Assembly (NCBI GenBank): GCA_023267195.1 | Contig: JAHFNT010000004.1 | Span: 64,603-128,602 of the forward strand | Direction of reading: 5' to 3' | Length of the DNA: 64,000 bases | From: Candidatus Nomurabacteria bacterium | Lineage (GTDB): Bacteria > Patescibacteriota > Minisyncoccia > Phycocordibacterales > UBA9973 | In this document: one piece after another, positions 1-64,000 of the stretch | Layout of the letters: each line of letters opens with the position of its first letter | Position numbering within the stretch: the first letter of the stretch is position 1 | Position numbers and translations under genes: made by a program | Notes under the pieces: generated by a model | Told to the model about the DNA's origin: nothing | Seen by the model: the letters and a program-made list of their open reading frames with translations, nothing else | Database searches by the model: none

Positions 1-2674
1 AGGGCGCCAGAAGTCGCAGTCAAGTTAAGCGCACCAGTAGTTTGAGTCAAGCCATTTGAAGCAGCCAAAGTACCAGTAGAAGTGATCGTGCCAGTACCTG
101 TTGTTGAAATATTTCCGGAAGTAGTAATATCGTTTGTTGTGGAGATAGAACCAAATCCAGAGGCAATCGAACCAGAAGACAAGGCGCCAGTGGCAGTAAT
201 AGAAGAAGTAACAACGTTAGAAGCAAGAGTTGTACCAGAAATGTTAGCAGCTGCGTTCACTGTTATTGAAGAATTAGGAAATGTTATTGTTCTGTCTGCC
301 GTAGGGTCAGTAAAAGCAAAAGTTGTTTCAAAAGCGTCAGCTGTTACTCCTTCAAAAACAAGAGGCGATGCTCCAGAAAATACCGCACTGCCAACATCAA
401 TAACTCCAGAAGTCGCAGTCAAATTAAGAACCCCATTTGTAAGTGTTAAACCATTTGATGCGGTTAAAGTTTGAGTTGAGGTAAGAGCGCCATTGTTTGT
501 CGTCGTCACTCCTGTCTGTCCTATCGCCACAGAAGTAGCAGTAGAAGTTCCGAGATTTAGAGCTGTTGTAGCGTCGAGAGTTAAAGATGTAGTAGAGGTG
601 ATAGATGTTGCCCCAGTACCAGTCAAAGTAGCACTTCCTGCCGCTATTCCAAAACGAGTTGCTCCACTTGTAATTAAATTAAGTCCGTTTGCATCAGTAG
701 TACCAAGAGTAGCAGTGGCACCGAAGGCATTGCCAGATTGAACAAAAGCAAAACCGCTAACGGTCCCAGAAGTTGCAGGTAATACAACCACTCTCCAACG
801 AGAAGCTCCAGAGTCATATTGCAAACCAACCGAAACCCCATCTGATAAAGTGAGATTACCTCCAGCAGTTGTCAAAATACGATTTGCTTCTGCTGAACCA
901 GCATCTTCATTTGTCAAAACAAGACTAGAACCAGAAACATTCATAATACGAATAAAACGACCGTCTGTTCCACCAGCAATACCAGTAAAAGTAGCAGTGC
1001 TTGCACCTGTATATCTAAACAAAGATCCAGTCCCAAGACTCACATCATTCTGCGTTCCAGTTGTCGCATAATCTGACCCTTTTGGAGTAGTATAATTTCC
1101 ACTTTGAGTAAAAGTGCCGCTTACTGTTTCTGCTCCACTTACAGTCAAAAGACCTGTACCAGTTGTAATAGCTCTATTGGTTGTAGTGTTAAGTCCAAGA
1201 GTTCCTGTCCCGGTCATATCTAAAACAGAAGAATTCCCTGCTAAAGTTATAGCTGTAGAATTTATTGTCGTAACCCCCGTACCTGTTGTAAAAGTATTTG
1301 AACCAGACACAATAGTACTCCCTCCAAAATTTATTCCTCCAGAACCGGAATTTATATTTATAGCAGTTGCTCCGGTTGTATTACCGACAGTAATAGTTTT
1401 TGCTACTGCATCTGTACCGACATTTATCGCCCCTGTACCAGACTGCAGAGTGATTGGGGTATTTAGTGTGGCACTGTCTCCAAGAATCAAACCACCGGTT
1501 GCCGTAGTATCAAAAATAGTTGTACCTCTGGCTCCCAAACTAAATGGCTTAGCGGTACTAGCAGCAATTGTAGCTATTCTTTGTAAATACCCAGTACCAG
1601 AAGAAGCGGAGGTTTCAGAAATATTAAAACCGTTGGTAGCACCAGACAAAACCCAATTCCAATTTATAATATTATTACCGTTACCAATGGTAGCATTACC
1701 TGTAGCAGCGCTAACGGAACTCAATGCTGCTGAACCAGCACCAGAAGGACTCCAAGTTAAATTACCAGCGCCATCATTGGTTAAAACATCTCCACTTCCT
1801 CCTTGTGAAGATGGAAATGAAGTGGTTACATTGTTGATTTTTGTAATGTTGCCAGTGACTTCATCTACATTGAGTTTACTTGTGTTTACAACACAAGTGG
1901 GACAAGCTCCAGCGGAAGACCAAGACAAAACACCCAATCCGTCAGTGGTAAGAACTTGACCAACGGTGCCATCGGAACCTGGTAGAGTCCAAACAACATT
2001 ACCACCCAAAAGATCCGGGGATTTGAAACCAATGTAATTTACTCCGTTCGCCACAAGTTCTGCAAAACGAAGTTCTGTGGTATCGCCAGCGCCAGTATCA
2101 AACGGATTTAATGTCAGACCAGAGGAAGAGATCAGAGTTCCCCCTCCACTACCTGCATTTATATTTACACTTGTTGCTCCGGTGACATTACCCAGGGTTA
2201 TGGTTTTTGCTACAGCATCAGTGCCAAGACTGATTGCTCCCGTACCGGTGTTTAAAGTAAAAATTCCATTTGTTGTAGTGTGAGTAGTACCTCCTGTGCC
2301 TGTATTTATGTTGACGGCGGTTGCATCAGTAATATTACCAATAGTAATTGTTTTAGCATTTGCGTTAGTGCCTATATTTATGGCTCCCGTACTTCCTGAA
2401 TCTAGGGTCAGTGCGCCAGTAGTTCCTGAAGTTATATTAAGCGCTGAACCAGCAGCGGATGAAAGAGAAAGCGTATTGTTTGTGGTGATCGTTGTTGCTC
2501 CTGTACCAGTCAGCGTCGCGCTTCCTGCAGCGATTCCGAATCGAGGATTACCACTTGTTAGGAAATTAAGCCCGTATGCATCGGTAGTACCAAAAACAGC
2601 TGTCGCACCAAAGGCATTTCCAGATTGGAGAATAGCATAAGAACTTATTCCTTCTCTGGTTGTGGGAAGAGTGT
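1..2674 (-). CDS. Giant Gly/Thr/Asn/Ala-rich repetitive surface protein, downstream portion. No start codon; continues past the window start. Probably the same gene as 2675-4777, interrupted by a frameshift.
   Basis: The minus-strand translation is open from 2699 down to the window edge. It reads ...ILQSGNAFGATAVFGTTDAYGLNFLTSGNPRFGIAAGSATLTGTGATTIT... The plus-strand ORFs in the track (82-2640) are PV/VA-rich mirror artifacts of it. Large internal repeats: ~480-740 resembles ~2290-2640, and ~1370-1450 resembles ~2150-2230. There is no ATG, GTG or TTG in the first ~60 codons after the upstream in-frame TGA at 2700-2702. Confidence 0.55.
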
Positions 2675-4777
2675 CTAAATGCCAAACATTTGTTGTGTGT
2701 CATATATAAAACCAACCATAAGATTTGGTGTTAGAGTTATATCACTACCGGTTGGTGTTTCAATTTGGTTGGCAGCTAATGAACTACCATTTAAGTTTGA
2801 AATAACTAAATTGCTTGCACTGTCATTAAATATATGAACCTCACGCCCATCTGCACCGCCAGCAATACCAGTAATTGTCGCAGTGCCAACACCTTCATAA
2901 TGAAAATAAGAACCATCGCTCAGTACTAAATTATTTAAAGTTCCCGTAGTGGTAATAGGGGTACCTCTTGGTGTAACGTAATTTCCAACAATTTTTATAC
3001 CACCATTAATAGTAGTTTCAACACCAGCTTTTCCAACACTCAAGGAAGTTGCATTTGTTGTGCCTAAATTTAAAGCAGCAGCAGAATCGACAGTCAAAGC
3101 ACCAGAACTTGTCGACCAAACAGACGCTCCTCCGCCTGTAATAGTCAAACCAGAAGAAGGAGTTATGGAAGTAATTCCTGTTGCTGAAGTAATGTTATTA
3201 TTAACACCAGCAATGGCATTAGCAAAACCAGTATGGCCAGAAGAGGCATAATCTAAGCCAGTCAGATTGGCATGATTTGTAACAGAAGTCGAAGAACTTC
3301 CTGACATCGAGATAAGTGAAGTTACTTCAGTGGCAGTCGAAGCAGATTTTTGAAAAACAATTTTCCCTAAAAGTTTTCCAAATACTTTTAAACGATTAGG
3401 TAACATAGAAACATCTGGTGCCATTTCAGCATCAGCCAATGACGAAGTGGTATATTCATCCATTCCATATACCATAGAAACCCTTGCGTTAGTATCTATA
3501 TAAAACCACAAGGTGGCATAATTGCCGTCTGTTATTGTAGCCAAGGTTCCTGAACTATCATCGTATTGTGTATTTGGCCATTGGGTAAGATTAGAAACTT
3601 TGGTAAAACCTCCTGATCCATCCATATAATACGCATCAAAATTACCAGTTATACTGGTATTGAGGGCTGGAACAGTATACCTATTCAGCCTGTCCCAAAC
3701 AGCGCCAGCTGTAAGTGTAATATTTCTAGTACCGGTTTCTCCCAAAACCAACCCTCCTTCGCGAATATCTGGAGAAAGTGGCATCGTTTCATATTCGCGC
3801 TGGATCATATTGGCCGCATGGTCACCAACAGCTTGTAAATCACTGTAAATATTTAACACCCCACCCTCATTAACAACCACGCCAATTGGAAAATCTGTTT
3901 TCAAATTCCAGTTTGCAGAAGTGCGAACTGTAACTTGCGGAGAACCTGAATTGTATTCAACTCCGACATAACGGATAGCATCTGTTGGAATAGCAACACC
4001 ACTTACCGCTGCCCAATCAAAATAATTGACTTGGCCAGAAATAGCATTATTACTTGTTCTAATAAGACCAGTACCAGCAGAAACATCTATGGTCTCTCCC
4101 CCAGCATCAGTGATAGTTCCGCCAGAGGTCCAGCCAGCCGAGTGGAAAACATTTTGCATATGCTGCAAGGTAGAAAAAGTAGAATTGCCTATTCGGGCCA
4201 ATGTTAAATTTTGCGCGCTGGCAGTACTCTGAAAAATACAATCTCCCCAAGCGCCATTTTCATAACAACGCAGTTTGTTTGTATTTGCATTGTAATACAT
4301 CGAACCGTTAGTTCCAGATGGATCACCAGCGTCAGATTTTACATCCAGAGTAAGCAAGTCTGGAGTAGAAGAACCAGCGCCGCCTGTACCGATTTGAATC
4401 GTACCGGAAGCTCCGGCATTAGCCGAAAGAACTAAACCTGAAGATGGTGTAGAGATAGTTCCACCACCGACAGATAAATTTCCAGCATCATCAATAGCAA
4501 CATCAAAAGATGCACCTTCAAAGGTGATAGTGTAACCACCTAAGGTTAAAGTTCTAGCAGCAGTAAGAGTAAGATCGGTATTACCAATATTAGTAACAGC
4601 AGGAGTTGAAACTCCACAAGAAGGAGAGCCTGGCGCGCAATCAGGTTCTAACGTATCTCCAGGAGCATAAACCGTTGCGTTGGCTACTTGCGATAATGAT
4701 AGACTAAATATAAAAATAAAAACAGTGAAAAATTTTGGAAGATAGTATTTTTTAAAATTGTATTTGAAATTGCTCAT
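2675..4777 (-). CDS. Large secreted Gly/Thr/Ser/Asn-rich repeat protein, N-terminal part with signal peptide (putative adhesin or S-layer-like surface protein)
   Basis: 700-aa ORF. N-terminal hydrophobic signal (FTVFIFIFSLSLSQVANA). Low-complexity G/T/S/N-rich body. C-terminal module ITGIAGGADGREVHIFNDSASNLVISNLNG...GFIYD also occurs in the minus-strand translation of ~800-1000. Confidence 0.7.
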   Translation of the reverse strand: MSNFKYNFKKYYLPKFFTVFIFIFSLSLSQVANATVYAPGDTLEPDCAPGSPSCGVSTPAVTNIGNTDLTLTAARTLTLGGYTITFEGASFDVAIDDAGNLSVGGGTISTPSSGLVLSANAGASGTIQIGTGGAGSSTPDLLTLDVKSDAGDPSGTNGSMYYNANTNKLRCYENGAWGDCIFQSTASAQNLTLARIGNSTFSTLQHMQNVFHSAGWTSGGTITDAGGETIDVSAGTGLIRTSNNAISGQVNYFDWAAVSGVAIPTDAIRYVGVEYNSGSPQVTVRTSANWNLKTDFPIGVVVNEGGVLNIYSDLQAVGDHAANMIQREYETMPLSPDIREGGLVLGETGTRNITLTAGAVWDRLNRYTVPALNTSITGNFDAYYMDGSGGFTKVSNLTQWPNTQYDDSSGTLATITDGNYATLWFYIDTNARVSMVYGMDEYTTSSLADAEMAPDVSMLPNRLKVFGKLLGKIVFQKSASTATEVTSLISMSGSSSTSVTNHANLTGLDYASSGHTGFANAIAGVNNNITSATGITSITPSSGLTITGGGASVWSTSSGALTVDSAAALNLGTTNATSLSVGKAGVETTINGGIKIVGNYVTPRGTPITTTGTLNNLVLSDGSYFHYEGVGTATITGIAGGADGREVHIFNDSASNLVISNLNGSSLAANQIETPTGSDITLTPNLMVGFIYDTQQMFGI

Positions 4778-4835
4778 GAAATGGCTTAACTTAAACCAAA
4801 CTGGGCTTCATGAGCCTCTAGATAAAAAAAATTAA

Positions 4836-5333
4836 TTATTCCTTCTTCTTCAATTTGGATTCCGTACCAACATAAAAGAGAATCGCCCCGTTGGTATCGA
4901 AAATTGGCGAAATAACAAGTTTAACTTCATAAAATTTCCCATCTTTACGTTTATTAGACAAAACAGTTTGAAAAGATTTCTTTTCTCCTTTTATGGCACG
5001 CCACATTTGCTTATAAAATTCCGGTGGCATTTGATTTCCCCATAAATCTGAAGGCTTTTTCCCTATCACTTCCTTTGTAGTAAATCCTGTTTCCTTTTCT
5101 GTAACCTTATTTATATAGACAATTTTTCCTTCGGGGTCAGTAATCATAACCTGATCAGTTACCTGCTCAAAAATTACGTTAATAGTACCGCAACGATTGC
5201 ACTTGATCTCTAAACTACCACCAAAAAAATCTTTGGCTAGAAGTTTATCGCACGAAACACAACGAATCGAATTGTCGGGAAGTTTTTTTGTTTCTTTTAT
5301 TTCGCTCATTGTATGATTCTCAACAACGCGCAC
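4836..5333 (-). CDS. Zinc-ribbon plus PAS-domain sensor protein (start may be Met9 at 5309)
   Basis: C-x2-C...C-x2-C ribbon (CVSCDK...CNRCG) followed by a PAS-like fold (ITDPEGKIVYINKVTEKETGFTTKEVIGKK...FYEVKLVISPIFDTNGAILFYVG). Confidence 0.6.
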   Translation of the reverse strand: MRVVENHTMSEIKETKKLPDNSIRCVSCDKLLAKDFFGGSLEIKCNRCGTINVIFEQVTDQVMITDPEGKIVYINKVTEKETGFTTKEVIGKKPSDLWGNQMPPEFYKQMWRAIKGEKKSFQTVLSNKRKDGKFYEVKLVISPIFDTNGAILFYVGTESKLKKKE

Positions 5334-5458
5334 CTTACGCGGACGAGTCCTAACGAGCTTCTAAGAGCTTCAGATAAGGTTTATTATAACATGCTAAATA
5401 TAAGAATTCATTAAAACACACCCCGCGACATGTGGATAAATGTTGTATAATAAAAAAT

Positions 5459-5547
5459 TGGCGGAACCGGAGGGATTCGAACCCTCGAGACCTTTCAGCC
5501 TACGCGCTTTCCAAGCGCGCGCACTCGACCGCTATGCGACGGTTCCA
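5459..5547 (-). tRNA. tRNA-Ser (anticodon GGA). Long variable arm, G73, encoded CCA.
   Basis: Reverse complement folds as acceptor GGAACCG/CGGTTCC, 3-bp D stem, anticodon stem CGCGC/GCGCG with loop TTGGAAA, a long variable arm and T arm GAGGG-TTCGAAT-CCCTC. Confidence 0.8.
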
Positions 5548-5594
5548 GTGATAACACTTTATCACATCTTGAATTTTAATAAAGCGTAAATTTA

Positions 5595-8155
<2,561 letters not shown>

Positions 8156-8156
8156 A

Positions 8157-8594
8157 TTATTCTATCCAATTAAATAAATTTTCGGAAAAAGTAATACTAT
8201 AAGTACCTGAACCTTGGTCCCAGTCAACCATTGAGAGTATCTTTACTTCATCATCCGAACCTATATCCACTATTGAAAGAGAGCGGCGAAAATTTGAATC
8301 ATTTACAAAAGGACATGTTATATCTGTATTGGGGTCAAGGGCTACAAAATCTTTCCACCCAAGTCCAGTGACAGCTGTATACAAAACATAATTATCACGC
8401 ACGTTTCTGATACATTCAATCCCCTCTTGCGCTAAATACGAAGCCTTCATTTTCTGTTTGGCATAGCCAGTATCAGAGATGCCAGAAGCCAAAACAGACA
8501 AAAGCGCCAATATAGACATAGTAAAAATTGAAATCGCCACCAATGTTTCTACTAAAGTAAACCCGCTATTTTTTTGTTTAAAAAATTTCTGCAT
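8157..8594 (-). CDS. Prepilin-type N-terminal cleavage/methylation domain minor pilin
   Basis: N-terminus KNSG|FTLVETLVAISIF matches the class III signal (G|FTLxE). Confidence 0.7.
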   Translation of the reverse strand: MQKFFKQKNSGFTLVETLVAISIFTMSILALLSVLASGISDTGYAKQKMKASYLAQEGIECIRNVRDNYVLYTAVTGLGWKDFVALDPNTDITCPFVNDSNFRRSLSIVDIGSDDEVKILSMVDWDQGSGTYSITFSENLFNWIE

Positions 8595-8599
8595 AATTT

Positions 8600-9217
8600 C
8601 TAAATATCTATTTGCCTTTGCGAAACGGAAGTTTGCAGCGAAAAAGGCGAGACAACATTTTTATAAGTTATTTTCCCGATCAATTTAATAGTAATAAAGG
8701 GTTGCTCATGATCGCCAGTACCATCCGGATCCGGTGCCTCGGCGCCAGTTACTAAAAAGGAAGAAGTCGCATCAATCTCTACTTCTTCGGGCGTCAATTG
8801 AATAAAATTGGACAAATTGGATGGACCATTGATTGATTTAAAAATTTTACCTGAATCTATATAGTAAACCCACTGATCATCATTGTTATCATAACTACCT
8901 AAAGCGCTCTCAAAAGCAACACCCCAGCCACCAGATGAACAACTTTTTGGATTACTCATGTTGGGAGTTGGCAATGTATCTTCTCCCGCAACCAAGCAGT
9001 GATAGTTGTACCCTGTCCTTAAATTTTTAGACATATCTTCCATAATAAAACTCAAGTTATCGATAATTGAACGCATATCACGTGATTTCTGGTGAAGTAA
9101 ATTAGCATTGAGAAGCGCGCCAGTGCCTATCATGACAATAATTATAAAAAGAGAAATAGCAATCATCGTTTCTATTATCGTATACCCTCCTTGATTTTTT
9201 AAATATTTTTTTATCAT
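8600..9217 (-). CDS. Prepilin-type minor pilin / pseudopilin
   Basis: N-terminus KNQGG|YTIIETMIAISLFIIIV matches the prepilin peptidase motif with Glu at +5. Confidence 0.7.
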   Translation of the reverse strand: MIKKYLKNQGGYTIIETMIAISLFIIIVMIGTGALLNANLLHQKSRDMRSIIDNLSFIMEDMSKNLRTGYNYHCLVAGEDTLPTPNMSNPKSCSSGGWGVAFESALGSYDNNDDQWVYYIDSGKIFKSINGPSNLSNFIQLTPEEVEIDATSSFLVTGAEAPDPDGTGDHEQPFITIKLIGKITYKNVVSPFSLQTSVSQRQIDI

Positions 9218-9243
9218 TTGATTTGGTGCAACTAGCTTGAATT

Positions 9244-9924
9244 TTAATCAACTTCTATTCTGCCCGATGGATATATTTTTATGTTGGAGTTCTCGCTAGA
9301 GGGCGAGGCAAAAACAATCTCTACATAAGAAACAACACCTAAATTTGCAGTCGATCTTAGAATTGCACCTGAATTAGGTCTAGAAAAAGTTACTGTCAAA
9401 TCAGTTATGGGCGTTGAACCACCTTCATAATAAACATCTAAACTAGAGATCCTATTTTCTTTTGTAATGGTAATTTTTTCTAAACATTCGCTATTGCCCA
9501 GACAGTCTGGATCTGCTAATTCTCCATTTTGATCTAAATCAGTAAAATAATTGAAGCTTTTATTGTCCCCCCCAGCACTAATGTCAAAATAAATTCCATA
9601 GGAGGGTCGCCAAGTAGGGTCAATTTGCGCCTGTTGCGAAAGTGGAGGAAGCACTCCGGATAGGGATGATTTTTGCGCTTCAATGACCTTGAGAGCAACG
9701 TCGCTGGCCAAATTTTTAACATCAATTTTGGATTGAAAATTACCGTAGTTAAAAATTGCAACAGAAGATAAAACAGAAAAAATAGAAAGGACGACAATAA
9801 GCTCTACATAAGTCATCCCTCGGGAATACTCGGGATGACACTGAGGAAACATCGAAGGTGTCATCCCGCCGTTGCAATTACTACTTTTCAATTTAAAATT
9901 ACGAATTATCATAAACAAATCCAC
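9244..9924 (-). CDS. Prepilin-type minor pilin. The probable true start is the ATG at 9864, giving leader MTPSMFPQCHPEYSRG.
   Basis: Contains ...EYSRG|MTYVELIVVLSIFSVL, a class III signal. The upstream extension of the listed ORF overlaps a perfect hairpin and has no pilin features. Confidence 0.65.
   Translation of the reverse strand: MDLFMIIRNFKLKSSNCNGGMTPSMFPQCHPEYSRGMTYVELIVVLSIFSVLSSVAIFNYGNFQSKIDVKNLASDVALKVIEAQKSSLSGVLPPLSQQAQIDPTWRPSYGIYFDISAGGDNKSFNYFTDLDQNGELADPDCLGNSECLEKITITKENRISSLDVYYEGGSTPITDLTVTFSRPNSGAILRSTANLGVVSYVEIVFASPSSENSNIKIYPSGRIEVD
9831..9868 (-). promoter_or_regulatory. Perfect 11-bp stem hairpin spanning the putative start codon and leader-peptide codons of the minor pilin gene
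   Basis: cgggatgacac...(16 nt)...gtgtcatcccg. On the minus strand the ATG lies inside the stem. Confidence 0.4.
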
Positions 9925-9935
9925 CTATATAGAAA

Positions 9936-10724
9936 CTAAAAAAGATGCAGTTCAAAAATGAATGATAAAAATACACCCACGGCTAAATAAGGAGCAAAAG
10001 GAAGTTCGCTTTTAAATCTGTATTTTTTGGAAAAAATAATAAGAAATAAACCAATAACAGACCCAATCCAGAAACTCAACACTGCGCCGGAAAGAGCTAG
10101 GGGAAAACCAAGGAGCCATCCTAATCCAACCATAAGTTTGGCATCTCCGAGACCCATCCATCTCCCCTTCGATATCAACCAGAATAAGGCAAAACAGATA
10201 GCAATCAGTAATGGATAAAAGAATTCTGCAACAGATGGAAGATGCGGATAAAAAGCGGGAAAAAATGATCGATCAAACAAAAACAACCCTATAAATGCCA
10301 AAAAACCAAAACCAAATGAAAGAATATCAGGAATTATTTTATGTTTTAAATCATAAACAGAAATTACTAGCAAAAGTGAAAATGCAACTGCGTAATAGGC
10401 ATACGTGGCAGTGAAAGATAGGGTTGAAAAAAGGAAAGTATTTTGAAATTTTAAAAACAAAGCGGCAAAAACAACTCCAGTCGCCAGCTCAACCATAGGA
10501 TACTGAATGGATATTTTGGTTTTACAAGTGCGGCATCTACCTCTTAGTCCTAAAAAACTGACAACTGGAATAAGTTCGTACCAAGAAAGCTTGTTTTGGC
10601 AAGACATGCAAGCACTCCTCCCCCCGAAAGACTTTTGGGTATTGAATCGAAAAATCACAACGTTCAAAAAGCTCCCGATGATAAGACCAAAAACAAAGAA
10701 AATAATTGTGAGAATTGGAATCAT
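9936..10724 (-). CDS. pilD: Prepilin peptidase (A24 family) PilD
   Basis: GSFLNVVIFRF, a tetra-Cys region (CMSCQNKL...CRTCK), a YPMVE motif and multiple transmembrane segments. Confidence 0.9.
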   Translation of the reverse strand: MIPILTIIFFVFGLIIGSFLNVVIFRFNTQKSFGGRSACMSCQNKLSWYELIPVVSFLGLRGRCRTCKTKISIQYPMVELATGVVFAALFLKFQNTFLFSTLSFTATYAYYAVAFSLLLVISVYDLKHKIIPDILSFGFGFLAFIGLFLFDRSFFPAFYPHLPSVAEFFYPLLIAICFALFWLISKGRWMGLGDAKLMVGLGWLLGFPLALSGAVLSFWIGSVIGLFLIIFSKKYRFKSELPFAPYLAVGVFLSFIFELHLF

Positions 10725-10742
10725 ATTCTAACTAAAAAAAAA

Positions 10743-11180
10743 TTAAGGGCACACGGTATTTCCCGCACCGAGCACATTCGTTCCTATTTTCATGATGGCC
10801 GTGTAATCTATGCAGGCATATTGTGTCGGATCTTCTTTGAGCTGAACTTGAGCTGCCCATTGATTTGTGCTACTACCCACCGTATGCACAGTTGTTTGAC
10901 TATCTAGAAAAGTTAAAATGGCTTGGATATTTACACTTGCAGAAGCCCAGGTATTATTACTGGTAAATAAATTATTATAAGAATTGCCATTACCAATAGC
11001 ATACAGCTCAGCCTCAGATCGCAGGGAAGCCATTTGCTCTTTAATGGCAGAATCTTTTCCTTTTTTCTGTGCACTAGAAAGCATTCCTATGACAATGGTG
11101 GCTAAAATTCCTATAATACCAACAACAACTAAGAGCTCCATTAAGGTAAATCCCTTTTTAAATATTTTTATATTTTTCAT
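10743..11180 (-). CDS. Type IV pilin (PilA-like)
   Basis: MKNIKIFKKG|FTLMELLVVVGIIGILATIV N-terminal methylation domain. 145 aa. Confidence 0.85.
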   Translation of the reverse strand: MKNIKIFKKGFTLMELLVVVGIIGILATIVIGMLSSAQKKGKDSAIKEQMASLRSEAELYAIGNGNSYNNLFTSNNTWASASVNIQAILTFLDSQTTVHTVGSSTNQWAAQVQLKEDPTQYACIDYTAIMKIGTNVLGAGNTVCP

Positions 11181-11223
11181 AAAATTAAATAATTAATAAT
11201 TGCTACCATTATACCATAAAAAC

Positions 11224-11256
11224 AAAAACCACCCCAGGAAGGTGGTTTTTGTTTTT
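11224..11256. terminator. Bidirectional rho-independent terminator between the two pilin genes
   Basis: aaaaaccacc-ccaggaa-ggtggttttt, with an A run before and a T run after. Confidence 0.6.
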
Positions 11257-11273
11257 AAGAAAAATTCCCAAAA

Positions 11274-11708
11274 TTATGAAGCCGGACAAACAACTACTGT
11301 TGCACCTATTGCTGCAGAAACAGCATGAGAAGCCCCAGCTGAATCTACACACCAATGGCCAGAAGACTTAAGCGGTGATGAAATAGCCCACGAGCTAGCA
11401 GCTCCTGAGGCCGGCTTACCACAAACAGCTGTACCACCCGAAGCCGTGTTAGCAGCAGCGATAGCAGAAGCAATTGTTGCGTTTTGCGTTACGCTGTTTG
11501 CTCCGCACACAGCATCATAGTCTCCATCTGTATCATAAATCAACTCTGCTTGAGCACGAGTGTTTGCCAAGTTTGCCTTTACGGCAGCATCAGCCCCTTT
11601 TGCACGCGCAGTATTGAGCGAAGCCAAAACAACAGAAGCAAGAATACCAATAATGGCAACAACCACTAAGAGTTCAATCAACGTAAAACCTTTTTTAAAA
11701 TTCTTCAT
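11274..11708 (-). CDS. Type IV pilin (PilA-like major pilin candidate). Has C-terminal Cys pairs.
   Basis: MKNFKKG|FTLIELLVVVAIIGILASVV. 144 aa. Confidence 0.85.
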   Translation of the reverse strand: MKNFKKGFTLIELLVVVAIIGILASVVLASLNTARAKGADAAVKANLANTRAQAELIYDTDGDYDAVCGANSVTQNATIASAIAAANTASGGTAVCGKPASGAASSWAISSPLKSSGHWCVDSAGASHAVSAAIGATVVVCPAS

Positions 11709-11875
11709 ACTTTTAAAATTAATTAATAATAATTTATAATCACGCCTCCCCGGCGTTTCAGCCGGTTAAGCTGAATATTTTCGACTTATTTTTAATATGC
11801 TTATTATATCATAAGGATAATAATCTATAAGCAACAAAGTTATCCACACCTGCCTGCGGCGGGTAGAGATAAATT

Positions 11876-13084
11876 CTAGCTTATACTTCCCGCCATATTG
11901 TAAATAGGCATTAAAACAGAAACCAAAAGTATCCCCACCCCTAAACCCAAAACTACAATCATCACCGGCTCTATAAGCCCGACTAAAGTATCAACCGCAT
12001 CGTCTACCTCGCGTTTATAAAAATCAGTTAATGTTTTTAATATAGTGCCTAGAGAACCGGTTTCCTCTCCCACCAGCACCATTTGCACCATAATTCCTGG
12101 TATTTGCTCCGGGTGTTTTTCAAATGCCATCGAAAGAGCCAATCCAGACTTTACAGAATCGGCAACTTCCACCAATAAATCTTTATATACCAGGGATCCT
12201 ACAACTTCAGCAGTAATATCTATGGCTCGCACTATTGGTACTCCTGAAGAAAGCATGGTATTTAGATTGTCTGTTATTCTGGAAAGATAGAGTTTTTTGT
12301 AGAGATTGCCCACTGCTGGCGTGGAAAGACGTAATGTATCCAAGTAAATTTTCCCTCTTGGGGTAGACGATAGTCGCCAAACCCAAATTCCCAAAAGTAC
12401 CAAGAAAATTAAAATAAAGAATCCATAATGAACAAATAAGTTTGAAACTGCTATCACTATTTTTGTAAAAAATGGTACCGCCTGTCCTGAGTCAAGAATA
12501 ATTGATGATAGTTTCGGAATGACAACAGTAAACATCAAGGTCATCACCACAATAAATGTAACAATAACAAAAGCTGGATAGATAAGGGCGTTTCTCGTCT
12601 TGGAAGTAAGAGCATATTGGCGATCTAAATATTCTGCCAAATGTAGAAATGTTTGGTTGAGTTTTCCTGTCTCTTCACCCACTTTCACCATGTTTATATA
12701 AAAATCGGAAAAAACATCTGTGTGGCGGGCCAAAGCCCCTGAAATAGAAATCCCCGCCTGAAGGTCATCTCCTATTTGAGTCAATTTTCTACCCAAAAGC
12801 TTATTTTCAGTATTGTTGGCAAGCATGGTGAAAGCCTTTAAAGCAGAAACTTGCGCCTCAAATAAGGTCGCAATTTGCCGCGATAAAATCACCACATCTT
12901 TTGGTTTTACCCTTTCAAAAAAAGAAATTTCAAAAATAGATTTATTTTCGCTTTGTTCATTTATAGATAGAATGATAAAACCGCGACGTTGAAGTCCGCT
13001 TATAGCTATATCGCGATTCGGAGCATCTATCTCTCCTTCTTTGCTTATTCCCTTGTCATCTATTGCCTTGTATTTAAATAACAT
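11876..13084 (-). CDS. pilC: Type IV pilus assembly platform protein PilC (GspF family)
   Basis: 402 aa. Two GspF-like repeats with three transmembrane segments. Sits between pilT and the pilins. Confidence 0.85.
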   Translation of the reverse strand: MLFKYKAIDDKGISKEGEIDAPNRDIAISGLQRRGFIILSINEQSENKSIFEISFFERVKPKDVVILSRQIATLFEAQVSALKAFTMLANNTENKLLGRKLTQIGDDLQAGISISGALARHTDVFSDFYINMVKVGEETGKLNQTFLHLAEYLDRQYALTSKTRNALIYPAFVIVTFIVVMTLMFTVVIPKLSSIILDSGQAVPFFTKIVIAVSNLFVHYGFFILIFLVLLGIWVWRLSSTPRGKIYLDTLRLSTPAVGNLYKKLYLSRITDNLNTMLSSGVPIVRAIDITAEVVGSLVYKDLLVEVADSVKSGLALSMAFEKHPEQIPGIMVQMVLVGEETGSLGTILKTLTDFYKREVDDAVDTLVGLIEPVMIVVLGLGVGILLVSVLMPIYNMAGSIS

Positions 13085-13091
13085 AGAATTA

Positions 13092-14150
13092 TTATATCAA
13101 CCGTTCTAGGCCTTTCGGATTAAGCGAATACTGATAAGCATTTTCAATTGAAATTTCTCCTGCGCGAACCAGTTCAATAAGAGAATGGTTCAAATCTACC
13201 ATTCCGGATTCCATTCCTGTTTCTATAACAACATCTATTTCATGAGTACGTTTCTCGCGAATGAGGTTCGAAACCGCATTATTATTCAAGAGAAGTTCAT
13301 AAGCTGGTATGAGCCCACCTGAAATTCTAGGAATAAGTCTCTGGGAAAAAATTCCGAGAAGCGATGACGCAAGCTGGGCGCGAATTTGATCTTGTTGATT
13401 TCCAGGAAATGAGTCAATTATTCTATCAATCGTTTGCGAAGCATTATTGGTATGGAGAGTAGATAGCACCAAGTGCCCTGTCTCCGCTGCAGTCACCGCA
13501 GTTGAAATAGTTTCCGGCGTGCGCATTTCACCGATCATAATCACATTTACATCTTCACGAAATACTTCTTTCAGGGCTATATGGAAATCCTTGGTATCTA
13601 TGCCAACCTCTCGCTGATTAATGATAGATTTATTAGGCACATAAACATGTTCAATAGGATCTTCAATAGTTATGATATGCCGCGCCTGTTCGTTGTTGAT
13701 TATGTTAACCATTGCGGATAACGTGGTTGATTTTCCCTGCCCGACAGGACCAACAACTAAGAAAAACCCCTGCTTTTTCCGAGCCAAATCTGCTAGAATC
13801 GGGGGTAATTTTAGTTCGGAAATAGTTTGGACTTTGGGCACAAGTCTAAATACAATATTAACCAAACCTTTCTGGAAAAAGGCATTACCCCGCAGTCTTG
13901 CTTCTCCTCGAAAATCATAAGAAAAATCGGCTTCCTGGTTTTCTTTGAATTTTTCAACTTTGGCTTTGTCCAAAATTTCCCCCAGAAACCCAAGCATGTC
14001 TGCCTGTGTCAAAATCGAGTGTTTTGAAAGAAAAATAAGCTCACCCGATACGCGAACAGCCGGCACTCGTCCTGCACCCAGATGCAGATCGGAACCATCC
14101 TCACGAATAACATTCAAAATAAGTTCTTCTAATTCTTTTTTGTAGTCCAT
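13092..14150 (-). CDS. pilT: Twitching motility / pilus retraction ATPase PilT
   Basis: 352 aa. N-terminal GSDLHL, Walker A GPVGQGKSTTL, His box and Asp box (IIDSFP). Confidence 0.85.
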   Translation of the reverse strand: MDYKKELEELILNVIREDGSDLHLGAGRVPAVRVSGELIFLSKHSILTQADMLGFLGEILDKAKVEKFKENQEADFSYDFRGEARLRGNAFFQKGLVNIVFRLVPKVQTISELKLPPILADLARKKQGFFLVVGPVGQGKSTTLSAMVNIINNEQARHIITIEDPIEHVYVPNKSIINQREVGIDTKDFHIALKEVFREDVNVIMIGEMRTPETISTAVTAAETGHLVLSTLHTNNASQTIDRIIDSFPGNQQDQIRAQLASSLLGIFSQRLIPRISGGLIPAYELLLNNNAVSNLIREKRTHEIDVVIETGMESGMVDLNHSLIELVRAGEISIENAYQYSLNPKGLERLI

Positions 14151-14153
14151 ATT

Positions 14154-14585
14154 TTAATCTGTAATTTTTTTTAAAACTTTATTTTCTAAAATTTTTACTA
14201 CTTGGTCTATTACCTCTGTCGGGGTAGAGTTTGCTTTCACAATATAGCCCGCAACTCCTAATTTATTGCTTTTTTCTATATCTTCTTGCTCGTTCTTATT
14301 GGACAACACTACCCTCATACAATTAGAGCATAGCTTTTCTTTGTTCATTTGTTCCATGGCTTCAAAACCATCCATCTCTGGCATTATTATATCCATAAGA
14401 AGAAGATCAGGAGATAATCCGCCTCTTAATTTTTCGAGAGCCTGTAATCCACTTGCCGCAGTATAAACCTCAAAACCGTTTTGGCTGAATTTTAGTGCAT
14501 ACATATCCAGAAGGAAACTATCATCATCCACTATTAAAATTTTTTTTCTTTCTCCCTCCATATACAAGCTAATTATACTACACAA
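14154..14585 (-). CDS. Single-domain response regulator, CheY-like receiver (PilH/PilG-like). Likely start is MEGERKK at 14561.
   Basis: KKILIVDDDSFLLDMYALKF...LLLMDIIMPEMDGFEAMEQM receiver motifs. No output domain. Confidence 0.75.
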   Translation of the reverse strand: MCSIISLYMEGERKKILIVDDDSFLLDMYALKFSQNGFEVYTAASGLQALEKLRGGLSPDLLLMDIIMPEMDGFEAMEQMNKEKLCSNCMRVVLSNKNEQEDIEKSNKLGVAGYIVKANSTPTEVIDQVVKILENKVLKKITD

Positions 14586-14625
14586 TAGCTTCTAATAGAA
14601 ACCCTAAAAATATACGCTAAGCAAA

Positions 14626-16368
14626 CTACTCGTTTTCGTTGCTAAAATTATAAACTTCAGTAAAAGGAATTACCCCTTGTAGTGATTTTAGCATTGCATC
14701 CTCCCTCATCATTAACATACCCTTACTACGTGCCAGCTTGTAAATTGCCGCATCAGTAGGATTTTTTAAGATTACTGCCTGCATTTCCTTGTCAATTTTA
14801 AACATCTCAAAAACGGCAATACGCCCTCTTGTTCCAGAGGGACATTCCGGCGAAGGCACTGTATCATACATCTTATCGCCTATTGTTGGTTTAAATTTAT
14901 CTGGCAGATCTTTCATTTGTTCTTCAATTTGAATTTTGATGCTTGGATCCATGGGCATTTCTTTGCGCGAAGCTGGAAAAGTCATTCGAGCCAAACGTTG
15001 GGCAATGGATACTATCAAGGTAGGGGCAATTAGGTATGGATCTACCCCCATATCTACAAGGCGAGGAATTGCTCCGATTGCGTTGTTGGTGTGAAGGGTA
15101 GAGAGCACAAGATGCCCAGTTAGAGCAGCCTGAATTGCAAGCTGGGCTGTTTCTTTATCACGAATTTCTCCAACCATTATTATGTCCGGGTCCTGTCGTA
15201 AAATTGAACGAAGCCCTGAAGCAAACGTGTATCCAATTTCTGGCATCATTTGCGATTGATTGATATCCGGCATATGATACTCCACTGGATCTTCCAGAGA
15301 TATAATATTACTTTTTTCTTTATCAAGCGCATTCATCATTGAATATAGTGTTGTTGATTTTCCAGAACCAGTCGGCCCAGTCACCAAGATTAAACCGTAC
15401 GGCCTTGTTATCGCCTCTTTGAGTATGTTTAAATTTACTTCAGACAATCCCAATTGATCTAGGGGTTTGACGCCTTTTTCAGAATCCAAAATACGCATCA
15501 CAACCTTCTCTCCATAATATGCCGGCATCGTAGAAACACGGAAATCAATTTTATGCCCATCAATATTTGCACTGAAGGATCCGTCTTGGGGTTTACGTTT
15601 CTCATCCAGTCTCAACTTGGCAAGAATTTTTATACGTGCGACAATTCCACCATAAACATTTGGCGGCAATACTATTGTGGTGTGGAGCACCCCATCCACG
15701 CGAAAACGTACTTTAACTTTTTCACCAGTATGTTCAATATGGATATCAGAAGCACCCCCTTCTATCGCATTTCGCAATATTACCGCAACAATTTTTATAA
15801 CAGGAGCATCTTCCACAATCTTTACCTCCTCTCCTAATTTTATATTTTTAATTTCCTTGCTGAGATTTTCTTCGCTCACACCCTTTGCATCATCCATATC
15901 TTCTTTGCTTAGTTCTTTCAATGCTTCTTCTACTTGAATTCCCATTCCTCTGTACGTCTGTATTATGCTTTCGTAGTCACTTTTAGAAATCAGAAAAATT
16001 TTAAATGGAATACCAACTTTGGTGGAAATAAATTGAAGCGCGTCCATCGCTTGTATATTTTCTGGGTCCATTACCCCCACCTCAAGCACACCATCCTTTA
16101 ATTCAATTGGAGCAAAATGATAGTGTACGGCTGAATCTTCAGAAATATACTTAAGCACATCAAAGGAAATTTCTTCTAAATTTACCTTTTTCACCGGTAT
16201 GCCCAAATACTCCCCCCTCGTCTCAAGGATTTTTTCTTCTGGAATACCAAATTGGGCAAGCGCCTCATCAATATTTCCATCCCATTCCTTTGCTGCGCGA
16301 CTTTTAATCTCGCCTATCTGGCTTCCTTTTATTAAACCTTTTTTTGCTAATTCTTCTAAAAAACTCAT
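14626..16368 (-). CDS. pilB: Type IV pilus assembly ATPase PilB (GspE family)
   Basis: 580 aa. N-terminal GSPII_E_N-like domain, Walker A GPTGSGKSTTL and C-terminal Cys motifs (PECPSGTRG). Confidence 0.9.
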   Translation of the reverse strand: MSFLEELAKKGLIKGSQIGEIKSRAAKEWDGNIDEALAQFGIPEEKILETRGEYLGIPVKKVNLEEISFDVLKYISEDSAVHYHFAPIELKDGVLEVGVMDPENIQAMDALQFISTKVGIPFKIFLISKSDYESIIQTYRGMGIQVEEALKELSKEDMDDAKGVSEENLSKEIKNIKLGEEVKIVEDAPVIKIVAVILRNAIEGGASDIHIEHTGEKVKVRFRVDGVLHTTIVLPPNVYGGIVARIKILAKLRLDEKRKPQDGSFSANIDGHKIDFRVSTMPAYYGEKVVMRILDSEKGVKPLDQLGLSEVNLNILKEAITRPYGLILVTGPTGSGKSTTLYSMMNALDKEKSNIISLEDPVEYHMPDINQSQMMPEIGYTFASGLRSILRQDPDIIMVGEIRDKETAQLAIQAALTGHLVLSTLHTNNAIGAIPRLVDMGVDPYLIAPTLIVSIAQRLARMTFPASRKEMPMDPSIKIQIEEQMKDLPDKFKPTIGDKMYDTVPSPECPSGTRGRIAVFEMFKIDKEMQAVILKNPTDAAIYKLARSKGMLMMREDAMLKSLQGVIPFTEVYNFSNENE

Positions 16369-16380
16369 AACTCTTTTGGA

Positions 16381-16797
16381 TTACGGCGTAGCTGGGGCTC
16401 CGGTCGGAGCGGCAACACTACCAGAATTACTTATGGGCGCCGACATTTCATCATTACCAAATTGAGCAAAAGGATTTGGACGCCCTTCGTTGCCATCCGG
16501 AATAAGAGTAATACTAGAATCGTGCAAATTATTAAAAGATGGATCGGAAAAAATCGAGTCGTCTAGTTTTATATTCTTGACATTCAGTAACAATGCAAGA
16601 AAATCTTTGGCAACCACGGGAGTTTCACTTAGGGCACCCGCCCCAAATTCAGAACTATTTGTGCTAGCAGGCAAACCGAGAGAAGGCGAAGAAACTAAAT
16701 TTTCCTGAGGGGAAGATTCTTTAATATAAAAAATATAAATAAGAACAAAAACTGCCGCAATTCCAGTAAATATTAAGATGTTTTTAAGTTTTGGCAT
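16381..16797 (-). CDS. Membrane-anchored pilus assembly protein, PilP-like (GRPNPF motif)
   Basis: N-terminal transmembrane segment and a GRxNPF motif reminiscent of the PilP RDPF box. Sits between pilO and pilB. Confidence 0.4.
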   Translation of the reverse strand: MPKLKNILIFTGIAAVFVLIYIFYIKESSPQENLVSSPSLGLPASTNSSEFGAGALSETPVVAKDFLALLLNVKNIKLDDSIFSDPSFNNLHDSSITLIPDGNEGRPNPFAQFGNDEMSAPISNSGSVAAPTGAPATP

Positions 16798-16821
16798 TTT
16801 TCTATTGTATTTATTTAAATT

Positions 16822-17427
16822 TTAATTTTTCAGCCAGTAAGTTTTAATTTTGAAATCGTATTTATATATTTCCGAAGAAGTTGTTTTGCCACCGACACCC
16901 ACATTGGCAGAGTTTGAGGAAAATGCTACTGATGATATATCTACTATTCTAAGATTACTTTCTAAATCTTTGGTGAAATTAATAAAATTGTTGTAAGTCC
17001 CTGATGTAGAAAATTCTAAATCAAAAATTCCATAGTCTTTAGAAGCTGGTTTCAAGGTATTGCTCCCTTGAACCACTGCCCCTGCGCCCAGGGCGGCATT
17101 TGCATCCGGAGTGCTATATTTAACATCTTTCAAAACCATTCCATAAGGCATGGCTATCTGCTCTATTTCCAAGATGAGACGGATGTTGTCTACATTTTCA
17201 GGCAACAACTTGCTTAATCTCATCAAATTATCTGGATTGATAGAATTATATTTGGAAGTAAGCTTGTCACGCTCATTTTCGAGCGCTTTAGAATTATCCA
17301 GAGCTTCATTATAGGAAGCAGCTTCATTTTTTAATTCGGATATCCCGGTATAAATAGGATTGGTAAATACAAAAAAAATGGATATTGCGATTCCTATTAA
17401 AATAATTGGCGTAACAAATCTCATCAT
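16822..17427 (-). CDS. pilO: Type IV pilus assembly protein PilO-like
   Basis: N-terminal transmembrane segment plus a coiled-coil region, then a PilO-like C-terminal domain. Positioned after pilN. Confidence 0.6.
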   Translation of the reverse strand: MMRFVTPIILIGIAISIFFVFTNPIYTGISELKNEAASYNEALDNSKALENERDKLTSKYNSINPDNLMRLSKLLPENVDNIRLILEIEQIAMPYGMVLKDVKYSTPDANAALGAGAVVQGSNTLKPASKDYGIFDLEFSTSGTYNNFINFTKDLESNLRIVDISSVAFSSNSANVGVGGKTTSSEIYKYDFKIKTYWLKN

Positions 17428-17453
17428 AAAAATTTATTCATTTAAATCAAACT

Positions 17454-18050
17454 TTAAATTTGCGCCGAAAATGCTTGCTTATAATTCACAAATGAAGGAT
17501 CGACCGAAAACTCCAGATCAAACAGCACATTGCCACTCTGGTCTAAAGTTAAATTGGAAAAAACAGGATCAATCAAATTCTTGTTTTGGGCAAACAAATC
17601 AGACTGCAAAGCTATTGAACGATACCCTATAGCCTGCCCAGACATTTTTATGTCTATTGCAATATTTTTATCTGTGTTTAAGACATAACTGAATTTAGTA
17701 AAACGAACAGTCTTCATAGTAAGCTGTTCAAGCGCGCTGAAAATCGGCGTAACTGTAATATGTTTGGATAAAACTTCGCTTGAAGCGCGCAAACGTTTGT
17801 CTAGAACTTGCAACTCGGCTATTTTGGAAGGCTCAAAACGATTTCTAGCCAAGGCTAAGGTATTTTCCATTTCAGCAATACTTTTGTTCAAAATCCCCCG
17901 GTAAAAGTACAATCCGCCTGTCGCCAAAAGCACAGCAAATAAAATAAACAAAGAAATAACCAAAAAAATACTCACGGGCCTAGAAGAAACAGCGTCTTCC
18001 TTGATTAGAGGCTTTTTGGGTATAAATGATGTTTGAAAATTTTGCTCCAT
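17454..18050 (-). CDS. pilN: Type IV pilus assembly protein PilN-like
   Basis: Short cytoplasmic N-terminus, then a transmembrane segment (VSIFLVISLFILFAVLLATGGLYF), then a periplasmic domain. Positioned after pilM. Confidence 0.6.
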   Translation of the reverse strand: MEQNFQTSFIPKKPLIKEDAVSSRPVSIFLVISLFILFAVLLATGGLYFYRGILNKSIAEMENTLALARNRFEPSKIAELQVLDKRLRASSEVLSKHITVTPIFSALEQLTMKTVRFTKFSYVLNTDKNIAIDIKMSGQAIGYRSIALQSDLFAQNKNLIDPVFSNLTLDQSGNVLFDLEFSVDPSFVNYKQAFSAQI

Positions 18051-18133
18051 TATACTCTACTATTATATTACAAAAACAACTTTTTAAAAAGTAAATTGTG
18101 CATAACTTCCTTTAAGCATGACCTCCCTCTTTG

Positions 18134-19261
18134 TTATTGTAGCTTTCTCAATGCCAAACCAAGTGCCACGGCAAATTCCGGGCCCATCGCAGAAAGAACT
18201 TTCTCCAAAAATGCCGGGGCTTCCACTTTGGAAAATGGATGACCTATTTCTACCTCAGCTCTGAAATTATTTACCGCCACTTCTGAAAGTCCTTTTAGTA
18301 AAGATCCCCCTCCGGTAAATATCACCTTACTGATAGTCCGGTTATATTTCTTTTCATACCCCAGCAGAACATTGTTGGCTTCTGAAAATATGTAATCAAT
18401 ATGAACTCGGATAATGTCAGCCAAACTTTTCTCCGTACTATCACCGAACAAACCAAACTCTTTTTTCATTTTTTCGGCTTGGGCGAAGGGAATGCTCAAG
18501 GATTTGGAAATTGAATTGGAGATATCCGCGCCCCCCCTATCTATCGTGTGATAATTTTTAACCATCCCAAATTCCACAATAGAAAGTTTGGTACGTGACG
18601 CGCCAAAATCTATCAATAAAACCGGGGAAAGCTCGTGCTCAAAATTTGCACGAATGGAAGAAAATATTTCAACTTCAAAAAAAGAAGCATTTAGGTCACA
18701 TTGAGAAATAACTGACTTATATTTGGCTACTGCATCGTTCTGGGTAGCCACCACCAACACATTAATTTTATTTATTTGCTCCAGGGAAGAATCGCCGCTA
18801 TTCATCTCTTCAAAAGAAGATTCTTTTTTGGGTAAAATAAAGTAGTCAACTGAAACTTCAGTAATTGGAACTGGTATATATTTACGGGCTTCAGTAGAAA
18901 CAATGGTAGACAATTCAGCATCGTTCATTTCAGCCGGAAGTGTAAGAGTAAAAATTAAACTTGATTGAATAGGAATAGAAAGAGCCAAGTTTGTACCAGT
19001 AACGCCAGATTGCTTTAAAACCTCCTGTAGAGCTAGGACTATTTTTTCAACCGGAAGATTTGTAACACGCCCAGAATCCTGATCCGCATAAGGACCCAAG
19101 GATATAGCGCCATAGGTTTCAAGCACGGCTTTGCCTCCCTTTTTTTTAATTTCAACCACCTTGATAGCGGAAGATCCAATGTCTACTCCGACAGCGCTGT
19201 CTTCTCTCCCACCCCCAATTTTGCCAAAACCTGAAAAAATATTCTTTAATAAATTGCTCAT
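18134..19261 (-). CDS. pilM: Type IV pilus assembly protein PilM (actin-like ATPase fold)
   Basis: 375 aa. VGVDIGSSAIKVVEIKKKGG N-terminal phosphate-1 motif. Confidence 0.8.
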   Translation of the reverse strand: MSNLLKNIFSGFGKIGGGREDSAVGVDIGSSAIKVVEIKKKGGKAVLETYGAISLGPYADQDSGRVTNLPVEKIVLALQEVLKQSGVTGTNLALSIPIQSSLIFTLTLPAEMNDAELSTIVSTEARKYIPVPITEVSVDYFILPKKESSFEEMNSGDSSLEQINKINVLVVATQNDAVAKYKSVISQCDLNASFFEVEIFSSIRANFEHELSPVLLIDFGASRTKLSIVEFGMVKNYHTIDRGGADISNSISKSLSIPFAQAEKMKKEFGLFGDSTEKSLADIIRVHIDYIFSEANNVLLGYEKKYNRTISKVIFTGGGSLLKGLSEVAVNNFRAEVEIGHPFSKVEAPAFLEKVLSAMGPEFAVALGLALRKLQ

Positions 19262-19269
19262 ATAAATAT

Positions 19270-19983
19270 ATGGTAAAATACTTGTTGATTATAACATATA
19301 TGTATTTTTTGAACACTATCATAGAAAATATACTCAGTATAGTTTTTCCTATAAAATGTATATCGTGTGGAGATACTGGAGCATATTTGTGCTTAAAGTG
19401 CCTTAGCAATGTTCCTCGGGCAGAACGCGAGAGCGCAGAATGGATTTTCTCCCTTTACGATTATCGGGATCCAATAATGAAAAAATCCTTATGGTTTCTA
19501 AAATACAAAGGCAAAAAGATGCTAGCAAATGTTTTTGCGGAAATAATCTATGAAAAAATTTTGGAAGAACTATCCGAATTGTCCGTAATGGAAAATTTTA
19601 ATAATGCTATTTTAATTCCCATCCCCCTCTCCCAAAAACGATATCGTGAGCGCGGATTTAATCAAGCTGAATTGATTTGCCGAGAGTTGATCAAAATAAA
19701 TTCCCTACGCGACAATCTAAATATAAAGTTAGAAATTAATATTTTAATAAAACCCAGGGATACCGAACATCAAGCACGTATTAAAGACAGAAATACAAGA
19801 TTAAAAAATCTTTCCGGTTCTTTTGCGATAAAAAATTCAGAGCAAAATGGAAGTTTAGTAAAAAACAGAAATATAATTTTAATAGACGATATCACCACTA
19901 CCGGCGCAACTTTGAGTGAAGCAAGGAAAGTTTTAAGGCGCTCCGGTGCACGCAAAATCATAGCTTTTACTGTAGCGCATTAA
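19270..19983 (+). CDS. comFC: Competence protein ComF (ComFC), phosphoribosyltransferase family
   Basis: N-terminal double zinc ribbon (CISCGD...CLKCL) and a PRTase motif ILIDDITTTGATL. Confidence 0.85.
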   Translation: MVKYLLIITYMYFLNTIIENILSIVFPIKCISCGDTGAYLCLKCLSNVPRAERESAEWIFSLYDYRDPIMKKSLWFLKYKGKKMLANVFAEIIYEKILEELSELSVMENFNNAILIPIPLSQKRYRERGFNQAELICRELIKINSLRDNLNIKLEINILIKPRDTEHQARIKDRNTRLKNLSGSFAIKNSEQNGSLVKNRNIILIDDITTTGATLSEARKVLRRSGARKIIAFTVAH

Positions 19984-19999
19984 CCCCCCCTCTTTGCTT

Positions 20000-20030
20000 C
20001 TCCCCCTTATCAGGGGGAGTTTGATGGATT
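20000..20030 (+). terminator. Rho-independent terminator after comFC
   Basis: 8-bp stem ctccccct/agggggag with loop tatc, then a T-rich tract. Confidence 0.6.
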
Positions 20031-20043
20031 TTTCTTCAAAAAA

Positions 20044-21252
20044 CTAGAGCCCCCATAAATCCCAGATTTTTCCAGCAATATTTTTTGGCTTGCCGTAAAG
20101 TGCATAATAATGCAAATCAATAAATGGCAGTGTATTACATTCAATAATTCCCCATCGCTGAGTTGTAGCCTCCCGCGTGGGATCTGGCACAATACAATCC
20201 AGACCTATGACGGGCAGATTCACGATTTTTGCCGCATTGGTTAAAATAGGAATAAAACTTGGATGTAATTCATCCAACATTTCTCTGGTAACCCCACCAA
20301 AAAGACGCCCGGTGCGATGCGAGAGTGGCAAGCGAACTCCGGCAGGCAACACACTATCCATTTTGAAACCCAAACGTAAAATGTGATTTTTTAGTTCATC
20401 ATTTACCAGCACTTTTTCTACTCTCACTGGACGCTTTTCATCTTTTTCTCTTATGAGTTGTATGATGCTCTTTTCTCCATCTCCTATAACAAAAGGCGCG
20501 GATCCCCGATAAAAACCCATCAGCACTCCATCAACAAAAGTTGCGCGGCACACATCTCCTTCTAGGTGCTCTTCAGCCACCAAGTAACTGCAAATTTTTT
20601 TTGCAACGCCGACAGCCTGTTTAAATTCTTCTAAGTTATGAATATTGGTGATTGTATGCCTGCCGCGCGACCCTACCCTTGGTTTTACAATTATCGGCGT
20701 TTTAAACTTGGAAAATATATTCTCAAGATTCTGCGGGTAAAATGCCGCGAACTGATAATAATCAGGCACTGGAATATTCTTTTTAGAAAACTCTTTTTTT
20801 AGTAAAAATTTATCATCCCAGTTTTCACTCATATTTAAAAGTTTCTGCGGTATAGGCAAACTGTTGAAATAGACGATAGAACCATTTATTTTTGCCCTAT
20901 ATTGATCGATGGCTTTGCCAAACATTATGATCTGTTTCATTTCAATTCCCCGTCTGTTCGCCTCTTCCCAGATTACCCGCGAACGCAGGGTCGTTGATTT
21001 ATTAATATCGTCTGAAAGTTTTATAACATTAAAAAATAAAAGTATTTCAAAAAAAGAATACAGGAGCCAATCGACAAAATTACGCAGAAAATCAGGCGCG
21101 TTTTTTGTGACTTTGAGTACATGCCTATCAATAGTCATTGATATTAAACTTGCAAAGAAAAAGAGTCCGTGATTTATCGGCGCGTCTCCGCAATATATAC
21201 AAGAAACAATTCCACGATGAGGCTCAATATTTGATTTAACTGATTTTTCCAT
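20044..21252 (-). CDS. ATP-grasp family ligase (RimK / cyanophycin-synthetase-like fold)
   Basis: 402 aa. ATP-grasp signatures (PIIVKPRVGSRGRHTI, LVAEEHLEGD, GLDCIVPDP). Confidence 0.5.
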   Translation of the reverse strand: MEKSVKSNIEPHRGIVSCIYCGDAPINHGLFFFASLISMTIDRHVLKVTKNAPDFLRNFVDWLLYSFFEILLFFNVIKLSDDINKSTTLRSRVIWEEANRRGIEMKQIIMFGKAIDQYRAKINGSIVYFNSLPIPQKLLNMSENWDDKFLLKKEFSKKNIPVPDYYQFAAFYPQNLENIFSKFKTPIIVKPRVGSRGRHTITNIHNLEEFKQAVGVAKKICSYLVAEEHLEGDVCRATFVDGVLMGFYRGSAPFVIGDGEKSIIQLIREKDEKRPVRVEKVLVNDELKNHILRLGFKMDSVLPAGVRLPLSHRTGRLFGGVTREMLDELHPSFIPILTNAAKIVNLPVIGLDCIVPDPTREATTQRWGIIECNTLPFIDLHYYALYGKPKNIAGKIWDLWGL

Positions 21253-21453
21253 AATTTTTCTGAGTATGAAAAGAGACAGCGTAGCTGTCTCTTTTAGAAC
21301 AAAACAAACATTTTTAGTGGCCTCCTGTCATATAATTAATCTGACTTGAAATTTTATAATATACGACCTTTTTTATTATATCACATAAATACAACAAGCA
21401 AGAATGCGCGACTGCGATTATCTAAGTCCACAACCCCAAACAAAATCATTATA

Positions 21454-22089
21454 CTACAAAGGCTTAAATAATTCTTCCAATTCCTTTTTCTTATCGGGGT
21501 TATGTTTAACTTCCTGTAATTTAAGGCCAACTTCCTGTTCTGCAAAATATATGTCTTTGCGGCTCGGCATATCTATAAATTCGTCCAAGGTAACGGGCAA
21601 TAATTTTATTTTTTCCCCCGCGTCCAAATTTAAATTTGAAATTTTTTTCAAACCCTTGGCAATAAAAACATAAACTGCCCAGTCGACTTTTGGGAGCGAG
21701 TTTTGAGCGAACCATAAAATAAATTCGTCCGCAACATACCCGCTTTCCTCCAAGAGCTCTCGCCGTGCCGCAGTCAACACATCTTCCCCTTCATCTACTC
21801 GCCCACCAGTGCCTCCGATAAATAGTCCTTTGCCTGGTTGCTCTTGTTCAGTCAAAAGAATCTTTCCATCCGGCAACACTGCAAAAATCGTCACATTGTC
21901 CGCGCGTTTAGCTTTTTCAAAAATTGCCCGAGTACCATCATACATTTCTTGCTCCCATTGATAAACATCAAAAATTACTCCTTTAAAGACCCTTTTGGCG
22001 TGAGGTGGTATTGGCTGTTTGGGTAAAGGGCGTTCTATGTTCATAAAGTTATTATAAATCATTAAAACCAAGAAACAAACCAGCGCCAA
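21454..22089 (-). CDS. NUDIX hydrolase
   Basis: Nudix box GGTGGRVDEGEDVLTAARRELLEESGY. Confidence 0.8.
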   Translation of the reverse strand: MALVCFLVLMIYNNFMNIERPLPKQPIPPHAKRVFKGVIFDVYQWEQEMYDGTRAIFEKAKRADNVTIFAVLPDGKILLTEQEQPGKGLFIGGTGGRVDEGEDVLTAARRELLEESGYVADEFILWFAQNSLPKVDWAVYVFIAKGLKKISNLNLDAGEKIKLLPVTLDEFIDMPSRKDIYFAEQEVGLKLQEVKHNPDKKKELEELFKPL

Positions 22090-22898
22090 ATCCTTTTTAA
22101 AATATTTACTCTTTCTGGTGGTTGCGGTGATGATTCTGCTTTTATTTCTGGATTTTCAAAAGAAATTACATAATTCACGTATGTTTCAAAACCCCAATTA
22201 AAATTGGAAATTTCGGCATCTTCTTTTTGTTTTTTCAGATTACTGCCTTCAAATAAATGAATAGCTTTGATTGCGCCCTTATCTACTTTATAAGATTCCC
22301 CGGGTGATAAGGTAAACGATTTTCCATCTAATTTAAAATTTACCTCCACATCGCACCTATCTCCCCCGTCGCATTTCAATTCTTCTCCGGGATCTACCAT
22401 TAGTTTACTGTCTTCATAAGAGTAGTCTTGATAGTTGTCATTGATGACGGCAGTTCGCAACTTTCCATCCGGTGAAAATATCCCAGAGAATCTATAACTA
22501 CAAACATGCATAGGTGGGCCATTAATGATGATATCGCCTGCTTTGAGTGAAGTGGCTTTGACGATTTTTTCTGTGAAATTTAATTCATTAAATTTTTTAT
22601 ACAAGGTAAATTCTGATTTGGGTTTTTCAGAAAGTTCAAAATTATTAGCGACATAAGAACCGACAATACCTGCATATTTATCTATACTGTATGTTTGATC
22701 CTCGTTTAAAAAATCAGAAGGGTCAAAAGTGTAAGCCCGGTCTAGTGAAATTTTATAAAAATACTCCTCTTTTTTAATATTATCCACCACACCAATAACA
22801 GGAAAAGCTTCTGCGCACGAAAGCGCTTCCGCTAGATTGCCAAATGGTTCTAAAAATAAAAAAGTTGCGATGATTAGAAAAAATATTTTGTATTGCAT
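22062..22898 (-). CDS. Secreted hypothetical protein
   Basis: 278 aa with an N-terminal signal peptide (FFLIIATFLFLEPFGNLAEA). Confidence 0.5.
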   Translation of the reverse strand: MQYKIFFLIIATFLFLEPFGNLAEALSCAEAFPVIGVVDNIKKEEYFYKISLDRAYTFDPSDFLNEDQTYSIDKYAGIVGSYVANNFELSEKPKSEFTLYKKFNELNFTEKIVKATSLKAGDIIINGPPMHVCSYRFSGIFSPDGKLRTAVINDNYQDYSYEDSKLMVDPGEELKCDGGDRCDVEVNFKLDGKSFTLSPGESYKVDKGAIKAIHLFEGSNLKKQKEDAEISNFNWGFETYVNYVISFENPEIKAESSPQPPERVNILKRIWRWFVSWF

Positions 22899-22902
22899 AT
22901 TT

Positions 22903-22992
22903 TGGCGGAGAGAGAGGGATTCGAACCCTCGGTCCTTTTAAGGGGACGACAGTTTAGTAAACTGTTGGTTTAAACCACTCACCCATCTCTCC
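22903..22992 (-). tRNA. tRNA, Ser-type architecture (long variable arm, G73, encoded CCA). Anticodon loop TTACTAA gives anticodon ACU as read, which is unusual.
   Basis: Acceptor GGAGAGA/TCTCTCC, D stem GGT/ACC, anticodon stem ACAGT/ACTGT, T arm GAGGG-TTCGAAT-CCCTC (identical to the tRNA-Ser(GGA) T arm). Confidence 0.6.
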
Positions 22993-23067
22993 CTATTTGT
23001 TTTTGAGTATAACAGAATCATGGAAAAATACTAATAATATGCTAAAGTAGTTAAGTTATTAAATGAA

Positions 23068-23124
23068 AAAGGAGCCGTGTCAGAGCGGTCTAACGTACCT
23101 CTTTGCTAAAGAGGCAGGGGCTTC
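23068..23124 (+). repeat. Left attachment repeat: a 57-bp direct repeat identical to the 5' half (positions 1-54 plus 3 nt upstream) of tRNA-Ser(GCU) at 35862
   Basis: aaaggagccgtgtcagagcggtctaacgtacctctttgctaaagaggcaggggctt occurs at 23068-23124 and at 35859-35915, then diverges. Confidence 0.8.
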
Positions 23125-23260
23125 CTGAACTCTCTAAACTCTTTCAAACTAAGCCTTTTCTTCAAAAAAGAAATCTCACTGGGATACCTCCTCTTAAGAG
23201 GTAACTCATCACTTAAATAAGAAATCTAACAAATACTTAGCAAGCAATAGAAATATTTCT

Positions 23261-24154
23261 ATGGAAATGCGAGCTTTGTGTCAGCAGTTTTATGATTATT
23301 CATTATCAATTCGTGGTTACTCCAAAGACACGATTAAAAGATATAAATTTACATTAGACTTCTATTGTAAGTTTGCAAACATAACCAATATCAACCAAGT
23401 TTCAGTTGAAAATGTTCGTGCGTTATTTTTTAATGGGAGGTCGGAGCGTAATTGGTCGGTCCATACATTTCTTGTTTACCACAGATCGTTATGTGTATTT
23501 TTCCGCTGGTGTATAGGCCAAGGACTAATAACAAAAAATCCCATAAACGAGATAGAGAAACCAAAACTAGAAAAAAGATTACCCTCAAAACTTACAAAAC
23601 AGGACGCCTTTCGTCTGCTTGAAATAGTTTATAACTATCCATGGCAAAACAAATTCTTGCGTTACAGGAATCATGCCATGTTTGCTACTTTTGTCTTTTG
23701 CGGTTTAAGAAAGAATGAATTATTGAAATTAAAATACACTGATGTAGATATTGATAATCTCACAATATTCATTAAACAAGGGAAAGGATCTAAGGACCGA
23801 ATCTTGCCCATGAGCCCAACGCTAGCAATAATCCTTACGAAATATTTAGAAGAGAGGATGAAACACCAAAAAACATGTCCAGAGTTTTTTGCTTCGCTCC
23901 ACAGAAACACAGGATTAACTTACGGAGGTTTAAGAGACATAGCAGTAATGATTCGCAAATCTTCAAAGATAAACTTTACTATTCACAAACTGAGGCATAG
24001 TTTCGCTTGTATGTTACTTCAAAATGGATGCGATATATATTCACTTTCTCGACTCATGGGCCATTCAGATATTTCCACTACTGCCATATATCTTTCAGCT
24101 TCAGCAGACCATTTACGCTTACAGATGGCGAAACATCCACTTAATGACATTTAG
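23261..24154 (+). CDS. Tyrosine recombinase / integrase (XerC/XerD-phage integrase family)
   Basis: 297 aa. N-terminal SAM-like core-binding domain. C-terminal catalytic region with R...HxxR...Y (KLRHSFACMLLQNG...LMGHSDISTTAIYL). Confidence 0.85.
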   Translation: MEMRALCQQFYDYSLSIRGYSKDTIKRYKFTLDFYCKFANITNINQVSVENVRALFFNGRSERNWSVHTFLVYHRSLCVFFRWCIGQGLITKNPINEIEKPKLEKRLPSKLTKQDAFRLLEIVYNYPWQNKFLRYRNHAMFATFVFCGLRKNELLKLKYTDVDIDNLTIFIKQGKGSKDRILPMSPTLAIILTKYLEERMKHQKTCPEFFASLHRNTGLTYGGLRDIAVMIRKSSKINFTIHKLRHSFACMLLQNGCDIYSLSRLMGHSDISTTAIYLSASADHLRLQMAKHPLNDI

Positions 24155-24216
24155 TGAACCGCTTGGCTTTGCCCTAGCAAATCACTATCTACCAAGCAAC
24201 TATCATATCTTATTTA

Positions 24217-24249
24217 CTCGCTTGGTGCTTGGTAATCACTTATAGTGAT
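24217..24249. repeat. Perfect 14-bp inverted repeat centred on TATA, between the convergent integrase and ATPase genes
   Basis: cttggtaatcactTATAgtgattaccaag. Confidence 0.5.
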
Positions 24250-24280
24250 TACCAAGCCTAACAAGCAAGAAGATTCTCGT

Positions 24281-25363
24281 TTAAAAACCATCTTTAAATT
24301 CAGGGGGCAAAGGCAACGGGAGAAAGAAGAATTTTTCATTGTGAGTTGTTCCGTCTGATATCACAGAAAGTCCTTCTGCTTGTACCTTATCCCAAGTCTT
24401 TGATTTAATTGATTTTACTTCCTCCATTTCTTTTAGGACTTTTCTTAAAGTATGTTCCCCAATAATATCAGCAGATATAAAACCTTTGATGTTGATTCCT
24501 TTACCTCCTTGGTCCTCCAGTAGTTTAATTATCTTTTCAACTACTTTGCTATGTGAATTTTGATTATACTCACCCTCGTAAATAAATGGACTACCCTCAC
24601 CTTTGAGGTTAATAAGAAGACGGAAAGGTTCCATTTTCTTTGCTCCTTTTAATTTTGCTTGTCTGATTATAAGGTATTCTTGTCCATCTTCTTTTTTTGG
24701 TTCTAAACTAAGATGGCCATGTACCGCAGCGTTAATTGCTGTACTTCCACGACTGTCTTCACTATCGCTATTATTATTTTTGAACATATTTTTTTTGCGA
24801 TTGTGATGAGTAAATAGTACGGCTATTCCTGAATTTGTTATTTTCTTTATTTGATCCATTATCTTTTGCATTTCTGTGGCACTGTTTTCTTCTGCATCGT
24901 GGACACTTCTAAGAGAATCTAGAATAATAAAACCGACACCTTTGCCTTTTGCTATAGAGATAATTTGATCTACTGTGCCGTTATCTAATTTTATCTGATT
25001 TTGTATAGAAAAATATATTGATGTTTCGGGCCATTTATTACTTAAGGTATTCATTCTGTCTTTTATTTCAGCTTCAATATCTTCTTCGTTGATAATCCAA
25101 ACTTTTAGTGGTTCACTTACTTCAAAGAAGCCAAATAGAGGTGACCCAATGGCTATCGATATTGCTATGTCTAATGTTAACCAACTTTTATAGTTATTTG
25201 GAGCGGCACTTAGCATGTTCATTGTGTCACTCTGAAATAGTTTATCTATAATCCATTTTGGCTTGATAATCTTTTTCTCACTTAGTTCTTTTGCTGTTAG
25301 TATATTTATGATGTTTTTAGGATGTTCTTGTTGTATTATTTTTGGTTGTTCTAATAAATTCAT
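24281..25363 (-). CDS. AAA_25 / RepA-like RecA-fold ATPase (plasmid/phage replication or helicase-loader type)
   Basis: 360 aa. Degenerate P-loop region (APNNYKSWLTLDIAISIAIGSPLFG), Walker B GFIILDSLRSV and SRGSTAINAAVHGHLSL, typical of AAA_25. Confidence 0.55.
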   Translation of the reverse strand: MNLLEQPKIIQQEHPKNIINILTAKELSEKKIIKPKWIIDKLFQSDTMNMLSAAPNNYKSWLTLDIAISIAIGSPLFGFFEVSEPLKVWIINEEDIEAEIKDRMNTLSNKWPETSIYFSIQNQIKLDNGTVDQIISIAKGKGVGFIILDSLRSVHDAEENSATEMQKIMDQIKKITNSGIAVLFTHHNRKKNMFKNNNSDSEDSRGSTAINAAVHGHLSLEPKKEDGQEYLIIRQAKLKGAKKMEPFRLLINLKGEGSPFIYEGEYNQNSHSKVVEKIIKLLEDQGGKGINIKGFISADIIGEHTLRKVLKEMEEVKSIKSKTWDKVQAEGLSVISDGTTHNEKFFFLPLPLPPEFKDGF

Positions 25364-25372
25364 ATAGTTACA

Positions 25373-25765
25373 TTAATAATAATTTTGAGGCCATTTGTCA
25401 TCAGAAAGTTCTGGATATTTCCTGCACATGGTCCCGTTTTCTTCCTTTTCATTGCCTAACGTTCTATATCTGTGTTCTTCCTTACACTTATCACAGATAT
25501 GTCTAACTTCCTCCGTTTGCTTCATTGTGTCGTTTACTTGTAAACAATTGATATGGTTATAGCAAAATTTGTTTTTGCATTCCCAACATTTTGCTAATGG
25601 ATTTTCATATCTTCTTGCTTTATTGCATTTGAAACACCTTGGACGATAGTGTTTAAATGCCTGTTTTGGCTCAAACGGTACACGTTTTTTTAATGGCACC
25701 GTAGTCGTTTGGATATCAGATACCTTTGTGGGTAAATCTGATACAATTTTTGTGGTTATTTTCAT
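25373..25765 (-). CDS. Cys-rich zinc-finger protein, hypothetical
   Basis: 130 aa with multiple CxxC pairs (CFKCNK, CWECKNKFC, CDKCK). Confidence 0.5.
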   Translation of the reverse strand: MKITTKIVSDLPTKVSDIQTTTVPLKKRVPFEPKQAFKHYRPRCFKCNKARRYENPLAKCWECKNKFCYNHINCLQVNDTMKQTEEVRHICDKCKEEHRYRTLGNEKEENGTMCRKYPELSDDKWPQNYY

Positions 25766-26202
25766 ATAACTTTAAATTAGTTTATTAAGCTGGGGCCAGA
25801 GATGAGTTCCTAAAAATAAGATAGTTTCGACTCCATATTATTTTGGGAACAAGACGCACGAAAAGAGGCATTCTTGAGGTGCCTTTCGCTTTTTACCGAT
25901 GAATTTGAGGGTAAAGCCCAGTATTTTATTATTAGATGATATAAAACCCTTATTAAATGATATCTACGGCCAGGGTTTTCTGATGTATGAATATTATAAT
26001 CTGTAGCTCCAATTTAGAGCGATATATTTTGTGGATAACCTTTTCAAAATAGAAAACCCCAGGTCCATCTAATGGCCTTTTCGGAAATTACCGTAATGAT
26101 GGGATCTAATGCCTTTACAGAAATCTCTATAATCTATACAGCGTTCCATAGCTGCGTAGAATAGAGCTAGACAGAGTAGAAATAGAGCGTAGGGGGACGA
26201 GG

Positions 26203-26487
26203 TTAAAAGTAGGCTAAAAAGCCAAGAACTATCATCTTAAAGTAGGCAATGGAAACAATAGTCACAACAACAGCCAAAAAGCCATAAATGTTCACAGGGA
26301 AGAACTTAAATAACTTCCTTGTCTCAATTGGCGCTTTCTTTAAGGACCATATGCTAGTAAAAACAGAGCACAACAATAAAAGTGAAACGAAGATTATCAT
26401 TGACCTAAGTGAGCTAAAGAAAAGTAAAAAATTGGCCAAAACAAAAAATGTGACTGAGTATAGTAAATATTTCTTTTGATGATTCAT
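26203..26487 (-). CDS. Small membrane protein (3 predicted transmembrane segments), hypothetical
   Basis: 94 aa. Almost entirely hydrophobic helices. Confidence 0.4.
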   Translation of the reverse strand: MNHQKKYLLYSVTFFVLANFLLFFSSLRSMIIFVSLLLLCSVFTSIWSLKKAPIETRKLFKFFPVNIYGFLAVVVTIVSIAYFKMIVLGFLAYF

Positions 26488-26496
26488 ATGTTTATG

Positions 26497-26850
26497 TTAA
26501 TTATTGTCAATAATCGTATCTCGGATTAATTGCATTGTCGCAGGATCTGCTTTACCATTCTTTGCTTCGTTATATCTCTCAATTGCCTTAGTGCAATTAT
26601 TTTCTAAATAAAAAGCAAAACGAGCTTTGGCCATTTCAGCCAGCGATGATCCAGGATTCTTATCATAAAAATTATTTATCCATTTTTCCATAGAATCCGT
26701 TTTTGCTTGAAATCCCGCGTCAGTTTCTGGAAAATCTTCGGGGCAAGTTTGATGCGCTTGTGGTTCTCGTGTCATATAATAAAAATAAGCAACAGCAAGA
26801 ACAGCTATGATAAATATTGGAATATAGATTTTTCTTTTAATTTTTACCAT
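26497..26850 (-). CDS. Membrane-anchored hypothetical protein
   Basis: 117 aa with an N-terminal transmembrane segment (IYIPIFIIAVLAVAYFYY). Confidence 0.4.
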   Translation of the reverse strand: MVKIKRKIYIPIFIIAVLAVAYFYYMTREPQAHQTCPEDFPETDAGFQAKTDSMEKWINNFYDKNPGSSLAEMAKARFAFYLENNCTKAIERYNEAKNGKADPATMQLIRDTIIDNN

Positions 26851-27035
26851 TCCCTTATTTCTTGTGATCTTGGCTCTCCATATCTGTCATTGAATTCTTT
26901 ATCTGTCATTCCATTTATTTCTGAACTTCTATATCCCGAACTCCATATCCATCGACCTATAAGAATTACCACTATAGCAATAAAAATATAGAGGAACATT
27001 TTATTTTTTGATTCTTTTTCCATGATTTTTTAATA

Positions 27036-27770
27036 TTAAAAGCTAAACCATCCTTTTAATCTGGTCCAAAAGCTTTTTGGTTTTTCTTCTGTCGTAGCAG
27101 GAATTTTAATATTTTGATTGGTAATAGTGGGAGTGCTTTCTTTAACTTCTAGTACCTTTTTAACTACAGGAGTTTTTGTTTTTGTTTCTGTCTTTGAAAT
27201 AGGTACAGTGCCACTTCCACCACCACTTGGGAGTTGGTAACTTGTTTCTGTGGGTTTTGAGTTATTTATTTGTACTGGTTGAGGAACAATACACTCAGTT
27301 TTATTTGTATTCCACTCGTAACCACTCTTGCAGTCGCAAATTATGCTTCCTCCACCAATATATAGTCCATTCCATACACTATTTGCCCCATATTTATTAG
27401 GACAGGCTTGATTATTTGTTAAAGACTGTTGTTGAAACTTTTGGTTGTATTGTTGATTTCGTTGTAATTCCAACTGCTGGCGTTGGATATCTAATAGTTG
27501 TTGCTGATATTGCTGTCGTTGCTGTAATAATTTTTGTTGATTTTGTTGTTGTATAAGAGCGTCAAGTCTATCACCAGGTTGGGGAGCAATTTGTATATAT
27601 AAAGGGTTAAGCGATCCACCTGGATAAATTGTTCCATAAGCGTTAACGCTAAAAACAGGCAATGAAAAAATTACTGAAACTAATACAAAAATTATTTTGT
27701 TTTTCATATTTCGCGTAGGTTTTAATTGATAATAGCGAGAACAAAAAAGGTCTCGCGACACAGACGGCAA
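27036..27770 (-). CDS. Secreted Gln-rich coiled-coil protein with C-terminal Cys-containing domain, hypothetical
   Basis: Signal peptide and a Q-rich tract (QQQNQQKLLQQRQQYQQQLLDIQRQQLELQRNQQ). Confidence 0.45.
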   Translation of the reverse strand: MPSVSRDLFCSRYYQLKPTRNMKNKIIFVLVSVIFSLPVFSVNAYGTIYPGGSLNPLYIQIAPQPGDRLDALIQQQNQQKLLQQRQQYQQQLLDIQRQQLELQRNQQYNQKFQQQSLTNNQACPNKYGANSVWNGLYIGGGSIICDCKSGYEWNTNKTECIVPQPVQINNSKPTETSYQLPSGGGSGTVPISKTETKTKTPVVKKVLEVKESTPTITNQNIKIPATTEEKPKSFWTRLKGWFSF

Positions 27771-28250
27771 TTCCTTTCGAAATTGTCACTAGGCTATTTC
27801 TAGCCTAGACCTACGCGAATAGTGTCTGGTCACGAGACCATCTTTATTCGCGTAGGCTTTCATATTTGCACCATGCCATTTCTGGTTTAGGTGTTGTATT
27901 CATATAATACCTCCATTTAACTAATATCACAAATGCAAAATGTACCTAATTTCAAAGCTATTTTCTGAATTTTCTGGGCGATATTTTTTCATAGGCTTGT
28001 TTTCACAAAACCAAATTATTCCAAACAACCCCTATGACCTTTTTCAGTTTTGGGTTCCAGGACAGGCGTGGGTATGTTAACCCCATACGGGTAATTGTAA
28101 GGAATTATTGATTCAAGCCACTGCCCCCATGCCTTATTTTAAATATAGTTATTAGCTCATCAAAACTAAGCTAGTGAGATTAGGTCGAATATATAAGTCT
28201 CAAGATACGAGTTAGTCTCTCGTACAAATTAAATCTATTAAATTAACAAT
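27771..28250. promoter_or_regulatory. Divergent intergenic region of the island with nested inverted repeats. Candidate control or origin region.
   Basis: Hairpin ctaggct-atttct-agcctag. Palindrome tacgcgaata...tggtcacgagacca...tattcgcgta. No ORF. Confidence 0.4.
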
Positions 28251-28577
28251 ATGAAAGCATTAAGTATAAAAGAAATATTAGAGGATGATTCTATTACTTC
28301 TAATTATCAAGGTAGTGAAAAAACCAAAGAGATGGTGGAAGAACAGATCAGAAAAATATATGGAGATAGCGAAGTAAAGAATTACAACCCATATAAAAAT
28401 GCTCTGACTTTCGCTTCATGGATCCGTCTAGGTTATAGACCAAAGAAAGGCAGTAAGGCGCTAAAAAGTATCACTTATGTCGAAAAGAAAGATGCTCAAG
28501 GAAATGTAATTGAAAAATATCCACGCAAAATAAATCTATTTTATTATCGTGCAGTGGAACCAATAAAAGCTAATTAA
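28251..28577 (+). CDS. Hypothetical protein (island cargo)
   Basis: 108-aa ORF, first gene of the plus-strand pair after the divergent region. Confidence 0.4.
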   Translation: MKALSIKEILEDDSITSNYQGSEKTKEMVEEQIRKIYGDSEVKNYNPYKNALTFASWIRLGYRPKKGSKALKSITYVEKKDAQGNVIEKYPRKINLFYYRAVEPIKAN

Positions 28578-28583
28578 AAAATC

Positions 28584-29231
28584 ATGAATAATACAACATA
28601 CAAACCAAGACCAGTCTTATCTCCGATCCAGCCCAAAATCAAGCCAGTGACAAATACTAAAAATGACAGACACCCGATTTACGAAGAGATTAGTAGACTT
28701 TGCCATAGCACCAACTACAATATTAACGTCAGTTTTGAAGAAGATGTCGAGGCATTGGACTCCTTTTCGATACCTGGCTTAGTTGCGGTGAAATGCACTC
28801 TGCGAACACACGGCCAAATAATTGCTTTTGGTCGGTCTTGCTCGGTTTTGGGCAAAATGAATCGTTATGTCGATAGGGTTATTTCTGGTTTAATCGGTGG
28901 AAGTTTTTTATCTGCAGCCAATAACGCAATGAAGGTCCTTGAAACTTTGCGAATGTCGGAAGCAGAAGAAAATATTAGTAGCTTAAATAAAAACAGTATG
29001 AACACACAAACAGCAGTAGCAGATTTTGATGGTTCTAGGCGAGGTTATTACTTTGGTGAAGATTCTGTAGAGGAACCAGAAATGACAAGTAAGCAAAGAG
29101 ATTTCTTAAATCAGCTAATTCTCAACATTGATAACCCAGACACTAGGGAAGAATACTTATCTCAAGTTAATGGTGGATTGTCTCGTGCGGATGCCAGCGA
29201 ACTAATCTCAAGTTTATTACCAATGAAATAG
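28584..29231 (+). CDS. Hypothetical protein (island cargo)
   Basis: 215-aa ORF, 6 nt after the preceding gene. Confidence 0.4.
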   Translation: MNNTTYKPRPVLSPIQPKIKPVTNTKNDRHPIYEEISRLCHSTNYNINVSFEEDVEALDSFSIPGLVAVKCTLRTHGQIIAFGRSCSVLGKMNRYVDRVISGLIGGSFLSAANNAMKVLETLRMSEAEENISSLNKNSMNTQTAVADFDGSRRGYYFGEDSVEEPEMTSKQRDFLNQLILNIDNPDTREEYLSQVNGGLSRADASELISSLLPMK

Positions 29232-29290
29232 GCAGTAATTAAGCAGTTTATGCACAGTAAAGTGGTAAACTGCTTTTTTATTTTAGCTGC

Positions 29291-30991
29291 TTAAAAAATA
29301 TTTGGCAATTTCTTCAATTCACTAAGTAATTCAACGATTGATATTGTATGATGGGGAATCTTTTCTTTTGTAGCGATATGCTTAAACATACCCTCAAGCC
29401 TAGGTTGAATACTGGGAGCAGAAAATATTCCTTCTATAAAATAAGTCTCTCCTATTTTTTTCTGAAGATTCATTATGTGATCGTGAACTGAAGCACCTTC
29501 TGCAGACCACTGCATGGCATTGGCCCTAATAGTTGTTAATTCAAGCACATATGCCTTTTTCTTAATAAAGAAATAAATATCTGGATATCCCTCTTTACCA
29601 CCCAGGGCTGGGTACATTATGCCGAATTCGTCAACCCGTCCATTCCAAATTACATCATCTATTAATCCAAGGTCCTTATACTTTTTTAGTAGTTGAAAAA
29701 ATAAATACTCTAGACGTCCACCTCTAAGCTGTCCTGGATTAAAGTTTGTTTTACCTGTTATCAACCCTACCATATTTATATGATGTGCATATTCAGTGTC
29801 ATAATCATGGCTGTTAATATGATTTAAAATCTTTTCTTCTATTACCTCTTGAGTATCTTCTTTGTATATATTTTGTGGGATGTCTTTTAGAAGAAAATCT
29901 ATTTTGTCAGATTTAATTTGTTTTTGTTCTGAATGGAATAATTCTGCCTTAGTGAAATTAAAGAAATCAAATCGACAGTTTTCTCCTTCAAAAAGAGCTG
30001 TACTGAAATTAGAGGATGCAGAAACCACCCCTGAACTTATTTCTTTATTATCTTTGTTATATATACGTATAAAAGATTTTTCTAATAAGTTAGTAGATAT
30101 ATTTACTAGTAATGGTGGTTTAGTTCTTTTAAAGTCTCCAAAGTAATCAATCCAAAGCATTAAATTATCTCCGAAATCGAATGGTTTTATATCTTTATAT
30201 TTTTCTAAAATAGAGTGGACTTCAGTAATTTTTTCTTCTTTTATATATAAATTATTATTCTTTCGTTCACATAATCCTGTTGCGACACAAAGACCAATAT
30301 AGTAACCAGCAGTTGGGGCTTGTACTAATGTTAGGTTGCCAATTTCTGTATTTTTAAATGCTTCTATCTCAGCACTTCTTCTTTCTTCTGGAAGATGTCT
30401 AAAGGTCTTTATTTTCTCTACAATTAAATTGTATTCATCCTCTTTCTTCATTGAAAAAACTATATAACCTAACTCTTCTTTAGAAATAAAGGTTAGGTCC
30501 AGTAGAAGTTTTAATGTAATACGAAATGGAAACAAGAGAATATTAAGGCAGTCTTCTCTTATAACAGGATTAGTAATTTGTAATTTACTCATTTGACGTT
30601 CAACTATGGTAGATTCCAGAACTTCTTGGCCGTTTGCTGACACAACATTCAGATTTTTACCTAATCCAAGCACTGAACCATGCTTTTTTATTAGTTCAAA
30701 ACCAGCGTTAGTGACATTAATTGTTGAAGGAGTTGTTGTATTATCAATCACAATAAAACCCAAATATTTAATCAGCGCTTCAAGAGTTCTTCTTGCTGAG
30801 GGGGATAAAGGTTTTCCTCTCTCAGTTAGGCCGTATCTTCCTAAAAGGGTATTAAAGTTTTCTTGCTTCATCGAGTTCCAAGATTTTCCGTTAAAATTAT
30901 CAGTAGATAAAATTTCGACAGCACCAATTATCTGATGTATATTTTGTCGTTTTGGAATATGCCAAATTTCTAAACTTCTTGTTCTTGTCAT
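29291..30991 (-). CDS. Putative restriction endonuclease, possibly Type IIS / AlwI-family-like, with a C-terminal PD-(D/E)xK-like core
   Basis: 566 aa. Last gene of the MTase-MTase-X operon, 4 nt after the MTase stop. C-terminal GGRLEYLFF...GYPDIYFFIKKKAYVLELTT resembles a PD...(D/E)xK nuclease core. No MTase motifs. Confidence 0.35.
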   Translation of the reverse strand: MTRTRSLEIWHIPKRQNIHQIIGAVEILSTDNFNGKSWNSMKQENFNTLLGRYGLTERGKPLSPSARRTLEALIKYLGFIVIDNTTTPSTINVTNAGFELIKKHGSVLGLGKNLNVVSANGQEVLESTIVERQMSKLQITNPVIREDCLNILLFPFRITLKLLLDLTFISKEELGYIVFSMKKEDEYNLIVEKIKTFRHLPEERRSAEIEAFKNTEIGNLTLVQAPTAGYYIGLCVATGLCERKNNNLYIKEEKITEVHSILEKYKDIKPFDFGDNLMLWIDYFGDFKRTKPPLLVNISTNLLEKSFIRIYNKDNKEISSGVVSASSNFSTALFEGENCRFDFFNFTKAELFHSEQKQIKSDKIDFLLKDIPQNIYKEDTQEVIEEKILNHINSHDYDTEYAHHINMVGLITGKTNFNPGQLRGGRLEYLFFQLLKKYKDLGLIDDVIWNGRVDEFGIMYPALGGKEGYPDIYFFIKKKAYVLELTTIRANAMQWSAEGASVHDHIMNLQKKIGETYFIEGIFSAPSIQPRLEGMFKHIATKEKIPHHTISIVELLSELKKLPNIF

Positions 30992-30995
30992 AAAA

Positions 30996-32291
30996 TTATT
31001 TTTTAAAAATTAATACATAATCTTTTGGAATAAAGCCTCCTCGACCAAATCTAGGTATTCGTAAATATCTATTTCTAATTATATAAGCAAATTCTAACTC
31101 TTTTGTATATCCTATTGTTTTTGCAATTTTTGAAATTATACTCGATGTATTTACATCAAACCCTCTTATTTTACTATTACCAACAACCATACAATAATGA
31201 CCTCCTTTTTGAAGACAGCTAAAAACGCTTTTTAGGTTTTCTTCCATTGCTCTAAAATACTCAAGGACAACCCAAGCTCTTTTTTTATCAATCAAATATA
31301 TATTATATAACACAGAATCAAGATCTTTGATTCCATATACAGGAATTTCTTTACCCACTTTTACTTTTTCTGAACCCACTTGGTGATTATAAAGCTCATC
31401 TAATTTTTTCTTATTAAAACCATCAAGCCAAAAATTTTCTAATTTCAACGACCTTACATAATCAAATGCATTTATATAGGGAGGCGATGTCATTGCTAGG
31501 TTAATCTTATTTAGATATAAAGACTTATCATCAATATTTCTCGCATCAAATCCAATTATTCTGGCTTCGGCTTTCGAAACTTTAGAAAATTGATCAATAG
31601 CACTTATATATTTCACTAAAGTTTTATAGAACTCATCAAAAACCACCATATGGTCCTTCTTTATTCTAGTTGATATGTAAGGTTTAGGTGATTGATTATC
31701 TGCCTTAGAGACTTTTCTTATAATTGATACTAAAACAATCTCTAAAAAGTTTTTTACTTTTTTATTTTTGTATTTAAAATAATTTGATTGAATTAAATAT
31801 CGAATAAGTGCTAAATCATTTATTGTAACTTCGGAAAACCAGTATTCAATAAGATCTCTTTCGGGAATACATTTTTCTATCTTATTTTTTAACTTGAGTG
31901 GATTTTTTATTGAATTTTTATAGTCAACAATGAATTGATCAATTATAAAAAGTTCTTTTTTTAACAATGGTGTCGTTTTAACACTACTTAAAAGCTTACT
32001 TAATGGATCAATATCCACACCATAACTTGGATATCCTAATAATACTGCTTCAACTAGTGTCGTTCCAGATCCCATAAAAGGGTCCAGTATTCCATATTTT
32101 TTTGTATTTTCTGATGCATAGTTTTCTATAAACCATCTAGGAATGTGAGGTATAAACTTACACGGATATTTAAAAATTCCATGGGTAAAATCTGATATAC
32201 CAACAGCTTTTATTAAAAATACATCCCCACTGTTTGGCTTAGATGGTATTTGTGTTACCTCTATAATTTTTTCTTGGTTATCTTTGCCCAT
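30996..32291 (-). CDS. DNA amino-methyltransferase (N4-cytosine or N6-adenine). Motif I DPFMGSGTT is followed after ~190 aa by motif IV SPPY.
   Basis: DPFMGSGTTLVEA (AdoMet binding) and MTSPPYINAFDY (catalytic). The order I...TRD...IV suggests an alpha-class enzyme, and SPPY favours m4C. Confidence 0.7.
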   Translation of the reverse strand: MGKDNQEKIIEVTQIPSKPNSGDVFLIKAVGISDFTHGIFKYPCKFIPHIPRWFIENYASENTKKYGILDPFMGSGTTLVEAVLLGYPSYGVDIDPLSKLLSSVKTTPLLKKELFIIDQFIVDYKNSIKNPLKLKNKIEKCIPERDLIEYWFSEVTINDLALIRYLIQSNYFKYKNKKVKNFLEIVLVSIIRKVSKADNQSPKPYISTRIKKDHMVVFDEFYKTLVKYISAIDQFSKVSKAEARIIGFDARNIDDKSLYLNKINLAMTSPPYINAFDYVRSLKLENFWLDGFNKKKLDELYNHQVGSEKVKVGKEIPVYGIKDLDSVLYNIYLIDKKRAWVVLEYFRAMEENLKSVFSCLQKGGHYCMVVGNSKIRGFDVNTSSIISKIAKTIGYTKELEFAYIIRNRYLRIPRFGRGGFIPKDYVLIFKK

Positions 32292-32292
32292 T

Positions 32293-33645
32293 TTATTTCT
32301 TCTCTAAATAGATAATACTTTCTCTTAAATATTTGCCGTATTTTTTGGTTTCTTCGTACTGCTGAGAACTAGTTATAATATTACGAGCAACATTTATAGA
32401 TGATACATTAAAACCAAGATGTTTAGCGAATTTCGCTAATAATAAGTCGGTTGGAACAACTATTCCACCATATGCAGAATTACTCACAATAATTACACAA
32501 AAACCTTTTTTCTTTAATGCTTGATATATTTCTGTAAGAGAATGAAACATATCATTAAAATAGGCTTCTACCATTTTTGGTATTCTTTTATCCCAAAGTT
32601 CTTTCTGGGAAAGTTCCGTTACAAGTGTTCCTAACTCTGGTACACTTTTTACTGCAATTTTTGATTCTATCTCATAACCATTCAAATGAGATCTGATGCC
32701 TCTTTTTCTTAGGATTTTTAAATCTGAATATTCTTTCACAAAAGATCCCATCCAGAGTTCTACTTTATATATTTCTGTATAATCAAAACAGTTAGCATAT
32801 GGTGGAGAAAATATAACTCCTTTTACTGAATTCTTCTTTGTGTATTTGTTTAAATTAAAACAGGTGTCTTCTATTACGGAAGTACTTACTTGATTGGATA
32901 TATTAATGGCAAATTCTAAATCCTCACCGATTTTTTTTAATGCGTTAAAAAATATTTTCTTTACATACTCCTTATCTCTAATTGTTTTCTTTATCGTCTT
33001 ACGAATTTTTAATCCGTTACCAGCTTTTCTATAGTTTGATGATTCTTCAAGAATTCCTAACCACGCTAACATTATTAAATCAGCAACCCTCTTATTTTTT
33101 ATTTGCTTAATTTCTTCTTTAATTGTTAAAAGATAAAATAACGCATCTTTTTTAAAAAGTTGTTCAATTGTTGAAAGTTTAGGAATATCAATATTTTGTT
33201 TTTTCTTTATATTGTGAAGCTCAGAAACATTTTCGTAAAAAGAAATCATGTCCTGTTTTTTGTAGTCTTGAGTCTTTACCTTTGCTAAAAATGCAGAAAA
33301 GGGATTTATCTCAAATCCGATACTATTACATTTATTTATTTTTGCTTGCAAAAGAGTACTTCCACTACCACAAAATGGATCGACGATTAAATCACCATCC
33401 TTAACATTGTATTTAGTAAGAATTTTGTCAACTAATTTAATTGAGTAGCCTTCTTTATATCTATACCATCTTTGTATGGGAAGGTTTAAGTCAGAGGCAT
33501 AATTAACAAGACTCTTGTATGTTGTAGAGTTTGTCTTCGGATAATCTACTTTAAATTCTTTTTCTAAAGTGACTAAAAATTTATCATTAAAATTCGGCAT
33601 GTAAAGTACATTCATTTTAGCATTTATTTTACAAATTCTAAACAT
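32293..33645 (-). CDS. DNA amino-methyltransferase, paralogous architecture (motif I DPFCGSGST, motif IV SPPY)
   Basis: DPFCGSGSTLLQA and IFSPPYANCFDY. 1-nt gap to the downstream MTase. Start may be Met11. Confidence 0.7.
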   Translation of the reverse strand: MFRICKINAKMNVLYMPNFNDKFLVTLEKEFKVDYPKTNSTTYKSLVNYASDLNLPIQRWYRYKEGYSIKLVDKILTKYNVKDGDLIVDPFCGSGSTLLQAKINKCNSIGFEINPFSAFLAKVKTQDYKKQDMISFYENVSELHNIKKKQNIDIPKLSTIEQLFKKDALFYLLTIKEEIKQIKNKRVADLIMLAWLGILEESSNYRKAGNGLKIRKTIKKTIRDKEYVKKIFFNALKKIGEDLEFAINISNQVSTSVIEDTCFNLNKYTKKNSVKGVIFSPPYANCFDYTEIYKVELWMGSFVKEYSDLKILRKRGIRSHLNGYEIESKIAVKSVPELGTLVTELSQKELWDKRIPKMVEAYFNDMFHSLTEIYQALKKKGFCVIIVSNSAYGGIVVPTDLLLAKFAKHLGFNVSSINVARNIITSSQQYEETKKYGKYLRESIIYLEKK

Positions 33646-33714
33646 TATCTAATTTTTTACTACAAAATACGACTTTTGGGTTACTTTTTGGCCTTTTTAT
33701 GTGATAATTAGCTT

Positions 33715-35493
33715 ATGAAAATTCAGAGAGTCAAAATCCATAACTGGAGGTCAATAAAAAACATAGACATCTCTTTTGAGAATCTTATGGTTTTTATAGG
33801 CCAGAATAACCACGGGAAATCTAATATTCTTTCAGCCTTGCTCTTTTTCTTCGGTGTAAACAATTGCGTAGAGTTAGATTTTAACAAAGGAGAAGATCAG
33901 ATATTTATTGAGGTAACTTTTATTGATTTAGATGACCACGATAAGGCCCAATTTGCTAAGTATCTTACAAGTGAAAGTTCTATAACTGTAAGAAAACAAA
34001 TAAATAAGGGAGAGTCTTTTGAGTATCACGGTTACTGTCAGATTCCAGGAGAAGATTGGCTAAAAGAAGAGAATATTTCCAACTATGCAACCAGAGAAGC
34101 AATAAACAATACTCCACTAAGTTCACTGGTCCCTTCAACTGGACGGTTAACAAAAGAAATTATTAAGCAAGCGCAACAAGACTATATACAAAAAAATAAT
34201 AGCTCAATAAAATTTTCATATAACTTAGAAGCAACAAATTTTTTAGGATTAAAAAGTGTTGCCCAGGGTATTTTTGGGGAAGTATTTTTTGTTCCTGCAG
34301 TGAAAAATGCAGGTGAAGAGTTCAACATGAAAGGTAAATCTGTATTTAACCAGTTGCTGACAAATGTGATTAACGATATGTCAATCTCAAATCCAGAATA
34401 TATAGAAGTTAAAAAGAAAGTTAGAGAGCTAACACAAATACTTAATAAAAATATTGAAGATGGTTCTCTGAATAATAATAGACCAGAACAAATATCAAAA
34501 TTAGAGAAATTACTTGAGGCAGAATTAGCTAGTTGGAATACTACAATTGATATAGAAATAACTCCACCAGATGTAGATGAAGTATTAAGAGTTGGTACCA
34601 ATGTATGGTTAAATGATGGAGTTCCAACCGATGTAAATCGTAAGGGTAATGGATTACAGAGATCCTTAATCTTTGCACTCATAAAGGCTTGGGCAAAGAT
34701 ATCTCAAGAAGAAAGAAATAAACAAGAAGAACAAGAGGAAGGAGGTACTGCTCGCAAAGCCTCAAAATCAACATTTTTTATTTTTGAAGAACCAGAGTTA
34801 TATTTACATCCTCAGGCACAGCGAGAACTTTATTCTTCACTTAAAAAACTTTCAGAAAATGACAACCAAGTTCTAATTACTACACATTCAAGTTCTTTTA
34901 TTGATCTAGACTTATATAGATCCATTTGCATAGTTTATAAAAATGATATCAAGGAAGGGACCAAGCATTTACAATGTACATCAGATCTATTCAATTCAGT
35001 TGATGACAAGAAAAAGTTTAATATGACTTATTGGATTAATCCAGACAGAGGAGAATTATTTTTTGCTAAGAAGATAATATTAGTTGAAGGTCCCACTGAT
35101 AAGACTGTCGTACCATATTTAGCAAAAAAATTGGATGTGTTTCGCTATGATTACAGTGTCATAGATTGTGGAGGAAAAACCAACATTCAAATTTATATAC
35201 ATTTGTTAAATAATTTTAAATTAAAATATATTGCAGTATATGACAAAGATCATCAAAGTTATAAAACTCCTGATGCTATAGCTTCTGCAGACATAGCCTC
35301 AAAATCAATTGAAGACAATATAAATTCTTCTTACGGAGCATCTATAATTTTAGAAAATGACATAGAAGAAGAGATAGGTATTACTGATGAAAATAACAAA
35401 AATAAACCATATGTTGCCCTCGAACACATTTCAGACACTTCTTTTGTGTTAAGCTCAAGCCTAGAAGAAAAGATTAAAAAAATATTTTTGTAA
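33715..35493 (+). CDS. OLD-family ATP-dependent nuclease: N-terminal ABC ATPase plus C-terminal Toprim (GajA/class-1 OLD-like)
   Basis: N-terminus IHNWRSIKNIDISF..FIGQNNHGKSNILSAL (AAA_15/21 type). Walker B/D-loop FIFEEPELYLHP. C-terminal Toprim ILVEGPTDKTV...IDCGGK...YDKD. Confidence 0.7.
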   Translation: MKIQRVKIHNWRSIKNIDISFENLMVFIGQNNHGKSNILSALLFFFGVNNCVELDFNKGEDQIFIEVTFIDLDDHDKAQFAKYLTSESSITVRKQINKGESFEYHGYCQIPGEDWLKEENISNYATREAINNTPLSSLVPSTGRLTKEIIKQAQQDYIQKNNSSIKFSYNLEATNFLGLKSVAQGIFGEVFFVPAVKNAGEEFNMKGKSVFNQLLTNVINDMSISNPEYIEVKKKVRELTQILNKNIEDGSLNNNRPEQISKLEKLLEAELASWNTTIDIEITPPDVDEVLRVGTNVWLNDGVPTDVNRKGNGLQRSLIFALIKAWAKISQEERNKQEEQEEGGTARKASKSTFFIFEEPELYLHPQAQRELYSSLKKLSENDNQVLITTHSSSFIDLDLYRSICIVYKNDIKEGTKHLQCTSDLFNSVDDKKKFNMTYWINPDRGELFFAKKIILVEGPTDKTVVPYLAKKLDVFRYDYSVIDCGGKTNIQIYIHLLNNFKLKYIAVYDKDHQSYKTPDAIASADIASKSIEDNINSSYGASIILENDIEEEIGITDENNKNKPYVALEHISDTSFVLSSSLEEKIKKIFL

Positions 35494-35861
35494 ATTGAGT
35501 ATGATATCTCTGCAAGAATTTAAGGATGCTCTGGGTGATGAGGCGACAAAACTTACTGAGGAAGAAATACTTAAGCTAAGAGACAATATGGATAAGATGG
35601 CTGACATCTTTTTTACTATGTGGCTGGAAGAAAGAAAGAAGTAAATCAATAGTATTATTGATAATTTAGCGGAAAATCTGCTATTATGAGTTAGTCGAAT
35701 TTTATTATCAAATTAACATGCTTGCGTGTAGTTTTAGATGGTTATTTATGCTCGTTTTTGGCTAAAGAGGTAGGTCATCAAAAACGGGTAGATTTTCACT
35801 TTTTGGGTCCTAAAATCTGAGCAAATCGGATTTAACCCTTGATTTACAAGACTTAATAAAA

Positions 35862-35950
35862 GGAGCCGTGTCAGAGCGGTCTAACGTACCTCTTTGCTAA
35901 AGAGGCAGGGGCTTTAAAACCCCTCGGCGGTTCGAATCCGCCCGGCTCCG
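35862..35950 (+). tRNA. tRNA-Ser (anticodon GCU). Long variable arm, G73, CCA not encoded. This is the integration target of the island.
   Basis: Acceptor GGAGCCG/CGGCTCC, anticodon stem CCTCT/AGAGG with loop TTGCTAA, variable arm GGGGCTTTAAAACCCC, T arm GGCGG-TTCGAAT-CCGCC. Confidence 0.8.
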
Positions 35951-35988
35951 CAAATAAGTTTTGTTATAATAACTTACATAAAACCAAA

Positions 35989-37008
35989 ATGGATAAAGGA
36001 CCAAAAATAAGAATAGTTGGTGGAACTTCCGAAGAGAAAAAAGCAGAAACACGACAAAGGATAAGGAGTAACCTTTTTAATCATCTTGCGTCCATGCCTG
36101 AAAACGAAAGAGGAGATTTTGAAAAATTTGAATATGCTAAATATCCAATAGAAATTGAAATGATTCATTTAGCCAACGAAGAAACTTCCCACCTAATGCA
36201 AGAAGCTGGAATGGAACCTTATGATGTGCCAGTGGAAAATATTCATATAATTCCTCCAGAGCTTTATGAAAAAATAACTGGAACCAAGAAAGCTGGAAGA
36301 ACTAATAGAGTTAAAGAAGTCATAATTCTAAATTCTGCATATTTAGATAGTCCCGTAGCTTTCTACTCCCATATTGTACATGAATTATTGCACCTGAAAG
36401 CTCACTTATCCATCGAAGTTCAAGAAACAGGGGGCGTTCATACAGATGAAACAGTGTATCGTAAAGGTGTAACGGTTTTAGCATCACAACATAGAGAAAG
36501 AAAAGTAGGGTTTCATAAATATCTTGAAGGACTACATGAAGCCATTGTAGCGGAAACAGAAAAAAGATTAGTACTAAAACTACTTGATCAATCTCCACTC
36601 AAGAAAGAAAAAGAGTGGCAATCTTCTGAAGAGGCGGTAAAATTAAAAAAGCAAATTGCAAAAGAAAGTGGTGTATCTGAAGAAGATATTATTTGGATTG
36701 ATGCAGAGGACAAAACCAAATTTGAGATAGGAAGTTATAACTCACAGAGGAAAGTACTAAACTTTGTTTGTACTGAGATATACAAAAAATTTGGAGAGCA
36801 ATTCAAAAGTGTAGATGATGTATATAAATTATTTTTAAATGTAAATTTCACTGGACAACTTTTGCCAATTGCTCGCCTTATCGAAAAAACTTTTGGAAAA
36901 GGAAGCTTTAGATTGTTGGGTAATATGGGCACAGACAAAGAAAGCGGGGTCTGGTGTTTGGAATTGCTAAAGGAGACACGTACACATCAGACAACAGCAA
37001 TGATCTAG
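35989..37008 (+). CDS. Hypothetical protein with HExxH motif (putative zinc-dependent peptidase)
   Basis: 339 aa. HELLH within SHIVHELLHLKAH. Confidence 0.4.
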   Translation: MDKGPKIRIVGGTSEEKKAETRQRIRSNLFNHLASMPENERGDFEKFEYAKYPIEIEMIHLANEETSHLMQEAGMEPYDVPVENIHIIPPELYEKITGTKKAGRTNRVKEVIILNSAYLDSPVAFYSHIVHELLHLKAHLSIEVQETGGVHTDETVYRKGVTVLASQHRERKVGFHKYLEGLHEAIVAETEKRLVLKLLDQSPLKKEKEWQSSEEAVKLKKQIAKESGVSEEDIIWIDAEDKTKFEIGSYNSQRKVLNFVCTEIYKKFGEQFKSVDDVYKLFLNVNFTGQLLPIARLIEKTFGKGSFRLLGNMGTDKESGVWCLELLKETRTHQTTAMI

Positions 37009-37012
37009 AAAT

Positions 37013-37372
37013 CTATTTCGCTTTCCTTTTAAGATTCTTGATTGTCTTTTTAGATACTTTTTCTATTCCCTTCCATTCTCCTTTTAGTTTCTTCGCGAAT
37101 TTTTCTATATCTTTCTCGTGCAGTTTGTATTGCTTCACATAATTCTTGGACACAGCATCTACAGCTTTATGATAAAGAGGAGCGGTAATTTTTTCTGCTT
37201 TTTTTATTTCACTGGTTACTTCTTTCTTCATCTTGCCAAAGAGCGCTTCAGCTTTCTTCTGATGTGCTTTACTTTTTGGGCCAAGAAGATAATAAGCTCC
37301 GGCACTAACAGCGGCCAATCCCGCGGCTACTCCCATCATTTTACCCCCAGACATTTTTTTATTTTTAACCAT
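37013..37372 (-). CDS. YtxH-like (DUF948) Lys-rich membrane-associated protein
   Basis: N-terminal GVAAGLAAVSAGAYYLLGPKSK followed by a K/E-rich helix. Confidence 0.45.
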   Translation of the reverse strand: MVKNKKMSGGKMMGVAAGLAAVSAGAYYLLGPKSKAHQKKAEALFGKMKKEVTSEIKKAEKITAPLYHKAVDAVSKNYVKQYKLHEKDIEKFAKKLKGEWKGIEKVSKKTIKNLKRKAK

Positions 37373-37393
37373 AAAATTATTTAATTAAAATTT

Positions 37394-37663
37394 TTAATCT
37401 TGTTTATTTTTTCTATTTTTGCGCGATAAAAAATGAAACAAAGTACTATCTCTTAATTCTCCAAGCAATTCTTTAGTGGTGTCGCCAACTCTATTTATGT
37501 TGTCTTCAATTTTATCGAGAATGTGCGAAAATACGCTTGTAATTCGAATAATATAAAATAAGGCAACGGCAACCAAAATCCATAAAAGCACGAACCCAAC
37601 CGAAGATATAACAAAAAAAACTTGTGATGCTTGCATGGTTGAATTGTAGCATAAAATGATCAA
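37394..37663 (-). CDS. Small membrane protein, hypothetical
   Basis: 89 aa with one transmembrane segment (VFFVISSVGFVLLWILVAVALFYII). Confidence 0.35.
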   Translation of the reverse strand: MIILCYNSTMQASQVFFVISSVGFVLLWILVAVALFYIIRITSVFSHILDKIEDNINRVGDTTKELLGELRDSTLFHFLSRKNRKNKQD

Positions 37664-37681
37664 AAACCATATAATGCAAAT

Positions 37682-39844
37682 ATGGAGTTGCGTGAGAGTG
37701 TTGAATTAAAATTCCGACTGGATACCAACCAAAAAAAGGCTTTAAGTAGGCTCAGACTTTTCTCAATCGCGGATCTGCTTTTTCACTTCCCTGTTCGGTA
37801 CAGCGATATCAGCCAAGTAAAAAATATTACAGAACTTGTACCGGGAGACGTGGCCACCGTTTATGGCAAAGTTTCAAAATTAAAAACCAAAAAATCATTT
37901 CACACAAAAACCCCGATGGCTGAAGGTGAGATCGAAGATTTATCTGGAAAAATAAAAATCACTTGGTTCAATCAAGCCTATTTGGCCAAAATGCTGCATG
38001 AAGGCGAGAGTGTAAAATTAACCGGAAAAATAACCCAAGGCAAAAACGGACTATATCTAGCCAACCCAGAATTTGAAAAAATTCCTGGTATGCCGATAGA
38101 TACGCACGAGACCCTTTTCAATAAAACCAATATCTCCAATACCGGTTTTTCCTATCCTATTTACAACGAAACTCGTGGCATTACCTCAAAATGGTTTTAT
38201 CACGCAATAGAGAAAATTTTTAATGAAAAAACTCTAGATCTGATCGAGGATTATATCCCAGCCGAAATTTTAAAAAAATATCATTTGCCTACCTTAAAAA
38301 CAGCTCTTATTTGGATACACAAACCCAAAAATAAAAATGATGCGGAGTCAGCGCGTAAAAGATTCGCTTTTGAAGAAGTCTTTTGCATTCAACTCGAACG
38401 CCAGCATGACAAATTTGAATATCGTAAAAACAAATCTTTCCAGATCAAATCCAAAGAAATAGAAGTACAAGAATTTTTAGACAGATTTCCTTTTGAGGCC
38501 ACAAATTCACAAATCAAATCCATAGAAACAATCTTGGAAGATCTGGCGAAAAGCTTTCCAATGTCTCGTTTGTTAGAAGGTGATGTCGGATCTGGTAAAA
38601 CAGCGGTCGCAGCTACGGCGAGTTATGTCGCTGTCAAACAACGTCCTACTGGCCAAAATTTCGGCAACCTGCAAGTAGCCTATATGGCGCCGACAGAAAT
38701 CTTGGCCACACAACACTTCGAATCTTTTATTCAATATTTTAAGCACTTACCGATAAATATCGGCCTCATCACCGGTAGCGGTTGTCGAAAATTTCCTTCT
38801 AAAATAAATCCGGACGGTTGGACGACAATCTCTCGTGCCCAGCTTTTAAAATGGGTCGGGAACGGGGAAATTCCGATATTAATTGGCACTCACACACTCA
38901 TTCAAAAAACAGTTAAATTTAAAAACTTAGCTTTAGTCGTAATCGATGAACAGCATCGCTTCGGCACTGCGCAAAGAAGAAAACTTGTTCGTAAAGACGG
39001 CGTTGCCCCGCACTTACTTTCGATGACTGCTACACCCATCCCCCGCACCCTGGCACTCACTATCTATGGCGACTTAGATTTATCTCTTCTCACAGAGATG
39101 CCGGCCGGCCGAAAACAAATCATTACGGAAATCATTACACCCAATAAGCGTGCAGAAACTTATGAAGCAATTAGGAAAGAATTGAAGGCCGGCCGGCAAC
39201 TCTATGTCATTTGCCCTAGAATTTTTGAGCCTGATAAAGATAAAGAACTCGCGCTCAATGTAAAGTCCGCCACAGAAGAAGCTAAGCGTTTGAAAAAAGA
39301 AGTCTTCCAAGAATATGAGATCGGCGTATTGCATAGCCAGATGAGCAAAGAAAAAAAAGAAGCAGTGATGCAAGAATTCACCGAAGGTAAAATAAATATT
39401 CTTTGCGCGACGTCGGTCGTCGAAGTCGGAGTCAATGTTCCAAATGCTACTATCATTATTATTGAAGGAGCTGAAAGATTTGGACTCGCTCAATTACACC
39501 AACTTCGTGGACGGGTTATTCGTAGCACACATCAAGCGTATTGTTATATTTTTGCTGAAGCGAAAAGCGAAAAAACAATTTCTAGATTAAAAGCATTAAA
39601 AACTGCGAAAAATGGTTTTGAGTTAGCTGAGCTGGATCTCGCGCTCCGCGGCGCCGGAGAACTCGGAGGCACGAAGCAATGGGGCATCACCGACCTCGGC
39701 ATGGAAGCCATCAAGAATATTAAAATGGTCGAAGCCGCTCGCACCGAAGCCGTACGCCTCATAGAAGAAGATCCAGAACTTACAAAGTATCCTCTTCTAA
39801 AACAGAAGGTACACCAAAAAACTTCTGAGTTTCATTTTGAATAA
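37682..39844 (+). CDS. recG: ATP-dependent DNA helicase RecG
   Basis: 720 aa. Wedge/OB N-terminus. Helicase motifs GDVGSGKTAVA, VVIDEQHRFG, LSMTATPIPRTL, TTIIIEGAERFGLAQLHQLRGRV. Confidence 0.9.
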   Translation: MELRESVELKFRLDTNQKKALSRLRLFSIADLLFHFPVRYSDISQVKNITELVPGDVATVYGKVSKLKTKKSFHTKTPMAEGEIEDLSGKIKITWFNQAYLAKMLHEGESVKLTGKITQGKNGLYLANPEFEKIPGMPIDTHETLFNKTNISNTGFSYPIYNETRGITSKWFYHAIEKIFNEKTLDLIEDYIPAEILKKYHLPTLKTALIWIHKPKNKNDAESARKRFAFEEVFCIQLERQHDKFEYRKNKSFQIKSKEIEVQEFLDRFPFEATNSQIKSIETILEDLAKSFPMSRLLEGDVGSGKTAVAATASYVAVKQRPTGQNFGNLQVAYMAPTEILATQHFESFIQYFKHLPINIGLITGSGCRKFPSKINPDGWTTISRAQLLKWVGNGEIPILIGTHTLIQKTVKFKNLALVVIDEQHRFGTAQRRKLVRKDGVAPHLLSMTATPIPRTLALTIYGDLDLSLLTEMPAGRKQIITEIITPNKRAETYEAIRKELKAGRQLYVICPRIFEPDKDKELALNVKSATEEAKRLKKEVFQEYEIGVLHSQMSKEKKEAVMQEFTEGKINILCATSVVEVGVNVPNATIIIIEGAERFGLAQLHQLRGRVIRSTHQAYCYIFAEAKSEKTISRLKALKTAKNGFELAELDLALRGAGELGGTKQWGITDLGMEAIKNIKMVEAARTEAVRLIEEDPELTKYPLLKQKVHQKTSEFHFE

Positions 39845-39846
39845 AA

Positions 39847-40404
39847 TTATTTATAATCCGGTTTGATTTCTTCCACGCCTTCAAGATAGCTAGAAATTCT
39901 AGCAAGTGCATAAAGCAAACTAGAAAGTCTGTTTAAATATTGTGAAGTCTCAGTAGAAATGGTCATCTTCCCTTCTTCTTTCACCGCGACGACCCGCCTT
40001 TCCGCTCGTCTAGCAAGGGTACGCGCAAAATCAAACATACCACCGAGTTCAGTCGCCCCGCTAATAAAGAAATTTTTGATGGGTGGCAACATTTTTTCAA
40101 TTTCATCGATCAGATATTCAACTTTGGCTATTTTTTCCGGAGCAATACTCATCGCCGAGCCAGCGACTTCCGCTTGCACAATAAATAAATTCTGTTGCAC
40201 AGCTAAAAGAACTTCTTCGTATTTTATTTCTTGATTTCCGATTTTAAAAGAAAGACCAGCAGTTTTAGCACGCACCAAACCCAAAAAAGAATTCGTCTCA
40301 TCAAGAGACCCTAACGCTTCCGCTACGATCGAGCTTTTAGAAATACGTTGATCACAGCCAAAAGTTTTGGTCGTGCCACCGTCCCCTTTTCTAGTGTAAA
40401 GCAT
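39847..40404 (-). CDS. ATP:cob(I)alamin adenosyltransferase, PduO-type
   Basis: MLYTRKGDGGTTKTFGCDQRISKSSIVAEALGSLDETNSFLG matches the PduO/MMAB N-terminal signature. Confidence 0.8.
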   Translation of the reverse strand: MLYTRKGDGGTTKTFGCDQRISKSSIVAEALGSLDETNSFLGLVRAKTAGLSFKIGNQEIKYEEVLLAVQQNLFIVQAEVAGSAMSIAPEKIAKVEYLIDEIEKMLPPIKNFFISGATELGGMFDFARTLARRAERRVVAVKEEGKMTISTETSQYLNRLSSLLYALARISSYLEGVEEIKPDYK

Positions 40405-40425
40405 GGTTATATTCTAGTCTTGTTT

Positions 40426-42744
40426 TTAGATTTCGCAAACGCCAGAGACGCAAGCGAATTCTTTGGCGCCAGTAGTGTTGTCCGCTGCTTCGTATTGAGA
40501 AAGTTTTGAGAAATCAATTTTACCAATTGCTTTCGTTCGTCTCTCATACTCTTCTTTAGTGATCGCTTCATAGGGAGCGAGTTGGTAGACATGCTCGGAT
40601 CGCGGGAGGAAAGAAAGTCCGCCAACCCAATCCCAGTTTTCATAGACAAAGTTGCCGACAGCGATCCATTCATCGGGACCGACATAAATAGTTGCCGACG
40701 GGTTGTGTTCTACAAAATGCTCTTTGAGCCTTTTCCACTCTTTCATTAAATCTAAGGCGGAAACTTGATCTTTGAAAATTGCCCCTTCTGGCGCCTTCAC
40801 TGGAAACTCTAGCACATAGGTGGTAGCGGTAGACTCAGATTGCCCAACTTCTGGCATACAAGGTACGCCTTGATCTCGAGCCATTTGGAGCAAAGTATCT
40901 GTGTGAGAAATGCGAACTCGGCGTATAAAGTAAGGAGCAAACCATGGGTGCATACCTGAACCAACACCTAGAAGCTGTCCGGAATTGCCATGAGGCTTTA
41001 CGCAAGTAATAGCGGTAGAAGCGTTAATCCCAAAACGTTTAGCATATTTTTTATTTGTTTCAATAGAATCCATTTTTAACAAAGACAACACTTTATCATC
41101 ACGAATTATTGGATTGTCATAATAACCAGTGAGTGATACGCCAAGCAGTCTCTCTTCCTCGCAATTTTCCTTCCATTTTTTCGAAAGATAACCAAAATTG
41201 GTCAAGGTAGATTGATAAGTTCCAAGCAGGGTTGCTATTTCCATTTTTCTTTTTAGGGTGGCGACAGTATCTTTCGGACGAATCACAATACTGGTCAAAT
41301 TACAAAATTGTTTGGAGCGAAGATAAATTTCCCCGCATGGATTGAGGCCCATCTGTCTTTCCTCTTTGATGGCTGCCCACCTACGCGCTGGTACTTGTTT
41401 CTCGAGCCCCGCTCGGTTGAAAATTCCGCGCTCACCCGACTTAGATTTCACTAAGGCGGTCCACTCATCCAAGAACTCTTCCGCGCTAGGCTTCGCATTA
41501 TAAACGGCTGAATTATTGGCCATACTACGTTGCCCTTCTGTCAGGTAAAATTGTCCCTTCTTTGAATCTCGCATTTCAGAATCATCCAATTCAGAAAGAG
41601 AAATAAGAGCGCTCCTGCGTACCCCCCCAGCAACGACAATCATTCCAATCTGACAAATGATATCGTGCATGTCTATATTGGAAAGACGGCGGCCTTGTTT
41701 CGATAAAATTTTACGTCTAGCAAATTCCATCAAATCCATAAGCGGTTGCGGTCCGGACGCTTTCCCCCCCGCTGTCTCTAATCTTGATCCAGCTGGCCTG
41801 ATCATAGAATAATCAAACTTTATATCTCGTCCGTCAAACCAAGCCTTGAGCCCCATAACAAATGCATCTGCCCATCCTTCCTTGCTGTCTACAACAACAT
41901 GAGTAGTTACTTTTTCTTTGCCTTGCTTTTTTATTTGCGGAAATTGTTGAACATTTTCCCACTCAACCGCAAAACCAAGCCCTGCTCCGCACATTGAAAT
42001 ATACATAATTTCGCCCAAATCCTGCGGGCAAGTAGGAGCAATGTATGAACAATTATATGCCCAGACATTAGACTGGCGACACGCCTTGCCAGCCGACCAC
42101 AAAAGGCGCATTGAGGGACAAACTTCTTGGTCGAGAATCGCTTGTCTTACTTCTTCATATTCTTTGACAGAGAGTTTATCCTTTAAATTCTCTTTCATAT
42201 ATGCCATATAACGATCAACTGTCTCTATCCAGGTTTCTCGACGACCTAATTCTGGAACCCACCTTGAATAAAATTGATAGAAAATATATTCTGAATAAGG
42301 GCTAGAAAAATATTTACTGCTCTCTTCTACTGCCAGCCTTACTGCATCTGATACTGGGCCAAAAGCTTTCCTGAGTTCTGAACGCTTGTTGCGATAGAGA
42401 ATATATTTTTTGGCCGTTTCAGTAAAACCATCTTTCATTAATTCTTTTTCCACACAATCCTGAATAAGTTCAACTGTCGGTAAAAATTTAGCTTTTTTGT
42501 TTTCTTTTGTTAACTCAGATTGGAGGCTAAGAAGAGTTTTAAATACGCGACTAGCCACGACGTGAGATTCTGCCTCTCCCCCCTCGCCAGAAACTTCAAA
42601 AGCTTTGAACACGGCTCGGGCAATTCTTTCCAAATCAAATGGAACAACTTCCCCAGTTCTCCTGCGAATTGATTTTATTTTTACTAATTCGCTTTTTAAA
42701 ATTTTTTCACTTGATTTCATTTTTGTTTTTGTTGTTGGGTTCAT
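40426..42744 (-). CDS. nrdJ: Class II adenosylcobalamin-dependent ribonucleotide reductase (monomeric RTPR/NrdJ-like)
   Basis: 772 aa. Thiyl-radical loop NPCGEIYL. C-terminal redox Cys pair CVSGVCEI. Adjacent to the cobalamin adenosyltransferase. Confidence 0.75.
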   Translation of the reverse strand: MNPTTKTKMKSSEKILKSELVKIKSIRRRTGEVVPFDLERIARAVFKAFEVSGEGGEAESHVVASRVFKTLLSLQSELTKENKKAKFLPTVELIQDCVEKELMKDGFTETAKKYILYRNKRSELRKAFGPVSDAVRLAVEESSKYFSSPYSEYIFYQFYSRWVPELGRRETWIETVDRYMAYMKENLKDKLSVKEYEEVRQAILDQEVCPSMRLLWSAGKACRQSNVWAYNCSYIAPTCPQDLGEIMYISMCGAGLGFAVEWENVQQFPQIKKQGKEKVTTHVVVDSKEGWADAFVMGLKAWFDGRDIKFDYSMIRPAGSRLETAGGKASGPQPLMDLMEFARRKILSKQGRRLSNIDMHDIICQIGMIVVAGGVRRSALISLSELDDSEMRDSKKGQFYLTEGQRSMANNSAVYNAKPSAEEFLDEWTALVKSKSGERGIFNRAGLEKQVPARRWAAIKEERQMGLNPCGEIYLRSKQFCNLTSIVIRPKDTVATLKRKMEIATLLGTYQSTLTNFGYLSKKWKENCEEERLLGVSLTGYYDNPIIRDDKVLSLLKMDSIETNKKYAKRFGINASTAITCVKPHGNSGQLLGVGSGMHPWFAPYFIRRVRISHTDTLLQMARDQGVPCMPEVGQSESTATTYVLEFPVKAPEGAIFKDQVSALDLMKEWKRLKEHFVEHNPSATIYVGPDEWIAVGNFVYENWDWVGGLSFLPRSEHVYQLAPYEAITKEEYERRTKAIGKIDFSKLSQYEAADNTTGAKEFACVSGVCEI

Positions 42745-42749
42745 ATAGT

Positions 42750-43307
42750 TTAAATTATTTTAGGATTAAAAGTAGTCACAATTAATTCGGATTCTTTTTT
42801 CTTTTTCTTGATCATAAAATTATAAATAGCGGGAGAAAGCAAAAGAGCAAAAATAATATTGCCCGCCAGGTGAAGAATAGTGAATGGTATCTGACCTGTC
42901 AAAGCTCCGAGAAACGATTGGTGAAAAAATATTGGACCGACGGTCAGCCCAGTTAGCGCATCAAAAACTAAAGTTCCCAAAATTGCAAAATGCACATAGT
43001 CTATAGTATTTCCTTTTTTATTTTTAAAATAACTTGCAGACCATAAACCGATCAATCCATAGGCGCCAGCGGTAAAAAGCGTTCGTACTCCGAGCGTGCC
43101 CGTAACCAAATCGTAAAGAAAAATACTCAAAACAGCAAAAGAAAATCCCCAAAATGCTCCGGAAACACGGCTGATAGGCATAGTCGCTGCTAAAATTGGC
43201 TCTACATTCGGAATCCGAACTGGAATCAAGCGCGCAAGCAAACACAAAAACAAAATAAGGAAAAATTTTGGATTAAATTCAGAATAAATTTTTTTAGATG
43301 TGTTCAT
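42750..43307 (-). CDS. Integral membrane protein, possible ECF-type vitamin (cobalamin?) S-component
   Basis: 185 aa with 5-6 transmembrane helices. Immediately downstream of the B12-dependent RNR. Function not established. Confidence 0.3.
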   Translation of the reverse strand: MNTSKKIYSEFNPKFFLILFLCLLARLIPVRIPNVEPILAATMPISRVSGAFWGFSFAVLSIFLYDLVTGTLGVRTLFTAGAYGLIGLWSASYFKNKKGNTIDYVHFAILGTLVFDALTGLTVGPIFFHQSFLGALTGQIPFTILHLAGNIIFALLLSPAIYNFMIKKKKKESELIVTTFNPKII

Positions 43308-43487
43308 TTTTTCTCCGCCTGCTACAAATTTATAAAGATTTCTTTTGATAAATAAAAATTGTATAATATTATCTGAAGGTCACCACTTTTATAACTGTTT
43401 GACCATTATACACGAGATTAGTCCCCTTGTGTAAAGTGGATAACTGAAAATTTTTATCAATTTTTAGAGAAAATTATTTTAAGCAAC

Positions 43488-43982
43488 ATGGAACAAAATA
43501 ATGCAAGGTATGTTTGGGGGCTTTTGAGGTTAACAATGGGGCTCATTTTTCTTTGGGCCTTTATTGATAAGGTGTTTGGGTTCGGTTTTGCAACAACTCC
43601 CGAAAAGGCGTGGCTTCTTGGTGGCTCACCAACTACCGGGTTCCTGCAATTTGGCGTTCATGGCCCCTTTGCAAGCTTTTATCACAGCTTGGCTGGCATA
43701 CCCCTCGTGGATTGGTTATTTATGCTGGGTCTTTTATGGATTGGGCTCACTTTAACCCTAGGTATTTTTGTAAAATTGGGTAGTTTGACAGGAATTCTAA
43801 TGTTATTCTTAATGTATACGGCCGTCGGAATACAGCCGACCAATCACCCTTTTATAGATGACCACATTGTATACATATTTGTGATGATTGGTCTCTTGAT
43901 TTCAAATTCGGGAGATTATCTCGGCTTTGGAAAATATTGGTCCCGCGTTAATCTAGTGCAAAAATATAAAATCCTGAAATAA
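43488..43982 (+). CDS. DoxX family membrane protein
   Basis: RLTMGLIFLWAFIDKVFGFGFA and four transmembrane helices, typical of DoxX. Confidence 0.6.
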   Translation: MEQNNARYVWGLLRLTMGLIFLWAFIDKVFGFGFATTPEKAWLLGGSPTTGFLQFGVHGPFASFYHSLAGIPLVDWLFMLGLLWIGLTLTLGIFVKLGSLTGILMLFLMYTAVGIQPTNHPFIDDHIVYIFVMIGLLISNSGDYLGFGKYWSRVNLVQKYKILK

Positions 43983-43986
43983 ATTG

Positions 43987-44060
43987 TCCGCCCTCTTGGA
44001 TTCGAACCAAGGACCCCAGAGGTATAAGCTCTGTGCTCTAACCAGCTGAGCTAAGGGCGG
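43987..44060 (-). tRNA. tRNA-Ile (anticodon UAU, decoding AUA). CCA not encoded.
   Basis: D arm TAGCTCAGCTGGTTAGAGC, anticodon stem CAGAG/CTCTG with loop CTTATAC, T arm CTTGG-TTCGAAT-CCAAG, acceptor CCGCCCT/AGGGCGG. Confidence 0.75.
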
Positions 44061-45970
44061 ATGTTTTCTGCTATTTCTTTTTTCTTTAAAAGTATTCCGT
44101 GCGCGGTCAAAATCTTTTCGTATTCATCTTGTTCCAGAGTTTCTACTTCAATAAGTTTTTGGGCAATAGCAGTGAAAGCTTTTTTGTGTTCAGCTAAAAC
44201 TTTTTCCGCAGTTTTTAATCCATCGTTGATGATTCTAGAAACTTCGGCATCGACTTTAGTAGAAACTGTTTCCGAAAATTCTTTTTCTGGTATTTCTCCA
44301 AACTGTGGCCTACCGCCAGAATCAACCAAAGCTATCGGACCAATAAGATCAGACATCCCCCAGCGGGTCACCATCGCGCGCGCAATGTTGGTCGCCACTT
44401 GCAGATCACTCGAAGGTCCAGTCGTAATATCGCCAAACATCATTTGTTCCGCGACATATCCCCCGAGCGACATCGCGATATCATCGATAAATTCTTTTTT
44501 CGATTGTAAACGTCTTTCTTCGAGTGGAAGTTTTAAAGTATAGCCGCCAGCATTGCCACGAGAAATGATCGAAACTTTGTGCACTGGATCAGCATGCGGT
44601 AAGACTGAAGCCACGATCGCGTGCCCAGCTTCGTGATACGCGGTAATTTCTTTTTCTTTTTTAGAAAGCAAATGACTTTTTCTCTCAGGACCCAGCATGA
44701 CTTTTTCAATCGCGCGAATCAAATCAAATTGAAAAACTTTTTTACGATTCTCGCGTGCTGCCAAGATCGCTCCTTCGTTCATGAGCGAATACAAATCCGC
44801 ACCAGAAAATCCTGGGGTACGTTCGGCCACTAATTTTAAATTAATATCTTCAGCCAGCGGTTTTTTTATAGCATGAATCTTTAATATTTCCTCACGATCC
44901 GCGCGATCCGGTAAATCAAGAATTACTTTCCGGTCAAAACGCCCAGGACGGATAAGTGCTGGGTCAAGCACGTCTGGTCGATTCGTAGCCGCCATCACAA
45001 TCACTTTGTCATTCGGCTCGAAACCATCCATCTCTACTAAGATTTGGTTTAAGGTTTGCTCGCGTTCGTCGTTCCCCCCGCCGAACCCGCCTCCGCGGGT
45101 TCGGCCTATTGCATCTATTTCATCCACGAAGATAATAGCTGGCGCCGCTTTCTTGGCCATTTTGAAAAGATCGCGTACACGGGAAGCACCGACGCCAACG
45201 AACATTTCTACGAACTCAGATCCGGATAAATGGAAAAATGGCACACCCGCCTCCCCTGCGACCGCTCGCGCGAGCAAAGTCTTGCCGGTACCAGGAGCAC
45301 CAGTCAACATCACGCCCTTGGGAATTCTCGCGCCAATATCTAAAAACTTTTTCGGACTTTTCAAAAAATCTACGATTTCTTTCAATTCTTCTTTCGCTTC
45401 CTTGCAACCAGCGACATCCTTAAACGTTACCCGGTTGTTTTTATCATTCGGATCCGTGATGCGCGCTTTGGACTGGCCGAAAGTAAAAGCTTGCATTCCC
45501 GCACCTTTCACCTGACGGGATAAATACCAGAAGAAAAGTAAAATAAAGACTATTGGCAGGAGAAATGGCAAGAAATTTAGGAGCCAATAACTAAATCCGC
45601 TTTCATTTTTGATTGCAATGGATGTTTTCGCAAGCGCGTCTTTTGTTACACCGTAATTAAAAAGCGTCTGAGAGAGAGAAGCGTCTACCTCTTTTTTGGC
45701 TGTTTTCACTTCGTCGTTGGTGTAAGTGATCGTGAGCTTATCTCCCTCCACCAAAATATTTTTTACTTCCCCCGCCTGCACGCTTTTCGCCAAATCAGAA
45801 ATCGCCACTTCAGGCACAACTTTCCCTTCGCCAGAAATTGCCAAATAAAGTGCCATAATGAGCATGAAGAAAAAAATCGCACCGGCAATACTGCCACCCC
45901 ACCCGGATTGCTTAGGCGCTCTTTTACCTTTGCCTTGCGGCTCTTTTTGACCAAGAAAATTAAAATCCAT
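44051..45970 (-). CDS. ftsH: ATP-dependent zinc metalloprotease FtsH
   Basis: 639 aa. Two N-terminal transmembrane segments. AAA Walker [27 protein letters not shown] region and HEAGHAIVA zinc site. 3' end overlaps the tRNA by ~10 nt. Confidence 0.9.
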
Positions 45971-46024
45971 GTGGCTACTTTAACACAAAATATATATAAA
46001 GAAAAGTTGTGTTAATATAAACTC

Positions 46025-46471
46025 ATGGCGAATTATGCAGAAAACCGAAAAGCCCGCTTTGATTATGAAATCTTGGAAAAATACGAGACCGGTATTGAGC
46101 TTTTGGGTACGGAAGTAAAGTCTGTGCGCGCCGGGCAAATGTCATTGGAGGGCGCCTTTGTTATCGTGCGCGGAGGTGAAGCATTTTTAATCAATGCGAA
46201 TATTCCACCATATCAACCCAAAAATGCGCCGAAAGATTATGATCCACTTAGAAATCGTAAACTTTTACTCACCAAAAAAGAAATCGCCGAGCTTGCAGGC
46301 AATGAGAAGAATAAGAGTTTGACAATTATGCCTATTTCAGTGTATAATAAAAAAAGAAAAATCAAAGTAGAAATTGCTTTAGTGAAAGGTAAAAAGAAAA
46401 CCGATAAACGCGAGACGATCAAGAAGCGCGAGACTGACAGAGAAATCAGAAGAGAAATCAAGGATCATTGA
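46025..46471 (+). CDS. smpB: SsrA-binding protein SmpB
   Basis: 148 aa. KARFDYEILEKYETGIELLGTEVKS signature. TGA stop. Confidence 0.9.
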   Translation: MANYAENRKARFDYEILEKYETGIELLGTEVKSVRAGQMSLEGAFVIVRGGEAFLINANIPPYQPKNAPKDYDPLRNRKLLLTKKEIAELAGNEKNKSLTIMPISVYNKKRKIKVEIALVKGKKKTDKRETIKKRETDREIRREIKDH

Positions 46472-46484
46472 AATTACAATATTT

Positions 46485-46882
46485 GGGGATGCAAGGCATA
46501 GACAGTTGGTCCATTTGTCAAAAATGCATACCGAGCATGGACGTAATCTCGTAAAAATTCGTTCAAATGTTAATTGCAAAATTGACTGCTAAGGCAAAAG
46601 CTGTCGTCTCTCCATTCTTCGGAATGAATGACTTCGCTTTTGCTTCGGTTTCCGCTTTAGCGTAAGCCGATGTCTCTCGTATAGACTTCCGATATATACG
46701 TCGAGGCATAATATTATCGGGATAAGGGAATGCCCGCTCGAGCACTTCACGAAAACCTAGAGCTCGATTAAAAAATATTTGGCGCGTTTAAGAATTTTTT
46801 AATCTAAACCGAAAAGCGCGCTATGTATGTAGATTTTTTTGCAAAAACCTTCTGCACGGGGATTCGATTTCCCCCATCTCCA
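46485..46882 (+). ncRNA. ssrA: tmRNA (ssrA), ~398 nt. tRNA-Ala-like ends with a G3:U70 pair. Predicted tag ends ...SALA-stop.
   Basis: 5' GGGGATG pairs with 3' CATCTCC-A (G3:U70). T arm GGGGA-TTCGATT-TCCCC. Internal ORF gca aaa gct ... gct tta gcg taa. Lies right after smpB. Confidence 0.7.
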
Positions 46883-46959
46883 CAAAACATTGACTTTAAA
46901 GCACAATTACGCTATTATCTCCTAGTAGTCAAAGGCTCTAATAGCTTTACTTATATCAA

Positions 46960-47463
46960 TTGCGCGAAAGAATAAACAACCAAATACGGGCGAAAGAGGT
47001 TCGGGTTTTAGATAGTGAAAACAAAAATCTCGGTATTTTAAGCATCAGAGACGCTTTGGAAATGGCTGAGAGTAGGGGCTTAGACTTAATTGAGATATCC
47101 CCGAACGGCAATCCGCCAATTGCCAAGTTGATGGATTTTGGCAAATATCAATACGAGGCCGCCAAGAAACTGAAGAAGGCCAAAGCTGGAGCCAGTAAGA
47201 CAGAAACCAAATCAATCCAGATAAAGATAGGTACTGGAGATCATGATTTGGAATTAAAAGCGAAAACCGCTTCGAAGTGGATCAAGGAAGGGCATCGCAT
47301 CAAAGTGGAACTTTTCCTCGCCGGACGCGCCAAGTATATGGATGAAAAATTTTTACGAGAACGTTTAGACAGAGTGCTCCATTTAATTACCGAAGATTAT
47401 AAAGTGTCAGATCAATATAAAAAGGGACCAAAGGGTTTGACCATAACAATAGAAAAAAAATAA
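46960..47463 (+). CDS. infC: Translation initiation factor IF-3 (TTG start as listed; a non-canonical start is possible)
   Basis: INNQIRAKEVRVLDSENKNLGILSIRDALEMAESRGLDLIEISPN. Confidence 0.9.
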   Translation: MRERINNQIRAKEVRVLDSENKNLGILSIRDALEMAESRGLDLIEISPNGNPPIAKLMDFGKYQYEAAKKLKKAKAGASKTETKSIQIKIGTGDHDLELKAKTASKWIKEGHRIKVELFLAGRAKYMDEKFLRERLDRVLHLITEDYKVSDQYKKGPKGLTITIEKK

Positions 47464-47464
47464 T

Positions 47465-47662
47465 ATGGGAAAAGGAATGAAAACAAATAAATCATATAGC
47501 AAGAGATTAAAAGTCACCAAAAATGGCAAGATTTTAGCGCGCAAGGCGGGATTCAACCATTTCAATGCCAAGCAATCACGTAACAAACAACTTGGGGGCA
47601 AGAAGGGCGTAGAGTTTGTGATTAAAAATAAACCGATGAGCCATTTATTACCATTCACATAA
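47465..47662 (+). CDS. rpmI: 50S ribosomal protein L35
   Basis: 65 aa. MGKGMKTNKSYSKRLKVTKNGKI. Confidence 0.85.
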   Translation: MGKGMKTNKSYSKRLKVTKNGKILARKAGFNHFNAKQSRNKQLGGKKGVEFVIKNKPMSHLLPFT

Positions 47663-47734
47663 CAGCTTATAGCTGTTAGCTGATAGGGATTAGAAAATTC
47701 CTAAAAGCTAAAAGCTAAAAGCTAAAAGCTAACA

Positions 47735-48079
47735 ATGACAAGAGTAAAAAAGGGAGTACATGCGTTAAAGAGAAGGAGAAGTGTTTTAAAACAAACGAAG
47801 GGTTTCCGTCACGGTCGTAGCACCAAGGAACGCCAAGCCAAAGATGCGCTTTTACATGCTGGCAATTATGCTTTCGCCCACCGCAAAGATAAGAAATCGC
47901 ACAATCGCAAACTTTGGAACATTAAAATCAACGCTGGAGCGCGAGAGCTCGGCATGTCTTATTCAAGATTTATGGATGCTCTTAAAAAGAAAAACATAAT
48001 GCTTGATAGAAAAATTCTATCTGACTTTGCAGAACATCATCCAACGACTTTCGCTAAAGTTTTAGAAGCAATAAAATAA
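47735..48079 (+). CDS. rplT: 50S ribosomal protein L20
   Basis: MTRVKKGVHALKRRRSVLKQTKGFRHGRS. Confidence 0.9.
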   Translation: MTRVKKGVHALKRRRSVLKQTKGFRHGRSTKERQAKDALLHAGNYAFAHRKDKKSHNRKLWNIKINAGARELGMSYSRFMDALKKKNIMLDRKILSDFAEHHPTTFAKVLEAIK

Positions 48080-48090
48080 ATCCTAAACAA

Positions 48091-48120
48091 AAACCCCCGC
48101 TAGAAGCGGGGGTTTTTGTT
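48091..48120. terminator. Bidirectional rho-independent terminator after rplT and the convergent LOG-like gene
   Basis: aaaacccccgc-tagaa-gcgggggttttt. Confidence 0.7.
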
Positions 48121-48746
48121 TACATAATACTTTCTACACCAGTGCCTTTAGTTATTTGATATTCGTTAATCTTGTCTCTTTTAATAATAGCAATCATATC
48201 CTCGACAAGTTTTTTGGGGTCAGCACCCATGACAATTTTATTGTTTGGGCGATGAGCTTTCTCTAAAATACCCTTGAGCTCATCTCCCATCTCCCACGGT
48301 CCTTCGAAAATACCCAGAGCCTTCCCGTCTTCAAAAGCCACTGTAAACTCATGAATCGTGCCGATGCGTCCGCAACCACAAATAACTCCATCCGCCGAAC
48401 GGGTGATGAGCAAATCACGCCCCGGATAACCGAAACCGGTATAAATAATTAAATCCATATAATCTAGCGGCAGCTTGTAAACTTCCACGTGTTCTTTTTC
48501 TGAACCAGCTGGCGACATACCGATAGAAATACCGCCTGCTTCTTTGGCTCCCATTGCTGCCCAAAGCGGAAAACCAGTCGTCGCCCCAGTAATGAGCACG
48601 GCTCCATGTCGAGCTATTTCACGTCCAAGTTCTTTCGCCTTATCAAGCGCACCAACACCGCAATGCCCAGTCTCAGCCGCACCAGAAACACAGATCTTGA
48701 TCTGATTGTGCGCATGTTTTTTTGAAAGATATTCTTTTGGGTCCAT
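48120..48746 (-). CDS. LOG / TIGR00725 family Rossmann-fold nucleotide-binding protein
   Basis: 208 aa. GCGRIGTIHEF motif resembling the LOG PGGxGTxxE box. Confidence 0.45.
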   Translation of the reverse strand: MDPKEYLSKKHAHNQIKICVSGAAETGHCGVGALDKAKELGREIARHGAVLITGATTGFPLWAAMGAKEAGGISIGMSPAGSEKEHVEVYKLPLDYMDLIIYTGFGYPGRDLLITRSADGVICGCGRIGTIHEFTVAFEDGKALGIFEGPWEMGDELKGILEKAHRPNNKIVMGADPKKLVEDMIAIIKRDKINEYQITKGTGVESIM

Positions 48747-48753
48747 GGCTTTA

Positions 48754-50130
48754 TTATAACATTAGTGTAACACTACTACCCTGCTCTGGAGCGTAGGCTT
48801 CTATGCCAAGATTATCCCGAAGCTTTTGTACTAAAAACATTGCGGACTTTGGTTCACCCATAACCACAAAAACTTTTTTTACTGCGTCTTGCATGTCTTC
48901 CACGAAAGCAAGCAATCCATCTGAATCTTTATGTCCAGAATATCCAGAAATGGTGACAACATGCGCCCGAACTTGTACATCTTCACCAGAGATATGAACC
49001 ACCTTCAATCCTTCTCGAATCAAACGCCCCGGCGTGCCGACAGATTGATACCCAGTCAAAAGCAGAGTATTGTTTGGATCTGGCAAATAATGCCTTTCGT
49101 GGTGCACGATGCGTCCGCCGGTCGACATTCCACTTCCCGCGATAACTATCTTTGGATCAGGCACTGCGCCGATCATTTTGGATTCTTCTGATTTTAAAGT
49201 GTTATGCAACCCCGGAAAATCAAATAAATATTTGCCGGGAGATATAGCTTTTTGCGCTTTTTCATTAAAATAACTTTTATATTGTTTGAAAACATCCGTC
49301 AAACGGATCGCAAGCGGAGAGTCGAGGAACACCGGCATGACAGGTATACGATTTTCTTCAACTAAGGCATCAAGTTCAAACAAAAGCTCCTGTGAACGTT
49401 CAAGCGAAAAAGTGGGGATGATTAGGGTTCCTTTCCTTTTATAATTGTCTTCAATCACTCCTTCCAAATATTTTCGGCGATCATCCCTCGACTCATGATT
49501 TCTATCCCCATAGACAGATTCCATAATCAAATAATCTGCGTCGGTGATTCTTTCCGTATCAGGCAGAAGGGGCGAGGGACTATTGCCCAAATCTCCAGTA
49601 AAAAGAATTTTCTTCCCATTGAACAAAAATTCAACCATCGCTGAACCCAAAATATGCCCGGCATTTAAAAAAGAAACTTTTAGATCAGGAGTTATCGGCA
49701 GGTCTTGATGATAAGTAAAACCCTGCCAGAGACTAAGTGTTAATTTTATATTTTCTTCTGTGTATATTTTATCTAAACCCAATTTCGTATTCTTGCTCAA
49801 AATACCCGCTGTGTCTTCCAGCATCGGACTCGCGAGCGCGCGGGTGGGCTCGGTAGAATAAATTTTCCCGCGAAAGCCTTCTCCGACAAGCTTCGGAATG
49901 AGACCCAGATGATCCACATGCGCATGCGTGACAAACAAAATATCTATCTCCTTCGGATCGTAGACAAAAGGCTTCCAGTTTATCTCATCATCTAAATTTT
50001 CTCCTTGTGTCAGCCCGCAATCTATCAAAATTTTCTTACCAGCAATCTCTAAAAGAAAATTCGCGCCAGTAACCGAGCCTGTCCCTCCGTAAAATGTTAT
50101 TTTTGCCTTCTTTTCCATTGCCATCATCAT
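48754..50130 (-). CDS. Beta-CASP family metallo-beta-lactamase ribonuclease (RNase J / CPSF-like)
   Basis: 458 aa. HxHxDH motif (VTHAHVDHLG) and beta-CASP region. Confidence 0.65.
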   Translation of the reverse strand: MMMAMEKKAKITFYGGTGSVTGANFLLEIAGKKILIDCGLTQGENLDDEINWKPFVYDPKEIDILFVTHAHVDHLGLIPKLVGEGFRGKIYSTEPTRALASPMLEDTAGILSKNTKLGLDKIYTEENIKLTLSLWQGFTYHQDLPITPDLKVSFLNAGHILGSAMVEFLFNGKKILFTGDLGNSPSPLLPDTERITDADYLIMESVYGDRNHESRDDRRKYLEGVIEDNYKRKGTLIIPTFSLERSQELLFELDALVEENRIPVMPVFLDSPLAIRLTDVFKQYKSYFNEKAQKAISPGKYLFDFPGLHNTLKSEESKMIGAVPDPKIVIAGSGMSTGGRIVHHERHYLPDPNNTLLLTGYQSVGTPGRLIREGLKVVHISGEDVQVRAHVVTISGYSGHKDSDGLLAFVEDMQDAVKKVFVVMGEPKSAMFLVQKLRDNLGIEAYAPEQGSSVTLML

Positions 50131-50519
50131 ACCGTATTTTTTTCAGTAATCATAATTCTTTTAGCAAAATATAAAATCGCTGCTCCCCCACCCAGGAGGT
50201 CGAAAAATAGATCAGACAGGGTGTCTAAAATATCAAAAGGCTCGCGGGAAATGGTCCCTAGAAAAAACTCAAAAACTTCATAGGAGATTCCGATTAACAA
50301 GACAGAAAGAATGATGATTAAAATTTTATTAGAAAACCATTTCCTAGTATAAAAAACGTAAAAAAAGAATAATCCAACCCAAGCTCCCCCAAAAAAATGC
50401 ATAACCATATCAATCCACCAGATAGAATAATACCAATGAAACTTCAAAATAACGCTGTTGGCAAGAAACATTAAAAACATCAGAAACACAATATTTTTTA
50501 AAAGCTTTTTTCTGTCCAT
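50127..50519 (-). CDS. Small integral membrane protein (VanZ-like?)
   Basis: 130 aa with 4 transmembrane helices. Confidence 0.3.
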   Translation of the reverse strand: MDRKKLLKNIVFLMFLMFLANSVILKFHWYYSIWWIDMVMHFFGGAWVGLFFFYVFYTRKWFSNKILIIILSVLLIGISYEVFEFFLGTISREPFDILDTLSDLFFDLLGGGAAILYFAKRIMITEKNTV

Positions 50520-50554
50520 AAGAGTATTCTACCTTAGAATAACATTTTTTGTAA

Positions 50555-50580
50555 GAAAAAACCCCGCCGTGGCGGGGATT
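50555..50580 (-). terminator. Rho-independent terminator downstream of the P-loop kinase gene
   Basis: Minus strand reads ccccgcc-ac-ggcgggg followed by a T run. Confidence 0.6.
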
Positions 50581-50785
50581 CTTCTTAGGACTATCTCTGA
50601 TGTATTACCATAGCTTATAGCTAGGTGGGTGAGAGACGCGAGAGACCAAGGTCAAACACGATCGACTCTCCCATTAATTAGTGTTCTAGGTAATAATCGG
50701 AAATAACCCTACTTAAACTATACTCCCCCCAAATTTTTCCGCAACATAGACGAATTCCCTTTTTTGTTTTGGAATTTTTTCAAAA

Positions 50786-51346
50786 CTAAATAAGCAAAGG
50801 AAGGATTTCTTCCGCAATTTCTTCGGGTGTTTTACTAGTGGTATCTATTTTTTTATAGTTTGGATAGAAAAATGGATCAGGGCTTGGAGCAAAGTTCAGA
50901 GTTTTTTCTAAAAGAATAACTTTTTCCTTATTGGGTGCGTACTTTTTTTCTAAATTGCGCGAAGGATGGCTCGCTCGCTCAGCCCTAACAGAAAGCGGAG
51001 CAATTAACTCAACAAAAATTACTTGGCCACCCCTTGATTCGTATATACTTTTATATGTATCTATATTTATTTTGCCTTTTTCTTTCGTAAAGTTCCAAAC
51101 ATAAGTAAAAATAAGATTCAACCCAGCTTCTGCGGCTTCGGTAATCACCGCTTCTCGTATAAGACGACTCAATTTGTCTTCAGCAGAAGTTCCTACTCCA
51201 AACAAATGCATGACACTATCCATAATCATGTGATTGTGGAAAAGTTTAAAATTTGACTTCGATTCTAAAATCTTGCCCACAGTCGTCTTGCCAACAGCCG
51301 AAGGTCCGAATAAGATTAAAAGTTTTTTATCTTTTGCACTTTGCAT
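50786..51346 (-). CDS. P-loop NTPase / AAA-domain kinase-like protein
   Basis: LILFGPSAVGKTTVGKIL Walker A. 186 aa. Confidence 0.5.
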   Translation of the reverse strand: MQSAKDKKLLILFGPSAVGKTTVGKILESKSNFKLFHNHMIMDSVMHLFGVGTSAEDKLSRLIREAVITEAAEAGLNLIFTYVWNFTKEKGKINIDTYKSIYESRGGQVIFVELIAPLSVRAERASHPSRNLEKKYAPNKEKVILLEKTLNFAPSPDPFFYPNYKKIDTTSKTPEEIAEEILPLLI

Positions 51347-51350
51347 ATTT

Positions 51351-51908
51351 TTATTTCAAATATTTTTTCCTTTTTTCTTCTAACATAATATCGTACTTAT
51401 GGTTTACCAAAAGATCTTCTTTTTTTACACCCAAAGTTTCTAGAAAACCACATAACTCTTGTTGAATTTTTTGTCTGTCTTCGTGATTCTCGTTTGTTAC
51501 TATTTTCTCTATTTCTATAAACTCTCCTAATTCTTTTACCTCATCAAGCTCTATCACCATATCTTGGTATTTTGTTTTAATTCTCTTTTTATCAACCAAT
51601 ACTGTCTCTTGCCATTTCAAAAGTTTGAGAATTTGTATCATCATTTCACCATCTAAAATTTCTAATTCTCTTTCAAGTGAATCTTGCCGGCCAGATTGCG
51701 AAATTTTTAGAGTAAAAAGATATCTATCATTTTCTTTTCGAACTCGAAGTACCGGTGAATTCAAAGGCGGAGGAAAATTCTCCCCCTCGCGGTTAAAAAT
51801 ATGATCTACTTGATGTAATTCTTCCCCAAATCTACACCCAAAATCTTCTAGTTTTTTTATAACCTCTGTCCTGTCTCGCAGATGCGCCTTTACTTCAACT
51901 TCGTACAT
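51351..51908 (-). CDS. CYTH-domain protein (class IV adenylyl cyclase / triphosphatase family)
   Basis: N-terminal MYEVEVKAHL (ExExK signature). ~185 aa. Confidence 0.6.
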   Translation of the reverse strand: MYEVEVKAHLRDRTEVIKKLEDFGCRFGEELHQVDHIFNREGENFPPPLNSPVLRVRKENDRYLFTLKISQSGRQDSLERELEILDGEMMIQILKLLKWQETVLVDKKRIKTKYQDMVIELDEVKELGEFIEIEKIVTNENHEDRQKIQQELCGFLETLGVKKEDLLVNHKYDIMLEEKRKKYLK

Positions 51909-51911
51909 GGT

Positions 51912-52496
51912 TTACTCATCCACTCCGAAACGTTTGTAGTCGTAAGTTTTATTTTCGCCGAACCAATATTTTATTTCATGTTCTGCTTCTTCTGGAGTTT
52001 CTGAACAGTGCACGATGTTCATCACAGCACGCTTTTCCTTATTAGCTAATGCTGGACTATCAATTGAGAAATCTCCACGGATAGTGCCAACTTCCGCCAA
52101 GTATGGCATAGTCGGACCGGCAATCTTTCTAACAACATCAATAGCGTGTACTCCTTGTACCACCATTTTTACTAGGGGAGATGATTTCATGTAATCAATA
52201 AGCCACTTGCGAATTTCTGGCCCGATATTTGCAGGATCAACTGTACCAAAATCCATCATCGCATCATAGCCGTATTTCTCATAAGTTGAGAGAGTCTTTT
52301 TACCAAGTCTGGTAATCCATTCTTCGTTCTTTGGATAATGATTGTCTATCTGATCATGTGACGGCTGGAACATTTCAAGTGCCACAATCTTCAAATCTCG
52401 CTGTTCAAAACGACTAATAATCTCACCCGTGAGACCTTTCCTAACCCCATCAGGCTTGATCATTACATATGTGCGTTCTTCTTTTGGATGTTTCAT
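51912..52496 (-). CDS. ndk: Nucleoside diphosphate kinase (extended form)
   Basis: ERTYVMIKPDGVRKGLTGEIISRFEQRDLKIVALEM and active-site region NIVHCSE. Confidence 0.7.
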   Translation of the reverse strand: MKHPKEERTYVMIKPDGVRKGLTGEIISRFEQRDLKIVALEMFQPSHDQIDNHYPKNEEWITRLGKKTLSTYEKYGYDAMMDFGTVDPANIGPEIRKWLIDYMKSSPLVKMVVQGVHAIDVVRKIAGPTMPYLAEVGTIRGDFSIDSPALANKEKRAVMNIVHCSETPEEAEHEIKYWFGENKTYDYKRFGVDE

Positions 52497-52541
52497 ATGT
52501 GTCTATACTAGCAGAAAAAAATATTTTTGCAAAAGCTATTA

Positions 52542-55310
52542 TTACTCCATCGTCTTATACCTCCCCATAATTTCCGCTTCCACTTCCGCGCGATCACGGC
52601 CATATTTTACGTAAGAAAGTTCTTTCAAACTATCCACAATGTCAGGGTTTCCCTTTTCTGGAGCTAAGGTTCTAATATTAAAAGGTTTGGTTGGTTGGCC
52701 ATTCACTAGCATACTCACATAAGCATTGTAGTTATCGAGTTTGGTAATATCCTGCGCATTGAAAATTGGTTTAAATTTTGGCTCCAAAAACGTAGCATCT
52801 TCAGTGCCGACACGGAACACCGCCATCGAACCGACGTTGCCAAAGACTGCGTTTTTGATATTTTCCTCAAGCTGGGTAATGTATTGATGCGCAATGTTGA
52901 GCGAGAGTCGGTATTTGCGCGCCTCAGAGAGAATAGAAGCGATAGAATCCGTAGTGACATTCTGGAACTCGTCGATATACAGGTAGAAATCATTCATTGG
53001 CTTGCCGAACATATCCACGCGCGAGAGCGCCGCCATTTGGATCTTGCCAACCAACACCAGACCGATTAAGTTTGCATTGATGTCCCCGAGTCGGCCTTTG
53101 GAAAGATTCACCAAGAGAATTTTCTTCTCATCCATAATCTTGCGGAAATTAAAAACAGAATTCTGCTGAAGTACAACTGGGCGCATAATGTCGTTTGAAA
53201 TAAAATTATCAAATTTGGAAGAAATATACGGCACGAAGTTTGCCAGCGACTGGTCCCCCGTCGTTTGTTCGGCTGAAATCCAAAATTGTTTAATGATCGG
53301 ATTTTTGCATTTTGCCAATTTCAGATCACGGAATTCTTTATCAGCCAAAACACGAGTAATCTCGAGCAAGGTCGAACCAGATTCTGGATCTTCCATCACT
53401 AGAAACGCACTGTTTCTGAAGTATTGCTCAAACATTGCTCCGCCTCCAACCTTCATATCAAAAAGTTTATTGAAAATACCCATCAGTTCATTTACCACGA
53501 AAGTCTTCTGCTCAGGATATTTCGGATCATACTCCAGCATATTGAGCCCCATCGGCCGCGCGGTGTAGGCCGGATCAAAATAAATCACATCGTCAATGCG
53601 CTCTTTCGGAATACGCGACAAAATAGTCTGAATATCCGTACCATGCGGATCAATATAACAACAACCATCCCCGTTTTTTATATCCTGCGTGATCATATTG
53701 AGCATGATATTCGTCTTACCAGTACCCGTCTGACCGATAACGTAAAAATGACGCATGCGATCTTCCCGCGCCAAATGAACCTCTGTTTCTCTCCCCCGAT
53801 AGCTGTTCACACCAAGCAATATACCCTCCTGTCCCATTTCTATTGGAGCGGGAGCAATGCCCGCTTTGGCCTCTTTGAGCTGTGGCTGATTGCCCACTCC
53901 GACCGGGAAATGAAATACCGAGGCAAGTTCTTTTAGATTCATGGGCAATATCTTCTGATGTGAAAATGCTCGATAGGAAAAATCATGAAAGAGCTGTTTT
54001 AGGTCACTTCCTTGCGCTTCTTCAAAAACAAAAGAGTTGCTGGCCGCCTCAGCAAATTGATTGAAGCTCGACTCAATCTCTTTCAAAATCGCCTCTGCGC
54101 GCGACTTTGTTTCACTGGAGGCAATGACCCGAATGTTAGATGCCATAATTGTGCTTTTTATTTTATTCCCTATTTTCTCCACAGCATTGGTATCAACCGC
54201 TCGCCTGCCCTTCATATACTTTTCTTTTTTTTCTCCCGCTTCTTTTTCTTTCTGGCCGAAAAATAATTCTTTCCCGACTTTTACCAACTCTTCCTTGATT
54301 TTATAAAAATTGTCTGCAGCATGCTTGACTGAAATGCCGTCTTTCACATCATCCAAGATGTGATGAAATTGGTTGATAAATTTATCGCCAGCCGGCACGA
54401 TCACTAGCTGGATCGCCGCACCCTCACCGACCGTCTTCAACTTGGAAAAAACGTTCAAGATCGGATTCATTGGGTCATGCTCAATGTTGTCATAGGTCTT
54501 GATCGGCATCACTCCACGTTCGGCAAAAGAAGCGTAAGCGCCAACCGAAGCGCCATCAATGTTAAAAATATTGTAATCATCCGTCACCTCGCGAATTTTC
54601 GCATTGTGATAGAAAGCCAAGACTTGCTTTTCAAACAACGTCAGATGTTTATTTGGAATACCGGCATATACCACGACTTCATCACTCTGGTTGCCAAGCG
54701 CCACTTCCAAGGTAAAGTAATTTTCTTTTTCGTTATTGCGCCCCTCCGAAATAGAATGCATGCCAGCATAAAATTGCTCCATCGCTCCGATAAATTCTTT
54801 GAAACCCTTGGACTTGTCCGCTTCCTCTTCCGGCGGCGGCAAAGTAATTTCAAAAAGCGTCATATTAAAAGCTTTATACATCGGTGTTCCTTCTTTAAAA
54901 TCAAGTTTTACTTGCCCAGTTTTTAAATATTGAATAAGAATTCTATGAAAATCATCATCAATATGTGGGTTATTCATTGCCTCCACGACAGAAAGCGCGT
55001 TCCTGATCCCTTTAGTTATCACTATCCCTAAAAGTTCTTCCATGGTGGCATCATGGGTTTCTGGTTTGAGCGCCAGCACAATACCTTCTGTTTCTTTCTT
55101 GCTCAGCAAATTGTCTTCGTGCACCAATTTTTCTGCTGGAATATTCTTATATTCTCCCACCACCTCCCGCGCCGCCTTTTCAGTCGCATGTTCGATGTGC
55201 CCTAATTTGATAAGTTCCTCTTCTTTTTCTTTGACATGCGCGCGCAAATACTCAAGCTCCTCTTCTGGGCTTTTAAACTTCGGCATCTCTTTAAAGAATG
55301 ACGGTTCCAT
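52542..55310 (-). CDS. Large P-loop ATPase with TraD/VirD4/HerA-like (DUF87 / T4SS-coupling-protein-type) C-terminal domain
   Basis: 922 aa. Walker A HFYVIGQTGTGKTNIMLNMI followed by CYIDPHG. Walker B LYIDEFQNV. No N-terminal transmembrane segment. Confidence 0.5.
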   Translation of the reverse strand: MEPSFFKEMPKFKSPEEELEYLRAHVKEKEEELIKLGHIEHATEKAAREVVGEYKNIPAEKLVHEDNLLSKKETEGIVLALKPETHDATMEELLGIVITKGIRNALSVVEAMNNPHIDDDFHRILIQYLKTGQVKLDFKEGTPMYKAFNMTLFEITLPPPEEEADKSKGFKEFIGAMEQFYAGMHSISEGRNNEKENYFTLEVALGNQSDEVVVYAGIPNKHLTLFEKQVLAFYHNAKIREVTDDYNIFNIDGASVGAYASFAERGVMPIKTYDNIEHDPMNPILNVFSKLKTVGEGAAIQLVIVPAGDKFINQFHHILDDVKDGISVKHAADNFYKIKEELVKVGKELFFGQKEKEAGEKKEKYMKGRRAVDTNAVEKIGNKIKSTIMASNIRVIASSETKSRAEAILKEIESSFNQFAEAASNSFVFEEAQGSDLKQLFHDFSYRAFSHQKILPMNLKELASVFHFPVGVGNQPQLKEAKAGIAPAPIEMGQEGILLGVNSYRGRETEVHLAREDRMRHFYVIGQTGTGKTNIMLNMITQDIKNGDGCCYIDPHGTDIQTILSRIPKERIDDVIYFDPAYTARPMGLNMLEYDPKYPEQKTFVVNELMGIFNKLFDMKVGGGAMFEQYFRNSAFLVMEDPESGSTLLEITRVLADKEFRDLKLAKCKNPIIKQFWISAEQTTGDQSLANFVPYISSKFDNFISNDIMRPVVLQQNSVFNFRKIMDEKKILLVNLSKGRLGDINANLIGLVLVGKIQMAALSRVDMFGKPMNDFYLYIDEFQNVTTDSIASILSEARKYRLSLNIAHQYITQLEENIKNAVFGNVGSMAVFRVGTEDATFLEPKFKPIFNAQDITKLDNYNAYVSMLVNGQPTKPFNIRTLAPEKGNPDIVDSLKELSYVKYGRDRAEVEAEIMGRYKTME

Positions 55311-55332
55311 CTATTTAATTATACAACAAAAA

Positions 55333-56106
55333 TTAAATTTTAGTTAAAATTTCTGGCTCGCCATCAGTAATTAAAATCGTATGTTCAAAATGCGCGCTGC
55401 GCTTCCCGTCAGCGGTGCGGATAGTGTAACCATCTTCATCTATCGTCACATGTTTAGTCCCCAGATTTATCATTGGTTCAAGCGCCACGATCATCCCCGG
55501 CACTAATTTTTCGCCTTTCCCTCTTTTGCCAAAATTTGGAATATATGGATCTTCGTGAATTTTCTTGCCCACGCCATGCCCAGAGAGAACTTCCACGATT
55601 CCATACTTACCCTGCGAACGAATATAGCTTTCTATGGCATAACCGACATCTCCTACTGTATTGCCTCCCAACGCAGCCTCAATACCGACTTGCAGAGATT
55701 CTTCTGTAACCTGCATTAGTTTCAAATCTTCTTTACTAACTTTCCCCACAGGCACCGTCATGGCCATATCTGTAAAAAGTCCTCGGTGTTTTACCCCAAG
55801 ATCAATGGAGACAATGTCTCCTGCTTTTAAGATTCTGTCTTTTTTGGGAATACCATGCACCACTTCATCATTTACCGACACACAAAGAGTGGCGGGAAAA
55901 GGTCTATCGGCTCCATCTGGGCGATATCCTAAAAATGCCGGCTCGTCCCTCATCTCGCGAATTAATTTCTCCGCATATAAATCTAAATCTTTAGTGGAAA
56001 TACCGGGCGCCACTTTTTCTTTGACTTTATAAAGTACAGTCGCCAAATGTTTGCCGCCTTCACGAATTATTTCTATCTCTTCTTTTGTCTTGATGATAAT
56101 TGACAT
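55333..56106 (-). CDS. map: Methionine aminopeptidase, type I
   Basis: 257 aa. Metal ligands in GDIVSIDLG, GHGVGKKIHEDP, MIVALEPM. Confidence 0.9.
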   Translation of the reverse strand: MSIIIKTKEEIEIIREGGKHLATVLYKVKEKVAPGISTKDLDLYAEKLIREMRDEPAFLGYRPDGADRPFPATLCVSVNDEVVHGIPKKDRILKAGDIVSIDLGVKHRGLFTDMAMTVPVGKVSKEDLKLMQVTEESLQVGIEAALGGNTVGDVGYAIESYIRSQGKYGIVEVLSGHGVGKKIHEDPYIPNFGKRGKGEKLVPGMIVALEPMINLGTKHVTIDEDGYTIRTADGKRSAHFEHTILITDGEPEILTKI

Positions 56107-56117
56107 AATTTAAAACC

Positions 56118-56798
56118 TCAGCTAATAGTTGTTCCCAAAAATTTTTCGCCGTTTAGGTAATTGGCGAGATTGGTTATCGGTTTGCCATTCATGATCGCCA
56201 CAGTAATGCCTGCTTCCTGCGCCGCCTTCGAAGCAATCGGGTCAAAGGGGGAGTTCAGTCCTGGATTCCATTCTTTTGGTATAAGAACCTGGTAATCTGC
56301 CCAAGAAATCTGCTCTATTTTTTTAGCATTAGAGTTCGTTTTTGGATCAGAATCATATACATGATCAATATTGGATAAATTAATCACTTTTTTTGCGCCA
56401 AGTTGCTTCCCCAGTATTACCGCATCATAATCCGTACTCCATCCAGGCTTCCAACCACCTCCTACAATTACAGATTTTGTTAATTTAACTGGCAAGGTTG
56501 GATCAAGAATTATTTTATCTTCCGCCAAGTCCCCAAATAAAATTTTTAGAAACTCTGCATTAAAACGAGTAGAATATATACCAAGCCAATCTAAATCTGC
56601 GCTAGAAGGATTAATGAGTTGTTTGGCTGCATCTTGATATTTTCGACAAATTTTTCCTCCACCAGCAATAATCACAAACTTTTTTCCTGTTGCAGCCTGC
56701 GCAAGAATAAGATTTCTAAAATCTTTCAAGAATTCTGTATCTATCGCTTCAGGTATGATAAGTGATCCTCCTAGTGAAATAACGATTATTTCTTCCAT
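56118..56798 (-). CDS. pyrH: UMP kinase, archaeal-type (amino-acid kinase family)
   Basis: IIVISLGGSLI, VIIAGGGKI, GWKPGWSTDYDAVILGKQLGAK. Confidence 0.65.
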   Translation of the reverse strand: MEEIIVISLGGSLIIPEAIDTEFLKDFRNLILAQAATGKKFVIIAGGGKICRKYQDAAKQLINPSSADLDWLGIYSTRFNAEFLKILFGDLAEDKIILDPTLPVKLTKSVIVGGGWKPGWSTDYDAVILGKQLGAKKVINLSNIDHVYDSDPKTNSNAKKIEQISWADYQVLIPKEWNPGLNSPFDPIASKAAQEAGITVAIMNGKPITNLANYLNGEKFLGTTIS

Positions 56799-56799
56799 A

Positions 56800-57399
56800 T
56801 TAGAATCCTAGAGCTTGAATAATATCTTTGTGCACGTCTTCGACACTCTGTTCTCCATTTATCGCATAAATTTCATAACCTTGTTTGCCCTTAAAATAAT
56901 CCATCGCTGGAACTACATTTTTTTCATACTCCTCAAATCTTTTTTCCAAACCCTCCTTGGTATCATCATGACGCCCGCGCAGAAGATTCCTCTTCATTGC
57001 TTCTTCTTTGCCAACTTTAATATAAATAATTTTTACCTCTTCCCGCTTAAAAAATTTCGCCATTGTTTCAAAAGTTTTTGCTTGCACAATTGTGCGAGGG
57101 TATCCGTCAGTTATCAAATGTTTTTCCGCGGTCAAGGAAGAGATCAACGCATTCGCGACCAGCGAATCAGTTAGAAAATCAGGTTGAAGATTGCCCCTGG
57201 AAACCGATTCTTTTACTAAAACCCCTGTGTAGTTGCCATGATCAATAAGTTTCCGATATTCGTTACCGGGAGATATAAAAACGCTCTCGCGCCCGTCGCG
57301 CTTCTTTAAAAAGTTGACTAAAAGATCCACTTGGGTACCCTTTCCAGAACCCACTTGCCCGAAAAATACAAAAGTCTGTGGTTGCATATATCTACACAA
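56800..57399 (-). CDS. adk: Adenylate kinase
   Basis: GQVGSGKGTQ P-loop, DGYPRT, GRHDDTKE. Confidence 0.85.
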   Translation of the reverse strand: MCRYMQPQTFVFFGQVGSGKGTQVDLLVNFLKKRDGRESVFISPGNEYRKLIDHGNYTGVLVKESVSRGNLQPDFLTDSLVANALISSLTAEKHLITDGYPRTIVQAKTFETMAKFFKREEVKIIYIKVGKEEAMKRNLLRGRHDDTKEGLEKRFEEYEKNVVPAMDYFKGKQGYEIYAINGEQSVEDVHKDIIQALGF

Positions 57400-57447
57400 T
57401 ACAAAATTTAGCTTGAAAAATCAATCTAAATAACATACTATTCTGGT

Positions 57448-58020
57448 ATGGTTAAAAAAGAAATTATAACGATCACAGGCTTCCCGGGAAGTGGTAAATC
57501 AAGCACGGCAGATGGAGTGGCAAAAGCACTTGGGTTTCAGAGATTTTCTTCTGGTGACTTTATGCGCCAGATTGCTATTGACCGAAAAATTTCTCTCAAC
57601 GAACTGAGTGTACTCGCGGAAAGAGACACAACGGTAGATGAAAGTATCGACAATGCAGTGAAAAAAGCTGGTAAAATGGACAAAGTTGTTATCGACTCTC
57701 GTTTAGCATTCCACTGGATACCAAATTCTTTTAAGGTATACCTAGATCTTCCTTTAGAGATCGCCAAGGAAAGAATTTCACACAATCTAAAAACAAATAC
57801 GTTGCGGCAAGAGAGCGAGGGACAAACTGATGTTGACGAAGTGTATAAAAAAATAGTCGCACGGCTTGAATCTGAGAAAAAGAGATACAAAGAGCTCTAT
57901 AACATAGACCACACAGACAAAACTAATTTCGATTTAGTGATAGACACAAACAAAAACAACTTAGAACAAGTTGTGAATGTTATCGTTTCGGAATATAAAA
58001 AGTGGAGAGAAAAAATTTAG
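57448..58020 (+). CDS. cmk: Cytidylate kinase, archaeal-type (CMP kinase)
   Basis: ITITGFPGSGKSST P-loop and VVIDSRLAFHWIP. Opposite strand to the flanking secY and adk. Confidence 0.65.
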   Translation: MVKKEIITITGFPGSGKSSTADGVAKALGFQRFSSGDFMRQIAIDRKISLNELSVLAERDTTVDESIDNAVKKAGKMDKVVIDSRLAFHWIPNSFKVYLDLPLEIAKERISHNLKTNTLRQESEGQTDVDEVYKKIVARLESEKKRYKELYNIDHTDKTNFDLVIDTNKNNLEQVVNVIVSEYKKWREKI

Positions 58021-59288
58021 TATTCCCTCATGGAAACCTGTGCGTCAACTTTTTTGATCAGGTCGAGCACCACAGAAACCACGATCAGCACCGAGGTGCC
58101 GCCTAGGGCAAAAGCAGTGTTGCCAGTAATGAATTGCATAATCAAAGGCAAAACGGCAATAAATCCTAGAAAAACGGCACCCACTAAGGTGATATGAGTA
58201 AGAACCTTGGAAATATATTGAGAAGTCGATAATCCAGGGCGAATACCCGGAATAAACGCCCCGTTTTTTTGTAAGTTAGTCGAAAGCGCTTCCGGATCAA
58301 AAGTTACAGCGGTATAAAAGTAGGTGAAAAGAAATACAAAAATAAAATAAAGAACAGCATACAGCACGCTGGTTTGGGTGAAGGCCACAAGCACTTTTGA
58401 AATACTTACCAAAATCTCATTGGAAAATCGAGAGAGAAAGGTCCCAATCATTTGTGGAAAAAGCAAAATAGAAAGGGCAAAGATTATCGGAATAACTCCA
58501 GCCTGATTCACACGCAGCGGAAGATAAGTGGAACCACCACCATACATTTTCATGCCCCGAACACGTTTGGCATAGGTGACTGGGATAGGACGTTCAGCTT
58601 CAGTCACCAGCACAATCCCACCCAAAATAAGGACGCCGACTACCGCAAACACTAAATACAAAGGAATCTGGGAAACATCAAAAGTAAATGCATTCTGACT
58701 AACCCACGCTGGAAGTCGGGAAACAATACCCGCGAAGATTATAAGTGAAACCCCATTACCAATACCAAACTCAGAAATAAGTTCGCCAATCCACATTATC
58801 AAAATTGAACCAGCAATAATAATAAATAAATTGGTAATGCGATCAAAGGCAGTCAAATTAAATAAAATATTTTGCTTTTCTAGAACATACAAAAGGCTGA
58901 ATCCTTGTATGGCCGCAAGTGGAACAGTAAGCACTCTCGAATACTGAGCAAACTTCTTTCTCCCTGCTTCCCCCTCTTCATGGTAAATCTTTTTTAGGGA
59001 AGGTACCATGATAGTAAGAAGTTGCATTATAATAGAGCCGGTAATGTATGGACCAACACCAAGCATAATGATAGACAAGTTGGAAAGTCCACCACCCGAA
59101 AAGATGTTCAGAATGCCGAAAAATTGATTATTGGATAAAAATCTTGAGAGCGCTACTGTATCAATACCAGGAATAGGAATAGCGGAGAGTAATCTGAATA
59201 TTATCAGAGCGGCAAATACAAACAAAACTCTTTTCCGCAAAGATGCATCCGTCCAAATTAGTTTTATTTTATTCCAAAAATTTTGCAT
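58017..59288 (-). CDS. secY: Preprotein translocase subunit SecY
   Basis: 423 aa, 10 transmembrane segments. GGGLSNLSIIMLGVGPYITGSIIMQLL. Confidence 0.95.
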   Translation of the reverse strand: MQNFWNKIKLIWTDASLRKRVLFVFAALIIFRLLSAIPIPGIDTVALSRFLSNNQFFGILNIFSGGGLSNLSIIMLGVGPYITGSIIMQLLTIMVPSLKKIYHEEGEAGRKKFAQYSRVLTVPLAAIQGFSLLYVLEKQNILFNLTAFDRITNLFIIIAGSILIMWIGELISEFGIGNGVSLIIFAGIVSRLPAWVSQNAFTFDVSQIPLYLVFAVVGVLILGGIVLVTEAERPIPVTYAKRVRGMKMYGGGSTYLPLRVNQAGVIPIIFALSILLFPQMIGTFLSRFSNEILVSISKVLVAFTQTSVLYAVLYFIFVFLFTYFYTAVTFDPEALSTNLQKNGAFIPGIRPGLSTSQYISKVLTHITLVGAVFLGFIAVLPLIMQFITGNTAFALGGTSVLIVVSVVLDLIKKVDAQVSMREY

Positions 59289-59289
59289 A

Positions 59290-59601
59290 TTACTTTATGA
59301 CTATTTTCTTTCCTTTAACACCTAATCGTTTGCGAATCTCAGAGAACTTCTCTATTTTGCCGGCACTTGAAAGAACTTTCTCTTTGAGAACAATAAAAGG
59401 TTTGCGCACAGACTTGAACTGGTAGCCACGATTCTTCGGCAATTTTTTAATTATATCGCGAAGTTCTGGTCGGCGCTTGTTGCCAGCGCGAGCTGTCTGA
59501 CCCTTGCCTCCGCGACCAGAAGTCTTGGCGTGCTTGCCACCACGACCTACTAGCCTATCTTTTTTATTCTTATGGGTTCTTTTTAAATTATGTATTTGCA
59601 T
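59290..59601 (-). CDS. rplO: 50S ribosomal protein L15
   Basis: KRTHKNKKDRLVGRGGKHAKTSGRGGKGQTARAG. Confidence 0.9.
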   Translation of the reverse strand: MQIHNLKRTHKNKKDRLVGRGGKHAKTSGRGGKGQTARAGNKRRPELRDIIKKLPKNRGYQFKSVRKPFIVLKEKVLSSAGKIEKFSEIRKRLGVKGKKIVIK

Positions 59602-59628
59602 AAAATTTATAATGAGTTTACTGAATTA

Positions 59629-60201
59629 TTATTCTTCTACAACTACAGGAACTTCTTTATTGGCAACGACAATACTTTCGGGTATAGGCTTGGTATATTT
59701 TGAAGAAATTTCTGAAAGAGCAGACATCACTGCTTTGGCATTATTCAGTTTATTTTTACTGTTGGATAAAATTTTTCCAGTAATATCTTTAATTCCGGAC
59801 AGCTTTACAATATCACGAACCACCGATCCCGCCACTAGCCCGCGTCCTTTGTTGGGCAAAATCACCACATACGAACTCCTGAATTTTGCCGAAAGCTCAT
59901 GAGGGATGGACATTGTTTTAGTGAGATTAAGTTTAACCATGTTTTTCTTGGCATTTCGGAGCGCCTTGTTGATAGCGAGAGCAGTGTCTCCAGCCTTTCC
60001 CAAACCCAAACCAACCCCTCCTTTCTTATCACCCGCCACCAGCGCAACACTAAAAGAAAATCTGCGCCCTCCTGCAACAACACGAGTCACGCGTCGAATG
60101 TCTATGATCTTCTGGTCAAATTCAGGCTTCACGCGATTAAAAGAAGAACCTCGGCGGCCGCTACCTTTCTTTTCTCTTATGTTTTCTTTTGCTTTTTCCA
60201 T
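59629..60201 (-). CDS. rpsE: 30S ribosomal protein S5 (no L30 gene between S5 and L15)
   Basis: VTRVVAGGRRFSFSVALVAGDKKGGVGLGLGKAGDTALAINKA. Confidence 0.9.
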   Translation of the reverse strand: MEKAKENIREKKGSGRRGSSFNRVKPEFDQKIIDIRRVTRVVAGGRRFSFSVALVAGDKKGGVGLGLGKAGDTALAINKALRNAKKNMVKLNLTKTMSIPHELSAKFRSSYVVILPNKGRGLVAGSVVRDIVKLSGIKDITGKILSNSKNKLNNAKAVMSALSEISSKYTKPIPESIVVANKEVPVVVEE

Positions 60202-60231
60202 ATTACTTTATGAAGTTTATAACTTTCCGCT

Positions 60232-60573
60232 TTAAAACTCGAGCCCACCTGCGCGAGCTTCATCTGCTACTAATTTTATGCGTCCAGTATACTTAAATCC
60301 ATTGCGATCAAAAACAACTTTTGTGATTTTGGCTTTCAGACAAACCTCCGCAATCATCTTACCGACTTCTTTCGCTCTTTCTGTCTTGGTACCCTTAGTT
60401 ATCTTAACGTCACTTGCCTGTGCTATCGTCTTGCCTGTTTGATCATTGATAACTTGCGCATAAATAAATTTATTTGAACGGAAAACGGTCAGCCTAGGGC
60501 GCGTATCAGTACCTTTGATCTTTACTCGGATCTTTTTCTTTAACCTTATTCTTTTGTCAGTTTTGTTAATCAT
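60232..60573 (-). CDS. rplR: 50S ribosomal protein L18
   Basis: RLTVFRSNKFIYAQVINDQTGKTIAQAS. Confidence 0.9.
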   Translation of the reverse strand: MINKTDKRIRLKKKIRVKIKGTDTRPRLTVFRSNKFIYAQVINDQTGKTIAQASDVKITKGTKTERAKEVGKMIAEVCLKAKITKVVFDRNGFKYTGRIKLVADEARAGGLEF

Positions 60574-60600
60574 AATTTTATTTATAGTGAGCTTGTCGAA

Positions 60601-61134
60601 CTATACTGTTTTCTTGCCTTGTTTACGTCTGATAACCTCAGTATCATAGCGCATTCCCTTACCTTTGTAAGGCTCTGGCTTCTTGAGCGCGCGAATGGCT
60701 GCAGTGAAATTACCCACCAACTCTTTATCAATACCCGAAATGGTTATGTTGTTTTTATCGGCCGTGGCAGTAATCCCTTCTGGAATTGGAACAACAACTG
60801 GATGAGAAAATCCAAGAGCAAAGTGAAATTGTTTCCCCTTAACTTCAGACTTGAATCCCACTCCTTCTAATATTAATTTCTTTTGGTAAGGTATTTCCAC
60901 CCCCTTTATCATGTTCTTTATATGTGAAGCATAGGTACCCCAAAGAGATTGAGAAAACTTATCATTTCTTTTTATATTTAAAGTAACGGCGGTAGCGCTG
61001 ACAGTAATAGCAACATCGTCTTTAAAAACCCTACTGAGAGTTCCCTTGGGCCCTGCTACCGTCACATTGTTGCCACCTTGTGTGACCTTTACTCCTGCTG
61101 GTATTAAAATTTCTTGTTTTCCAATTCTTGACAT
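60601..61134 (-). CDS. rplF: 50S ribosomal protein L6
   Basis: MSRIGKQEILIPAGVKVTQGGNNVTVAGPKGTL. Confidence 0.9.
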   Translation of the reverse strand: MSRIGKQEILIPAGVKVTQGGNNVTVAGPKGTLSRVFKDDVAITVSATAVTLNIKRNDKFSQSLWGTYASHIKNMIKGVEIPYQKKLILEGVGFKSEVKGKQFHFALGFSHPVVVPIPEGITATADKNNITISGIDKELVGNFTAAIRALKKPEPYKGKGMRYDTEVIRRKQGKKTV

Positions 61135-61167
61135 ATATTTTAATTATTTATAGTGAGCATAGTCGAA

Positions 61168-61554
61168 CTACCAAACTCTGAACAAAGCTTCCCCACCGAC
61201 TTGTTCTTTGCGAGCTTCTTTACCTGATAAAATTCCTTTGGGCGTTGAAAGCACCAATAAACCGGACCCATTACGAACTGAATGAATATCTTTCATGCCA
61301 AAATATACGCGGCGAGACTGTTTGGAAATTCTTTCTACTTCCGTAATTTTTGGTTTTTTATCTACATAAACTAATTTAACTTCGAGCAAAGGTTGTCCGA
61401 GTTTTATTTTCTTAGAAATATCAGAAACATAACCTGCTTTTTTCAAACACTCAGCAATAGCGTTTTTCATCTTTGAATAAGGAACAGAAACAGACTCCTT
61501 ACCTGCGAGGCTTCCGTTCTTCATCACTATTATCATGTTTGAAATTGAATCCAT
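61168..61554 (-). CDS. rpsH: 30S ribosomal protein S8 (start taken at MDSISNMI; the listed upstream extension would overlap rpsZ)
   Basis: DSISNMIIVMKNG...LLVLSTPKGILSGKEARKEQVGGEALFRVW. Confidence 0.85.
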   Translation of the reverse strand: MDSISNMIIVMKNGSLAGKESVSVPYSKMKNAIAECLKKAGYVSDISKKIKLGQPLLEVKLVYVDKKPKITEVERISKQSRRVYFGMKDIHSVRNGSGLLVLSTPKGILSGKEARKEQVGGEALFRVW

Positions 61555-61570
61555 AATTTTATTTATATTC

Positions 61571-61756
61571 TTACCAGCTTGATTTACGAACACCCGGAAG
61601 CATTCCTTCATTAGCTAATTCTCGAAAACAGATACGGCAAATACCAAAGTCGCGCATGAAGGCATTCCCCCTGCCACAGCGAAAACATCGATTTTTAGCT
61701 CGTGTTGAAAATTTTGGTTTCTTCGCCGCTCGGGCTTTGACTGATGTTTTTGCCAT
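61571..61756 (-). CDS. rpsZ: 30S ribosomal protein S14, type Z (zinc-binding)
   Basis: 61 aa. [25 protein letters not shown]. Confidence 0.9.
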
Positions 61757-61908
61757 AAAAATTTAATCGGGAGCGCTCTGTTAATATCTCACTTTTTTTC
61801 TTTAACCCTTTAAACTAAAGAATTAAAGGAGAAAAATGGATTAATCAAAGCTCTATTCCCTTGAAGACATACTAGCAAAAAAATGGAAAATAGTCAAATA
61901 AATTTAAC

Positions 61909-62742
61909 TTATCGAACACAACGAACATCCCAATTAGTAGCCTTATCTCTGCCGTACGTGTCGCCATCATAAAAATCGACATACCATGCCAGACTCTGGC
62001 CACCAGTGTCCTGGTAGGTAGTACTAGACCAGTAGATGTAATTTTGCGCATTAAATAAATTATTAATTGCTGGAGCTAATCTGTCATAATCAACTATGGA
62101 TGTAATCTCTCGAATATTTGGTAGACGCCAGTCTGTATATCCTCCGGTGGTGTCTGCTTCACAATCGGCCAAGGCCTGCGTCCAGTTTTCACGAGTCACG
62201 ACACCTGTGGCGCACGTTGCGCCAGTTAATCCTTGAGTGCATTTCTTCCACATTAAACCAGTAGCATTGTCTGTGATAGTGCCATCACTATTATCAGTAT
62301 AAGCCGGCGCAATGCCTTTCTGGTAATATCCATCTTGCCCACCCAAGGCAGTACCTCCATCTGTACAAGTAATGGTTGCACCAGTTGCGTCCCAACATCC
62401 TGTTTGATTTGTCTTCGGTAAACCCCCTGCAGAAGCACTCCCCGCTTTACCAAAAATAGAAGTACCAGTTAAGATCTTGGTTTCATCTATCGCAGCGATT
62501 TTAGTGGTCATTAGATCATAGATGTCTCCGAGAGAGTTCATGGTAGAGGAAACGGTAGCTGGTGTCGTAAAGTCAGTAGAAGGAGTGTTAGCTCCAGTAT
62601 TGATGAGTTGATAAAGATCAGAAAGAGATTTCATGGTTTTGGAGGGAGAACCAGGTGGAGTGAGGGTGCCGGCGTAGGATATGCCTATACCTACCAGAAC
62701 GGCAATCAATACAAAGGAGAAAATTAAAATTAGTTTTTTCAT
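61909..62742 (-). CDS. Secreted DUF1566 (Lcl C-terminal domain) protein inserted within the ribosomal-protein cluster
   Basis: Signal peptide. GTITDNATGLMWKKC, DWRLPNIREITSIVDY, YWSSTTY, ending VRCVR (DUF1566 hallmarks). Confidence 0.65.
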   Translation of the reverse strand: MKKLILIFSFVLIAVLVGIGISYAGTLTPPGSPSKTMKSLSDLYQLINTGANTPSTDFTTPATVSSTMNSLGDIYDLMTTKIAAIDETKILTGTSIFGKAGSASAGGLPKTNQTGCWDATGATITCTDGGTALGGQDGYYQKGIAPAYTDNSDGTITDNATGLMWKKCTQGLTGATCATGVVTRENWTQALADCEADTTGGYTDWRLPNIREITSIVDYDRLAPAINNLFNAQNYIYWSSTTYQDTGGQSLAWYVDFYDGDTYGRDKATNWDVRCVR

Positions 62743-62755
62743 ACAGTAAAGTATA

Positions 62756-62765
62756 CCCCCCCCCC
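62756..62765 (-). repeat. Homopolymeric G10 (C10 on plus strand) tract, 13 nt upstream of the DUF1566 ATG and directly abutting a TATACT -10-like hexamer
   Basis: Minus strand reads cgGGGGGGGGGGtatactttactgtATG. Confidence 0.8.
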
Positions 62766-62800
62766 GAATCCTGTTAGCAAGAAAATTGGTGGGGATAACG

Positions 62801-62830
62801 TAAAAACACCCACTAGTCGAGGGTGTTTTT
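62801..62830. terminator. Bidirectional hairpin terminator downstream of rplE
   Basis: aaaaacaccc-actagtcga-gggtgttttt. Confidence 0.55.
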
Positions 62831-62849
62831 AATTACATGTTAGCAAATT

Positions 62850-63416
62850 TTATTTTTTCTTCTTTTCTTCTTCTTTCTTAAAGGGAATTCCTAGAAGTTC
62901 GAAGAAAGCAGTGCCTTCTTTTTTATTTTTAGCAGTGGAAACGAGAGTGATAGATAAACCAAAAACATCGCGGATATCTTCATCGGCAGTTTCAGGGAAA
63001 ATGGTATGTTCTTTGATACCGATGGTAAGATTACCGATATTGTCTACCCCGCTTCTGTTTATACCACGAAAGTCTTTCGTTCGAGGAAGCGCGACATTGA
63101 TAAGCTTTTCGAGAAAAGCAAACATTCTTTTACCGCGAAGGGTCGCGACGACACCGACAGGATCTCCTTGGCGAATTTTGAAAGAAGAGATTGATTGCTT
63201 TGCACCTCGGAGGGCTGTCTTTTGACCGGTGATTTTCGCTAGACGATCAGCGACCGCTTCGTTTTTATTCTTATCTTTTTTGACCATCGTGCCAGTGCCG
63301 ACATTAATAACAACCTTTGCCATCTTTGGAGATGCCATGACGTTTTTATAATGAAAAAGTTCTTTCATTTTTCCAAAAACCTCTCCTTCTTTTTCTTTGA
63401 CAGTTAAATGTTTCAT
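62850..63416 (-). CDS. rplE: 50S ribosomal protein L5
   Basis: 188 aa. VINVGTGTMVKKDKNKNEAVADRLAKITGQK. Confidence 0.9.
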   Translation of the reverse strand: MKHLTVKEKEGEVFGKMKELFHYKNVMASPKMAKVVINVGTGTMVKKDKNKNEAVADRLAKITGQKTALRGAKQSISSFKIRQGDPVGVVATLRGKRMFAFLEKLINVALPRTKDFRGINRSGVDNIGNLTIGIKEHTIFPETADEDIRDVFGLSITLVSTAKNKKEGTAFFELLGIPFKKEEEKKKK

Positions 63417-63420
63417 ATAT

Positions 63421-63639
63421 TTATTCGGCTTTCTTAACGTTTGAAGCGTGGATCGGCATCGCGATATTCATCATCGAACCCTTTTCTCCAGACTTTCTTG
63501 GACGCTGATGTTTCTTCATCATATTTAAACCTTCGACAATAACTTTATTTTCTTTGACAAGCACACGAACAACTTTGCCTTTTTTGCCTTTGTCTTTGCC
63601 TGTTATCAATATTACATTGTCGTTCTTTTTGATTTTCAT
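63421..63639 (-). CDS. rplX: 50S ribosomal protein L24
   Basis: MKIKKNDNVILITGKDKGKKGKVVRV (KOW motif). Confidence 0.9.
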   Translation of the reverse strand: MKIKKNDNVILITGKDKGKKGKVVRVLVKENKVIVEGLNMMKKHQRPRKSGEKGSMMNIAMPIHASNVKKAE

Positions 63640-63655
63640 ATATTTACAAAAAAAA

Positions 63656-64000
63656 TTAAATGACTTCTTGTGCTAAAGAAATTATCTTCTGGAATCCTTT
63701 TTCTGCGAGCTCTCTCGGTATCGGTCCGAAAATACGTCCCGCTTTAGGATCTAATTTTCCTTTTTCCAAAATAACCACTGCGTTATCATCAAAACGAATA
63801 TAAGAGCCGTCTTTTCGACGATAAGCGCCACGAGTTCGGACGACGACAGCTTGGTGCACATCTTTCTTTTTGACTGCTTTACGAGGAGTAGCGACTTTGA
63901 CAGAGATCACTACGATTTCACCCAAGGTGGCATACCTCTTTTTGGAAGAGCCTAAAATCTTGAACACCTTTCCTACGGTGCCTCCGGCGTTGTCTGTTAT
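63656..64000 (-). CDS. rplN: 50S ribosomal protein L14 (N-terminus beyond window end)
   Basis: ...GSSKKRYATLGEIVVISVKVATP...AVVVRT...IRFDDNAVVIL. The ORF is open to the window edge. Confidence 0.85.
   Translation of the reverse strand: MTDNAGGTVGKVFKILGSSKKRYATLGEIVVISVKVATPRKAVKKKDVHQAVVVRTRGAYRRKDGSYIRFDDNAVVILEKGKLDPKAGRIFGPIPRELAEKGFQKIISLAQEVI

What the first reader, a model, noticed from the sequence alone, without database searches (positions are those of the whole stretch)
29291..30991. The 566-aa third gene of the MTase operon is a candidate novel restriction nuclease
The protein has no MTase motifs. Its C-terminal third contains GGRLEYLFF ... GYPDIYFFIKKKAYVLELTT, which is compatible with a PD...(D/E)xK core, but the final Lys position is not obvious. 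The N-terminal 400 aa have no recognisable motifs by eye and would be the specificity region. Its position and translational coupling to the two MTases argue that it is the cognate endonuclease. I cannot assign it to a known REase family from sequence inspection alone.
Basis: inference. Interest (0 to 1): 0.55.

Follow-up and report, generated by a model that had tools for sequence, protein, structure and literature searches.

The report
AlwI-family type IIS restriction endonuclease
The 566-aa gene is the restriction nuclease of an ordinary three-gene restriction-modification cassette (two methylases plus nuclease), but it belongs to the already known AlwI/BspD6I family rather than a new one; only its DNA target sequence is unknown.

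Summary
The ORF (29291-30991, minus strand, 566 aa) is real and intact, and it is the third gene of an M1-M2-R operon. The nuclease call is right. The "cannot assign to a known family" part is not. It passes Pfam RE_AlwI (PF09491; 36.7 bits against a cut-off of 23.1). It matches a REBASE-derived PADLOC Type II REase model end to end (E 1.8e-103). A family profile hits the crystal-structure protein N.BspD6I (E 6.7e-9, three collinear stretches). The AlphaFold model (pLDDT 87) finds N.BspD6I, its small catalytic subunit, FokI and the BpuJI recognition domain as top structural neighbours. The "missing Lys" is a family trait. The core is E428...P-D471...E484-x-T486-T487...Q494...E498...H505, which matches N.BspD6I residue for residue at D456/E469/T471/T472/Q478/E482/H489. 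M1(SPPY)-M2(SPPY)-R is conserved in 39 of 40 evaluable species-representative genomes, and none has a small-subunit gene. The best reading is a FokI/AlwI-like type IIS enzyme: it binds an asymmetric site as a monomer and cuts both strands by transient dimerisation. The host is protected by two strand-specific methylases, probably N4-cytosine. The cassette rides on a 12.8-kb integrase-bearing island in tRNA-Ser. This is a new member of a known kind, and interest is low to moderate.

The parts
29291..30991 (-). R gene: 566-aa AlwI/BspD6I-family type IIS-like restriction endonuclease. Residues ~1-290 are the winged-helix recognition module, 294-366 a beta-sandwich, 381-440 helices and 446-559 the PD-(D/E)XK-type core (E428, D471, E484, T486, Q494, E498, H505).
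30996..32291 (-). M2 gene: 431-aa amino-MTase with motif I DPFMGSGT (res 70) followed by motif IV TSPPY (res 269), so alpha-like order. Predicted N4-cytosine MTase for one strand of the site.
   Evidence: (PADLOC MTase_II PDLC03362, 3.4e-93, full length)
32293..33645 (-). M1 gene: 450-aa (or 440-aa from 33615) amino-MTase with motif I DPFCGSGS (res 89) followed by motif IV FSPPY (res 280). It is a paralog of M2 (28% identity). Predicted MTase for the other strand.
   Evidence: (PDLC03224, 4.6e-96)
33646..33714 (.). 69-bp divergent intergenic region between M1 and the OLD-family gene. It is presumed to hold the promoter of the M1-M2-R operon (not demonstrated).
   Evidence: the promoter scan was not above chance
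23067..23123 (+). attL: left copy of the perfect 57-nt direct repeat bounding the 12.8-kb island that carries the R-M cassette.
35858..35914 (+). attR: right copy of the 57-nt repeat. It overlaps the 5' 53 nt of the intact tRNA-Ser(GCT) gene at 35862-35951.
23261..24154 (+). Tyrosine integrase of the island.
   Evidence: Phage_integrase, 2.6e-29

Best explanation
The gene encodes the endonuclease of a Type IIS restriction-modification system of the AlwI/MlyI/BspD6I family. Shown: an N-terminal winged-helix module of the FokI/BpuJI/BspD6I type, joined through a variable beta-sandwich and a helical linker to a single C-terminal PD-(D/E)XK-type nuclease domain, with the family-specific active site E...PD...ExTT...Q...E...H. 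Inferred: the N-terminal module reads a short asymmetric DNA sequence as a monomer. Each chain has only one catalytic site and no small catalytic subunit is encoded nearby, so double-strand cleavage a few bp to one side of the site most likely needs transient homodimerisation of the cleavage domains, as in FokI, AlwI and MlyI. Also inferred: the two upstream paralogous MTases each methylate one strand of the asymmetric site, probably at N4 of cytosine because motif IV is SPPY, and so protect host DNA. The three genes are co-transcribed, MTases first. The cassette is cargo on a 12.8-kb integrative island and acts as an anti-phage / selfish addiction module.
For: Family: Pfam RE_AlwI 36.7 bits against a gathering score of 23.1; 26 of 36 family members hit it, best E 2.2e-20. 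PADLOC REase_II PDLC03422 at E 1.8e-103 covers residues 3-552. A family profile hits N.BspD6I (2ewf/6qnz) at E 6.7e-9 in three collinear stretches spanning the recognition and catalytic domains. Active site: D471, E484, T486, T487, Q494, E498, H505 and F523/A525/P526 align to N.BspD6I D456, E469, T471, T472, Q478, E482, H489 and F-x-AP, and are invariant or nearly so in 36 homologs. D456A and E418A kill Nt.BspD6I (PMC6261011). Fold: AF2 pLDDT 87, pTM 0.74. Foldseek finds N.BspD6I at 4.9e-15, the BspD6I small subunit at 7e-6 (rmsd 3.2 A over 140 columns), FokI at 8e-6 and the BpuJI recognition domain at 5e-4. Operon: M1-M2-R is conserved in four unrelated contexts and in 39 of 40 evaluable GTDB loci, always with SPPY in both MTases. 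No small subunit: tblastn and hmmsearch with the catalytic domain find nothing else in the 64-kb window (best E 0.22 and 0.31), in L001-L007 or within 5 kb in the 41 GTDB loci. Two MTases per asymmetric Type IIS site, and dimerisation of single-site Type IIS enzymes, are established (PMC4081073, PMC3017599). SPPY versus DPPY as the 4mC versus 6mA indicator: PMC12898733.
Against: There is no biochemical data; the recognition sequence, cleavage offset and oligomeric state are all inferred. Identity to the only solved relative is about 14%. The Pfam model aligns only residues 117-207, so this is a remote subfamily whose behaviour may differ. The large subunit of BstNBI/BspD6I nicks efficiently on its own, so absence of a small subunit is also compatible with a natural nickase. 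The equivalence of E428 to E418 was not recovered by the HMM alignment; it rests on position in the first core helix and on invariance. The SPPY-to-m4C rule has exceptions. A k-mer scan of the window shows no avoidance of GGATC or GAGTC, which gives no clue to the site.
Confidence: 0.85

Rival explanations
1. It is a natural site-specific nicking endonuclease (an Nt.BstNBI-like enzyme without a partner). The single catalytic domain cuts only one strand next to the asymmetric site, and restriction works through nicks that replication converts to breaks.
For: Its closest solved relative is a nickase when alone (PMC3017599, PMC4081073). There is one catalytic site per chain. No second catalytic subunit is found in the window or in 41 related loci.
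Against: Among characterised family members without a small subunit (AlwI, MlyI, PleI), double-strand cleavage by homodimerisation is the norm (PMC3017599). Nt.BstNBI/BspD6I are nickases only because their partner subunit was left out. The strict conservation of two MTases covering both strands is what is expected when both strands matter.
Confidence: 0.1
2. It is the large subunit of a heterodimeric (Type IIT, BspD6I/BstNBI-like) enzyme whose small catalytic subunit is encoded elsewhere in the genome.
For: It is homologous to N.BspD6I. Some relatives are naturally split into two polypeptides, so multi-subunit versions of this family do exist.
Against: In BspD6I the small subunit is encoded by the adjacent downstream ORF (PMC3017599). 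Here the downstream neighbour is a convergent, unrelated ORF. No catalytic-domain paralog is found in 64 kb or beside any of the 41 homologs. A mobile cassette that relied on an unlinked gene would not transfer as a functional unit. The split relatives divide recognition from cleavage; they do not add a second nuclease.
Confidence: 0.03
3. It is a decayed or inactive nuclease remnant, and the locus now functions only as a pair of orphan methyltransferases.
For: Orphan MTases often arise from R-M systems by loss of REase function (PMC12898733). Two related loci have a broken M1 and show signs of decay.
Against: The ORF is full length and collinear with all homologs from the first Met, and it keeps every invariant residue of the family. 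The island has perfect 57-nt att repeats, which suggests recent integration.
Confidence: 0.02

Closest known systems
R.BspD6I / BstNBI large subunit (Nt.BspD6I, PDB 2EWF; Pfam PF09491 RE_AlwI)
   Same: The order is collinear: winged-helix recognition region followed by a C-terminal nuclease domain. The catalytic signature PD-x12-E-x-TT-x5/6-Q-x3-E-x6-H...F-x-AP is identical. It is the top Foldseek hit at 4.9e-15. The canonical Lys of (D/E)xK is replaced by Thr in both.
   Different: Identity is only about 14%. BspD6I works with an adjacent 186-aa small catalytic subunit, and none is found here. The window protein has a 7-strand beta-sandwich at residues 294-366; whether BspD6I has an equivalent domain was not tested. 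The recognition sequence is presumably not GAGTC (unknown). The MTase partners here are two separate SPPY enzymes.
AlwI (GGATC 4/5) and MlyI/PleI (GAGTC) Type IIS enzymes
   Same: They belong to the same Pfam family. They are single-chain enzymes with one catalytic site and no small subunit, and they cut both strands as homodimers (PMC3017599). This is the predicted mode here.
   Different: AlwI is accompanied by two MTases fused into one chain, and MlyI by a single MTase (PMC4081073). Here there are two separate paralogous MTases with SPPY, predicted m4C rather than m6A. The Pfam model aligns only residues 117-207, so this is a remote subfamily. No direct sequence comparison with AlwI or MlyI was possible with the tools available.
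FokI (PDB 1FOK/2FOK)
   Same: The modular architecture is the same: N-terminal winged-helix recognition subdomains plus a C-terminal single PD-(D/E)XK cleavage domain. Foldseek E is 8e-6. FokI is the mechanistic paradigm of monomer binding with transient dimerisation.
   Different: No FokI Pfam domains are detected. FokI keeps the canonical D-x-K, whereas this protein has E-x-T. The linker differs, being a beta-sandwich here.
BpuJI N-terminal recognition domain (PDB 2VLA)
   Same: The structure resembles residues ~1-290 (TM 0.52-0.55 normalised to the target, E 5e-4 to 3e-3). This supports a two-winged-helix DNA-recognition module.
   Different: BpuJI has a different, archaeal-Holliday-junction-resolvase-like C-terminal nuclease (own knowledge, not tested here). 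There is no detectable sequence similarity.

Membership tests
AlwI family of Type II restriction endonucleases (Pfam PF09491 RE_AlwI) | Scores above the curated Pfam gathering threshold | tested here: met
   36.7 bits against 23.1, E 3.2e-9. Only profile positions 17-119 of 441 align. 26 of 36 homologs also match, best E 2.2e-20.
AlwI family of Type II restriction endonucleases (Pfam PF09491 RE_AlwI) | Homology to a structurally characterised member over both the recognition and the catalytic regions | tested here: met
   The family profile hits N.BspD6I at E 6.7e-9 in three collinear stretches (profile 33-116, 155-205, 478-574). Foldseek full-length hit at E 4.9e-15, probability 1.00.
AlwI family of Type II restriction endonucleases (Pfam PF09491 RE_AlwI) | Family-specific active site: PD ... 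E-x-T(T) ... Q-x3-E ... H, with no canonical Lys | tested here: met
   D471/E484/T486/T487/Q494/E498/H505 align to N.BspD6I D456/E469/T471/T472/Q478/E482/H489 and are invariant or >=90% conserved. The E428 to E418 equivalence is inferred only.
AlwI family of Type II restriction endonucleases (Pfam PF09491 RE_AlwI) | Mg2+-dependent site-specific cleavage next to an asymmetric site | not testable with these tools
   This needs purified protein and a cleavage assay.
Type IIS restriction-modification system | The REase gene is linked to MTase activity for both strands of an asymmetric site (two MTases, or a fusion) | tested here: met
   Two paralogous MTase genes lie immediately upstream on the same strand. 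The arrangement is conserved in 39 of 40 evaluable related loci. Asymmetry of the site itself is inferred, not shown.
Type IIS restriction-modification system | Separate recognition and cleavage domains with one catalytic site per chain | tested here: met
   AF2 domain layout and structural matches to FokI, BpuJI-NTD and ss.BspD6I. There is a single PD...ExT motif. Natural split of the two modules in relatives.
Heterodimeric BspD6I/BstNBI-type (Type IIT) enzyme | An adjacent gene encodes a ~186-aa small subunit homologous to the catalytic domain | tested here: not met
   No second catalytic-domain ORF in the window (best E 0.22 and 0.31), in L001-L007 or within +-5 kb in 41 GTDB loci.
FokI family (Pfam Endonuc-FokI_C PF09254 and FokI N-terminal domains) | Sequence match to the FokI domains and a canonical D...D-x-K site | tested here: not met
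   No FokI Pfam hit at E<=0.1. The motif is E-x-T. Only fold-level similarity, E 8e-6.
N4-cytosine DNA methyltransferases (for M1 and M2) | Motif IV is SPP[YF] rather than [DN]PP[YFW] | tested here: met
   FSPPY (M1) and TSPPY (M2) in the window and in every orthologous cassette examined. The rule is taken from PMC12898733 and own knowledge. The actual methylated base is not testable here.

The most novel reading that the evidence does not exclude
This is a distinct, uncharacterised AlwI-like subfamily with three features: a beta-sandwich spacer, two separate SPPY/m4C MTases and no small subunit. It may recognise a new asymmetric sequence. Its natural two-ORF relatives (a recognition polypeptide plus a beta-sandwich/cleavage polypeptide) would then show that a Type IIS enzyme can work with its recognition and cleavage modules as separate proteins. 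That would be a natural template for modular or programmable nucleases and nickases.
Probability: 0.2. Interest if true: 0.5.

Novelty: new member of a known kind. Interest (0 to 1): 0.22.

Why it matters
Biologically this is a routine defence/addiction module, and the family assignment was already available from standard annotation. The practical value is modest. Type IIS enzymes and their nicking derivatives are workhorses for Golden Gate cloning and isothermal amplification. This subfamily is well conserved (98 clusters at E<=1e-30), has no characterised member that I could find, probably uses m4C protection, and occurs in cultured hosts: Vagococcus humatus, Anaerobacillus arseniciselenatis and Clostridium perfringens. 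Its specificity could therefore be determined easily. The split relatives are a small curiosity for enzyme engineering.

Tried and rejected
1. Single-sequence phmmer against PDB found nothing; the profile was needed.
2. NCBIfam has no model for the REase.
3. I tried to align E428 to the catalytic E418 of N.BspD6I with a profile of the catalytic domain only. The HMM alignment starts at the PD motif, so that equivalence stays inferred.
4. A k-mer depletion scan of the 64-kb window, meant to guess the recognition site, showed GGATC at O/E 1.17 and GAGTC at 0.82 (z -1.5). The most depleted words are CCWGG, GGCC and GCWGC. None can be tied to this system, so I rejected this as uninformative.
5. tblastn against annotated plasmids and phages found no match.
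6. The sigma-70 promoter and terminator scan gave fewer sites than shuffled controls and no terminator.
8. The primary papers on MlyI and N.BstNBI (PMC1084030, PMC55753) are not held, so dimerisation residues could not be compared.
9. No public source names the exact protein.
10. I considered and rejected a functional link between the REase and the adjacent OLD-family gene. OLD is absent beside the cassette in the related loci L002, L004 and L006.

Full report
**Observation**

The ORF exists exactly as described: 29291-30991 on the minus strand, ATG start, 566 aa. Its translation contains both quoted peptides, LRGGRLEYLFF at residues 422-432 and GYPDIYFFIKKKAYVLELTT at 468-487.

It is the last gene of a same-strand array:
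- M1 at 32293-33645 (450 aa, or 440 aa from an internal ATG as called in a public assembly);
- M2 at 30996-32291 (431 aa);
- R at 29291-30991.

The gaps between genes are 1 nt and 4 nt. Both upstream proteins hit Pfam N6_N4_Mtase above threshold, and the 566-aa protein has no MTase hit. A database search finds 144 homologs, nearly all full length and starting at the same Met. The gene is therefore real and its start is right.

**What it is**

- Pfam RE_AlwI (PF09491) is hit above the gathering score (36.7 against 23.1 bits), although only residues 117-207 align. Of 36 aligned homologs, 26 hit the same model, best E 2.2e-20.
- A REBASE-derived PADLOC model for a Type II REase (PDLC03422) matches residues 3-552 at E 1.8e-103.
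- NCBI already labels several close relatives 'AlwI family type II restriction endonuclease'.
- A profile built from 36 homologs hits the crystallised nickase N.BspD6I, the large subunit of R.BspD6I/BstNBI, at E 6.7e-9. The match falls in three collinear stretches covering two N-terminal segments and the catalytic region.

**Active site**

In the natively numbered chain 6qnz_A, the profile alignment pairs residues as follows:

| N.BspD6I | Window protein |
|---|---|
| P455-D456 | P470-D471 |
| E469 | E484 |
| T471, T472 | T486, T487 |
| Q478 | Q494 |
| E482 | E498 |
| H489 | H505 |
| F-I-A-P | F523-S-A525-P526 |

All of these are invariant, or conserved in at least 90 % of sequences, across the 36 homologs. 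So is E428 in GGRLE. D456A and E418A are catalytically dead variants of Nt.BspD6I (PMC6261011).

The Type II REase review by Pingoud et al. lists BspD6I among enzymes in which a D/E or K catalytic residue is recruited from elsewhere in the protein (PMC4081073). The family motif is PD...E-x-T, not (D/E)-x-K.

I infer that E428 corresponds to E418. It sits on the first core helix, about 40 residues before the PD motif. The HMM alignment did not extend that far, so this equivalence is not shown.

**Structure**

The AlphaFold2 model built on the 36-sequence alignment is confident (mean pLDDT 87, pTM 0.74). Its layout is:
- residues ~18-290: mostly helical, with small hairpins (winged-helix-like);
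- residues 294-366: a seven-strand beta-sandwich, which is the least conserved part of the alignment;
- residues 381-440: helices;
- residues 446-559: an alpha/beta core. D471 lies at the start of one strand, E484/T486 at the end of the next, and Q494/E498/H505 on the following helix.

The Foldseek search against the PDB gave these top neighbours:

| Structure | E-value | Note |
|---|---|---|
| N.BspD6I | 4.9e-15 | full-length alignment |
| R.BspD6I small catalytic subunit (2p14) | 7e-6 | rmsd 3.2 A over 140 columns |
| FokI | 8e-6 | |
| BpuJI DNA-recognition domain | 5e-4 | TM 0.55 normalised to the target |

The protein therefore has the classical Type IIS plan of a recognition module plus one non-specific cleavage domain.

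**Context and conservation**

- The M1-M2-R cassette recurs around homologs at 76 %, 43 % and 38 % identity, in unrelated surroundings.
- A scan of one genome per GTDB species found 41 loci at 35-76 % identity. They come from CPR bacteria (Paceibacterota, Shapirobacteria, Saccharibacteria), Woesearchaeota, Methanolobus, Omnitrophota, WOR-3, Ignavibacteria, Gammaproteobacteria, many Clostridia and Bacilli, and Mycoplasma. This patchy spread is typical of mobile R-M genes.
- In 39 of the 40 loci with enough upstream DNA, the order M1-M2-R on one strand is kept, and both MTases carry SPPY in motif IV. Two of those 39 have a broken M1. The one remaining locus is Mycoplasma, where the genes look fragmented only because I translated with table 11.
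- M1 and M2 are paralogs (28 % identity, E 4e-23). Motif I lies about 190 residues upstream of motif IV, which is the alpha-like order.
- SPPY rather than DPPY is the usual mark of N4-cytosine MTases (PMC12898733; own knowledge). I therefore predict m4C on both strands, unlike the m6A of the AlwI and MlyI systems.

**Mode of cleavage**

Each chain has one catalytic site. Within this family there are two precedents (PMC3017599, PMC4081073):
- homodimeric double-strand cutters (AlwI, MlyI);
- a heterodimer, BstNBI/BspD6I, whose 186-aa small subunit is encoded by the adjacent ORF and whose large subunit nicks when alone.

Here the downstream neighbour is a convergent, unrelated ORF. Neither tblastn nor a catalytic-domain HMM finds a second copy in the 64-kb window (best non-self E 0.22 and 0.31). 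None is found in seven related contigs or within 5 kb in the 41 GTDB loci.

The most likely mechanism is FokI/AlwI-like. The enzyme binds an asymmetric site as a monomer and dimerises transiently through the cleavage domain. It then cuts both strands a few bases to one side. A stand-alone nickase is the main rival, at about 10 %.

**Size of the family**

An exhaustive profile search of 1.84 billion cluster representatives gives 528 clusters at E<=1e-3, 179 at <=1e-10 and 98 at <=1e-30. The subfamily is distinct but not rare. No relative is present in the annotated plasmid or phage collections. No source names the exact protein.

**Surroundings**

The cassette lies on a 12.8-kb island with these features:
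- It is bounded by a perfect 57-nt direct repeat at 23067-23123 and 35858-35914.
- The right copy overlaps the 5' part of an intact tRNA-Ser(GCT) gene.
- A tyrosine integrase gene lies just inside the left copy.
- GC content falls to 0.27-0.36 inside the island, against 0.38-0.44 outside.
- The island also carries an AAA_25 ATPase gene, an ArdC-N-like ORF and an OLD-family ATPase-TOPRIM nuclease gene divergent from M1.

**Verdict**

The interpretation 'cognate restriction endonuclease with a PD-(D/E)XK-like core lacking an obvious Lys' is correct. 'Novel / unassignable' is not: this is a new member of the known AlwI/BspD6I Type IIS family. What remains unknown is the recognition sequence, the cleavage offset and the oligomeric state. 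Interest is low to moderate (0.22).

Noticed in passing
window 23067-23123 and 35858-35914 (island 23067-35914): A perfect 57-nt direct repeat sits 12,791 bp apart. The right copy overlaps the 5' 53 nt of an intact tRNA-Ser(GCT) gene (35862-35951), and a tyrosine integrase gene (23261-24154) lies just inside the left copy. This is a 12.8-kb low-GC integrative island. It carries the R-M cassette, an OLD nuclease gene, an AAA_25 ATPase gene (24281-25363) and an ArdC-N-like ORF (28251-28577). Integration at the 5' rather than the 3' part of the tRNA gene is the less common arrangement.
   Followed up: partly
L008 and L009 (L009:5085-5996 and 6001-6819); proteins P0178, P0186, P0188, P0189, P0194, P0195, P0197, P0202 and P0167, P0168, P0180, P0264: Some relatives have the REase split into two ORFs at the start of the beta-sandwich. 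A ~300-aa recognition half matches window residues 3-298 (51% identity), and a ~270-aa beta-sandwich plus nuclease half matches residues 307-546. The two ORFs are separated by TAG + 4 nt, and a GAGGAG Shine-Dalgarno-like sequence precedes the second ATG. At least 8 C-half and 4 N-half clusters (each under 50% identical to the others) share this boundary, so it looks like a genuine two-polypeptide variant rather than assembly fragments.
   Followed up: partly
window 33715-35493 (+): A 592-aa OLD-family ATPase-TOPRIM nuclease gene (PADLOC Old 1.2e-71; Pfam AAA_15 + OLD-like_TOPRIM) is transcribed divergently from M1, 69 bp away. No GajB-like helicase follows it: the next ORF, 35989-37008, has no PADLOC hit and lies outside the island. 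It therefore looks like a stand-alone (class 1) OLD defence gene. It is not linked to the R-M cassette in other genomes.
   Followed up: partly
window 27766-27893 (-): Rfam LOOT RNA (RF03000) is hit above the gathering score (55.8 against 46.4 bits, E 1.9e-8) inside the island. It lies immediately upstream of the Q-rich, probably secreted 244-aa ORF at 27036-27770.
   Followed up: no
window 22903-22992 (-): ARAGORN assigns the unusual anticodon ACT (A34) to a tRNA-Ser just outside attL. Rfam confirms a good tRNA there (59 bits). In bacteria A34 is normally confined to tRNA-Arg(ACG), and a standard tRNA-Ser(GCT) lies 13 kb away.
   Followed up: no
window, whole 64 kb: The strongest k-mer depletions under a maximal-order Markov model are CCWGG (O/E 0.53, z -5.4), GGCC (0.67, z -6.6) and GCWGC (0.67, z -3.6). 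They possibly reflect other R-M systems, past or present, in this lineage. None can be tied to the cassette studied.
   Followed up: no
L002:1716-5063: In the closest Paceibacterota relative (76% identity), the M1-M2-R cassette sits directly downstream of a second putative R-M-like module: an HNH protein, an Eco57I-type N6 MTase and a 359-aa ORF of unknown function. Together they form a small defence island.
   Followed up: no
L006:5272-5466: In the Firmicutes-type relatives, a 64-aa HTH_3/MqsA-like gene precedes M1 and looks like an R-M controller (C) protein. No such gene is present upstream of M1 in the window.
   Followed up: no

Follow-up and report, generated by a model that had tools for sequence, protein, structure and literature searches.

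[quoted passage not shown] On the minus strand of region 61000-64000, the gene order is L14-L24-L5-(ORF)-S14-S8-L6-L18-S5-L15-SecY, and Pfam profiles confirm the L5, S14 and S8 neighbours of the ORF. Both the ribosomal gene order and the 277-aa ORF between rplE and rpsZ were thus found as a preliminary description of this DNA had given them (Table 1). The ORF lies downstream of a hairpin terminator, also claimed previously, which we recovered as a stable fold (dG -16.3 kcal/mol, z -3.78, with 0 of 200 shuffles equally stable) followed by a U-run. A simple terminator scan over 61500-63000 called no terminator, probably because the loop of the rplE hairpin is longer.

Table 1. Features of the L5-S14 region of the window, listed in the direction of transcription.
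Feature	Position	Strand	Basis
rplE (L5), final gene of the upstream transcription unit	62850..63416	-	Pfam Ribosomal_L5 and Ribosomal_L5_C
Intrinsic terminator hairpin after rplE, AAAAACACCC..GGGUGUUUUU then U-run	62802..62830	-	RNA fold
-35-like hexamer TTGCTA	62775..62780	-	assignment by conservation only
G10 homopolymer (C10 on the plus strand) in the promoter spacer, candidate slipped-strand tract	62756..62765	-	run length, homologous tracts
-10 hexamer TATACT, 7 nt 5' of ATG	62750..62755	-	promoter scan
Lcl_C/DUF1566 (C-type-lectin-like) gene for a predicted secreted protein, 277 aa	61909..62742	-	Pfam, AlphaFold, PDB match
Putative signal peptide (MKK, hydrophobic core, SYA|G), residues 1-24	62671..62742	-	inspection
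Segment equivalent to a DGR variable region, C-terminal ~48 codons, YWSSTTY..VRCVR	61909..62056	-	alignment to the L085 TR
Promoter of the S14-S8-L6-L18-S5-L15-SecY unit, TTGACT-17 nt-(TGC)TAGTAT	61869..61897	-	promoter scan
Structured 5' leader of rpsZ, candidate ribosomal-protein leader RNA	61757..61868	-	covariation alignment
rpsZ, zinc-type S14, 61 aa	61571..61756	-	Pfam Ribosomal_S14

The DUF1566 assignment of the ORF stands on a full-length match to the Pfam Lcl_C/DUF1566 domain (PF07603) across residues 154-277 (E 2.7e-30, 105.5 bits against a gathering threshold of 34.9). Two more specific NCBIfam models were rejected, the Lsa25 adhesin (NF047850, 60.8 vs 260 bits) and the FimD tip adhesin (NF052322, 29.3 vs 170 bits); in each, only the common Lcl_C-like part aligned. 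By inspection, the N-terminus MKKLILIFSFVLIAVLVGIGISYA|G reads as a putative Sec signal peptide, as previously proposed, with an 18-residue hydrophobic core and a hydrophobicity maximum of 3.2. The SYAG motif is kept in 18 homologues, where Y23 and A24 are invariant, and this conservation supports a start at the ATG of 62742 rather than at the TTG chosen in a 266-aa database version of the protein (P0001). In the AlphaFold model the C-terminal domain has pLDDT values of 75-92, and its best Foldseek match in the PDB is the C-terminal domain of Legionella pneumophila Lcl (8q4e_A, E 1.2e-5), followed by many C-type lectin-like domains. As modelled, the C-terminal domain is a C-type-lectin-like fold. 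Lcl is the namesake of the Pfam family, and the structural match has a target-normalised TM of 0.67; however, sequence identity is 21%, and the window protein is devoid of collagen-like repeats and has an unrelated N-terminal half. The gene product is predicted to be a secreted or surface C-type-lectin-like (Lcl_C/DUF1566) ligand-binding protein, a prediction to which, taken jointly with the whole explanation developed below, we would give an even chance.

The nearest homologues (P0002-P0006, 59-68% identity) are encoded outside the ribosomal cluster, downstream of a PG_binding_1 gene. This PG_binding_1-DUF1566 pairing recurs widely in CPR, and the window gene is found without its usual partner. 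One contig of the same lineage, L002, departs from the window sequence 35 nt into the ORF, and its divergent tail had no match in the window, the collected loci or the protein database. Prompted by this contig, we considered whether the window gene arose by a deletion that fused the first part of a PG_binding_1 gene with the DUF1566 gene; the N-terminus of the window protein aligns acceptably, over its full length, with DUF1566 homologues. An exact-match scan of JGI metagenomes with TTGCTAACAGGATTCGGGGGG returned no match.

We located L24, L5, S14 and S8 in the closest 80 L5 loci in GTDB representative genomes, which belong to Candidatus Nomurabacteria / Paceibacterota (CPR) and have L5 identities of up to 87%. 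Intervals above 300 nt were absent between L24 and L5 (0 of 79 loci measured) and between S14 and S8 (0 of 65), and were present between L5 and S14 in 40 of the 67 relatives measured. The L5-S14 distance in these 67 ranges from 136 to 3756 nt; in three additional loci S14 is absent within 4 kb of L5. Twenty-seven gaps are "empty" (136-255 nt), and the other 40 hold unrelated cargo of 0.3 to >4 kb. The cargo includes 11 type IV pilin-like (N_methyl) proteins, alongside which a small partner recurs, toxin-antitoxin modules (PemK/MazE, Gp49/HTH, SocA), AAA_14/DUF4143 ATPases, TruB, guanylate and cytidylate kinases, dCTP deaminase, a PG_binding_1 protein, RVT_1 and, in L004, a complete DGR. Many of these genes are co-oriented with the ribosomal cluster. 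No DUF1566 homologue was found in the L5|S14 gaps of the relatives, so the insertion in the window is not one that relatives have in common; the junction itself is cargo-prone and spans at least 136 nt everywhere.

The "empty" gaps contain an optional terminator after L5, a near-consensus promoter (TTGACT-17 nt-TGCTAGTAT), a leader of ~100-140 nt and S14. In 55 of the 67 relatives, with or without cargo, this promoter stands 124-168 nt 5' of the S14 ATG; in the window it begins 11 nt beyond the DUF1566 stop codon. The conserved promoter and leader indicate that in this clade the cluster forms two transcription units split at L5|S14, and cargo is tolerated there because even "empty" gaps already hold the terminator option, the S14 promoter and the leader. 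The preliminary description had regarded the insertion as breaking a conserved operon and as unusual for that reason. An insertion at L5|S14 is unusual relative to E. coli or Bacillus; within this clade the claim does not hold, given cargo at the junction in 40 of 67 relatives and an S14 gene with its own conserved promoter and structured leader. With high confidence, we instead take the junction to be an operon boundary and insertion hotspot particular to this clade, and the supposed "insertion in a conserved operon" to be cargo there. Simple repeats were rejected as a general feature of this hotspot, since a G13 run in L004 is the sole case in 61.7 kb of gap DNA.

An alignment of 47 S14 leaders revealed a two-helix structure, for which RNAalifold gave 17 pairs, 13 of them with compensatory changes. 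We extended this model by three outer pairs, one of them across an invariant 2-nt AU bulge and observed as GC in 25 sequences, AU in 19, CG in 2 and unpaired in 0. The extended leader has 20 pairs, with 95.5% of cells paired vs 32-57% in slid controls; 15 of the 20 pairs are altered on both sides, and 0 of 500 shuffles match the observed scores. The leader has an invariant GAUAU with its 2-nt bulge beside a covarying pair, an arrangement which we take to resemble the S8 site of 16S helix 21. Rfam 15 gave no relevant leader match at E<=1 over 61400-63000, nor at gathering thresholds window-wide, and a survey of new ribosomal leaders lists no S14/S8 leader for CPR (PMC7247131). The S8 site of E. 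coli overlaps the start of rplE and is restricted to Gammaproteobacteria (PMC3616713). The E. coli spc operon has the same gene set and a structured mRNA element tied to its S14/S8 part; whereas in E. coli the S8 site sits at the rplE start within one operon, in Nomurabacteria the cluster divides at L5|S14 and the structured RNA forms the 5' leader of rpsZ, downstream of a promoter of its own. This undescribed, strongly covarying rpsZ-rpsH leader RNA may be a new ribosomal-protein autoregulatory element.

On its coding strand the DUF1566 gene is preceded by TTGCTA-ACAGGATTC-G10-TATACT-TTACTGT-ATG. No other G/C homopolymer in the window is as long as the C10/G10 run, the second longest being 7. 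The preliminary description had proposed that the gene has its own promoter, with the G10 run abutting the -10 box. This arrangement is present, with the refinement that the tract sits inside the -35/-10 spacer, which is 19 nt long. Seven nucleotides lie between the -10 hexamer and the ATG, a distance that implies a leaderless mRNA. The tract was read as G10 in three assemblies of the window lineage that are possibly not independent (L001 is 100% identical to the window and L002 differs by 1 SNP).

By tracing the PG_binding_1 gene into further lineages, we found the same poly-G layout elsewhere, heading PG_binding_1-DUF1566 operons in four other lineages with tracts of G7, G8, G9 or G10 (Table 2). 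In order, the common layout runs from a terminator hairpin through a -35-like hexamer, a short piece of spacer, G(n) and a -10 hexamer to a short gap and the ATG; hairpins equivalent to the rplE terminator occur after L5 in relatives and 5' of this promoter layout in L083, L166 and L169. In four lineages 9 nt separate TTGC(T/G)A from the G tract, and these 9 intervening bases are unconserved. What the lineages do conserve is the hexamers, a pure run of G and the nearly fixed distances on either side of it. The -10 to ATG distance of 7 nt also holds in L167, one of two distant operons (L167 and L168) that have gtgtgttgTATAAT at the tract position and no G tract; it is 5 nt in L168. Other simple repeats lie just 5' of the -10 motif GGTATACT in L085, as T12(AT)5 followed by GT, and in L172, as (AT)n with n at least 10. 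The L083 operon adjoins a D-Ala-D-Ala ligase gene, and the L083, L166, L169 and L173 operons lie at unrelated genomic sites; the terminator-promoter-tract layout therefore moves with the genes and not with the site.

Table 2. Promoter geometry of the poly-G layout in the window lineage and in other lineages.
Locus	-35-like hexamer	-35 to tract	Tract	-10 hexamer	-10 to ATG	Spacer
Window / L001 / L002	TTGCTA	9 nt	G10	TATACT	7 nt	19 nt
L083 / L084	TTGCGA	9 nt	G10	TATAAT	7 nt	19 nt
L166 (88% DNA identity to L083)	TTGCGA	9 nt	G7	TATAAT	7 nt	16 nt
L169-171 (three samples)	TTGCTA	9 nt	G9	TATAAT	7 nt	18 nt
L173 (more distant)	TTGCTT	8 nt	G8	TATAAT	~62 nt (long leader)	16 nt

In ~0.64 Mb of Nomurabacteria DNA, every G run of at least 10 lies directly 5' of a -10-like hexamer near a start codon, and in ~0.7 Mb all unique G runs of at least 9 adjoin a -10-like hexamer. 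In L004, G13 abuts TACTAT ahead of the DGR RT gene, in a 34-nt divergent region common to avd. Tract length differs across lineages and is stable across samples within one, with a G9 consensus in the three samples of the L169 lineage. The lineages that differ in tract length are 12-20% diverged in DNA, a species-level distance, and have other indels too (8 gaps in 2 kb). The spacer of clade S14 promoters, our reference, is typically 17 nt, and none of the observed tract lengths yields that value. A family-level metagenome scan (alignment A1) returned only homologues of at most 49% identity, mostly of higher GC, with nothing informative on the tract.

The window protein is one of a family that is diversified by DGRs in CPR bacteria, a point missed by the preliminary description. 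DUF1566 is a recognised class of DGR target (CLec2, Legionella LdtA type; category "d" of Wu et al. 2018, PMC5758913). In L085, a PG_binding_1-DUF1566 pair is followed by bAvd, a template repeat and an RT, and its VR (4425-4575) mismatches its TR (5145-5295) at 23 of 54 TR adenines and at 1 of 97 non-A positions. Compared with the same TR, the L083 gene mismatches at 20 of 52 A and 1 of 92 non-A positions. These adenine-specific VR/TR mismatches in close homologues (65-68% identity) prove, at the level of sequence, that L085 and L083 are DGR targets. Several other loci of the family have Avd or RT nearby, and aligned homologues that are otherwise close are hypervariable from YWSSTTY to VRCVR. 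Like DUF1566/CLec2 DGR proteins, the window protein is short and has a putative signal peptide, an Lcl_C/C-type-lectin-like domain and a hypervariable C-terminal block. Unlike them, it has no RT, Avd or template repeat within the 64 kb and no PG_binding_1 partner: its 3' end is not repeated in the window, and tblastn with two CPR DGR RTs and one bAvd gave no match there at E<=1. Against the L085 TR, the window gene mismatches at 22 of 54 A and 23 of 93 non-A positions, a weak and unclear A enrichment. We have high confidence in the tie of this protein to DGRs at the level of the family.

Repeats in promoter spacers underlie phase variation in several bacteria, with homopolymers in Neisseria meningitidis (porA poly-G, opc poly-C), Bordetella pertussis (fim poly-C) and Mycoplasma hyorhinis (vlp poly-A), and (TA)n in Haemophilus hif. 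The layout described here resembles these systems in having a simple repeat between the -35 and -10 of a surface- or secreted-protein promoter, in that repeat length alters the spacer, and in that tract length differs among related lineages. It differs in occurring in an uncultured CPR bacterium, in the apparently leaderless mRNA, and in spacers of 16-19 nt that are never 17.

In the mechanism we propose, the window gene would be cargo in the L5|S14 gap, a natural operon boundary in Nomurabacteria. The terminator after rplE and the strong rpsZ promoter and leader would let inserted genes leave ribosomal-protein expression undisturbed, and the gap would thereby have become a recurrent landing place. 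Transcription of the lectin gene would start at its own sigma-70-type promoter and give a leaderless mRNA. Slipped-strand mispairing in the G tract would alter the spacer, from 16 to 19 nt for G7 to G10, and the altered spacer would shift promoter strength up or down, so that lectin expression would vary stochastically or between lineages. Spacings of 16-19 nt run from near-optimal to poor for sigma-70 promoters (E. coli; porA/opc in Neisseria), and the 19-nt spacer set by G10 predicts a weak or "off" promoter in the window. From the sequence, we infer that this promoter is used, that transcription starts leaderless, that tract length has an effect and that changes in length are reversible within the population.

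The conserved layout with tracts varying from G7 to G10 in other lineages makes a slipped-strand promoter switch plausible, and the difference in tract length between lineages suggests stochastic on/off control. Indels confined to the pure G run, flanks that stay in register and a hypervariable surface-lectin target are what a slipped-strand promoter rheostat predicts. The switch put forward in the preliminary description gains comparative support from G7-G10 at near-fixed geometry; against it, G10 was read in 3 of 3 assemblies of the same lineage, which may not be independent. A slipped-strand poly-G spacer giving phase or graded variation is the best-supported mechanism for these data, though we would call it evenly poised between right and wrong.

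The serious rival makes the G tract a fixed element with a promoter or regulatory function, for instance G-rich DNA 5' of the -10 that polymerase or a regulator reads; selection would keep it, and its length would drift slowly between species with no switch. We rate it as possible, with a clearly smaller chance than the slipped-strand reading, and take it seriously because of the 12-20% divergence, the stability within lineages and the missing 17-nt state. Uninterrupted G runs kept across lineages this far apart, a consensus length that holds across samples of one lineage, the G/T-rich gtgtgttg in the tract position of distant relatives and the G13 abutting TACTAT before the unrelated DGR RT gene of L004 would all suit such an element. 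However, a fixed element should have a constant length, whereas lengths of 7, 8, 9, 10 and 13 occur with near-fixed flanking distances, which is the pattern of slippage, and poly-T or (TA)n fills this position in other lineages. In bacteria, moreover, G runs of length 9-13 are intrinsically unstable.

It is less likely still that the promoter layout is irrelevant, with any expression coming from read-through of the L14-L24-L5 unit, which is highly transcribed, and the tract being a neutral leftover of insertion. The window gene is co-oriented with the cluster, as are many cargo genes elsewhere, and only 11 nt with no terminator separate its stop codon from the -35 of the S14 promoter; but a stable terminator stands between rplE and the gene, and the same terminator-promoter-tract layout recurs at unrelated sites in L083, L166, L169 and L173. 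Expression by read-through only is unlikely because terminator and promoter layout accompany the genes to such sites. Poly-G artefacts do occur in two-colour Illumina data, and G10 might on that account be an error of sequencing or assembly. We consider this highly improbable: the run is internal to contigs with unique sequence on both sides, it is present in three assemblies, one with a SNP difference, and four other lineages, taken from unrelated samples, have homologous tracts at this point of the promoter.

Returning to the slipped-strand reading, we tentatively suggest a broader view, doubtful as it stands, in which a single surface-lectin operon of Nomurabacteria may be subject to two independent stochastic systems, a slipped-strand poly-G, poly-T or (TA)n spacer that would set whether the protein is made, or in what amount, and a DGR that would vary its ligand-binding tip, and in which variable surface genes (lectins, pilins, whole DGRs) may preferentially land at L5|S14, where the terminator and the S14 promoter and leader would insulate them. 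As a specific hotspot for accessory genes, this junction of Nomurabacteria is useful for pangenome and strain-variation studies, and its cargo is a caveat for phylogenomics and binning based on ribosomal-protein blocks. CPR bacteria presumably live attached to host cells, and little is known, apart from DGRs, of how they vary their attachment proteins. We found no report of phase-variable promoters in the CPR in the literature searched, where the nearest CPR report is of a hypervariable coding repeat in a Gracilibacterium (PMC6851277). If true, a hypermutable tract on the operon of a DGR-target lectin would be, by that literature, the first contingency-type switch in the CPR.

In the unit downstream of the L5-S14 gap, rpsZ carries a conserved structured 5′ leader placed between a dedicated promoter and S14-S8, and an equivalent leader of 100–140 nt precedes rpsZ across the relatives' L5 loci (L003-L082). 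Its structure comprises 20 pairs, 15 of which show compensatory changes; a GAUAU sequence in it is invariant and carries a 2-nt bulge. A comparison of the leader with Rfam returned no match, and we regard it as a candidate new ribosomal-protein leader, with S8 as our guess at the ligand. Two other RNAs in the window match Rfam at gathering level, LOOT RNA (55.8 bits) and tmRNA (120.9 bits), and ARAGORN predicts a tRNA-Ile and a tRNA-Ser whose anticodons (TAT and ACT, respectively) are both uncommon in bacteria.

Features in the window and in relatives' loci or contigs
Feature	Location	Strand	Context
rpsZ 5′ leader	window 61757-61868	-	
LOOT RNA	window 27766-27893	-	
tmRNA	window 46485-46885	+	
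tRNA-Ile (predicted)	window 43986-44060	-	
tRNA-Ser (predicted)	window 22903-22992	-	
Cytidylate-kinase-like gene	window 57448-58020	+	opposite strand, between secY and adk
Cytidylate-kinase-like gene	L167 2116-2685		as in window
Similar kinase gene	L069 4604-5191		L5-S14 gap cargo
Complete DGR	L004 4745-7247		L5-S14 gap, Ca. Paceibacterota SO_2016_GW1_160
VR of the 202-aa DGR target	L004 5224-5348		
DGR TR	L004 5686-5810		
avd	L004 5816-6181	-	
RT	L004 6216-7247		
Post-L5 stretch	L031 4631-8146		
Divergence from the window	L002 3334-3390		window just past 62708
T12(AT)5 repeat	L085 2810-2845		just 5′ of -10 motif GGTATACT
(AT) repeat	L172 1-30		just 5′ of -10 motif GGTATACT
TTGCTAACA direct repeat (9 nt)	window 62837-62848, 62771-62781	-	either side of rplE terminator hairpin

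The gap holds other cargo in relatives. One ribosomal cluster contains a complete diversity-generating retroelement (DGR), in which the template repeat (TR) and variable repeat (VR) agree at 88% over 125 nt and a G13 run makes up most of the 34-nt region between the divergent avd and reverse transcriptase (RT) genes. At L031, where S14 is absent from more than 4 kb downstream of L5, the products are a secreted protein of 522 aa that has a PG_binding_1-like segment at its end, three proteins resembling pilins and the small 'ALKEFEAK' partner protein, all of which appear to be surface cargo. In L167, which like the window has a cytidylate-kinase-like gene between secY and adk, the AA_kinase gene and then the PG_binding_1 gene stand at the end of that ribosomal cluster.

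Sequence comparison with L002, an independent contig differing from the window by one SNP in 1293 nt, revealed that the two agree through the G10 promoter and for 35 nt of the DUF1566 ORF from its start, past which L002 runs into unrelated sequence (..FSFV, then FNIYSIIARTSFSAIINNS) up to the contig end. This tail has no match in the window, the fetched loci or the protein database, and reflects one of two things: a strain variant in which a different gene follows this promoter, or a chimera at the contig end. Other simple repeats lie directly 5′ of the -10 motif in two more lineages of the PG_binding_1-DUF1566 operon, L085 and L172, the latter with at least 10 AT units; the L172 contig begins within its repeat. 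In the window, one TTGCTAACA copy directly follows the L5 stop and the second supplies the -35-like hexamer; this direct repeat may be a trace of the insertion of the promoter layout.
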